This document shows, in pieces, positions 1 to 64,000 of a stretch of 64,000 nt of DNA. The notes under the pieces were generated by a model. That model was given only the letters and a program-made list of their open reading frames with translations. It was not told the origin of the DNA and did no database searches. A program made the translations under genes and the position numbers. How positions within the stretch are numbered: the first letter of the stretch is position 1; every line of letters begins with the position of its first letter. Origin of the DNA: Piromyces finnis finn (Eukaryota > Fungi > Neocallimastigomycota); contig MCFH01000009.1 of NCBI GenBank assembly GCA_002104945.1, forward strand, positions 744,001-808,000, read 5' to 3'.

Positions 1-1284
1 GATCTCTTTTTAATTTCTTTTTGATGAATTTTTGTTACTAATTGATCTAGTCTTTTTGATATGTCTTGTGACACCATTGTTAAATATTCTTCATTATCTG
101 CATATAGTGATTCAAAAAAATCCTTATTTTATAAAATATATTAATCTTTTATTTCTTGATTTTTAAAATATATTTAATATTTCTAAGGTATTTACTTTAT
201 AAAATATATTAAAATCAAAGGGTTTTTCAGCATTATATAAAAAGAATGGTTCAACTAAAATTTTTAAAAAGGAAAAATCCTTTAAATTTAAAGGTTTTGA
301 AAGTCAACATTTCGAATTTTGAAATATATTGGGGAGGAAAAAAAATACATATTTAAGAAATATGAAGATATATTTTATTACATTTATAATATTGAAAATT
401 GTTTTATTTTCTTTTGATAAACTATCAGGTATTGGATTGTCTTGATTTGTAAATAATAATACTTTCTTAGAATCTACAGTTTTAATGCTAAAAAATTAAT
501 ATTAATTTTAATATATAAATTGCTAAATAAAAAAATATTATATTATTATTTCAATAAAATACTTTTCTGAAAACATTTGAGATATAGTTAACAACATTTC
601 TGAAAAATTAACTTGATTACTTGAACCTATTGAACTTTCAAATAAGTCGTTATCTATTTATATTGTAAATATAAAAATGAAAATAAAAAAAAAAAAAAAA
701 ATTAAATACTAAAAAATTATAGCAATCATTTTTCTATAATTTCATACTTTTTTCTATTTCCTCTAAATCTAAAATAGTTTGTGAATCTGGTACATCAATA
801 TTTTTATAAATATAAATGTTTTTGTAATCATGTGCGTTTTTATTTTTATCCTTCAAAATATAATAAGATCAATTAATTGCTATTTAATAAATATAACAAG
901 TTTTTCCATAATAGAAATTTAGAATATATAAACTTACAGTTGAAAAGAATAAAATTCCAATAAAATCATTATGATTTTGTATGATATATTTTTCTAAAAA
1001 ATTAATAGTTGCTTTTAAAGAAAATTTAAATGGATAAATATCTTCATCTTTCTGAAACATTGAGGTTGAACAATCTATCGCAAATAATAATGCTTCTCTA
1101 TTAATAAAATCATGAACCTATATATTTAATATATATAATATACATACAATGTTAATAATATATTATATGAAATATAAATAATTTAAAAATATGTTAATGA
1201 TAATTTTATTAGTACATTATCATTATCATTTTCCTCATTTTCTTCAATAAAATCAATATCAAAAAGACTTTCGTGTGTATTCAT
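1..1284 (-). CDS. KU70: Ku70 (NHEJ DNA end-binding protein), N-terminal vWA-domain exons; gene runs off the left edge
   Basis: Manual spliced translation: MNTHESLFDIDF.. / REALLFAIDCSTSMF..FIGILFFST / KNIYIYKNIDVPDSQTILDLE / VNFSEMLLTISQMFS / KKVLLFTNQDNP. This matches Ku70 vWA motifs (cf. human RDSLIFLVDASKAMF, KRIMLFTNEDNP). GT-AG introns. Confidence 0.9.
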
Positions 1285-1721
1285 TATCCTAATTTTAAAT
1301 ATAAGTTTTTTTAAAATAATTATAAAAAGGTATATTCTATATAAATAAAATCCTAACCATTATTTTTTTAATTATAAATTATAAATTAAATTTATTTTCA
1401 ATTTATAAAAACCAAAAAAAAAAAAATATTATTTAATTACATTTTTTCTTTATTTAAAGTTTTAAAGTATATAGAATAATATTTATTTAATAAAGATAAT
1501 AAAATGATAAAATATTAATTTTTTCTAAAGATATTGTGTAATAAATGTTATTTTTTTTATTAATAACTCCCATATTGTATATCGTCTTTTTATTTTTTAA
1601 TAATATAGATAATAAATTATTATATTTTATATTTACTTATATACTAAACAAGCTGAAAAAAAAAACTAAAACAAAAGTATTAATAAACATATACTAAAAA
1701 AAAAAAAGAAAAAAAGAAAAA

Positions 1722-3924
1722 TCATATTTTAATGCTTTTTTTCGATAAAATATAATTTGTGTATGAATTAAAGAATAAGCTATTAATAACTTCTTTATAA
1801 GCATCATCAAATAAACATTTTAATTTTTCTCTGAAATCATGTTGATCTAAATCGTTGTTCTTTATATCTTTTAAATTAATTATGATATTTCGCCTAACTT
1901 TATCACCAATGTTAACTTCAAATTTTCCATCATCTAAAATAAAATCTTCCATAATATCGTTAGCTTTTTTTAATAAGATTTCGTTTTTTGTAATTTTCCT
2001 TCCAATTTCTATATTGTTTTTTTTTGAAGTATCATAATCATTTTGCATCGTATCTGTTCCATTAATTATGTTTATATTAAAATTTTCATCAATCATACTT
2101 GTAGTTGCATCTATAGGACCTTCAAAAGAAATCATACTTGATGTATGATAATGATCTTCGAAATCAAAATTATTACTAATTGGTAACATTGTACTAGTAT
2201 TATTAACGCCATAAAAATTGGATTTAATAATTTTTGAATTTTTTTCTTGAACTCCATCGAACAGTCTTCTAAATTTCCAATACTTCTGATAGAAAAGCTA
2301 ATATTGAAAATCACATATTAATTATATATATATAAATAAATAAATATATATATATATATAAACATACAATATTCTCAGTACAATTTTCTTTTCTACAGAA
2401 TTCACTGAACTCTCTTAATAAAACATTATCTTCTAGCATTTTTAACATTCCATTTTTGGTAGCTTTTGTTTCTGCTTTTTTTTTTTCTATGTGAAGGATA
2501 TCGATAATCTATGTTATAATAGAATAGAGTAATGCATCATTATACATAATGTAGGTTTTAAGTTATTTTGGTTATAAATTATTTCCAAAAAAAAAAAAAA
2601 AAAAAAAAAAAAGTTATAAATATTTACCATTGGTATACAAATAAACATAGATGAGACTGTAAATAATGCTATCACAAAACTTTTTATTATTAATAAGGGA
2701 AAAAAGTTAAATATAGGTATTACTAAAATTATTTATTATATTAATTTACTTACCTATCAGATGGTACATATTTAACAACTATACTGCAATTTATTTGTTT
2801 CAAACCCGACATTGTCATATAACCAACAATACATATCATTGTTATTAAAATAGAGATTATAAGTTTATTTTTCATTTTAAATGTATCATCGAATTTCAAT
2901 ACTTCAGATAACGCTAATGGTAGAAACAAAAATACAAATAAGAAAATCTCCATGATTTGTGGAATATGGATTTTACTATTTATTAAATATATTATTTAAA
3001 TCATATTTAATATACTATTGTTTTCTTATTTAAATATTTAATAGTAACTCTTATTAACCTCATTCTACAAAATCCAATTTGAGATATTCCATCATTAAAA
3101 AAGTATGAAACATATACAATTAACCATTTAATAATTAAATAGTATATAAAAATTGGTGTGATTTTGGTTTGCGGCATATTTTTATAGATATATGAAAACA
3201 AATATTTACGACCTTTTTCCTTTTTCCTTCTTGTACTTTGAAAAATTTCTATATATGCAGTTTGTGAATTATAATAATTTTTAAAATTTGTTAAAATGAT
3301 CAAGCAATATGATAATAAAGATAAGGAATAACCTATTTATATTTATGTAATATTAAATAGTAATAATTAGACTTACATATTGTAAGTATATAATTAAAAC
3401 TCTCATATTATTATTATTATTATTTATTTATTTTTATAAAATAAAAAAAGTATACTAATTTTTACCCATAGAAAGAAATATATTATGTATAATACAAGGA
3501 TATTTTTTATAATATACCTTTATATTAAAAGATAAAATAAATAAATATATAACATTGTTTAATTAAATAAAATATAAATAATATAATGTAAAATAATAAT
3601 AAAAAAAAGTTTTATATATACTTGAACCATAAATGAATTGAACGAACATATAATACTTCCAACTATATATGAAATAAAAAAGGCTCTTCCTTGTCTTTTA
3701 AATATATAATGATGTCTATGTTTAACTAAAATTATACTTAAAATTATAAAATAAAGAATTGATCCAATTCCAAAAATGTAAAATAAAATACTTTTCTGTA
3801 TAATATTATCAAAATCTTTAGAGTCCTTTACATAAGGGTAGCACTTTTTATAATATCTGTAATGATTTTCATCATCAATATCCCAATCTTCTGGGAATTT
3901 ATCAAAATTAAAATCATCATCCAT
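1722..3924 (-). CDS. 7TM-RGS protein, paralog 1 (seven hydrophobic segments + C-terminal RGS domain)
   Basis: Spliced reading gives a short W/C-containing ectodomain and 7 hydrophobic segments. These are followed by MLEDNVLLREFSEFCRKENCTENI|LFYQKYWKF...IMEDFILDDGKFEVNIGDKVRRNI...LFDDAYKEVINSLFFNSYTNY, the canonical RGS motifs. Confidence 0.85.
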
Positions 3925-4645
3925 TTAATTATTATTAATTGATTGAAAGCAATTATTATAATTATTGTATCATCAATACACTTTTTATTTAATTCTGTAC
4001 TGTAAATTATATTTATGTTATATAACAATAAAAACAACTAAAAAGATTCTATTTAATATATAATTAATAATATCAAAAATCGGAAGTTTTAAACTTATGA
4101 TTAAAATTTTGATATATATTTATTAAAATGCTTTTATTATTAAAAATATTGATGTTAAAATCATTGGTATTAATTCAATAAATATGTTTATAAATAATAA
4201 TATAATAATAATTAAAAAAAAAAAAAAAAAAAGATAGTGAATTATATATTTTTTAATGTTTAATGGTGTAAAAAAAGTTTTAAGTTTTATAATGTTAAGT
4301 AAAAAAATTTATTAAAAAAATTTTTTTTCAATGAAATTCTTTGATTTTTTTTTAAAATAAAATATTTTTTAATAATTAATCTTCATTTTATTAATCGGTC
4401 ATTTATTTTAATTTAGGAAAAGTTTTCATATACAAAAATTTTTATTTATTAAAGTTAAAAAAATAAAAAAAAAAAAAAAAATACAAGATAATCATTATGA
4501 TTTAAATTCTTTTTTCTTTTTTCTTTTTTCTTTTCTTTTTTTTTTTTTTTTTTTTTTTTTTGGTATCAAAAATTTTATAGTATAATATTTAAATATTATT
4601 CGTAAGGCATTATATGTATATAAATATAAAATGACATTTTAATTA

Positions 4646-6933
4646 TTAATTTTTATCTTTTAGTCCTCGTTTAATATATTTTAAATATGTATTTAGGTAT
4701 AAATTTGTGAGAACTTCATCAAATGCTTCATCAAAAATATGAACAATTTTTGAATTTTCAAAGTCTTCAATATATAAGATATTATCGGATTCCATTTTTT
4801 TATATTTCTTATAAGTTGCTATCATTTTTTTTGATATTTTATTATCAACGTTAATTTCATACTCTGAATTTGGAAGGATAAATTTTTCAATAATATTTTG
4901 TGTCATATTAAGTATTAACGAAAGATTATTTTTATTATTATATTTTAAACTATTAATAGTAGATGAATTGTGATTTGAAAATTTTATTTGATTGCTATTT
5001 GTCGAGTTTGAATTAAATATTTTTGAATCACTATTATTTGAACTAATGTCATTAAAACAAATGGTTACCGAGTTATCACTAAATATAGTAGTTATATCTT
5101 GATCATCAGCTATTAATGTGTTTGCTGATATATTATTATCCTGATTTCTTTTATTTGAATATTTATTTATAGCGTCCTTAAATGATTGATACTCTTTATA
5201 GAATAACTGATTAAATATTTTAAATAAAGACAATATTTAAAATTATTTTAATTTTTAATAGTTACTAAATAATTAATACTTATTTATTTATTTACATATC
5301 TTAAATTTAATATTTAAAACTTACTGCATTTTCAACACAACATTCACTTTTACAGAATTCTGCATACTCCCTAAATAAAGTTTTATCTTTTAATAATTCT
5401 TCTAATCCTTTAATTGATTTGTCAATTTTTCTAATTGAAAATTTTACATAAAATAATTCAAATAACTTTAATTATTTTTAATATATAAAAATGATAAGTT
5501 AACATCTTTAAAATTATTTATGTTCTAATATATTATTATAATATATATGAATTAAACTTTACTTAAAATTTAAATACTTACAGGTTTTATAACATGTAAA
5601 ACATGAAAAACTGTACAACATAGAATAATAAAACTATATATTTATGTAAATGTAATTTATATTTAATTAGTTTATATTTTTTTTAATATCATTTATGTTA
5701 TAACACGATAATACTAATACTATATAATATATAATGATATATAATGATATAATAATAATAAAAAAATAAACATATTATTTACAAATCTGTTGGCCATATA
5801 CGAATAATCTCTGGTGTACAATTATATCTTGGTATTAGTGAAGAAGTAAGATATCCTATAGTACATAGAGACATTGATATTACTGTTATATATATAAGTC
5901 TTTTAATATTAAAAGTATCTTCAATTTTTCTTAATGTATTTAAAACATATGGGACATAAAATAATAAAAAGGACATAGCAATAGTAAATTGGGGGAAATA
6001 CTCTATGCTAAAAAAACAAAATAATCGAGGATAAAATTAATTTCTTTTTAAATTATATTTTAATTTCATTATATTGTAATACCTTAATGTACAAAATCCT
6101 TCATCAACGTTTCCTATAATTCTATAGTTTTCACTTAATGGAGAAATAGAAAAAGAGTAGATAGTAATCAAGATAATATATAATATAGTAAATCGTATTG
6201 GATGTTTTATAATTAAATATTTTCTAATATAAGAAAAAGTCTTTTTTTGCATTTTTTCTTTTTTAATACTGGCATCGCTTTCGATAGCTTCTATATAGGC
6301 ATTGGCTGAAGTATAATATTGATTAATATATTTTTTAAAACATGATATACATGATAGAAGAATCATAGGGTAACCTATTTTTTTTTAAAAAAAAAAAAAA
6401 AGAAAAAGGAAATAAATAAATTTAAAAATAATTAACAATATTATATATGTTATTATGAATACTAATTCTCATAAAAATATTTACTTATTCCAGTACAGTA
6501 CAGTACTAAAAAACATGGATATTTGGTATAAAAAATCTTACATATTAATATAATAAATTTTATTTAAATTTAAAATTATTATTATGTTTATATAATAATG
6601 TTAATTAAAAAAAAATAAAAAAAGAATAACTCTTACTTGAATTCCATATGAGTTTGAAATGCAAATTATACAACCAATACAAAATAATATTAATAATTTT
6701 GGTCCACTTCTTTTAATTATATAACTATCTTTATAAATAACTATTAATATTGCTGATATAATAATACAAATAATCATTACATAGCAATATATATAATAAA
6801 AAAGTCTAATATGAAATAGTGAAAGAAGTTCTTCTTGTGAATCAACATATTGGCTACATTTATTGAAGTATTTAATTGTCCTCTTATTATTTTTATCCCA
6901 ATGTTCTGGGAATGGGAATTTATCATTTATCAT
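4646..6933 (-). CDS. 7TM-RGS protein, paralog 2
   Basis: Same exon layout as paralog 1. RGS motifs LFREYAEFCKSECCVEN, IIEKFILPNSEYEINV and IFDEAFDEVLTNLYLNTYLKY. Confidence 0.85.
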
Positions 6934-7426
6934 TTTTTAATTCAATTATTATTTTATTTAATTTCATTACTGTTAGATATTAGTTAATTTTTTCATTATT
7001 TACTTTTATTAAATTTATTTAAAGTCAATATTTTCCTTTTACTAATATTATTACATTACTTTATACATATATATTACTTATTTAAAAAAAAAAATAAATT
7101 AAATAAAATATCATTTATAGTTTTAAATTATTTAACTAATGTGATTAACAAAAAAATATTTTTTGTTAATAGATACAATTATTTTCAACTTTAAAATTTA
7201 AATAAAGTAATAGCTATATTATATACAAAAATATTATTTTTAATTAATTAATTAATTAATTTATTTATTAAATTTGTTCAATTATATCAAAAGATGTATA
7301 CAATTATTTATAGTTTATGTAATAAAAAATATTTTAAATTTTAATCATTAAGTATTAAAGACTATTTCTCTATTTATTATTATTTTGAAAAGAAAAATAA
7401 TAAAATTTTATTAATCATATAAAATA

Positions 7427-9581
7427 TCAAACCATTTGCTTTTTCTCATCTTTTTTAAATTTTATAAACATCATGTATGAATTATAGAATAAATTATCAA
7501 GTACTTCTTTATATGTGTCATTAAAAATATTCTCAACAATATTTACACATTTCTCATTTGAATTGAATGGTTGCATACTTATATTTGGTAAAAGATATGT
7601 TTTCTTTAATTCAGCAATTTCATTTGTTAATTTTTTCATCGTTTTACTCGTAATATTTACTGCATATAAAGATTCAGTTGAAATAAATATTTCATATATT
7701 TTTGTAATTATTTGAAGAACCTCGCTAAATGTTGATTCTGCGTTATTTTTTTTAGTTTTTCCAAAATTATCATTTAAAATTTCATTTTCATTATCCTTTA
7801 ATAAAATACCACTTTGAATACTTGTAGTTTCATTAATAGATATAAGAAAACTTTTTTCTGAAAATTTTTCAAGATAATCGAATGCAATAGATTTTATGTT
7901 GTAATTATCAATAGAAAATCTATTTAAAAATACGTTAGAATTTTCATTATTTGGCATTTTGGCTTGACTAATATACTTTTTAAATTTTTCATATTCTTTG
8001 CAAAACAACTATAATCGATTAATTATATAATAATTATTAATTATATAATTGTTTGTATTTATAATATAGCAATAAGTATCTTACCACATTTTCTATGCAA
8101 CAATTATCTAAACAATATAAAATAAATTCATTAAGTAAATTTTTATCCTTTAATAAAGATTTAAGCCCTTCAATTGAAGTGTCACATTTTTTAAGTTTTT
8201 TTTCCATTTTTAGAGAAAATAATATCTTATATATATTATATATAAATAATTATTTATAAATATATTTATATATATCTTAAAAATCATAAAAAATTCTAAA
8301 TAGTTACTGGTTTTGCTATTTGTAGATAATGCATTGTCAAAAGAATAAGAAGTACAAAACTATTAAATGGATTTTAATATTTAATACATATTATATATAT
8401 TATATTATTAAAACATATTCAATTTTTTAAAAATTGCTCGTATCTATATAGTAATAAGCCTTACCAATCTGATGGAAAATATGATATAAGAACACTACAA
8501 CCCACGTTTGGAATAAATGTATATATAAAATATATAACTATAAACATTGTAGACAATATTAATGAAATTAATTGGGACTTCTTCATACTATTTGTTGCTT
8601 TGATACTTCTTAGTTCTAATAATGTAATTGGTGTATATATTAAAAAGTATGAAATAAGACTGACTGTTTGTGGAAGATAATATATACTATTTTATATTAA
8701 TAATTATTAATTATAAGAAATGTTAATCATTAATAAATGTATATATTTATAAATAAACCGAAAATATATGTAAGATTAAGATTATACTTATATGGACAAA
8801 AGCCAACACTTGGAGGATAGATTTTGTAGTTACTATTAATGAATGATACTATAACAGTATAACAACAAATTAATATCGTATATATAAAAATAGTAAAAAA
8901 CATTTTTACTTTGGTAATTTTAGAAAATAATTTTTGAAATAAAGTCTTATTTCTAGATTTTGTTAGATTTTTAAGCATAAGTTCACTTGAAGCATGATAC
9001 TTATTTATCCATTGTGTACTAAAGCATACACAAGAGAATAATACATATGGGTAACCTTAAAACAATAAATATATTTTTATTTTGTCGTTATTATTTTTAT
9101 CATAAAAACAAAATTAATAGTAAATTAATTATATATTTACCTAATCCCGTTAATAAGAGTGAAACAAAACATGCTGAAGTTTTATAATAAACCTTTAATA
9201 AATAAAATTATTAAAATATCCTATTTATTATTATCTTCGTAAAATAATTAAATAATTATGATAAAAAGAAACATTATTCAAAACTCTTACATCAATTTGA
9301 AAGGCATTAATTATTATAAATATATAACCTATAATGAATAAGAGAGATAACTTAAAATAATTACTGTTCATAATATGTTTTTTTTTAATAAAAAATAGCA
9401 CGATTGTTGTTATTATAATATATAATAATGATGAATAAATAAAAATATAATATAGCGGATGTACTATAAATAGATCATTAAATTTATCTAATGTATCCGC
9501 CGTTTCTGAGCATTTCTTATAATAATTAACTGCTCTAGGATTATTTGGATCTAATCCAGTATCTTCAAAACTATAACTAGA

Positions 9582-9584
<3 letters not shown>
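7427..9584 (-). CDS. 7TM-RGS protein, paralog 3
   Basis: ATG at 9584 (MSSYSFEDTGLDPNNPRAVNYYKKC). Same intron positions; CIENV, KIYEIFISTESLYAVNI and IFNDTYKEVLDNLFYNSYMMF. Confidence 0.85.
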
Positions 9585-9613
<29 letters not shown>

Positions 9614-9799
9614 CTTGATTATTTAATTTAAAAAAAATATTCAAATATTCAAATAAAAAAACTCTTAACAGTTAATAATATATATATATAATAAAATAAG
9701 TGTATATTATTTTAAACGCAAACTTTTTTTTTTTTTTTGAAAATTTATTTTCGGTTAATTTTTATCAAATATGGAAAATTTTCTTTATTATTCCTAAAT

Positions 9800-9808
<9 letters not shown>

Positions 9809-9836
<28 letters not shown>

Positions 9837-10356
9837 GACTTCCATATATCCTCATCTAACCCCCTGAGTTATATATGGTATGTGATTGTACATTATTGTA
9901 CATTGCCATATCAGAACGACGTCGGCACAATCATCCCTCTGGGCAGGGCTAATATGGAATGGCTTATTGCTCTTAACGATCCTATCACACAAAGACCGAG
10001 CTACCAACACCAGTGATCTCCTGAACCTTTATTGGCGAAGGATGATTAACGATGAGAACAACCCTCAAAGACCATAGTTAGTAATCTGTGAATTAATTGA
10101 TACCCCTTCCTACATATACTCTAAACTTCAGTGGGAAAACCGCTTGATACGGAGAAAACTACCAATCTGTATTAACTGCTTAGGGTAGAGTCCGGTGGTA
10201 TAGTTATACTTACCTGAATTGACCTTTAACCCCTATACTTTAAGCGCAAACCTGAAACAGGAAAATCACTAAAGAACTGTCAATGGCGGGGGTCGAACCA
10301 GAAGCCTTATGAATGCTAAGCGGGGGTCTTAACAACCAGGATAGAAACTGGAACGA
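9809..10356 (-). mobile_element. tRNA-derived (tRNA-Ala AGC-like head) SINE, about 550 bp, with (TAAA)n tail and 15-bp target-site duplication
   Basis: GC-richer island. Minus strand carries an anticodon-loop-like CCCGCTTAGCAT and B-box GGTTCGACCCC (10289-10299), and ends in a (TAAA)n tail at about 9809-9835. Flanking direct repeat CTAAATTTATTTATT at 9794-9808 and 10357-10371. Confidence 0.75.
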
Positions 10357-11348
10357 CTAAATTTATTTATTAAACACAAATTTAGACTTATAAAAGTTGT
10401 CTTCATTATTTCTGTTAGAAAATCTAAAAATTTTATCATAAACTTTATTAACTAGTGAAATGTATTTAATATGTTTAAATTTTAGTATAAATACAAATTT
10501 GTAATTGTTAATTAAATCTTTGTAATAAAATAGTAATAAATTACCATAACAATTTCAACTTAATATAATTTATGATATAGTACTACTATTATTACATTCT
10601 ATTCAAACTGCATGTATTTATATATTTACATTATGGCTTAAATATCTAATAAAAACATTACATATAAATGTATTTGTTTTATGTATATTCTAACAAAAAT
10701 ATTAATTATTTTTTGAACGTATAGCCCAAGCCCATAAAATTAAACTTTATGTTTCTATTATCTAGCAGGTCACTTCTTCTAACAATAAAACATAACTTTA
10801 TTCTATTAGGCAACTTTATAATTAATAACACTACTTTTTTTATAACATATTTTATAATAATTTTTTTTATTAAGAGTGAAAATTTTAATAATTTTTTTTT
10901 TTTAAAATTAATATTTATAAAATAATAAAATATTTAAATTTCATATAATAGTAAAAAGAGAAAATAATCAATATTAAAATATCTTTAATTTTTATTTTCT
11001 ATATTTAATTCTATTAAATTATTTTTTTTTAAAAAAAAAACATTAATATAGTAGTATAACACTTTCTAATATATAATATAAAATAAAACTATACTATATT
11101 AATACAGTATTATATTATTATAATATTGTTATTTGTTTTAGAATTTTAATTATTTTAATAAATGTACCAAAAATATTCATTCTAATATTCAAAAATATTA
11201 ATAAAACTATATTATCATTAGGTTTTTTTAAAAAAAAAAGATAGTATATTAAAATAAACTATAATATATAATAAATCTATCTAATATAATTGAAACTAAG
11301 AATTAGTTAAATTTAAAAATTATATTTATAATTTAATATATATTTTGA

Positions 11349-13636
11349 TTAACTACTGTTTGCTGTTGTTTTCTTATCTGGCTTACTTTGTTTTTTAACA
11401 ACATATTGCATGTAAACGTTTAGATAAAGTGAATCTAATACTTCATCATAAGCTTCATCAAAAATAATGTCAAAATTCATTTCAGATAATGATGCAAAAC
11501 TAATTGTTTCATGATCTTTTACCATAGTATTAAGATCATTAATAGTATTCGTTATCTTTTTTACTACTTTTGATGTTAAATTAAGTTCGTAATCTGAAAA
11601 TGATTTTATAAATTTTTCATATATGTAATTAATTCTATTAATAATATCATCTACTGAAGGTCCATGTTTTAAATTCACACTTGACCATTTTAAGTGGCTT
11701 GATAACATCTTTTTTTTATCAACGATACTTGTTATACTAGGTATTCTTTCCTCGGATCTAGAACGTTGTTTATTAATAAAATTTTCACTAAATCTTCTTT
11801 TATTGTTAGTTTTGCTATCATCAATATTTATTCTACATTCGTCTATGCTGTCTTTTTTTTTTTCAACTACATCTTGTATTGATGATGTGCAAGTAAATTT
11901 AGAATATTCTGTTTCAGATGGTGATTTTGGAACTTCATCTATATCATTTAATATAATTGATGATTTGTGAGATTTATTGTTTATTAATGCCTTGAACTTT
12001 TTATATTCAACACAAAATAGCTATAATATAATAATGATAATCGATTGATTGTATAATATATATAATATAATAATAATAAATATGTAATTATATAAATAAA
12101 ATAATTATGTTTTTTGTTTTCGTTTATTATTTTTTTATTTAAGCCTTACAATATTTTCTACACATCTTCCCTTTTTACATTCTTCCGCAAACTCAGTAAA
12201 TAATATTCTATCTTGAAGAGTTTTAATTAATCCTTGTTTTGAAACAACAAGTTTTTTAGCTTGACGCTTTAAATGAATTATACTAATAAGCTTTCAATAA
12301 TAAAAGTATCATATATATTTATTAATATTATATACCTATTAAATACCTAATACCATATTAAATCATTTAATTAATATATATATATTATATAAATAAATAC
12401 CGGTTTTGTGATCTGAGTATAATGATATGAAATACATAGCAATAAAACGAACGCATCAGATGGCCAATATTTAACAAATTTTGAACAATTATAGCTTGGT
12501 ATTAATGATATAAGGAAGTAACCAAATAAGCTGATGAACATAAAAATAGTAGTGAACATTAATGAATTCTTCATGTTAATTGAGTCATTTAATTTATATA
12601 ATTCAATAACTGAAAATGGAAGGAATATAAGAAAGAAGAAAAATATCAAAAATAATTGTGGTATATATTCAATCCTATACATATATAAAACATACATATA
12701 TATATATTAATGAATTAATATAGATGATGGTTTGAAATAATCAATACTTACGATAATGTACAAAATCCTTTCTCTAACGGATAAATTAAATAATTCTCCC
12801 TAGTATATCCAATTACTACTGAATATATTATTACAAACGTTAAATAAATTATTAATAACTTCGAAACAAATCTATCCGAAAAATAGACATTAAATCTATT
12901 TAATAATTTAAATGTTGTAACTTTCTCTGTCTCCATTTGATCAGAGAAATTTGATATTGACGATGCTATTTTATCGTTATCATTAATTTTATTAAAAGCA
13001 TAATTTGAATAATGACATTGCTTCAAATAATTTAATATATATGCAATACATGGTATAATCAATAATGGATAACCTATTATTTAAAAAATATTATATAAAA
13101 TATTACTTTTATAAATATATTTTTTATAATTATAATATATATATTATTTCATATTATTTCATATTTATTTTTATATATTATTTCCTACTTATTCCAGTAC
13201 ATAAGATCATAAAAAAGCATGGATAGTTAACATAATATACCTTATATAATAATAATAATGCATTATTTTTGTTAATATAATAATTGTAAATATTTTATTG
13301 TATTAGTATATAATAATCCCAATATCATTTTACTTGGATAATAAAAGAATTCACAACATTAATTAATCCTCCAAGAGAAAAGGTAAGTGTTAATAAAATA
13401 CTATTATTAAGGAATTTATACTTTTTATGATAAATAATAATGAGTATAAAAGTTACTAAAAAATATATAAATATTAAAATACAAAGAATGTAATATATTT
13501 TGGATAATTCAAATAATGATAGCATGTCATCTAAAGTGTCTGTATATTCATAACATTTTTCGAAAAATAACTTCGCTCTCTCATTACTTTCATCCCATAT
13601 ATCTCCAGGAAAACTATAATTTTTTTCTTTTTCCAT
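11349..13636 (-). CDS. 7TM-RGS protein, paralog 4
   Basis: ATG at 13636 (MEKEKNYSFPGDIWDE). Same exon layout; ILFTEFAEECKRGRCVENI, IYEKFIKSFSDYELNL and IFDEAYDEVLDSLYLNVYMQY. Confidence 0.85.
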
Positions 13637-13683
13637 ATTTATCAAAAGGATTATTGTTTTTTTATTGAAATATTATTGTTATT

Positions 13684-13715
<32 letters not shown>

Positions 13716-13834
13716 TAATTATTTAATTTAGTTCGAACTTTTTTTAAATATATATATAATATATAATATGATTATCTATAATATAGACTTTGATTTTTCA
13801 AAGATAAATCGAAGTTATTTTAAAAAAACAAAAC

Positions 13835-13866
<32 letters not shown>

Positions 13867-14494
13867 TCATTGCTGATGATATATTATTATATAAAAGTAA
13901 TATGTTTTAAGGTTTCATATTATCATATTATTATATTTTACTTTGGAATAATAAATTTATAATTACTATTATTATTACTTTTATCAATTTATCAAAATTT
14001 ACCAGTTTAAAATTAATATTTATTTAAAATAAAAAAATTGAATATATAATATAGGAAAAGATATTAAAGAATAATCTTATTACATAATTATATATAATTA
14101 AGCTTTTTTTTTCATTATATGTATATGTAAATGATACATTTTCTTTTTAAATTTTGGGTTAAAAATAGACATTCTTTTAAACTAAAATATATGATTAAAA
14201 TAAAGTTTATTTTCAAATATACCAAAATATTTCGAAATATAAAATAATTTTTATATTTTATTTTATTTTATTTTTTTTTTTATTTTTATTTTTTTTTTTT
14301 TGATTAAATAGAAATATAATAAAATAAAGTTAAATATATATTAATGAAAATTAAATGTTTTGTATAAATATATTAAATAATAATTTGATTCTATGTTTTA
14401 TTCTATATTATAAATTATAAATTAATATATATAAAAAATTAAAATATTTTTTATTTTTTTGAAATTTATAATTGGAATTATTTTCAAAACTTAT

Positions 14495-17400
14495 TTAAAA
14501 TCTTCTTTTATTTTTTAAATTCAAAGATTTAACACTTCTTCTTTCTTTTCTATCTCTTGAAGATTCTTCATCATTATCCATTTGTTTCTAAAATAATTTT
14601 ATTTTAAATAAAATATATAAGCTAATAAACTCAATTTAATATTATTAAGTTAATATCATATTACCTGTTTTCTTTTGTTAACCTTAAATGATAAAGACAT
14701 CGAACCTGTATTTGATCTTGATTTAAATGATTCATCAGTTAAATTACTAACTCTATCACCAAATGATTTATTAGATATTTTAAAGCTATTTTTGGATCCA
14801 AACATTTGTCCTGACTTTTAACATTAATAATAATAAAATGTAAATAAAAAGGAGTTAATAATGGAAAACTACAATTGCATTTATATTTAATTTTGATTTT
14901 TATTACCTTAATCTCTTTAAATTCTTTGGATTTTGAATTTTCAGTTTTTCTGGCCCTTTTCTTTGGTATATAATCTTCTTCTTCTTCTTCTTCTTCATTT
15001 ATTAATACAAATTTTTAAAAATTTTGTTAATACTTTAATAAATAATATAAATATTAAACGATTAATCCTAAATTACCAAATTCTGAAGAAGAAACATCAC
15101 TTCCATGACCTTCTGGTTCACTTTCTTCATCATTACTTTCTTCATCTTCTTCAGTAAATGCAGCTTTTTTATTTTCTGTTGGATGGAGTAAACGGTAGGC
15201 ATCTGTTGACTCATCAATAGCAAATTCTGGATCTTCAAACATTGATGAGAAACGACTATCACCCAATGGGTTTTCAATTGTAGCATTATCACGTTTAAGT
15301 TTCTTTTTATCATTACTTGCATTATCTTTAATAAGTTGGGAGGCAAATGCTTTATTAACTTTTGGTAAGCGTTTTGAAACAGAAATTCTGCTAGCTCTTT
15401 CCTTTTCAATTCTTTCTTGAACTCTTCTTCTACGATATTCTTCATATTCAAATGGATTAGTAATAGATTTCGCCTAATGAATTTTTTTAATACAAGCAAT
15501 ATTTAAATAAATAAAACATTATATTATATGAATTTTATTATAATAATTTATTTATACAAATAATAATAATAAATAAATAAATTATTAGTATAATTTATAC
15601 CTTTTGATATAATCTAAGATCAACGAAGAATCCATGCATATAAGCTCTTAAAACGTTTGTACCAATTAAATGATCTAAACCAAGGCTGGTTAACTCCTTT
15701 TTAGTTACGAATTTATAATCATCATACATATCTTGGTTACTCTTTTCTTCCATTTCTTCCTATATTTCATTATTTTATTAATATCTATTTTAATAAAATA
15801 ATATTTATTATTTATATGCTATGCTAATAACAAAACTTACTGTCATATTATCTAAGAAAGTACACCATTTTGGAGCAATACCAAGTTGTGGAATATAATA
15901 TGATTGTATTTGAGAACCTTCATTAGCTAAAAACATTAATCCAGTATCAGGAACAACACAACAATCATTAATATCTGTTGGAGGTTCAACATTTGTAAAT
16001 ACCTTTCCCTATTATATAATATATATATATATATAATTTTAATATTGCTAATAATTTTAATATTTTAAAAGATGAACAATGAATATTTTTATTTTTTATA
16101 TTTACAGTTGTTTCATTCCATATTTTAACAATCTTTGTATCGGCAGATATAATGTTTTGAGATTTATGATAAATAATATTTTTGATTGGATATCCATATT
16201 GATGATCTTTTACAAGGAAAGGTTTACTATTTCTTAAATCATACAATAAAACTTGACCGGTTGAAGTACCAACACCAAATGTTAAGCCATCATTTTTAAA
16301 TTTTAAAGTTGAAATTTGAGGACTTGATTCCAATGTTATCATTGGGTTTTGAAGAATATTTATTACTGGATTTAAAGTTGTTAAATTAGATTTATCTCTT
16401 GGATCCCAAAATTCAATATTACCATCTTCCCCACCAAATGCAAATAATTGATGTGCTGGATTAATATCTAAAGTCTTATTTATTAATTTTAATATAATTT
16501 TATCAATTAAATTATTTTATAATATATATGCAATATATATTTAAAATCAATAATTATCAAATATTAATTATTAATTATTAATTATTAATTATATTAAAAA
16601 TATTCAATCTTAATAATAGAAATTACATTTATAGCTGGCAATGAAGTAAATAGAGATTTCATAAAACGTCCTTGTTCTAAATTTAATCTATATACTTCCG
16701 AACTGTTACCTACAACCATTAAATCACAAGATTGATAATGATACTTCATATCTCTACCATTCTAAATTAATTATATTATATTTATTTTTTATTATTAATA
16801 AATATTTTATACTGAATAAATTAATTATATTTTTAATACCTTTGGTACTCTGGTTTTATAATGAATTCCAAATTGAGTATGAAATTCAACTGAACGATCT
16901 GCTTGTAAATGAACAGTTTTAGTCCAATCGTCTGATAATATCTATTTTTATTAAAATAATAAAATATTGAATATCTTTTGTTATAAAATATATAAATTTT
17001 AATTAATATTTTTTAAATCACTAACTTCAAATTGAACATTTTCACAATCTGTATGTCTATCAAATTTCATTGCTAATTGATTTACATCATATACTCTAAA
17101 TTGAGGTTTATAAATACCTTTGAGAATGATATATTCATATCATCATTATAATAATTTAATTAAAAAATATAAATAATAATTATTAATTACATTTGTTTAT
17201 ATCGTTTATATGTTATAAAAATATTTATTAATGTTTTCATTTGCTATAAATACCAGATGCAATAATATAATTTCCGTCTCTTGAGGTTTTAATTTTTAAA
17301 GAAGCTTCTGGAAAATCAAAATCTTGAATTAATTCAACCCTATTTCTCCATTCTTTAAAATTAATAGATATTAATATTAATATCAGAATTTAATCAATTT

Positions 17401-17556
17401 TTCATTTTTAATTATACACATTATATATCATTTACCTATATCATGTTTTAATGATTTTCTATTTCTTCTTGCAAGCCAATCTGGTATAGCTAATTTTGCT
17501 GCTGAAGTGATTGAATAAATCTTAACATCATTAGGATTTGAAACTTTCAAAGCCAT
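14495..17556 (-). CDS. NOL10: Nucleolar protein 10 / Enp2 (WD40 + NUC153), 40S biogenesis
   Basis: MALKVSNPNDVKIYS..; RVELIQDFDFPEAS; GLTFGVGTSTGQVLLYDLR; NUC153-like DSRFSSMFEDPEFAIDE; acidic/basic tail. Confidence 0.93.
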
Positions 17557-17870
17557 GTCTTTATATTGTTATATAAATAATGTGAAATAAATTTGTATTT
17601 AAAATAATAGTCAAAATTATTAATTGCAAATTTTGAAATTTGATTTCAATTTCACATATAATAATATATTTAATTATATTTTTTACTTTTTTTTTTTCTT
17701 CGATTTTAAAAATAATTTTAAACATTTTTTTAATTATGATTGGATAATAATTCATTATAATTATTATTATATCATTAATAATTATTTTTATATTATTAAA
17801 CTTTAAATCTATTGATTTATTAAAAGTCTTATATTTGAAGTATTAAAAAAACTGAATATACATTTAAAAT

Positions 17871-19014
17871 ATGTTTTTTTCTGAAGAATTAACGAACTCG
17901 CATAATAATAATAATCAAAATGGAAATAATAAACATATTAAAAATAATAAAAATAAGGAATATAAAAATGAATTATTAATATTTGGGTATTCTTGTAATA
18001 TTTTTAGGTAAAGAGAAAGTAAAAAGTAAAAATAGATATACAAAATAAAATATATAAATATTATTTGAATATTCATATATTAATTATTAATTAATAATGA
18101 TAATAGAGATGATAAAACTGCTGAGCGTTTAGAAAAATATAATGGGGATTTATTAATTCCATGGCATGATGATGAAGATTATTCATTATATTTAGATAGG
18201 TAAAAAAAAAAAAAAAAAAAAAAAAAGTATTATGTATTATTAATGTTGAAATAACAATAATAATAAAATTAAAATAAAAAATTAAAAAGAAAGGAATTAA
18301 ATTTAAGATTGTAATAATAAAAATTGCAAAATTTTATAGTAAAATGTAAAGTAATAACATTAAAAATAATATTAATTTACAATATAAATGATAAATCATT
18401 AATTTTTCATTTTCTATAGAAATAATGGTAACATTTATATATTAATTATTTTTTTCGAAATTTATTTAAAATATTAATTTTATTTTGTTAATAAAAATAT
18501 TGTTTCATAAATAATAACCATAGATATGATGTAAGAAATTTAATTGAAGATAAAAACTCTCTTGAAAAAATGGAACATTATAAAAATGAATTGAATAATG
18601 ATGAAATTATATATGATGAAGAAAGATATATGGATCTAGATTCAGAAGAAGAAAAATTAAATGAAATGTCTGAAGATGAGCGTGAAATATATTTAGGTAA
18701 TTATATAAAATTAAAAATTGAATGTTTATATGAAAGTACTAAAATTTATTGATATTAAAATAACTTAAAAAGAAATAAAAAGAGAAAAAAAAATAAAAAA
18801 GGAAATGGAAAAAGAGGAAGAAAATGGTATATAATTAATAATATTAATTTTTTTCATTTTTAGTCAAATAAAACCTTTAATTATTAAAATTATATAAAAT
18901 ATTGATTTCTAGAAGAAGTAAATACAGATGAATCAACAGATATAGAAGAAGTATGTATAAACTATTAATAATATTATTCATAAATCAAATAGAAAATATT
19001 AGTTTTATTTAAAA

Positions 19015-19056
<42 letters not shown>

Positions 19057-20273
19057 TTATATAGCCTGATACAGAGCAACAAAAAAAAATAATTGAAAAA
19101 ACTGCAAAATTTATTACAGAAAGCTCAAATTCACAAATTGAAATTATTATACAAGTATAGTTATAAGATATATTAAAATAATAATATGCATATATAAAAG
19201 TAGTAAATTGTTCATTTGATTTATACGATATACATAATAAATTCATTTAATTTAACAATAGGCGAAGCAATCAAGCAATCCATTATTCAATTTTTTAAAT
19301 AAAAATGATATTTTATATCCATATTATCAACGTACTTGTTTATTAATGAAAATGGGAATATATTCTTATTCAGAAGATAAAACCACCAATAATGATAAAA
19401 AAAACAATAATATCAGGAATGACATCAATAACAATAGTATGGATACTAAAAGTAGTAATAATTCAAGCATAGATGAAAATAAGAGTAAGGACGACAAAAA
19501 TCAATATCATAGTAAAAATAGTAATAACGATACCAATAGAGAAAATCTTGAGTATTCAGAATTAGAAAAAAGAATGTAATATATATATATATTCAATATA
19601 ATATATATTCAATATAATATATATTATATATTAACAATTGTTATTGTTATTGTTATAGACCTGAAAATACTAAATTAATAATAGAAAAAATGGCAGATTA
19701 TATAGCTAGAAATGGAAATGAATTTGAAACACTAGTAAGGCAAAAAAATATTGGGAATGAGAAGTTTTCTTTTATGCAACCATGGGTAATTATATGTTTA
19801 TATATATTTGAATATTTTTCTTCTATATATTGTATACATATATATTAATACTAAATTATTTAAAAAATAAAATAAGAACGAATTTTATAATTATTATAAA
19901 TATAAAATTGATAAATGTTTAATGCTAAATAAGATAAATCGCTCTGAAAACAGTAATGATAAAAATGATGATAATAATAATAATATTAAAAATGAAGCAC
20001 TATATAAAAATAATAATTATAATGAAGATAAAAGTATACTAGAGGAAAAATTAAGTTGTATTAGTGATGAATCAAAATCTACAAAAAACAATGAAGGTAT
20101 ATTATAAATAATATAAATAAACATATATATATTGTGATTGATACAATTGAAAAAATATATTAATTAAAAACCTAATTTTTATATTTTAAATTTTATAAAT
20201 GAAAGATATAAAAGCAAAAAGATTACTAAAAATGAAAGAAATATTAGCAAAAAAAAAGTTAAAGAAGAATTAA
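17871..20273 (+). CDS. SFSWAP: SFSWAP-like splicing regulator (DRY_EERY domain + two SURP/SWAP domains)
   Basis: Spliced: ELLIFGYSCNIFRDD..LIPW..LDRYDVR..DEERY. SURP1: PDTEQQKIIEKTAKFI..NPLFNFLN..LYPYY. SURP2: LIIEKMADYIARNGNEFE..FSFMQPW. Confidence 0.8.
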
Positions 20274-20939
20274 TAATCAATATAAATAATATATATCATT
20301 CCTTTATAAAAAATATAATTTTTATATTTTTAAAGTTTATTTTGTTTCTTTAATTAATAATTAATTTATTTATACTATTAAATTTTAATTTTTACTAAAT
20401 CCTATTAAATATAAATTTTATTTGAAAAATAATAAATAAAAGAAAATTAATCTATCAAATACTTTTATTTCAAAATTAAAGTTATATATATAATATTTTT
20501 AAAAAAAAAAAAAAAAATGTATTAATTTACACTTTAGCTTTTTAAACATATTTTTAAATTAAAAAAAAAAAAAGTTTTTAGTAAAATAAATATTAAATAA
20601 TTATATATAATATTTCTTATGTTTTTTAATATATTATTATTTTTTTGTTCTTATAATACTATAACATTTTTTCCATAACATAATAAATATAAAACATATG
20701 AATAAAATTATTTAAATTTATCATTTAAAACTTTAATTTTTTATAATTATTAAAATAATTTAATAAACATATAATAAAAGATAATTTCAAATAATAGTTT
20801 TTATATTCTCTAAAAATTTAACTAATCTATTGAAATTATTTTATCAAAACAAAATAAATATTTAATTTTTATAATCATTCTTTTAGATTTATTCTACTTT
20901 ATCAACTTTTATAATTTATACGTATAATATTTGAGCAAA

Positions 20940-23900
20940 ATGCTTAAATATTTATTTATATTTTTATTTCTATTTAAATATATTTATGCTAGTTCAACTG
21001 TACATATATCAACATGGAAAGAACTAATTGAGTATAAACCAGAAAATAAAAATGAAGAATATATTTTTATTTTAGATAAAAATATTTACGCTACTGATGA
21101 TCCAGGTGATATTCTTTCTCAATATAAAAAAATTAAAATTAAAAGTGAAAACGACCAAAAAAGAATATATTGTATTGGAACAGATTTAACTGCATTATTT
21201 AAATTTTCAAGTACAACTGATGAACTCGAGTTTACATTAGAAAATGCTAAACTTATTTCTTGTAAATATCCTCAAGTTGTAATGGAAGGTCAAAATGTTA
21301 AAGTCAATCTTATCAATATTGAATTTTCACAAAATCAAGATTCAGCTATTCAAGCAACTAGTGTAAAATCTGTAATTATTAAAAATTGTACTTTTAGGTA
21401 TATATTAAAATAAGAAATTCATATAATTAATTTATTATATATTATTATTAAATATATAATATGAATAATATATAATAATATGCTTATTTTACATAAGCAT
21501 AAACTTACTAAAATAAATATTAATTAAATTTTTAATATTAATTTATTTAGTAAAAATAAAAAAGGTAATAAACCACAGATTTACATAGAAAATAAAAACA
21601 ATGATAAAACATTAGTTACAATGGATAATTGTATTGGTACGGATAATACAAATGATATTAAGGATGTAACATCATCTGGTGGTTGGGGTTATTTTTCAAA
21701 TTCAGAATTAAAATTTTCTAATATTCTTTCAATTGGAAATAAAAGTGATAATAATGGAGGTAATCACAATAAAAAAATATATACTTATTTTTTTTAATAA
21801 AAACAGAAATATATTTTATGGAAGCAACTTTTATTTAAATATTTGATTTATAGCTGTATTTAATATTAGGTATTGTAATGGAACAATTAAAAATTCAGAA
21901 TTCAAAAATAGTAATTTTGGTGGTAAGGGTATCATTTATCATTATTGTAAGTATAAACTTTCAATATTTACTATATTATATAATCCACATATTCATTTTA
22001 TTAATAATTATTATAATTTAATCTTTATTTTACATAATTTATATATATATAAAAAGATTCTAACCTTGAGTAAGAAAAAATAATCAATAATTAATCAACA
22101 TTTATAATTCAAAAATATGCATATATTTAATTAATAATTTTATATAATAATATATATATTATATAGTATCTATAATACAACTTTCCATGATAATCAAGGT
22201 TATGGATGCGGTTTATATTATGTTTATGGTACAACTTCAGATTCACTTGAAAAATACGCACCATCAAATCTTTACAATTGCAAATTTGAAAGTAATATTT
22301 AAATTATAATTATGCAAAAATTATATAAATCAATCAATACTATTAAATTTTATTTATTTTAATAAAATTAACATTATAATTTTTATATTATAAAATAAAA
22401 TCAGACAATCGTGGTATAGATACTCAAAGAGCAGGTGCTATTTATCTTGAAGGTGCTCAAACTGTTAATATATATGATAGTATTTTCAGAAATATTACAG
22501 TTATTGCTCGTGGTGGTTGTTTCCAAGTTAATGGTATTTCAAAAATAACAACTAATAATTGTTATTTTGACTCAATCTTTGCTTCAGATGCTGGTGCTAT
22601 TTTTAATTCTGGTTATGATAGTCATGTTGAAGTTAAGAATTGTTATTGTAAGTACACAAATAATCAATGCAATAATTAATAGCATTAATAAAAACTAATA
22701 TTAATAATAAAAAATATAAAAATAAAACTATATATAAAAATGTTATAAAGTCAAAAATGTATATGCTAATACTGGCGCAATTATTAACTCTAATAGTGGA
22801 AATACAATTCTTGTAGAAGATACATATGTTGAAGGATCATTTTCACAAAAAGGTAAAAAAAATTCTTTTATTTTATATATTAATAAAAAATTACATTACT
22901 CTATCTAAATAAAAATTATGTTTTAGCTTTATTCTATATGGTTGAATATAATACAAAGACATTTGCCAAATATAATAATCTTACCATTGTTGATAGTATT
23001 GGTAAATATTTTAATAATATAAAATCAATTTTATTTATAATAATTAATGAATAGTAATAATACATAAAATATAGGTTCAGAAGGATTATTATATCTTTAT
23101 AAAAATTCATATGAAAATTCGGATGTTGAATTTACTGTAACTAATAGTACATTTAAGAATAATGGAAATAAACCAATTTCTACTACAATCTCAGGTAATA
23201 CAGCTTCTGTTAGTGTGTCAGCCCCTATGATTAATATTTCTGATGTTGGACAGTCTGTATGTTAAATAATATGAAATAATATTTATGTAATTTAAAGAAA
23301 AAATAATAATAAGTCTATATTTATATTATAAATATTTAAAAATATAGACTGTTTTAATTGACAACTGTGACTTTATTGGCAATACAGTCAACATTCAAAC
23401 AGGAATTGGTGGTGTACTTTCATTAAACCTTAGTAGAAAAAAGCCTTTAATATTTTCTAATTTAAGATTTATTAACAATACTGTCAATGCTAACGGTGGT
23501 GGATTGTAAATACTTTTATAGAAATAAATTATAAGTATTTATATATAGAAACTAAAATATAATTATATTATAAATAATGAAATAGATATGTTGGTTCATT
23601 AGATTCTGAAGATGCAATTATTGATATGAAATTCCATAATCTCTACTTTGAAGGAAATAGAGCAACTGGTAGTGGTGGTGGTTTATATATTGATAATATC
23701 AGACCTAATGAATATGATATTTTCAGATCATTTGATTTAAAGAATTTCACATTCATTAATAACTACGCTGAAGAATGTGGAGGTATGAACTTATTAATTA
23801 TTTAATTTATGTAAATTTTTTAATCAAAAATAAGATACTTATTATAACTCTATTTTTATTAAATAAAAAAATAGGTGGTATGGTTGTTCAATCAGATATT

Positions 23901-26329
23901 TTCAAAGATACTGTTTTAGAAAACTTTATATTCAAAGGTAATTATGCTAAAGTTGGTGGTGGTGCTTATGTAAGTTAATATTATAGTTATAAATAAAGTA
24001 TAATTGAAGTATTGAAAGATTTTATTAATACCATTTTCTTAAATATTATAATTAGTACACCAGTAATCTTGAATCTACACCAAAATTCCTTCCAGATCCT
24101 CCATATACTGAAGGTGATTCTGCTGGATTTGGTAGATTCTTATCATCCGAACCAAGTAAATTTGAATTTAAAGGAACCTTTGAAAATAATTTAGAAATTT
24201 ATAGTGGAAAAGAATTAAAAAGTTTCACATTTGAACTATTAGATGCTTGGAATAGTTTATATGTTTCTGATAACGTATTCTCAAATGTTAAAACTTTAAC
24301 TTTCTTAGCTATAAAAATTATCGATGAAGAAGAATATATTAACTATGGTGATACTCAAAGTACTAATGCTATTATTAGAGGAAATACTTTTGAATTATTC
24401 GATCAAGGTATAAGGGATATAAATATTAAATGATTTAAAGATAATTATTTATTAAATTAAATAAAAAAAATATAAAATATAATTTAATTAAATCTAGGTG
24501 TATGCCAACTTGATCAATTTAAGATTTATGGTAAGCCTGGTGTATATTATCTTGTGTTCTATATACCGTATGTATTCTAAATAATATATATATATTTGTT
24601 TGTTTGTTTATTTATTTATTTATTTATTTATTTAATAAAATATTTATAAATACATTTTTTAATATCAAAAATTTTATATAATCAACAGTCTTTCAGGACA
24701 TAGTAATCTTGTTCATCAAAATTTGACTGCAAGAGTTACTATTACTGATTGTAATTCAAAAGTTACTGGTCTTTATCCAATAACTTCTGAAGTTGCTCCA
24801 GAATTCCAAGAATGCTCTACACCAAAATGTGAAGGTGAATATTCCTGTCTTAATAAAGGTAATTGTATTAAACCTCCGGAATTAGTTGATCCTAACGATC
24901 CTGATGATGCTTTCTGTGAATGTCAAGCAGGTTGGAAAGGACCTATGTAAGTACTGTTTAATTAAATAAAATATATATATATAAGAGATATATATAGAAT
25001 CTATATATTAAAATAATATTTTAAATTATTTAATAAAGTTGTAATGATAAAGATTATTATGAATGGAAATCAGCAAATACGATTTTTAACATAACTACAA
25101 TTATTTTGATTATTGTATTAATAATATGTGGAGCTGCTATTATTATTAATAAAAATAAGTTATTATTCTCTACTTCATATCCATGGTTATTATTAATTTG
25201 TGATATTGTTTGTATATTAGCACTTTGCTCTATTTTCTTCTTCAGAACTGAACCAAATGCTTCCATGTGTCTTGTTTATCCATTGATTCATTATATTAGT
25301 TTTATTTGTCTTTGGGGTATGATAATGTTCATATTCTATAAATCTAAACTCATTGTAGCTCTCCCAACTAAATCAAACAGTACATCCGCCCAAATTAGTA
25401 TTAGGCAATCATTCTTTATACAAAGTACAAATAATAATACAACAAATCAAGATAACATATCAAAAGGTGACAAACTTGAACCACAAAAACAAAGTAATCA
25501 AGATTTCAGTATATCCTTATTAGAAACCCAATCAAGAATGAGAGAAGAATTTATTCATTTAATTTTAACTATTATATTCTCTGTTGCTTACATTATCTTT
25601 ATTTCAGTATGGTTAATCTTAGCTGTTGTTAAGCAAAATAATGGCGTTGAAAATGAAAGTCACTTATCTAATGGTGAAATTGTTAAGACTTGTAAAGTTA
25701 ATTACTTAGAACCTGTTACATATATTCAATTGTTCCTTCTTCTCTTTGGAATTACTTTTACAAACAGAAAATGGTCTCTTGGTGGTTATCACATTGATCT
25801 TAGACATTTTGCTTTCGGTATGGCAAATTGGATTCTTTGTGGACCATTCATTACTGTAAGAATAAACAAAAAATATATTTAAAATAAAAAATATGAAATT
25901 TTATATAAATAATTGACAAAAAATATATATAAATTTATTATAATTATAGATTATTACTTTCACTATGATGAACGATAATCCAAGTGCCCAACTTTCATTA
26001 TACAGAGTCAGTATTATGCTTTCAATGACAGTAAGTATAATAAATATTACTTAAAAATATAGTAGTTATTTGAAATATTAATTTCATCTATAATATTTAA
26101 ATAATTATAGCCAATTATTCCAATCATTGTAGTTCCAAAATTATTATTGATTAATGATAAGAATGTTAATACTGATGATTACTCTACATTTGCTATTCCA
26201 TTTAGTGAAAAGCAAGTATCTAAACTTACATCTAATTACAATTCTGAAGTATCTAATTCTCAAACAGGTACTGGTGCTGCTTCATCTTTCAATCAAGGAA
26301 GAGGAAGTGGTGTTGATAGTTATATATAA
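20940..26329 (+). CDS. Class-C-like GPCR: signal peptide, long right-handed beta-helix (pectin-lyase-fold/GG-A-I repeats) ectodomain, EGF-like domain, 7TM
   Basis: Signal MLKYLFIFLFLFKYIYA. Repeated AGAIY/GGCF/AGAIF/GGGL/GGGAY motifs in N-rich exons. EGF-like CEGEYSCLNKGNCIKP..FCECQAGWKGP. The 25106-25882 exon and following exons give about 7 hydrophobic segments. Confidence 0.8.
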
Positions 26330-26399
26330 ATATAAACTAATGTTTTATAATATATATGTGAAAAAAACATTTATAACTTTAGAAAATATATATATATAT

Positions 26400-26434
<35 letters not shown>

Positions 26435-27031
26435 TAATTTATTATATATATTTATATTCTTTATTTCTCTGTATTTTAACATTCAAATTTTAATAATTTT
26501 AAAATAAAATTAATATGTATTAACACAATTTAATATGTAAATAAACAAATAAAAATACCATTAATAATATATATAAGATTAAGTGTTTAGTAATAACATA
26601 TAACATTATTAGAATTGTAATTTATTTGTTCTTTTACAGTGAATAGAAATCATTATTTATTCATAAATAAAGAGATTATAATGATTTTTTTAATAGTTTC
26701 ATAATATTATTATTTGTTTGTTTATTTTTTTATTATTTATTAATGATTTAATTATTTATATTTTTTAATTCCATTTATGTATTTTTATTATTAAAATTAA
26801 AATCACTAAAATTAATTCATGATTAAAATTAAATTATTTAACATTAAAAAAAACGAAAAATATTAAATAATAATAATAATAATAATGCATATTCTTTCTA
26901 ACATTATTAATAGTTTTATAACTATCTTCTTCTTATTAATGTTTCTTTATCTTTTTCTTTATATTTTAAAAAAAAAAAGTCTAAATTATTTATTATTATT
27001 ATTATTACTATTACTATTATTATTATTAATG

Positions 27032-27393
27032 TTAAATTAGATTTTCGTCATCATTATTAATTTGATTTTCTAAATCATCATATAATTCAAAATCATCGTT
27101 CTTATATATATCTGAATTATCTTCTACTTTAACATCTATATTTTCTTCAGCCCATTTATATACATCTTCATTAGATTCAGGTCCAATTTCATCCTCATTC
27201 TCTGATCCACTACCAAAATCAAATCCAACAGTAATATCGTCAACTGGCTTCTTTGAAAGAGGGTCTTCTTTTTGAATAACGCCTTCACTTGGTTGATTAA
27301 CGAAATGTTCATCAAGATCAATTTCATCTACATCGTCGGATGGAAGCTAATATTATGTGAAGTATATGATTATATAATAAGTAAGTAATTAAT

Positions 27394-27430
<37 letters not shown>

Positions 27431-27642
27431 TAACGTTTTACTTGATCAAGTCCATATCTTTGATTATTAGCTGTTGGTCTCCATAAAAATATAATTGATG
27501 AATATCCAAAGAGATAAATTAAATTTAAAAATCCATCAAGCCAGAACCATCTTGAGGACTAAAATTGTAATTAAAATTTAATTTACAATATATAGTTAAA
27601 AGTATTACAATCTTGAACAATTACATAAAGTATAATACATAT

Positions 27643-27676
<34 letters not shown>

Positions 27677-29962
27677 TAGTACCCAGTGATCAACAATCCA
27701 TTGAATATCTTGATTACCCATAAAATTAAATGAACTTGCAACAAAAAATACAAATATAAGTATTACACAAATAATTAATATTCTTCTTAAATTTAAGAAC
27801 ATATTTAATTTTGCTTCCTGTTGTCCTATATATCATTATTGTTAATAATATAAAATTTTAATATATAATAATTTAATAGAGAATTTATTATTAAATTTAG
27901 TTATATAAACCATTTACTTTGTTCAAGCTTTCTTATTGAATTAGTTAATGCAGCTAAAGTCCATACATAAAATATTGTCATGGCAGCAGATAATGGAAAT
28001 ACAAAGAATAAAACAACAAATTCTGTAATTTCTGAAACAACCATTAAACCAATTGCATATAATACACCGAATATAAAATGAACTAAAGTTAAAAGTTGAA
28101 CTTTTTTCATTGTGCTACCTAATGATTGTCTAAATATACCAAAATAATAATAATAATAATAATATAAATCAGTTATATAAATTATTTTATAAATATAAAT
28201 TATAAATAAATAATTCATACTTACTTTACTACACCATAGCCCATACATACAATCAATAAAATAAAGAAAGTTAAACTATTTCTTCCAGCATTTAAACTTC
28301 CAGCTAAAATCATAAGAATCAATGAATTATTGTTGGTATTATTATAATGATTATAGTATATATAATGCATTCTAAATATAAATAGTTTAAATATGATTAT
28401 TGTAAATATTAATATAACTCCTTGAAAATAAATAAAAATAACATAATTTCATTTTTATTTCTTACATCATTTCAATTGTAACAAAAACAGTAATACCGGT
28501 AATATAATGTTGAATTGGTAAAATATCCTGACGATAGATATAGGCGTTAATTATCCAAAGTGTACAAATAACTATGTAAATACTAATGAACATATTAATA
28601 TATTAATATATATCTCTTTTATATGTGAACATGAATGGAAAATTATTATCATAATACATACATTGCTAAAATACCATAAAACTAATTGAAAAATTACAAA
28701 ATATAATTAATTATTTTATAAATATTATATTAAAGAAATGTTAATTCATTGTAATTTTTACCTTAATTTTTGGATAATCACCACCTGGTAATTCACCTGT
28801 ACTACTATGCCATTCAACGTCTTTTTAAAAAATAATAATAAAGTAATGGTAATGGTAATGATAATAAATTAATAATTTTTTATAATTAAATAATATTTAT
28901 TAAATTTAATGTCTTTATTTTAAATCAATACTTGAAATAATATCGAATGATCCATCATAATCCTTTTCATTAGCAGGTTTTATAATAACTGAATATAAAC
29001 CTATTATATTATGATATGTTAACATTATTAATCAACAAAATAGAGCGATTATAACATAACAATTATTAATTATTAATTAACTAATTAATTACCAGTTTTT
29101 TTGACTTCATATTTTAATCCTTTTGAATATGGAAATTTTGTCTTTTCATTTATTAAAAACTTTTCAGCTAAAATATCAAATTTTTTTTCTTTATCATCAA
29201 TGATAATTTCATTTAAATTTTTACATATGTTTTTTTCCATTAATTCTTCCTCACACATAAGAAATTTCTAATTAAAAAAAATTAATCATTCATGCTTCAT
29301 TTAATTAAACTTGAATTATATTTGTATTATTATTACCATATTATCTATATTATATCCAATATTATTTAAATCTAAATAATTGCAAACCTATAATTTTATT
29401 AATAATTAATAATTACAATTAATAATTATATTATTCTATTAATTATATTAAAATTATATATTTATATAATAAAAATAAAAACAAGTACAATGGCAACCAT
29501 AGTAACATTATAGTTAGTAGTTTCGGGTTTTTTAACTTCAATTTCAATATAGGCTAAAATAAACAAATAAAATATAAATGTAAAAATAATATTATATTGA
29601 TTAAAATAAGTTCTATTTTTATCTTGGATTAATAAATACTTAATTAATAATAACATTACCATTTTTCTTCTCATTTACAATGATTCCATATTGTGAGTAA
29701 ATTTTATTTGTCTTACTATTCTAATTTAACAAAAGAAAACATTCAGAGGTTAAATAATTATTTTAAGGAATTAATATATTAAAAAAAAAGGAAAAAAAGA
29801 AAAAATAAAATTGAAAATTGAACAAATATAATATAATACTTATAATTATTATTAAAATAAATGGTATATCAGAAAACTTACTAATTGTTCAGATAAAGAA
29901 TAAACAAGGGATGGAAAATATATTGAACAAAATAATAATATAAATATATATGGCCCTTTCAT
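27032..29962 (-). CDS. PTM1: PTM1/TMEM87 (GOST family, Lung_7-TM_R) Golgi seven-TM protein
   Basis: Signal MKGPYIFILLFCSIYFPSLVYS; GELPGGDYPK; LLIVCMGYGVV; RWFWLDGF..FLWRPTANNQRY family signature; acidic tail. Confidence 0.88.
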
Positions 29963-31380
29963 AGTTACTACTTTTTTTCTTTCTTTTGAATATTACACCG
30001 TTATTCATATATAATATTGATGATTTTAATATTCAAATAATATAATATATAATTTTATATAATTATTAGAATCTACATAATACATTACCTTAATTTTCTT
30101 TATATATGTTGTTGAATAATTTCAATAATATTAAATTTTTAATATGTATTAAAATATCATTAATGTATAGTTCTTGATATTTTCTAAAATCTTTTTTTAC
30201 AAATAATAAATATATTAATAATTTATAATATTTATTTAATATATTATTATAATAATGTTCTTACATATTTAAATTCTTTTTTTTATAAATAACTATCAAA
30301 TTAGAATCAATTTTTCTTTTTTTGAATATAAAAAAATTGTTTTTTGTAATTCCTTTTTAAAATTTTTAATAAATAATATATGTAAAAATTATAATTATTA
30401 CAATTACAATTAATGTTTATTTGTAAATAAATTATTTATTGATACTTATTTATTAATAATTAGTATATCTAAGTATGCCAAAAAAATACAGTAACAATTC
30501 AAAATAACACTAATATTAGAAATATGAAAAAATATAAGAAACTTACTGAAAATGATTTTTATTTCAATATTTTAATAAAAATTATTATTACTATGTAGTT
30601 AAGATATAAAAGCTATTATTTAATATTATTTAATAATAATAATATTGAGTATAAAATAATAATTACAACCAATGTAATATAATAATAATACAAAATATGC
30701 TTGAATATCTTATATGCTTGGTTAATCTAACCCTGTTAAATTTAATATCAATCTCGTTCTAAAATAGGTTAGATATTTAGGTTCATAATAAATATATCAT
30801 AATTATAATTAAAAGAAAAACAAATAATAAAATATATATTAAAATATTATGTTACTTTAATGTTTTAAATAAACGAATTTTTCATTTGTACATTTATAAA
30901 AAAATAATATTTATTGTGTATTATGTTTATAAATAAATTTTATTTTTATTTTTTTTTTCTTTTTCATTTTATTTTTTTGATTTTTTAAAAGTATTATCAA
31001 TTACTATCTAAAAATTAATATGCAATGTTGCAAAGTTATTTAAATAAAATATAAAATTTTAAAATATATTTACAATTTAAATTCATGTTTAGAATTGGAA
31101 CAAAATTTTTAGAAAATCATATTTTATTATAATGCTCATAAATTGATGTTTATTTATAAATTTATATTTTAATTAATCAGTATAAAATTTCAAATTGTTT
31201 TTTAACATTTTAATTAATAAAAAAAATCTTAATACTAATCTTATTATTTATTACTATTATTTGTAAATAATACATTTTTAAAATTTTAATAAAAATAATA
31301 ATAAATTAAAATAGTAATTAAAAAAAAAAAAAAAAAAAAAAGGAAGCCCGAAATAAAAAGAAGTTAAATATTTAAATAAA

Positions 31381-36205
<4,825 letters not shown>

Positions 36206-37246
36206 ACTATTTTATTTTCAATTGAAAACAATAATTTTAAATAGTATTATTAATTTGTATAAAATTATTAAAAAGTATAATAGCAATAATTTATTTTATT
36301 ATATTATGTTATTCTATTTATTCATAAAATAAAATAATAATAATAAAAGATAAAATAAATAAAATTTTCAAATTTGTTATTGTTTAAGTTATAAAAATTT
36401 TTAGATTTTAAATAATATAAATTTTTATTGTGTTTCAATATTTCTCGAAATATCAAAACGTTCTAATCGTCCTTTATTTATACTATCTCTAGATTGTATA
36501 AATTATTCAATAACTCATTGATCAATTATAATACCTGAATTATATGTTATATATGTATATTACATTCACGTAAAAGATGTAAAAGTAGGAAATAATTATT
36601 ATTATAACAAAATTATATAAATTTGATATTAAAAAAAAAATACTAATAGAACAATTTGATGAGTCAAATTTTTTTATATTAAAAGTATAAAAAAATTTTT
36701 TTTTTCTTTTTTCTTTTTTTTTTTTTTAATGATTATTTATATAAAATAATAAATGGTAATATATACATTATATATTGACATTATTTATGTATATTAGGTA
36801 GGTAGCCTTTCCTTTCTATTTATATATATATATATTTTTTTTTTCATTTTTATATAATGTCATATATTCATATTTATCAATATAACAATATACTTGATAA
36901 ATATGCATTCTTATTGTGTAAAATTTTATATTTCCATTAGTTTATATCTATTTTTATTTATTTATTTACATATTTATAATATATATTGATCTTCCTCAAA
37001 ATATTATAAATCCATATTTGTTAATAACTAACATTATCAATTATGATTGTCTAACTATTTTATAGAAAATTTAATAAATTGTTTTATTAATAAATATAAA
37101 AAATTAAAGAAAAATTAATAAAATTAATATATTTAATATATTTTAAAAAATAATAATAATAATAAAAAATTAATAACATTCTATAATTTTAATATTTCAA
37201 AATGCATTATGATTATAAACTACAATAAAAATTATTTATTTCTATT

Positions 37247-39679
37247 TTAATAATCATTTTCTTCATCTTTTGTACTAACAAGATGAGCTTCACTATCTCT
37301 TACTTGAAAATTATTCTCATCCAAGTCATTGATATTTATTTGAACATTATCATCGCGCTCACTATCATCTCCTGTTTCTCTAATTGGTGTTATATTGGCT
37401 ATTTTATCTGATTGTTCTGTTATATCAGCATTTTCTTCTTTTTTCTTAAGTACAGTATCGCTATCTAATTTAGTAATTGGTCCTGAAATAGCATTTCCAT
37501 CAATTGGCATATCCTTTGGCCAAGCTGCATCAGCTTCTTTTTTATGGAAACTACGAGTAGTATAAGTTAATGTCATATGCGCAATAGGAACAGTAATACC
37601 ATGAAGAACAATTGATAATAATACAATAAACATAATAGAGTAGTAATACATATTAAATAATTGATTTTCACTTTTAGTAACAGTACCATCATCATTAGTT
37701 ACATGTTCAAATGGTTCTATATGAAGTCTTTGAATAGCTAAAGAAGTATACCACATAGCACCAACACCAACTGGACCGAACCAACCGACATAGATTGTTT
37801 CTTTAAAGAAACGAATTGGGGTGATCCAATTTCTAAAAACTAATACTGCTGGTAAACGTCTAAATACAAAAATTAAAGCTGTAACTAAGAAAAGTCTCCA
37901 TAAAACTAAATAACCACTATTAAAAGCACTCCAGTTAATTGTAGATCCAAAGAAAATAAAAAATGCCCAATTCATTAGCATATCTAAAACTTCTTGAGCG
38001 TGAGTATTTGCTGATTCTGCAGCAAAAAAATCATCCTTTGTAATTATTGATATTATTTATTATAATTTTAGTTACATTGTTTCATATGCATTATAAGAAT
38101 TTCAATTATTTTAACCAAATAAATAATTTACCCATGCTATAACCACACCAGCACAACATACAGCAATATAATTAGAAATAGTGAAGAAATCACAAATGGC
38201 ACCTGTACATAACTATTAATTATATATATGATATTTAAATGAATATAATTAAAATAACATATTCTTTTGTTATATATTGTATTTTAATAAATGAAGGATA
38301 TGAATTATAATAGTCATGTTTATTTCTATTATTAAGTTATCATAATAGCAATAGTTATACATTACAGCTAAACAAACAAGAAAAGCCATGAAACTTGGTT
38401 TATCCATTAATTTCTTTTTTAAACAAAATTTAAAAATATATTTTGAAACAAATCCAATCAAACAACCAACAACAACTGCCAATATTACCGAATAACAGAT
38501 AACTTCACCAAGCCATTGGAAAATATTTTTGAATATTGAACTATCACCTTGAGTATGAAATAAAAACGCTAATAAGAAGAGTGGATATGCGACACCTAAT
38601 TTAATAAATATTTTTTATAGATATTAAAAAATAAATATATTTAATAATGAAATAAAGAAATAATAATAAAAATAATATACTTACCATCATTTCCTGCACT
38701 AAATATTCAAATTTAAGCGGATATATGGATTTAATTAATATTTTTTGAGTTTTTATTCTATATTATAATTATCAATTCTATTAATAAATTAAAGTTACCT
38801 TTCGGCGGATAATACATATCTAATATTAATTGGGATATGTAATGTTGCAAAACGACCACTAACGATAGAATTGGCTAAAACCTAAATATTGTTATATTTA
38901 TTAATATTGATAAAATTTATATTATATGTATTAATTTTCTTAAAGCTTATTTAATACTTTACTGGATCAGTTGGTGTTGTACATGAAGCAAGAATAAAAG
39001 CTGGCCACTATTTATAATATAAATGTTTAAAATAAAAATGTTACACAATAGAATAATAATAAAAAAAATATATTTCCCATTATATCCATACATAATCGAT
39101 TCCAAGACCAAATTTAAATATCAAACCAGTAACAACCCACATATATATTGATACAGGTCCCCATAAAGTAGCTAAACCTTTCCAATGATGTTTAAAGAAA
39201 TTTTTAGGTGTTTGAATAACTGCCATAATAATTTGAATAAGAATAATTGCCTTTTTTGTTTTAAAAAATAAATTTAATATATATTAATATATATTAATAT
39301 TGATACATTAATATATTATATAATAAAAATAAAAATTATCAAAATTATTATACAATATCTTATTAATTATTATAATTTTAAATTTTTATAAGTTATTATT
39401 ATAGTTTTAACAATATATAACATTTTAAAAAATAATTACTTGTGAAATTTCAAAAGTTAAATGATGAATTTCATCAGTCCAAGCCATAGGATTAATCCAT
39501 CCTAGTACTTTTGGTCCAACTAATATTCCAACTAATGTTGCAACTAAAGGTTCAGATAAGAAAAGTCGTTCCTTAACGAAATATGAAATATAACTGAATA
39601 AAATTACAAATGCTGTAAGTAAAAATAGAACTACAGTCACTGAATTCTCTGGGAAATCTATTTTTATGACTGAAGTCAT
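37247..39679 (-). CDS. NHA1: Fungal plasma-membrane Na+(K+)/H+ antiporter (CPA1, Nha1/Sod2 type)
   Basis: YFVKERLFLSEPLVATLVGILVGP; SCTTPTDPVLANSIV; AGNDG; LFVFRRLPAV; GWFGPVGVGA; SIVLHGITVP. Confidence 0.93.
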
Positions 39680-41995
39680 TTTCAATATTTTAACCTTTTA
39701 ACCTTTTGTTTAAAGAAGAAAAAAAAGGCGATATTATAATATTTTTAATATATAGGAATTAATAATTACTATATATCAAAAATGTGATAATTATAAAATA
39801 ATTAATTAAATTCATCATAAAAAAATTGAATTACATACTTATTTTATCCTATAATTATTGTATTGAATGTTTTATTGTTGTAGTTAAATTATAAATTTAT
39901 ATTGAAAAAAGATGGATAATAAATTATTAAATTAAAAATATATTATATTATAAAATAAGAAAGTATATATTTGAATTTTGTAAAGATAATTTTATAATAA
40001 TAAAAGTAGATTTTTAATACTAAAATTACTTTTTTTTTTAGTATTAAAAAAAATAAACAAAAAAGAATAACAAAATATTATGTTATTTTATAATATATTT
40101 TTTTTATCTTTAAAATTTTTTTTTAAAAAAATATTAATATATTTTTATAAATATTCAATTATTTTTAAAATTTTTAAATTTATTTATTAGGAAAGAAGTA
40201 ATGTGGTAGTCAATCTAAATATTAATAATAATTAAAATTTAAAAATGATTTTAAATTTATTATTTATATATTTTATTTATATATATACAACTAAAAACAA
40301 TAATTATTATAATTTATTTTTAGGTTTTAAAAATTTTAAATAAAACATCTTATTATTATAATAATGCATAGTTCAAATAACAAGAAAATAATGATGTTAG
40401 TATGTTTAACTATGAATTTACTAAATATATCTTGTTTTTTTATCTTTATATTAAAAAGGTACATGATTGAGATAATAAAAATCATTCTTATAGAATTATC
40501 TAGTAACAATATAAATAATAAGAAAAGAAAACAAATAGAATACATAAAAAATATAATAAAAATGTAATACTTAAAAATATTATATAATAATATGTTAATA
40601 TAAATTCATTAAAAGGCTATATGAAGCTTAACAAAAATAAACTTAAATATTTTTTAATGTACACATATTAAATATAAAAGACTACTAATTAATGTGGGTT
40701 AATAATATTAATATTCTAAAAAATATTTTCAAAAAATATTCACATAATTATATTCACATAATCAATTTAAATAGTAACACTTATATTAACATTTTAAAAA
40801 GTACTATAATATAAAAATATTTTCAAATTCGTTTCTACTAAAATTGCTGATATATACCCTAACCCTATTCGATAGAAAAGTTTGTATTATCATTTTAATA
40901 TAATGGCATCATAACATAATAGACAATAAATTAAATATATTTAATTAGTTACAATGTCATGTGATAATATATTATATATATTATCTACATAATATTATGT
41001 ATTACATTATATTTTTATATTAAAAAGTATTTAAACCATTTAAAATCTTTTTTTTTTTATTTGTACGATAATAATATATATAACATATATTTAATATAAG
41101 CTTAATTAGAAGAAACATATATATTAATATATTTTTAATATATGGTGTAGTAATAATAACCATTTATTCTATGTAGTTTAATTAAATCAATATATTAGAT
41201 TTTTGTGTCCTTTAACAAAAAAAAATATTTTATAATATTTAATTTTTTATATAAGTAATAAAATTTTATTTGATTAAACAAATATAAATAATATCTCAAA
41301 TATTAATATATCTGTTTAACTATAGGTTTAAATTTTTTTTTTTTTTATAATATAATATTTTCATCAAATTTCCAAAAAAAAAAAGAGAAAGGATTATATC
41401 TTTTTAAAAAAGATAAAAGAAATTAAAAAGAGAAATATTTTTAAAAGTGAATAAAATAAATAAATTAATAAAATAAAACAAAACAATATTTATTTCATAG
41501 TGAAATAAAAACAATAATCTTTTATTAGAATATTTTTAATCAAAATATATTAAAGCATTAATATCACTAAATTTTAAATTATTTATTTTGAGTAAAAAGT
41601 AACAAAATCAAATATTTTTAAATTTATCAATATTTTAAAATAAATCTTAAATTATTTATTTTTCATTATTTTCAAAGTATAATTTTTCATGTAAATATTT
41701 ATTTTTAATTATTATTTTTATTTTACCTTATTTTAATATTTTTATATTTCTTTGCTACTTTTATTTATTTATTTAAATATATATATTTTAATTTAATAAG
41801 GGAATTTTGATATAAGTTTAATAAAATATGTTTTTATTTAAAAATCAAAAATTTTAAAAATTTTAAAAAAATTAGTAATAGATCATAATATATTTAAAGA
41901 TTATTTTCAATAAATAATAATTAAAATTATTAATATATATTTTTTCTTTTTTTATAATATATTATGATAAAATCAATTTTTATTTTAGAATAAAA

Positions 41996-44900
41996 ATGTC
42001 ATCATACTCATCATCTGACGAAGAAGATAATTTAGAATGTCCATTATGTATGGAGGAAATTGATATAGCAGATAAATATTTTAAACCATGTGTCTGTGGT
42101 TATCAAGTAAGTCATTTCTTAAAAATAGTAAAGTTTTATTAAATTGAAGTAAATTGGTATTAATATTTGGTTTTTAGATTTGCCGCTTTTGTTGGCATCA
42201 TATTAAAGAGGATTTAAATGGTTTATGTCCGGGTTGTAGAAGGGAATACACTGAGGAAATGGTTCAATTCAAACCATTGTCATCTGAAAAGTAAGTTATT
42301 ACTATTCATTAAATATAATTGAATTATAATAATTAATATATAAAATTTTTAATAGGTTGGCACAATTAAAAGCTAAAAGAAAGGCAAAGAAACGTGAAAA
42401 GAAGGAACAAGAAAATGTAACTAAAAAACATTATGCAAATGTTAGGGTTATTCAAAAGAATTTGGTATATGTTATAGGTTTACCATCTTATATAGCTAAT
42501 GAAGAGGTAATATTATTTTATTATTGAATGAATAAAGAGAAATTACAAATTAATATATCATTATTATATCTTATAAATAGACAATTAAGCAGTATGATTA
42601 TTTTGGTCAGTATGGTAAAATTACAAAGGTAGTGATTAACAAGAAAACTCATTCACCTCATCAATCGTCTGTGGGAATATATATTACATATTCAAAGAAG
42701 GAAGAAGCAGAAAGGGCTATAGAATCAGTAGATAATATTATATTTGATGGTCGACAAGTGAAGTATGTATATTATGATAAGTATTTTTATATTATATAGT
42801 ATAATTAATGATTTTCATACAACACTAGGGCATCTTATGGTACAACAAAGTATTGTACATTTTATTTAAGAGGACAAGTATGTCAAAACCCTCAATGTAT
42901 GTATTTACATGAGCCAGGAGAAGAAATAGAGTCAAAGGAAGACCTAATAAAGTAAGTATATATATTATAAATGTTATAAATAATGAAGAATGATAAATAA
43001 TAATATAATGTATGTTTTTTTTATATTTCTTGATATTTTTAAATGCTTGAATCAAAAGCAAAACGCAGTCAATTCTTCAATCACCTACAACACCCCATGT
43101 TAAAGAAATTAAAACATCAACTCAACCTAAGCCTGTAAGTATTGACATTCATATGTAAAGAGAAAAACTTTAAACAATATTATTAATGTTATAAAATATA
43201 CTATGTGTAGATTAAAACAACTATTTATCGAGAAAAAGATGAAACTTCGGCATTACCAGCATCGGCAAATTGGTAAATTTAATTATAAATATGATTATTT
43301 ATAGTAAATATTTTGTATTCTTTCTAAAAAATATATATTTAATATATATATAAATAAATGAAATTAGGGGTAGTCGAAATAATAAACCCAAAATCGAAGA
43401 TGGGGAAAAGAAGGCAATATCAATAAGTTTATCTGATTTAATATCAAAGTCAAATGAGAATTCTAAGATACATAATGTTAATCTTTTAAGATCAAAATCA
43501 GATTCTCAGTCATCATTGAAAACAAAAACTGAAAATAAGACAAAAACAATTTCTTCAAGTAAAAGCCATAGTTTAATAAGTACTACTGTTAATTTAGCAT
43601 TAGATAAAAATGAATTTAATGAAGACCATCCAGAAAAAATAATTGAATCTAGTAATGTACGTGATGAAGAATATCCTGCTTTGTCAACATTATTAAATAA
43701 GAAAAATTCTCATTCAAAGGAAGGTCAATCTCAGTCATTGATAATGTCTCCACAATCAACAAATAGTAATTTAAATACATCTATTTCTTCAATCAATAGT
43801 AAAGAAACAATACATAAAGAAGAGAGTGAAAGTATTTTTAAAAGCAATGATGATAGTATTTACAGCAATGATAGTAGTACAGAAGTAGATAAATCAGATG
43901 AAGAAAACCCAGAAGAAATAGAAAATATTTCAAAAACCGAATCTTTAATTCCTGAAAAGGAGGAGGTAAATGTAAGCGTGGCTGAAGAGACTTTGAAAAA
44001 CCCAATACTTGATGAAATATCTAAGGCTTATACAATGGATCATTTGTCATCCTCTGTTTCAAATGTATCATCTCCTCAATATAACCCTATTACAACATCT
44101 TCTTCATTTAGCATCTTCTCCGAAATTAGTAAAACTCCAAACCAGAATTCTAAAGAAGGCAAAACCAAAACTACAAATTCTCCTCCACCAGGTTTTGAAA
44201 ATAAAACAGAAGCTAGAACATCAAATATTTCAAATACAAATGCTTATGTAACAGACAATTTAAACAATTCTCTTTCTAAATTGAAAATACTAGATGATGA
44301 AATTATTCAAGATCAAAGCAATAGTAATTTCAATAAATTTAAATATAATGGTCCATTTGATCCATTTAATGATATTGCATTAAATAATTTGATGAATGTT
44401 AATTCAATTATGAATAGTTACACAAAACATTATCCACAAGGTTTTAGCAGTTTTAATAATATATATAATAATCCAATTAATAATTTGAATCAAATGAATC
44501 CGTTAATAAGTGAAACTAATATCAACCAATTTCAAAATCATCTTAGTCAAAAATACCTTGAACAATACTATCAAAATTTAAATCGTGAACAAATTCAAAA
44601 TAATTTAAGAGCAATGTTACCAAATATAAATATATCACCATTCTCAAATAACACTGATTTGAATTCATGGTCCCAACCATCCCAAAACAGTTTTAGTGAT
44701 AATTTATTTAATAGTTATAATTCATTAGCTGCAACTATTAATGGAAATAATATGTTTTGTAATAATTTCAATAATAATATGAATATGAACTTTTTAAAAC
44801 AATTGCAAATTAATCAAATGTTAAGTAATATGCAAAAAGCTCAACAACAACAACAACAGCAGCAAATAGATAATAATCTATCTAATAATAATCTCAATTT

Positions 44901-47900
44901 AAATAATACTAATCAAGATTTTAAATCATTACCATTTAAAGATTCAGCTATTATGGCAGTTAAAATGAGCAATACTACTACTACTACTAATAATAATAAT
45001 AATATTGATAGTTCAAATCAAATAAATATGAATTCAATGAATCTTTTCCAAAATTTGAATATGAAAGCAAATGATATGGCGAATCAACTAAATCCAGTTA
45101 GTCCAATTAATTCTTATGCAAACTTAAATCAATTAAATCAAATGAGTAATTTAAATGGAATGACACAATTAAATAATATGAATCCAATAAATAGTATTAA
45201 TAACTTACAAAATCTTAATCAAATGAATAATAATTTTAATAATATTTCTGTAATGAATATGACTTCAAACTCATTGTCCTCTCCAATTATTCCAAGCTCT
45301 AGTTCAATAAATTCTATGCATATTAAAGACTTGAATGAATTAGATAAGGAAGGACTTGGAGGATTAACATCTTCTGTTAATCCACTTTATGATAATGATA
45401 AAATGAATTTTTTTCAGAAATTTAATGGATTGAGTACACAGGGTAATTAATTTTATGATTATATTTATATCATTAATATTGCTATTTTTAGTTTTAGTAT
45501 TATAATTAAGATCTTTATTTATATAGTTTAAACATCGTGTAGTATTTACATTAAATAATATCAAGATTGTTTAATTAGAAGATTATAAAGTTTTATTTTT
45601 TATAATTATTAATTATTGAAATATAATGATTCAACAATAATAAATTTACCAAACGATTAACAATGTTATTTATTATTTTTTTTAATAATTATAAAAATTC
45701 AATATATAAAAAGGAATTAAAAATTAAGAATAATTAAATTTAATAAATTAATTACAGCATGATTGATTAAAATATCGGATAAAATTTATTTATTTATTTT
45801 TAAAATGAAATGATAAGTAAAATTATACCCATTATATTCATCAGATAGAAAAAAAGAGAAAACGTAGTATATTGTTAATTGTTATTTTTGTTTTTTCTTT
45901 ATTTTAATATTTTTATAAATAAATATAATTAATATATTATTAAATATTTATATAATAATTTGTATTTAATAGAGCTGGAAAACAATAATATCAATTCATT
46001 ATCGGATTTTTGGAAAAGCAAAATACAGGACACAGGAGGTGGAAATGAAAATAGTAATGAGTATGATTTATTAAGCAATAGTATATTAGAACAACGATTT
46101 AATGAAGCAGAGCAAAAAAGTATAGGTTTTCTAAATAATTCTAAAGGCAAATAAAAATATTTTAACAAGTTATTCTAGTAAAATAATAATATTTTGAATG
46201 TTAATAATAATATTTAATAATATTTATATTTTAATATATTATTTAATAGATAATATTGATGAATCTGTAAATCCTAATAAAAGCAAAACTATTTATCCAG
46301 AAAAAAGCATTTCAGCCATTGAATTAGAAGAAGCAAAAGAAAAAGGAGATAATGAACAAAAATCGCAGGAAAAATTAAGCGCTAAGCCTTCTAAAAATGA
46401 AATATTGGATTTACTAACTAAAAAGTCACCACTTGAGCAAAAAAAGTCAAATGAAGATAATAACAAAGAAACTTCAAAGTCTTTAAAAGCAAATTTGGAT
46501 TTAAATAATATTAAGATTATTAATAATAAAACAATATCTATTATTAATACAAGTGGTAAAAATAAAAATTCAAGTAAAATAGATACCATACAAGAAAAAG
46601 AAAATATAAGTAATAATATAAATAATATAGTTTCAAAATCTAAAAAGAAGGAGAAAAAGGAAAATCAAAAATCTGAAATAAAGAAAGATGTTCTAAATAA
46701 TGTGAAAAGAAAAGAGCAAAATGAACAAAAGTCGGAGCCACTTATTATAAAGTTTGAACCAAAGAAACCAAAAAAAGAAAATGAAATAAATCATAGTTTA
46801 AAGAATAAGGAAGTATCAAATATTTTAAAGAATGATGAAAGTAAATTAAAAGAAAATGAACCAATGAAATTAGTTGTATCAAGAAAATCAAAAAAGGAAG
46901 AAAAATTGAATTTAAAAAATGAAGTCAAACAAAACAATATAATAAAAGATGAAAGAAAGAAGGAATCAATTATGCAATCAAATATTTTTGATATTTTACC
47001 AGAAGATACACCACAAGAAGTTACATCTAAAGTTGAAGATAAGGTAAATAGTATTATTGAGAATGAAATGAAAGAACCGGTAAGTGAGGAAAGTACTTTT
47101 AAAAAGCAAGAATCTTTAAATATAATATCATCCACTAGTAATACAACAAAGAAAAGTAAGAAAAAATCAAAACATAAGAAGAAAAAGACTTCTGAAAAGC
47201 CAAAGGATAATTTTGAAGAAAGTATTGATTTAATTAATAAAGAATTGGATTTACAAGAACAGTCGAATAAAATTTCAAAAGAATTAATAAGTAATAAAAA
47301 AGAAGGTGAAAGTACTGGTCAATCAAAAAAAAAGAAAAAATCAAAGAAAAAGAATGATGATATAAAGAAAAAGAATGATGAGGAAAAAAATGATGATATA
47401 GAATTACATATACTAAAAGTGAAAAACGGTGAGACACAACTTATGAAGGAAACGCAACTTTATCGATTACCATTAACTGCTATTGCAAAGAAACTTATAC
47501 CAGAAGATTCCGGAACAACATTAGGTTTAAAACCAATCTTCCCACCAGATATTGAAATTGAAGCTTTATGTAATGTTATTGTCAAAAGGAGTAAGAAAAA
47601 GAAGAGGGATAATATAGATCTTCCATACTTCAAATCAAAAATAGGTCAATTAAATTCAAACTCGGAGGATGATAAAATAGACCTTGATTATATTGATGAT
47701 GTTGAAGAAAATATTATACTTGAGGGAAATGAAGAACATACAAAATTAATGAAACAAAAACAAATGGAGATATTAAAAAATCATAAAATGGAAGTTAATA
47801 TGATTACATCTTTAAAACAAATTAAAAGAAGAAACTTAAATAATATTACTAACGGGGTTAATAACAAAAGTAACAATACAATTAGCATTAATAATAAAAA

Positions 47901-49347
47901 CAATGTTATTAATGAAATAGAAATAATAACTGATGATCATTCAGAAGGTGATAATATAATTGAACATTTAACAGATGAGTTTTTAGATGAAGAAGATATT
48001 CAAGAAATTAAAGAAGGATTAGGCTTAGAACCAGATGATATAATTGAGTTGAAAATGACTAATAACATCTTGGAACATCAGGAATTTGTGGATAGATTAA
48101 ATGAAAAAATGATTGATACACAAAAGACAGAAGAATCTAATTCTGAAAATCAATTTTTTGTTTTACAAGCTTTAGATGCTTTGATAAATACAGCAGAGGT
48201 ATATGCAAGTGCCTTGAGGAAACAAATTGAAGAATATGAAAATAAAGATGAGAATGAAGAAGAAAATGAAAGTGATACTGATTCAATAAATTATAATAGA
48301 AAGGTAAAAATATATGAAGCTGTATTGGAAAGTATTAAGGATATAAGAGAAATGGGTCTTTCTGACTATAAAACAATAGAGAAATTATATTTATCTGATC
48401 CGAAAGGGGAGGAAAATTACGAGGACAATATAAATAACTTATTGATTAGTGTGAAATATATAATGCAAGAGTTGGTATTAAATGTTGATGAACCTGACAT
48501 TCTTCCACAAGTTTTGTCATTAAATAAAAATACCAATATATTGTTGTCTAAAATGAAGGGTGATAAATTTAAAGATACTGTTTTGAAACATTATAAAAAG
48601 CTTTTTAAAGAAAAATATGGTAATATAGATTCTTCATATATTCATAATCATGTTTTAACATCTCCTAATGTAAATGTTAAAAAATCCTTAATATGTCCTC
48701 CTACCATTGAAACTAATCATAAAAATAAACATGAAGCAATTCTACCACCATTACCATCACCTCCAAAGAATTCTGTTCCAATTATTGCTAAAACAAATAA
48801 TGGAATCACAACATCTACTTTTGATAAAATCCCTGAAATTATTGAACCTGAAAATTTAAAGAAAGTTAATAAAAATATACAAAGATTTTTAAAAGATTAT
48901 AAAATGGATGAATCAAAAAAGATTATTAAAATAAAAAAGGCGACCAATGAGAAACCATCCTCTTCCAATATTGAGCTTAAAATTGAATATGAAAATGAAG
49001 AAGTTAAAAATAGGGTTGAAAAAATTTCAAAGACTGAAAGTGAATTATATAACTCAACAGAAGATATATTATTAGAGCTTATATTAAAATCTCAAGAAAA
49101 TCAAGAGTTAAAAACAAAACTAATATCAAATTGCTTAAATTTTGATGTAAATTTAGCAAAAAAATTGGCAAATTCTATAAAAATAAAAGAAAAGGAAAAA
49201 GAAAAGAATGCTATGAAAGCTAAAACATATAAGGATAATAGTAAATCAACTGAAACAGGATTAGAAGCTGAATTAAAAGATGAATTTCTAAAGACTGTTA
49301 AAAAAGAGAATGCTCAAAGAAAAGCAAATGAGAATGTTGTTGAGTAA
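41996..49347 (+). CDS. NOT4: Not4/CNOT4 E3 ligase (RING, RRM, CCCH) with very long low-complexity C-terminus; end at 49347 assumes splicing across 45443-45972 and about 46147-46249, otherwise it stops at 45450
   Basis: CPLCMEEIDIADKYFKPCVCGYQ|ICRFCWHHI..CPGCRR; VRVIQKNLVYVIGL; YFGQYGKI; ASYGTTKYC..CQNPQCMYLHEPG. Downstream exons are phase-compatible (all phase 1). Identity confidence is high; the 3' extent is moderate. Confidence 0.85.
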
Positions 49348-49625
49348 AAAAAGTTAAAAATTATTGAACAAAATAAATAACTGTTAATAGGATAATTTTT
49401 ATTGATATATTTTCATTTTTAATATAATATAAAATTTTAAAAAATAATCAAAATTATAAATATTATTCGATATATTAATCATCATTTAATAATATTATCT
49501 AAAAATTTAATTATTGATTTTTTTTTTTTTTTTTCATTTTTGTAACATAATTATTAATAATAAAATCTTTATAAAAGAAGCATATAAAAAATAAATATAT
49601 ATTTAATCAATAATTAATAATATTA

Positions 49626-49942
<317 letters not shown>

Positions 49943-50159
49943 TATTAAGAGTTGTTTAATTTAGGTTTATAATTATGTCAACTTTATTAATATATTTTAT
50001 GATAAAGAACTACTTGCGTTACATTCTTCTCAAACTACATGTATTTATACATTTACATTGTGGCTTAAACATATAATTAAATACAATATATACAAATACG
50101 TTTTAATACATTTCAATACATTTGAATACATGTGACATAACGTTTCACATATTCTAACA
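49943..50159 (-). repeat. 3' LTR (217 bp; TGTTAG...CTTAATA on minus strand)
   Basis: Identical to 54615-54831 except gcgttAcattc/gcgttAaattc (C vs A). Confidence 0.95.
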
Positions 50160-50167
50160 TTCCCCCT
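50160..50167 (-). other. 3' polypurine tract
   Basis: Minus-strand AGGGGGAA directly followed by the TGTTAG LTR start. In one frame it reads KLGLRGNVR, like copia pol ends. Confidence 0.85.
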
Positions 50168-50530
50168 CAAACCTAATTTTCTACTAAGTAAAATTTGGTT
50201 TGCTGGTGAATATGTGCATTTTATTATTTCTAAACTATTAACTATAAACTAAATCTAATGTTTAAAATTTTTATATTTCATTAACTGGAATTTAAAATAT
50301 TTCACATATATTATTCACTAATTGCTTTAAAGAATTTAAATATTACCCTATAACTTCGTTTTTATGGATAAACTGAAAACCTTTGTATAATTGGGTAGTA
50401 TTAAAGTTTAAAATTTGGATTGGATATTCATAAATTGTTATACCATCCATTAAGGATTGAAAACCCTTCCGGTTTTACATTATCCTATAAACTATATTGG
50501 TAATCTCTCTGAGATTTACACAGAATTATA

Positions 50531-50764
50531 GACAACACATGGTTTATCTCTTTGATTTTACGTCCTTATGACAACGCATGGTTTACCTCTTTGGTTTTAC
50601 GTTTTCTTAACAACTCATGGTTAACCTTTGATTTTACGTCCTAATGACAACACATATGGATAACTCTTTTTGGTTTTACGTTCTCTTAACAACCTATGGT
50701 TAATCTTCTTGGTTTTACGTTCTTCGGACAACCTATGGATAACTCTCTGGTTTTATGTCCTTAT
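50531..50764. repeat. Six degenerate 37-42-bp tandem repeats inside the element
   Basis: Units start at 50531, 50570, 50609, 50646, 50688 and 50727; consensus about RACAACNCATGGTTWAYCTCTTTGRTTTTACGTYCTTWT. Confidence 0.9.
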
Positions 50765-51159
50765 AATTACAATTTTCTTTAGAATATTAGCATAATTGTA
50801 TTTCAATCTATTTGTAAATACTAATTAATAATGGTAAAATTTTAATTAAATTCTTAATAGTTATTTAGTTTATGTATATTGAATTTTAACATTTTCTTTT
50901 AGGTGTTTTTCCTTCCTTTTATGCCTTTTGTATTGATTAATTATTCTTATAATATTTAAGAATATTTTACTTTGTATTTGAAATTTTGTTCTTTTCATTT
51001 TTACATATTGAATATTGAATCTTATAAATTTTTACAATTTGAATTTCAATTCATTCTATTTATTAAGCCTTAGTTTCTATGCAATGTTTTAGTTATTTCC
51101 AATGTTTAACTAGAAACAAAAATTATTATCTTGAATTTTAAATTTCGTATATTCACTAC

Positions 51160-51167
51160 TTCCCCCT
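51160..51167 (-). other. Internal (central) polypurine tract copy
   Basis: Second TTCCCCCTCAAA (plus-strand reading), 1,000 bp from the first and not followed by LTR sequence. Confidence 0.7.
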
Positions 51168-51854
51168 CAAATCTAGATGTTTAGTAATAAATATTTAGAT
51201 TTGAAAATGAGAAATTTAAATTTCATAAAATTTCATTCATTTTGCATCAAATTTTCATAATAATGAATAATTTTCCATAACATATACGATAAGTATTAAT
51301 ACCTATATAAATAATAAATAACATATTCTAATGTTTTCATTCATTTTTCTCAATTGCTTATCCTTTAAAATATAGTGAAATAATATTTTCATGATAATAT
51401 ATTTTAATGTAGTGATAATCATAGAATATCAAACTAATGAATAAAATATTCCTCAATTATGTATTTCTTTACTTCAAATTAAAATAAGTAGATATACCAG
51501 TAAAATTATAACAAGTTAATATTGTAAGATAATGACATTTAAAATATCGATTATTGAAGAGAATAAAGTTCTTCTAAATTATATCGAAGTCGGCTCGGTT
51601 AATTAGAATGTCAGCTAATTGGTCGGCGATCACTCACTACGTTGAAAGTGGTGATTTATATATGAGGTTACTAAATCACCGTAAATTATATTTTAAAACG
51701 GCGTCACAACATTCTTGAATGTTGGTAATAAATAAATATGATGAATCAATGTCATCTAAATCTAAGGAGCCCTTACTATGAAGGTGCTACATTGTTATTG
51801 ATGGGACCAAATTAAATATATATAGGTCTAAAACCATCATTAATAATTATCTAT

Positions 51855-51980
51855 GAATATAACTCATTTCACGCTAAGTTAAATCATGATAAGTTGTTAA
51901 AATATTATTGAATATACCCATTTCACGCTAGGTTATTCAAAGTATATATATATGTAGAATATGCGCATTTCACGCTAAGT
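51855..51980. repeat. Three spaced copies of a 24-26-bp motif GAATAT-N3-4-CATTTCACGCTARGT
   Basis: Copies start at 51855, 51910 and 51957 with unrelated AT-rich spacers. Confidence 0.85.
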
Positions 51981-52680
51981 ATTTCTAACTTTAATAAATT
52001 ACCTCATTTGAAATATTTGCTATGTATATTAGCAATAACAGCCTACGGGATGAGCATTTGACCAGTAATATATTTGCTTTATAGGTAGCAATAATTTAAA
52101 TAATGCTTTTGAGGCTAAATATTATCTTAAAGTATTGTTATAATGATTTAATTCAAAGAATAGTATACTGGATTAAATTATATAATACTGATTTGAATGA
52201 AATTATCATAAAGAAATTGATTGACATTTTCACAAGGATAGTTTCAATGTTCATTGCATAATTTCATTACAATAGGGTATTTTATACAAACTTATCAAAT
52301 AATGTTTAATTATTCTAATTCATGTTTCTAATTGTATAAATTTTATGTATTTTCTTTATGTTCTATCTTTCCTCTATGGCGGAAAGAATATTTTCTCATT
52401 AAAATAGTAGTAGTTAAAATATTTTATTATTGCACAAATAATTTATTTACTTGAAATAAATATATATGTTTTCAATAACGATAATGCTATTTTATGAATG
52501 TTAATAAAACTAGTTCTTTTAAAAATAAAATGAATGTTTGTGGAAACGTTGATTGTATGTTTATGAATATTTACATAATTGAATATATGGATTTTTAAAT
52601 GATAATGAATGTAAATTGACATAGTGAGTAGATCAAAATCAAATTAATAAATTTAATAAATTGAGTAAATTAGGAGAATT

Positions 52681-53886
52681 CTAATATACAATATTTATTT
52701 GCCAAAACATTACTAACATTAAAGTAATAAATACATTTGTGAGAGAAATATATTTGAAGTTTACAGTTCCGTTTGAATCTTCTTGTTCTTCATTAAGTTG
52801 GTTATCAATAATATAATAACCACAAGATTCACTATCAACTATATTAATGTCATTATAAATATTAGTTATATCGGTATTGTTAGAGATAATTGGTGTATTG
52901 GATATACTGACTTTACTAATACTAGCATTATAATTAAACTCGCATAACTTATTAATATAAAATATACCAATATTATCACAAATTTCTTTTCCAACTTTAG
53001 TATATTTTTTTTTAAAATTGGTATAGGTTGAATAGTCACAACCTGCAAATAGTGCAGCCTCAGCTGCTCTTCTTCTTACTAATCCTGGAAAAGGTACTAA
53101 AACACCGTTTACCCTTCCTTTGTAGTATTCTAATATCTTTTTATTAATTTCTTCCTTTGTTCTCTGACCATTATTAGTTAATTCATCAATACTTCCAACA
53201 TTATAAGCAAAACTACATAATGCATCATATTCATTTTGATTCCAATTATATTTATAATTGAAAAATTTTACCATAGGACCATATTTTTTTTCGATTGAAA
53301 GTTTTAACCATTCCTCTGCAGTTTTTTCATCTATTGTTAAGCCCTCTTTGATATATGTGCCAGTAATATCATAGTTATCATTGGTAGTACCGTAACCAAT
53401 AGTCCATTTTCCAACCGAATCTTTATAGGCAGTTAATATACATCCTTCAAAACCTTTGATTATGTTAATTATATTGTCACTTACTTTTAATTGATCATTA
53501 TTTAGATTTGTATTTGAAACGCATAGTTGAACAACACTCTTTCCTGGGCATTGGTCCCTATATCTCGTGTAAGATTTTTCTGAACAGTCATCTTCATTTA
53601 TATTTTTACATTTTCCTGTACTTGGAAGAGTTGTTCCATCTGAAAGTTTTTTGACATATTTTATACAGCATTTAATCTTTTCCGAGTCATTTTTACAATA
53701 ACCTGGATATTTTGTAGCATTGCCTTCTTGTCCTTTATATACTATACATTGATCCTCATTAACGCAAACACCTGTTCCGACACTTTCTACATAACATTTT
53801 TGATTTTCAACAGCAATTACCAATGGTAGAATTAAAATTGTCGAAAAAATGTTTAAAAAATATATTACTTTGCTTCTTAATCTCAT
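52681..53886 (-). CDS. Secreted GH24 (phage-type) lysozyme/muramidase with N-terminal Cys-rich module and C-terminal hydrophobic (GPI/TM-like) tail; intronless, 401 aa
   Basis: IKGFEGCILTAYKDSVGKWTIGYG gives the E-x8-D-x5-T catalytic triad; ALCSFAYNVG; GLVRRRAAEAALF. Signal peptide MRLRSKVIYFLNIFSTILILPLVIA; two G-x-C..C..G-x-C repeats; tail ..DSNGTVNFKYISLTNVFITLMLVMFWQINIVY. Confidence 0.92.
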   Translation of the reverse strand: MRLRSKVIYFLNIFSTILILPLVIAVENQKCYVESVGTGVCVNEDQCIVYKGQEGNATKYPGYCKNDSEKIKCCIKYVKKLSDGTTLPSTGKCKNINEDDCSEKSYTRYRDQCPGKSVVQLCVSNTNLNNDQLKVSDNIINIIKGFEGCILTAYKDSVGKWTIGYGTTNDNYDITGTYIKEGLTIDEKTAEEWLKLSIEKKYGPMVKFFNYKYNWNQNEYDALCSFAYNVGSIDELTNNGQRTKEEINKKILEYYKGRVNGVLVPFPGLVRRRAAEAALFAGCDYSTYTNFKKKYTKVGKEICDNIGIFYINKLCEFNYNASISKVSISNTPIISNNTDITNIYNDINIVDSESCGYYIIDNQLNEEQEDSNGTVNFKYISLTNVFITLMLVMFWQINIVY

Positions 53887-54440
53887 TCTTTGGAGTATTT
53901 ATAATATTAATATATTTGATGAAATTTAATAACTCAATTGTAAATAATTATATAAAATAAATTTAGAGTTCACTAGTTAATTTATACTGTTTGTAGTGAA
54001 TAAAGTAAACTGAGAATGAAATTCTATTGTTTATTTAATTCTAAATTTATATTTCGAATTTGTACTTTATTAACTTTGAATTTAATTTTACAATATTTAT
54101 TCATAAATAGTTTCTAAAATAATTAATTCTTTTCAATTTTGAGTACTTTAATTTATTTATTTCTGAGTTTTAAGCATTGGCTGTATTTGAATAAAATAAA
54201 TTTTATGTTGTTTCAAAATTATTTAGAGTTCAATTTGTTTTGTTTATTTTTAAATTTAAAGATTTAAATTAAAAGTTAAAAAAATTTAAAATTCAATTTT
54301 AGAATAATTTGCTTTCGGAATTTAAAATTGTCTATATTATTTTAGTATAAGGAAACTTTGTTTATATCAGGTAATGTTTTTCTATTTTAGATTGCCATTT
54401 CAATTTCAAAATTTTGAAATCTCAAATTCTAGATCTCAAA

Positions 54441-54524
54441 ACAATTTTACCAAACATAGATAATTTCAGATTAAATAATTTAATTGTAATGGTTAGAATT
54501 TCCTACTGTTTTCTCCTTTGTCAT
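54441..54524 (-). pseudogene. Possible decayed copia gag 5' remnant
   Basis: The ATG at 54524, about 75 nt after the PBS, reads MTKEKTVGNSNHYN*NYLI*NYL, reminiscent of the copia gag NY-x-x-W motif with W mutated to a stop. Weak similarity only. Confidence 0.3.
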
Positions 54525-54599
54525 AATTTAGTGTCCAGCACTCTTATTCCATTTCTAAGAATCCTTTTAAGAGGCATTGAGATTCTCTCTTGAGAGTCA

Positions 54600-54614
54600 A
54601 TGAGACTCTTAATC
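54600..54614 (-). other. Primer-binding site complementary to the anticodon arm of tRNA-Lys(CUU) (half-tRNA type)
   Basis: Plus strand ATGAGACTCTTAATC equals nt 26-40 of the canonical metazoan-type tRNA-Lys(CUU) as I recall it (..GCATGAGACTCTTAATCTCAGG..). It abuts the LTR end with no gap. Confidence 0.75.
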
Positions 54615-54830
54615 TATTAAGAGTTGTTTAATTTAGGTTTATAATTATGTCAACTTTATTAATATATTTTATGATAAAGAACTACTTGCGTTAAATTCTT
54701 CTCAAACTACATGTATTTATACATTTACATTGTGGCTTAAACATATAATTAAATACAATATATACAAATACGTTTTAATACATTTCAATACATTTGAATA
54801 CATGTGACATAACGTTTCACATATTCTAAC

Positions 54831-54831
<1 letters not shown>
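54615..54831 (-). repeat. 5' LTR (217 bp)
   Basis: Direct repeat of 49943-50159. Minus strand has a TATAAATA box (54714-54721), AATAAA (54655-54660) and three ATGTATTNAA repeats in U3. Confidence 0.95.
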
Positions 54832-54863
<32 letters not shown>

Positions 54864-55285
54864 TATTTATCTAATAATTAAGGTTCAATAAGATATAATA
54901 TTAATTGTTAAATATTATAAAATAATGCATGTTTAAATATTTATAATAATTTACTTCAATTATATTTATGTATCAAGCCACAAATAATAACATACTATAA
55001 TATTATATTTTAAGTATTAAATAAATATTGTATTTACTATAGTTCTGATTATTATTTTCTATTAATGAAGAAATAAATAAATAAATATAAGAATATGTGA
55101 AATATAAGTGTTAAATATGTTGAAACATATTGTAATAAATTAAACATATAAGTTACATTATAAACATAGATAAATGCAATATGCATTTATTTTACATTAG
55201 TAACTTATTAGCTTAATCTAAGTTAACTACTTTTAATAATAATAAAAGATAATAAAAAATATTAGAGTCTATAAAAATTATATTT

Positions 55286-55287
55286 AA

Positions 55288-55342
<55 letters not shown>

Positions 55343-55355
55343 ATTAATTAATTAA

Positions 55356-55398
<43 letters not shown>

Positions 55399-55411
55399 AT
55401 TAATTAATTAA

Positions 55412-55502
<91 letters not shown>

Positions 55503-55503
55503 A
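55286..55503. repeat. (TAAA)n microsatellite with two TTAATTAA interruptions
   Basis: Direct read. Confidence 0.95.
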
Positions 55504-55565
55504 TATACACTGTAAATATATTTTAAATATTTTATTAAATAATATTTTTATTATTGAACATGCTT

Positions 55566-58500
55566 TTACGAGAACTTTTTAATATAGTTTTTTATATCAT
55601 ATTCTTCAAATTCTGGTTGGCATATACAGTCAATTCTATATTCATTCTTTATATATATATATATATTTAATTATATAAATATGCTTTTATTAAATTAAAA
55701 AGTATATTAGAATATTTCTTACCCTTGGCAGAGTACAAATACCAAATATAAATTCATTTCCAATAATGTCATTTAATATGTTTTCTTTGACATCTTGATT
55801 TTGATTCTTAAAAATATTTATTGATACACCAATAATTTCCTATTATTATTAGTATTAGAAGAATAATCATTTAATATCGTAATATTGTTATGCTAATTTT
55901 TTTTTTATTTTTTATTTTAAATTACAGTAGATATAGAGGAATCCGCAGATACAGTTAAGACTGATGTACCATCATCAATAACCCAATCTATAGCATATAA
56001 AGAAACTATATCTTCATTATTTATAGGAGATGCACATTGATCACAAAAATCAATACCATTATGTCTTGAAAGTGCTTTTTCACAATTTGAATCTATTAAA
56101 GGAATAAAGTTTTTTATAGTATTATAGTATTATATTTAATTATCATAGTCAATATTATTTAACATTATATAAAATTAATATATTACGGGCAAAATAATAT
56201 AAATCATCATCAAGTCGTTTTTTCCATCCAATAATTACAGCATTACAATAACAAAATACATTATCTTCGTTTTTTGATTTTAATTCACTTAAATAATTAA
56301 TTTGTCTAAATGATGGTGATGAAATAATGGATTTTAAGCAATTTACTAATTATATAAAATTTAATATGATATTACTATTTGAAATTTTATATTATGAAAT
56401 ATAAAAATATTTATTTTATATATAGTGCTTACCATTATATATTTTACAATTAAATTCTTCTATTCCATTTATATAAAATGTATTATCAATATAGTCACTA
56501 GTTATTAGGTTTTCTATAAATATATAATAACCGACTTTATATTTCAACATTTGTAATGCTAAATTATCCCATAAAGTAATATCTCTTATTCCTAATTACA
56601 TTTTGTTATTGATTATATAATAACAATATGAATTAAAAATTTATTTTAATAATATCATTTTGACTTAACAACATTTTTATTGTTTTACCTGTATTATCTT
56701 GAATCTTTATTCCAATTCTATTTTTAATTGCATTATCAACAATAATAGGATTCTTTATATGTATATAAATTTATAATTTAGATTTACTAATTTATCATAA
56801 AGATTTTTTAAAAGTAATATAAATTATATTATATTTTATTTTATATCATACATTATTTCCAATATATATAATTTGACAAAAAATAGATACATTTTTTGTA
56901 TTATTTCTTAAGTCGCATAAATATAGTCTTTCTTGAAATTGACTAAAATCCAATATTCCCTATAATTTAATGTATTTCAAAAATTAATAAATAACTTTTT
57001 TAATTTATAATTTAAAATATTTATATTAGATATATAAAATAGAAAAAGTATTTACATTATCATCTTCTGGTATATTACAGAGTTCGGATTGGGAAGACAG
57101 TTTCAAATGTTTAATATTCTGTTTATTAATAAAAATTAATAACTATCAATTTTTTATTTTATTTTTTAAATTAATATATCACCTGTTTTTCTTCTTTTTC
57201 AATTTTTATAAAAATGGTATCTAAACAATAATTCAAAATTTTCTTATTTTCTTTATCGTAATCTATTTGAGGATTATATATTGCAATATAATCTCCATTT
57301 TTTAATAACCTTACAAATGATATTTGTTCATCATATAAAAATAACGACATTGTATTTTGAGATTTTGTATCAGATATAATAATTTCCTTCTGTTCCATTT
57401 TTGTGTCCTTATCAGGTTTATAAGTTTTTGTTTCTTTTATTTCTTTAATTTTTACAATAATAGAAATTTCTTGATTTAAAACCTTGTTATTAAGTATATC
57501 GTCGATAGACATTTTATCTAAACACTCTGATATAAATCCAATATGTTCTTTATAATTTAAAGTAATAATTATATATTCTGTTGGTAAAAGTTTTGGATTC
57601 ATTCCTTTAATCACTTGTGTTCTAGTAAATTTTACATTTAAAGGCTTTTTTTTTTTAATATATTATCATAAAAAATATATATAAATTTTTTTTATGTTTT
57701 ACAATATATTATTTCAATATCATAATTATTAGCTTACTCTTCTAAACAAAGTATTCTTAAATTTTTCTATAACATTAAAAAACTTTTGGTGGACTATCAT
57801 ATCGATAGTGCAGTTACTATCTATTTCTTGTAAACTAAAAACATGTATAATTATGGGATTATAATAGATAGTAATTAAGGATTAAATATTATTAATTTTA
57901 TATATTATATTAAAAAACAATCGAAGTATTGTATAATTAAGTTAAAATATAAAAGTATAAAAAGGATATTAATATTGGTTTGGGGTATTGTTTTAATTTC
58001 TTTTAATGTAACATTAAATATAGAATTAAATGAAACTTCACTACGTTCATATATATTTTGTATAGATTCGAATTCTAATAATAAAATTATTAAATTTAAA
58101 ATTTTGATTGTTAATACTTATAAAATCTTTAATTTTGTTTTAACATTTCAGTGTTTAATATTTATTACTTTTTCCATTATCATTTTTAATTTGAGTATAG
58201 TTGTCAATCTTTAAATGAATAAATAATTGATAAATTTAAAGAATAAGAAATACAATTGTATTATCATTAATTAATATAGGCAATTATATAAAGACTCACT
58301 TCCATTTCTAATTCTGAAAAAACAATTGCATAAGTAATACCAGCTGGATATTGATTAAATAATTTAATTAAATGTGAAGCTATCCAATTCCTTTTATGAC
58401 ATTTAGTTAAAGAAAATAATGTTTATGTGAAGTATAAAATTTTAATTTCTTTGCTCATATTTATTTTTTTATTAGATATATGAAATAATTACCAAGATAT

Positions 58501-58587
58501 CTTATTACTTCTAGATTTATTTTTTCTAGTTTTATTAATATCATTTAATATATCGTATGTTTTTTGAATGCAAATAAGAAAATCCAT
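55566..58587 (-). CDS. Multi-OB-fold ssDNA-binding protein, probably of the S. pombe Cdc24 / plant CDC24_OB type
   Basis: N-term ISW|NWIASHLIKLFNQYPAGITYAIVFSEL; OB-like SLFLYDEQISFVRLLKNGDYIAIYNP; DITLWDNLA; Zn-ribbon-like C..FCDQC; WVIDDGT; C-term YRID. Family assignment is from recalled similarity, not a search. Confidence 0.55.
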
Positions 58588-58714
58588 TTTTAATAAATTA
58601 AATTATAAAATTCTAATAAAAATAATGAAATTAATTTTAATGAAAATATCTTATAATTCTGACTTTTAGAACTTAAACAATATTTTCTCATTAATAAAAT
58701 GGAAAACAAAATGA

Positions 58715-58747
<33 letters not shown>

Positions 58748-59176
58748 AAACTTTATTAATTGAATATAATAAACAAAATAATTTTCTTTTTTGATTTTTA
58801 TTATTTTTTATTAAATGAAATTTTATATGTTAAAATATATAAAATATTAGGTTTTAACTACTTTTTTTTTTTTTTTTTACTTTTTTAAAAATTAGTATTA
58901 AAAATATATTTTAAATATTTTGATATGTAACACAAAATGGTAAATAATAAAAAAAAATATATATATAATTATAATTTATTAATTATTATAATATTTTCTA
59001 TATATTTATATTATATTATGTCTATTAATTATATATTAATAATTAGGATAGTGATCAAAATTTAAAGTTTATTATTAATTAAACATTTCTACATTTTTTT
59101 TTTGTTTTAAAAATAAACAAAAATATAATTTCCACAATATTATATAAAATATAACTTTTCTTATTCTTATACAATT

Positions 59177-60521
59177 ATGGATATAAAGGATACAACTTTT
59201 AAAATTGAAGGATTAAATACTATAAATAGTGGAAATGAAAATGTAAATGCGATTAAGGAAACTATAGTTAAAACGGAAACTCCAATTTTAAATTCAACTT
59301 CTGAAGTTGGTTCTACTTCTACAACATCTACAGCACAAGCATCAACTTCAGCAGAAAATATTTCAAATCCTTCATTAAAACGTACAAGAGATGAAGCAGA
59401 ATCTTCGGAAAATCAAGAAGAAAAGAAAGATTCTATAAATGATGAAAATTATATTCAAAACATAAAAAAAACTAGAAAAGATAAATTAATGATTAAAAAG
59501 GAAAGATCTTGGACAGAATTTTTACTTCAATTAGATGACTATACACCAATTGTAAGAAATTCTTATTTTATTTTTTTTTTGTTTTATATTAAATATTAGT
59601 TATTGCTATTAGATTAATAAGGAGAAAATTAAGAATTTATTGGATTTAAAATTTAATTGGAAAATATTCAAAAATGGATTTCAAATTAATTTAAATTATG
59701 GATGATTTCATTTGAATCATTTAATAATAATAATTAAAAAAAAAAAAAAAAAAAAAGACTAATTAAATTATATATATAAGATTAATTAACATATACATAT
59801 ATAATATTGTTGATTAAAATTATATATAAAAATTTACTTTTTTTTTTTTTTTTTTTTTTTCTAGATTATTAGTATTGATGGAGATGGTTTATGAATTTTT
59901 TAAATTAATTACTTATTGTTTTAAATTTAATTTATTACAATAAAAAAATTCATTTTAAACAATTCATAAACGTGAAAAGTAATTGTATATTTTCTCCGTT
60001 TTGAATTAAATATTTTATAAAAATAATTTATTTATGATTTTTTAATTATTTTTAATTATAATTATTAATTGTGATATAGATTCCTGATGTTGTTACCGAT
60101 TATTATTTGGCTCGCGCAGGTTTTGAATCAGATAATGTTAAATTGTACGTATAAATAAGCCATTATATTTTAGACATATTATATTATATATTAATAATAT
60201 ATTATGGTAATGTTTGCCTTTAGAAAAAGATTATTATCATTAGCTGCTCAAAAATTTATTGCTGATATAGCTACAGATGCTTTTCAGCACAGTAAAATTC
60301 GACAACAAAACTCTGCACTTAAAGCAAAGGGAGGAAAGGTATACTAATATGATTAATAATATATAACATCTTTCTTTCTAATTATTATTATTTTTAAATT
60401 AATATTTTTGTTTTTAATAATATTATATTAGGATAAGAGAACTGTTCTTATTATGGATGATTTATCAACTGCTCTTCAAAGTTATGGTATTAACCTAAAG
60501 AAACCTGACTATTATATGTAA
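59177..60521 (+). CDS. TAF10: TFIID/SAGA subunit TAF10
   Basis: FLLQLDDYTPI|IPDVVTDYYLARAGFESDNVKL|KRLLSLAAQKFIADIATDAFQHSKIR..|DKRTVLIMDDLSTALQSYGINLKKPDYY. Confidence 0.95.
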
Positions 60522-60924
60522 AGAAAATATATAAAAGTGAAAAACAATATAAAAAATTAACAAACAAAGCAACAATAATAACAGCAACAATTTCAATTAT
60601 ATCTTTTATTATTTATCCAGTTTATTTTTATTTAATTTTATATTTAAAACTTTTTTCCCCCTTTATATATATATATATAAATATTATAAATATTCTGTAT
60701 TTTTTTTCTTCTTTATTCATTTTTTATTTTTATACATTGTAAATAATTATTATTAATATATTAATGATAAATGATTTTTACATATAAAATCTACAAAAAT
60801 AAACCAAACAAATCAATATTAACCATTTTCTAAAGATCAAAGAAAAAAAAAACATCATTCTAAATATTCTTAAACCTTTCCTATTTTTAAACATTTATAG
60901 AATATGGAAAATCATAAATTCTTT

Positions 60925-60963
<39 letters not shown>

Positions 60964-61224
60964 TATCGTTTTTTATTTATAAAAAATTATAAAATATATA
61001 AAGAATAAACATTATATAATAAAAAAATCTTTATTTTTATATTGTTTATTTAGTGTTTATATGCAAAATTAAAAGTAATAATTCAAATGTCTTTAAATAT
61101 GTTTTTAAAATTTATATTACTAATTATTATTCTTATTCTTATTCTAATTATATGTATATGTATATTAATAAATTAAATTTCTAAAAAAATTAAATAAAAT
61201 AAAATGAAATTGTTAAAGAGTCTT

Positions 61225-64000
61225 TTACTTCTTAACTCTTTTATTTTTCTTATTTTGATTCTTAGCTTTTCTTTTATTATTATTATTGTTATTTCCTTTC
61301 TTTTGAGAATTGAAAGGCTTATTATTAAATGATTTCATAATTTCTGCAATATTTTCGGTAGTATCTTCTTCTTCTTCTTCTTCTTCATTTTGTAATGGGT
61401 TGTTTTCTAATAATTTTTCCCAATCATCAGCATTTGCAAAACTACCACCTCCCATTTTAAAGTATTCTCCTTCATAACCAAGTGATTTAGCTTTAGCTTC
61501 TAATCTATTTAAACTTTTAGATTTCTTATTTTTCTTATTGTCCTTTTTATTCTTTGACTTTTTCATTTCACTTTCAATTCCTTCAAATTCCTCATCTTCA
61601 GCTAATTCATCAACGTTATCGTCACCAAAAGCAATATTTATTAATTCTTGTCCTTCTTCATCACCCATATCAATATTTTCCCAGTCAACTTCTTCATCTA
61701 AATCTTCCCATTCTTTACTATCGCTAGCATCAACTTCAATATCAGTCTTTTTTGATTTATTTTCATTATTTGATTTTTTAGCCTTCTTTGGTTTCTTAAT
61801 TTCAATATCATTAATATCAAACATTTCCTTCAAATCTAAAATATCTTTATTAATTTCTTCCTTAGTTTCTTCTTCATCATCGTCCTCACCATCTTCTTCA
61901 TCACCTTCTATTTTAATATCATCTTCATCCATTTCATTATTAGCTTCATCAACTTCACTTTCAGCAATATCATCTAACTCATTGAGTTTTTCCATTTCGT
62001 CTTCATCTAGTTCTTCATCTTCAGCATCGTTATCAGAAGCGAAATCTTTTTCATCAAATTCAACATCATCATCCTCATCTTCTACTTCTGGGAAACCACT
62101 ACTATTTTGCATAGCTTTAAAGATTTCATCTTCTTCTAATTCTTCTTGTTCTTCATCATCTTCAATAGCATTATCATCATCAAATTCAGTATCAAGATCA
62201 ACAGTTTTGGTCTTTTTCTTCTTACTATTAGCATTTTGTTCTTTAAAGTATTTGTAAAAGAATAACTGTAATAAAATGAAATCAAATTTAAAACAATTAA
62301 TATTTTATTATATATATTGAATTTTTTTATTTAAAAGTTAATTTTAAATCAAACTTACTTCATCAACAGGAATATCTTTTTCTTCTCTCTTTAAGAAGTT
62401 TTGAGTATTAACAGCATAATCATCCATCATAATTCTCTTCTTTTTACCTAAATTCTCATCGTCTTCTTGTTCAAGAATTACGTTTTGCTTCTTCATACTA
62501 CTTACTAAACCATTACTAATTATTTTCTTTGGTTGCATAATACTTCCACCTTTGTATGTATTACTAACCTTCTTTGGATTCTTGTAAATAAATCTATCAA
62601 GGAAACGACTTAATGTATGATTTTGTAATGGATCATAATTAATAGATTTTGGGAATTCAATGAAATTTCCTGATAATAAGGTTTGACAGTATAAAGCAAC
62701 AGTTGGATGATAATGACTAGTAAATTGAGTCTTTAATTCATATTTACAATAAATTTCATATAAAATATTAATAAAGTGATTTTAAACATTTTTCATATAT
62801 CTATATTTAAAACTTAATTAATTACCAATTCCCAAAGACAAGAATTATCAACGTTTGTGTAAAGTGGATCACGTTTTTTCCCATCATATTTATTTAAGGC
62901 TTTACTATCATCATTTTGAATTTCCTTTTCAGAAGTTTCCTTATTATCATCATCATCATTATCATTTTCTTCTTCTTCAACAACATCTTTAAATTCTTCT
63001 TCATCACTATCATTTTCTTCCGGTTGAGTAATTATAACTAATAATCCAGGTTTTTGTTTAATAATTTCACTTACTAAATATAATGAACCACAAATAAATG
63101 GAACTTTGTGGAAAGTACAAACTTGAAGTATTCTTTTTATGAATGATTTTATACGAATTAAAGAATTATCTTCTTTTAATGATTTGTATAATAAATTTAA
63201 GTACATAGCATGCTTGGATGATGAAAATAAACGATGATCAAATAAAGTCATATATAATGAACGATAATATCTATCGGAAATAACCTTTTAAATATTAATG
63301 ATAATAAATAAATAAACAAATAAGTAAGTGTGAATAATTTATATTTTTAAAAATATTAAATAATGGTTATTTACTTGACGAGATAATGAAACTTGGAAGA
63401 TTAACATTAAAGCTTGAATACTGATATTAAAAGTACCAATATGAGAAATAGTAAATAAAGTATTGATTTGCTTGTCGAAACTAAATAATATACATATTAA
63501 ATAATATTTAATTAATTATTTTCGAATTTGATATTTTATTTTTGAAAATATTATAAAAAAATTAATATTTTTATTTTTAAAAGTATACGGTTTCTTACAC
63601 TTCATCTTCAACCTTAGCAAATGGGAAAGTACGATTAACACCAGTTAATAAAGCAGCCATCATTTTAACGTTTACTGAATCAATTTCTGTAATATTACCA
63701 TTATTATTCTTATCAGACTTCTTTTTTGATTTCTTTTGAGTTTTATGTATATTTTTTCCACAAAGTTTCTCGAAAAGAACAAAATATATTTCAATTAATT
63801 TATTAGCAGCTTCTTCACCACTTTTATTTCTTGTTAAAATAATTTGATTTAAGAAAATAACAGAATAATATTGAGCTCTATCTGAAATATTAGTTCTAAA
63901 TAATAAGTGTTCGATTTCTTTAATTACTATAAGTTTCATATTTGGATGCTTCAATAATAATTGTGATAAAAGATAAGATGCTTTTGATGCAAGTTTACGA
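61225..64000 (-). CDS. MAK21: Mak21/Noc1 (CEBPZ, CBF/Mak21 domain) 60S biogenesis factor; 5' part beyond the window
   Basis: HPNMKLIVIKEIE..RAQYYSVIFLNQ; MAALLTGVNRTFPF; RFIKRILQ; YDGKKRDPLY..SCLWEL; HYHPTVALY; LQNHTLSRFLDRFIYKNPKK; long acidic tail. Confidence 0.93.

Follow-up and report, generated by a model that had tools for sequence, protein, structure and literature searches.

The window analysed here is a 64-kb stretch of Piromyces finnis contig MCFH01000009.1, in which a 4889-bp LTR element occupies positions 49943-54831 with its sense orientation on the minus strand. Its two LTRs (49943-50159 and 54615-54831) are 217 nt each and 216/217 identical, as the initial annotation of this DNA had claimed, and identity ends exactly at both boundaries. 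The central and 3' polypurine tracts (PPTs) that it described are likewise present: the motif TTGAGGGGGAA has only two occurrences in the window (50160-50170 and 51160-51170), both on the minus strand and within the element, against a chance expectation of 0.01. As the occurrence at 50160-50170 abuts an LTR, the sense strand is the minus strand, with 54615-54831 as the 5' LTR and 49943-50159 as the 3' LTR. The matching 5-bp flanks were also read correctly (ATAAT on the plus strand at 49938-42 and 54832-36), but at this locus the match is trivial and uninformative because the insertion site is an (AAT)n microsatellite; it is the sibling copies described below that have unique duplications. The features of the element are as follows.

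49938..49942, no strand: left copy of the target-site duplication, plus-strand ATAAT, within the (AAT)n microsatellite
49943..50159, minus strand: 3' LTR, 217 nt, sense strand starting TGTTAG and ending TTAATA
50160..50173, minus strand: polypurine tract abutting the 3' LTR, containing GAGGGGGAA; junction identical in 21/21 copies
50174..52650, minus strand: constant non-coding 3' internal region, common to every family class, 95-100% identical between classes
50506..50764, minus strand: tandem array of about six 39-nt repeats within the constant region
51160..51173, minus strand: internal occurrence of the polypurine motif, the second of two, located exactly 1000 nt upstream of the 3' occurrence
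52651..52789, minus strand: segment in all ORF-bearing classes, missing from the seryl-tRNA synthetase (SerRS) class
52681..53886, minus strand: cargo gene, ORF of 401 aa, intact and in a single exon; GenBank annotation, lysozyme-like protein of Piromyces finnis
53059..53457, minus strand: GH24 (phage-type) lysozyme domain, aa 144-276, with the FEG...D...T motif kept
53512..53808, minus strand: Cys-rich N-terminal module, aa 27-125, belonging to no Pfam family
53812..53886, minus strand: predicted signal peptide, aa 1-25
53887..54396, minus strand: cassette-specific upstream region, common to lysozyme classes A and B and to class D, different in other classes
54397..54614, minus strand: leader common to all classes, ~220 nt
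54615..54831, minus strand: 5' LTR, with TATAAATA at 54714-54721 (LTR position 111) and AATAAA at 54655-54660 (LTR position 172)
54832..54836, no strand: right copy of the target-site duplication, plus-strand ATAAT

The only ORFs of at least 60 aa in the element are the lysozyme and one nested ORF. The earlier statement that no gag or pol ORF is present therefore stands, whereas the stop-riddled gag/pol traces could not be confirmed, as none of the open stretches in the interior matched a gag/pol family in Pfam. The constant 3' region is free of ORFs and matched nothing in Pfam or Rfam. The segment at 52651..52789 comprises the final ~36 codons of the cargo ORF (a hydrophobic C-terminal tail), its stop codon and 30 nt beyond. 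A site homologous to the internal polypurine motif is present at a Neocallimastix locus; the surroundings of this motif resemble the PPT/LTR junction no more than shuffled sequences do.

The cargo is, as first described, a complete intronless GH24 muramidase in the element's sense orientation. Its ORF (53886 to 52681) starts 729 nt after the 5' LTR and thus lies downstream of the putative promoter motif there, and its single exon contrasts with the multi-exon models of the neighbouring genes. The Pfam Phage_lysozyme match has an E-value of 1e-23 and 84.5 bits (cut-off 22.3), and in the match to solved GH24 lysozymes (E 5e-18) the catalytic motif aligns, a motif that is conserved in all lysozyme alleles. 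The signal peptide was read by eye and agrees with the N-terminal helix in the model of a sibling cargo. The Cys-rich module is found again, in repeated form, in large metagenomic proteins bearing lysozyme and NlpC/P60 domains. The predicted protein thus consists of a signal peptide, the Cys-rich module, the GH24 muramidase and the hydrophobic C-terminal tail. Identities of 59-61% to metagenomic proteins that have choline-binding/cell-wall-binding repeats, and of at best 45% to phage endolysins (892 records matched), make a bacterial or phage origin of the GH24 domain plausible. Judged from its sequence, the predicted lysozyme may have an antibacterial role. An expansion of GH24 in Piromyces has been noted before, without explanation (PMC8778642).

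The several full-length copies with their own target-site duplications that the initial annotation had anticipated do exist. We recovered at least 21, on different contigs or positions, and 19 of the 21 have perfect, mutually different 5-bp duplications (CCCTC, ATTCT, TAAAC, TGGAT and GTTTC for lysozyme-bearing copies at other loci). The LTR pair is identical in eight copies and has one difference in seven more, and even the near-identical copies L001 and L006 have unrelated flanks. Common to all copies are the LTRs, which end in TG...TA rather than TG...CA, the leader and the 2.5-kb non-coding 3' region. What varies is a slot between leader and 3' region, which defines the following classes.

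GH24 lysozyme, intact: 6 copies, 3 alleles (2 copies in class A, 4 in class B)
Secreted protein with an Rhs-tip toxin-type domain: 3 fetched copies (2 in class C, 1 in class D) and 1 more, of class C, for which only the protein is known
SerRS, the commonest class: 11 copies, holding a retro-copy of the host's cytoplasmic seryl-tRNA synthetase that is broken and has no introns
Slot-less deletion derivative: 1 copy, with target-site duplication

The lysozyme cassette thus has several alternatives within one element family, and the recurrence of the unit supports a non-autonomous LTR retrotransposon that moved in its entirety, together with its cargo. The Rhs-tip domain, which is unrelated to the lysozyme, is found immediately behind the Rhs-associated core in three RHS-repeat proteins, one of which has an RHS body 61% identical to a Victivallaceae protein. 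In the SerRS class, three open pieces match cytoplasmic SerRS (3qne) at residues 191-239, 307-354 and 356-436 (E 1e-8 to 2e-26), collinear and without introns. Because the commonest class carries this dead retro-copy, the cargo must be dispensable for mobility. Both the alternative cassettes and the dead SerRS copy in the commonest sibling had escaped the initial annotation. The identity pattern among copies is a mosaic.

The intact primer-binding site claimed earlier could not be upheld: the first 45 nt after the 5' LTR (54570-54614), where a tRNA-type site is expected, are conserved among copies but do not start with TGG, and a 9-nt inverted repeat spans the LTR end and the adjoining leader. 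A true copia element from our metagenome scan has a TGG-type site right behind its LTR. The claimed copia identity depends solely on the 19-nt PPT/LTR junction (TTGAGGGGGAA/TGTTAGAA), which is identical to that of RVT_2-encoding elements in the scan; all pol-bearing contigs with this junction and a Pfam match have RVT_2 or the full copia domain order. Since the copia elements that match are plant elements, the junction signature is generic, and the assignment to Ty1/copia is not supported. That the helper was instead a Ty3/gypsy-type or other LTR element, perhaps with unconventional priming, is a possibility we regard as somewhat doubtful. It would suit a family with no pol left to classify, no TGG-type primer site, the LTR-end/leader inverted repeat and TG...TA termini, yet among pol-bearing matches the junction occurs only in RVT_2-type elements; the 5-bp duplications fit copia, although they are compatible with gypsy as well.

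The initial annotation had also proposed that the cargo is under selection. Intactness within a class is uninformative because the copies are too young. Between lysozyme alleles A and B, there are 101 nt differences (37/38/26 by codon position), no stop and one in-frame gap, and the probability of remaining open under neutrality, based on the family's own non-coding mutation spectrum, is 10/3000 (0.0033). The dN/dS ratio between the two is 2.0 (NG86), with a synonymous share of 0.115 versus 0.274 expected (P about 1e-4), and class B alone contains 21 non-synonymous versus three synonymous differences. Although they amount to few between-allele comparisons, which recombination may confound given the mosaic pattern, these values support a cargo that is not evolving neutrally.

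We consider it probable that this element belongs to a P. finnis family of gene-transducing non-autonomous LTR retrotransposons that is active now or was so until very recently, and whose cargos were acquired by template switching and kept for antibacterial action. The family retains only cis-acting parts, namely the LTRs, the leader, the non-coding 3' region and the polypurine tract. The elements would be transcribed from the 5' LTR, and a presumed autonomous element, probably a Ty1/copia-like one, would supply in trans the proteins for reverse transcription of their RNA and for integration. Cassettes may be gained and swapped through template switching between co-packaged RNAs, which could explain why the cargo lacks introns and why identity among copies is mosaic. 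Selection would keep the lysozyme and toxin-type cargos open and diversify them, possibly because these proteins target bacteria living in the same gut as the fungus, and under such selection retrotransposition would raise copy number and create allelic variety. If this is true, the fungus multiplies borrowed antibacterial-type genes through retrotransposition.

The lysozyme could instead be a neutral passenger, captured by chance, of no use to fungus or element, and intact merely through youth. LTR pairs with zero or one difference leave no time for decay, the class with a dead cargo is the most numerous, the slot-less derivative still moved, and the cargo protein clusters hold only genome-derived entries, with none from assembled sequencing runs. 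We nevertheless find this unlikely, as the 101 substitutions between alleles produced no stop and were accompanied by a single in-frame gap, compared with seven indel events per 56 substitutions in the adjacent non-coding block. The surplus of non-synonymous changes, the retention of the catalytic motif in all alleles and the second, unrelated antibacterial-type domain in the same slot elsewhere are likewise unexpected for a passenger. A very improbable alternative is that the ORF serves the element rather than the host, with any translated ORF in the gag position stabilizing the RNA or aiding packaging irrespective of protein identity. The ORF does begin at the expected gag start in sense orientation, and its 3' coding end and the 3' region are common to all ORF-bearing classes; however, transposition was no less successful in the SerRS class, which lacks an ORF, or in the slot-less derivative, and a need for any ORF would not predict excess amino-acid change, a kept catalytic motif or secretion signals. 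We attach next to no weight to the idea that a host lysozyme gene came to lie between two solo LTRs by chance, or that the structure is an artefact of assembly or segmental duplication. The uninformative flanks of the window copy, both within the (AAT)n array, would allow it, but the unit of LTR, leader, cargo and 3' region recurs at sibling loci with unique flanks and 5-bp duplications, which refutes this reading.

When compared to known systems, the preferred reading of a gene-transducing family resembles the transducing LTR retrotransposons of plants, including maize Bs1, which have been reviewed (PMC13317346; also PMC6431247). Like Bs1, the P. finnis family consists of LTR elements without a full coding set of their own, in which intronless host-derived gene sequence lies in sense between the LTRs and moves as a unit; template switching and read-through are the accepted capture routes for such genes. 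Whereas Bs1 is a low-copy element with pieces of three host genes, the P. finnis family has whole ORFs with secretion signals, alternative cassettes and 21 or more young copies; moreover, two of its cassette types appear to be of bacterial or phage ancestry and its host is an early-diverging fungus, gene transduction by LTR elements having been cited for animals and plants (PMC6431247). With LARDs and TRIMs the family shares LTRs, a PPT, a conserved non-coding interior, the lack of gag/pol and presumed mobilization in trans. It differs in its short LTRs (217 nt) and non-canonical primer site, and in combining a conserved non-coding part with a protein-coding slot, LARDs being non-coding inside by definition. 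The 5-bp target duplication and PPT/LTR junction are as in Ty1/copia (Pseudoviridae), from which the family departs in having no gag, protease, integrase, RT or TGG-type primer site and LTRs that end in TA.

On the cargo side, one domain corresponds to the tip that directly follows the Rhs core in bacterial RHS proteins, and, as in these polymorphic toxins, constant ends (N-module and C-tail) are paired with swappable effector domains. Unlike Rhs toxins, the P. finnis proteins lack RHS repeats, we saw no immunity gene next to theirs, and their domains are exchanged within a retrotransposon rather than at a bacterial toxin locus. The GH24 muramidase of Trichophaea saccata (PMC10394673; match to PDB 8b2s, E 3e-7) is also a secreted fungal GH24 lysozyme with a non-catalytic module, but its module is SH3-like whereas that of P. 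finnis is Cys-rich and encoded within a mobile element, and the closest relatives of the P. finnis cargo are bacterial or phage proteins rather than the T. saccata enzyme. Finally, the Helitron-like element carrying ToxB in Pyrenophora tritici-repentis (bioRxiv 10.1101/2025.11.13.688278) similarly multiplies the gene of a fungal secreted effector to multicopy; there, a DNA element, tandem copies and a plant-directed effector are involved, whereas in P. finnis we observe an LTR element, presumably RNA-mediated, with dispersed copies and enzyme types that are predicted to be directed at bacteria.

The element occupies 49943-54831 of the window (4889 bp), in DNA of about 18% G+C from the anaerobic gut fungus Piromyces finnis (GCA_002104945.1, contig MCFH01000009.1). 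Its main features are as follows.

Features of the element and of the sequence around it
49669-49942 and 54827-54863: (AAT)n microsatellite on either side of the element, with about 89 units in one flank against 12 in the other
49943-50159: direct repeat, 217 nt, 3' long terminal repeat (LTR)
50160, minus strand: copy of the polypurine tract (PPT) motif abutting the repeat, with the other copy exactly 1000 nt further in, also on the minus strand
50174-52650: 2.5-kb 3' region
53886 to 52681, minus strand: open reading frame (ORF) of 401 aa, the cargo
54615-54831: direct repeat, 217 nt, 5' LTR

The near-identical LTR pair described in the initial annotation stands: the repeats agree at 216/217 positions, with identity ending exactly at both edges, and the same LTR is found in 21 copies. 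A PPT, GAGGGGGAA, adjoins the 3' LTR, and this motif is present in every copy. The motif TTGAGGGGGAA occurs twice in the 64 kb, against 0.01 occurrences expected by chance, both times on the minus strand and inside the element. This placement, together with TATAAATA and AATAAA in the repeat, identifies the minus strand as sense, and the LTRs are therefore assigned as 5' and 3' in the list. A plus-strand orientation was rejected, as the PPT, TATA box and poly(A) signal are compatible with the minus strand only, and the idea that the internal PPT is the relic of a nested LTR was rejected because the local alignment score fell within the range of shuffled sequences. A search of the element against Rfam gave no credible family. 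The 5-bp flanks do match as previously described, but both lie inside the (AAT)n array; since the element inserted within this microsatellite, its own duplication in the window is uninformative by itself.

Several features of the surrounding sequence were also recorded. A 110-nt fragment at 10560-10669 of the window is 83% identical to LTR positions 45-155 and probably derives from a solo LTR belonging to a related family; comparable diverged LTR pieces adjoin other copies of the element (L002 13969-14086, L022 12008-12150 and L023 2195-2285). Beside the element, two long uninterrupted ORFs lie on the plus strand (46198-49347, 1049 aa, and 43516-45450, 644 aa) where the sequence is strongly skewed towards A over T and G over C. 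Both were considered as pol genes and rejected, being without any Pfam family and of low-complexity appearance. Genes for class C GPCRs (7tm_3) and RGS-domain proteins recur near copies, both in the window (25106-25882 and 7427-8008) and at loci L003, L012 and L017, which probably reflects only the large size of those families in P. finnis.

The 401-aa cargo is the only ORF of at least 60 aa in the element besides one nested ORF of 60 aa. It matches the Pfam Phage_lysozyme family (GH24, PF00959) over residues 144-276 (E 1e-23, 84.5 bits against a cut-off of 22.3), a match that spans the full profile (positions 1-125 of 125), and in its alignment to solved GH24 lysozymes (E 5e-18) the active-site block is conserved. 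Within this block, FEG...Y.D.VG.WTIGYG aligns residue for residue with the solved enzymes and is kept in both lysozyme alleles of the family, A and B, including the presumed catalytic Glu and the following Asp/Thr of the T4-lysozyme-type active site. Matches include endolysins in 892 phage records, at identities of up to 45%, while the closest relatives are metagenomic proteins with choline-binding or cell-wall-binding repeats (59-61% identity over the domain). As had been pointed out, the cargo is a single exon, whereas neighbouring gene models are multi-exon. The protein clusters to which it belongs have genome-derived members only, which is weak evidence against abundant cargo transcripts. 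All of the P. finnis GH24 genes returned by our search (6/6) sit in copies of the element. A high GH24 count in Piromyces has been reported in a survey that offered neither a function nor a cause (PMC8778642).

Copies of the element were located through the cargo protein, its paralogues and a pseudo-gene of 50-52 aa annotated in the 3' region. Further full-length copies with duplications of their own, which the initial annotation had named as support for its reading, do exist: 21 were recovered, each on a different contig or at a different position, of which 6 carry the lysozyme. All begin TGTTAG and finish TTAATA, so that the ends are TG...TA rather than TG...CA, and 19/21 are flanked by a perfect 5-bp target-site duplication. 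These duplications are nearly all distinct (TAAAC is found at two loci), those of the lysozyme copies being ATTAT, CCCTC, ATTCT, TAAAC, TGGAT and GTTTC. The LTR pair is identical in 8 copies and has one difference in another 7. The window copy differs from its sibling L006 at 4/4889 positions, and the flanks of the two are unrelated. An assembly artefact, a segmental duplication and a one-off arrangement are all ruled out by the presence of copies at separate loci with their own duplications. Repeated and recent transposition has involved the whole composite unit, with its cargo.

All copies have in common the LTRs, a leader of about 220 nt, the 2.5-kb 3' region and the PPT. The 3' region is 95-100% identical between classes and is thus referred to as constant; it contains no ORF and gives no Pfam or Rfam signal. 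With LTRs and a conserved internal domain that lacks gag/pol, in multiple copies, the family is LARD-like. Between the leader and the constant region lies an exchangeable slot, the content of which defines five classes.

Classes of the element by content of the slot
Class A: GH24 protein of 401 aa; window copy and L006
Class B: GH24 protein of 400 aa, 82% identical to that of class A, in two alleles; L002 and L021-L023
Class C: protein of 432-434 aa with the signal peptide, Cys-rich module and C-terminal tail of A/B and a different central domain; L003, L015 and one copy known from its protein
Class D: ORF of 514 aa with its own signal peptide, the central domain of class C, a further domain and the same tail; L027
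Class E: no long ORF; 11 copies
Deletion derivative: L012 5928-9059, 3132 bp, without the cargo slot; duplication CAACT, one mismatch in the LTR pair

The slot-less copy has its own duplication, and the LTRs, leader and constant region therefore seem sufficient in cis. Complete single-exon cargo ORFs are found in 9 of the fetched copies, each with its own duplication, and the last 36 or so codons of the cargo, which encode a hydrophobic tail, form together with the stop codon a segment common to classes A-D. At the class D locus (L027 7773-9317), the annotated 438-aa model begins inside the 514-aa ORF, which starts with a signal-peptide-like segment, and the deposited model probably lacks the 5' end of the gene. 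One lysozyme-B copy (L023 7012-12479) is about 570 bp longer than its siblings, the extra sequence lying inside the constant region. Two class E copies (L010 and L016, at about 900.9-912.2 kb of MCFH01000012.1) lie about 1.9 kb apart in opposite orientation with an extra solo LTR between them; no matching duplication flanks L016, and one of its LTRs has an 11-nt gap, a pattern suggestive of recombination between the two neighbours. A poly(A) remnant, sought as a mark of mRNA capture, was not found at the 3' edges of the cassettes. The divergent leader of one class C copy (L003) contains a run of 28 A at element positions 411-438, which may be the remnant of a polyadenylated RNA acquired during cassette exchange.

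In all 11 class E copies, the slot holds a broken, intronless copy of a eukaryotic cytoplasmic seryl-tRNA synthetase (SerRS) in sense orientation, in which three collinear open pieces match residues 191-239, 307-354 and 356-436 of Candida SerRS (3qne; E 1e-8 to 2e-26). The recognisable part is broken by one or more in-frame stops and one or more frameshifts, and the first 190 or so codons are unrecognisable. As the 11 copies hold the same slot at 96-100% identity, the gene was dead before class E amplified. An intronless cellular gene thus lies in sense orientation between LTRs with which it has transposed, as in Bs1-type gene transduction, and we conclude from class E that the family transduces cellular genes via an RNA stage. 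Since a dead cargo was amplified, mobility is independent of cargo function. The initial annotation was right that the element has no gag/pol ORF, and we find no Pfam trace of one either. The stop-riddled gag/pol remnants that it described are not confirmed, and the stop-riddled coding trace in the family is the captured host SerRS gene: a Pfam search of ten open segments, drawn from slot and constant region, matched neither gag nor pol, and 2/10 matched class II aminoacyl-tRNA synthetases.

The central domain shared by classes C and D has no match in Pfam, NCBIfam or the PDB sequences, including in a profile search against the PDB, and the second domain of class D likewise has no Pfam, NCBIfam or PDB match. 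A profile search of 1.84 billion representative proteins returned 272 relatives of the central domain, three of which are RHS-repeat proteins that carry it at their C-terminus, directly after the Rhs-associated core.

Relatives in which the domain follows the Rhs-associated core
P0253: core 226-304, domain 320-482
P0217: core 521-589, domain 607-791
P0191: core 369-424, domain 447-627

In a BLASTP test of this relationship, P0004 and P0191 are 29% identical (E 1e-10). In the polymorphic toxins of bacteria, the C-terminus beyond the Rhs core is where the variable toxin tip is found. For one carrier, a protein of Victivallaceae (gut Lentisphaerota) shares 61% identity with the RHS body, and the tip domain is absent from all 54 bacterial loci related to one carrier protein. 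The structure model of the central domain is poor (pLDDT 49), and its best Foldseek hits, to the C-terminal domain of a T6SS effector and to colicin M-like bacteriocins, are not significant (E 0.3-3), so that this modelled resemblance serves as a lead only. The Cys-rich N-terminal module repeats in large metagenomic proteins that also bear phage-tail-lysozyme and NlpC/P60 domains. Given these contexts of the GH24, Rhs-tip and Cys-rich modules, every ORF-bearing cassette encodes a secreted protein whose core consists of domains that bacteria and phages aim at bacterial envelopes or cells.

Whether the cargo is under selection, as had been claimed, is best addressed between classes, since copies within a class are too young to be informative. 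Lysozyme alleles A and B differ by 101 substitutions (37/38/26 by codon position) and one in-frame 3-nt gap. When 101 substitutions were simulated with the spectrum measured in the non-coding DNA of the family itself, the ORF stayed open in only 10/3000 runs (P = 0.0033), and in the non-coding block immediately 3' of the ORF 7 indel events accompany 56 substitutions. Between the same alleles, dN/dS is 2.0 (Nei-Gojobori), and the synonymous share of the changes is 11.5%, against 27% expected of non-stop changes under the measured spectrum (P ~1e-4). The two class B alleles show 21 non-synonymous and 3 synonymous differences, and the Cys-rich module shows the same excess of amino-acid change between classes. 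From these few pairwise comparisons, the sequences fit selection that maintains the open frame while favouring amino-acid change. The identity profile of A and B is a mosaic, with a near-identical leader, a divergent ORF and following 750 nt or so, and 99-100% identity over the last 2 kb in all, which argues for recombination between element lineages. The claim thus draws support from the openness of the frame and the non-synonymous excess between alleles, with the reservation that recombination may confound these estimates.

The element had also been assigned to Ty1/copia. With neither a gag/pol ORF nor a Pfam trace, it offers no RVT_2 or integrase-RT arrangement by which to classify it, and the assignment can be approached only through its cis signals. 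In a scan of JGI metagenomes, the 19-nt PPT/LTR junction was found in 34 contigs, and every pol-bearing contig among them with a Pfam match is RVT_2/copia; the exact 25-nt start of the LTR had no match in these metagenomes. The G+C-richer contigs include Ty1/copia elements with RVT_2, rve, gag_pre-integrs and copia-type gag. The one copia contig checked is closest to elements of Asteraceae, and the pol-bearing contigs were rejected as the helper because they are plant copia elements. The junction is a copia-type signature and therefore supports a copia-like helper, short of proof, which leaves the copia assignment of the element tentative. As for priming, the 45 nt that follow the 5' LTR are conserved among copies and do not begin with TGG; a plant copia element from the junction scan (L033) has a TGG-type site immediately after its LTR. 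Complementarity to tRNA in this stretch amounts to 5 nt in a comparison limited to one P. finnis tRNA (Trp), and the window and 20 loci contain no tRNA genes except two for tRNA-Trp, without useful complementarity. For self-priming, pairing of the leader with the LTR is limited to an inverted repeat of 9 nt where the LTR ends, and this probably could not serve as a fold-back primer.

Ten AT-rich contigs from the same scan match the element over the final 40 or so nt of its internal region and the opening 16 nt of its LTR as well, and are relatives in other anaerobic fungi. In five metagenome contigs of other anaerobic fungi (L028, L038, L043, L044 and L054; G+C 0.21-0.27), the 5' LTR lies off the contig, and other ORFs upstream of the junction may belong to the elements; they encode a secreted SUEL-lectin protein whose C-terminal tail is of the same type, as well as Cys-rich membrane, FHA-RING and coiled-coil proteins. 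Homology to the cargo within the 34 contigs is confined to the C-terminal tail, in L028. In Neocallimastix lanati and N. californiae, a gene encoding GH24, chitin-binding and NlpC/P60 domains lies between 225-nt direct repeats that are 88% identical (L024 7798-13438, and likewise L025 and L026), and downstream of it two pieces of the P. finnis constant region, the internal polypurine-like site among them, have short homologues at 75% identity. Either this locus is an old relative of the element, or part of the element derives from it as the ancestral locus.

In mechanistic kind, the element is a gene-transducing non-autonomous LTR retrotransposon. It is possible, if somewhat doubtful, that anaerobic gut fungi use this retrotransposon family as a cassette platform on which bacterial and phage genes are fitted, exchanged, amplified and diversified as an antibacterial arsenal. 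Under such a scheme, the GH24 muramidase, the Rhs-tip domain and possibly other bacterial or phage genes would gain fungal secretion and anchoring modules, the cassettes would be swapped between element lineages by template switching, and they would then be amplified to many loci and diversified under positive selection. If true, the platform would parallel the polymorphic-toxin and integron-like cassette systems of bacteria, but in a eukaryote and by way of RNA. Two of the cassette types, the phage-type muramidase and the Rhs toxin tip, trace to weaponry that bacteria use against one another. Should the cargo be expressed, the family would provide a concrete mechanism for multiplying and diversifying horizontally acquired genes in Neocallimastigomycota, an explanation for the published, unexplained GH24 "expansion" in Piromyces, and a natural system in which to ask whether retrotransposition serves as adaptive amplification in the competition between fungi and bacteria in the herbivore gut. 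A practical caution is that the count of an "expanded" gene family in such genomes can be a count of transposon copies.

Gene transduction by LTR retrotransposons is known mainly for plant gene fragments and retroviral oncogenes. One review cites it for animals and plants (PMC6431247), and we found no description of the P. finnis element in the literature searched. The nearest described cases are maize Bs1, other gene-capturing plant LTR elements and LARDs (PMC13317346, PMC6431247). Unlike these, the P. finnis family carries complete genes for secreted proteins in alternative cassettes, two types of which are of bacterial or phage ancestry, and it does so in many very young copies and in an early-diverging fungus. 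The fungal effector ToxB is, like the P. finnis cargo, amplified by a transposon, but its vehicle is a Helitron-like DNA element.
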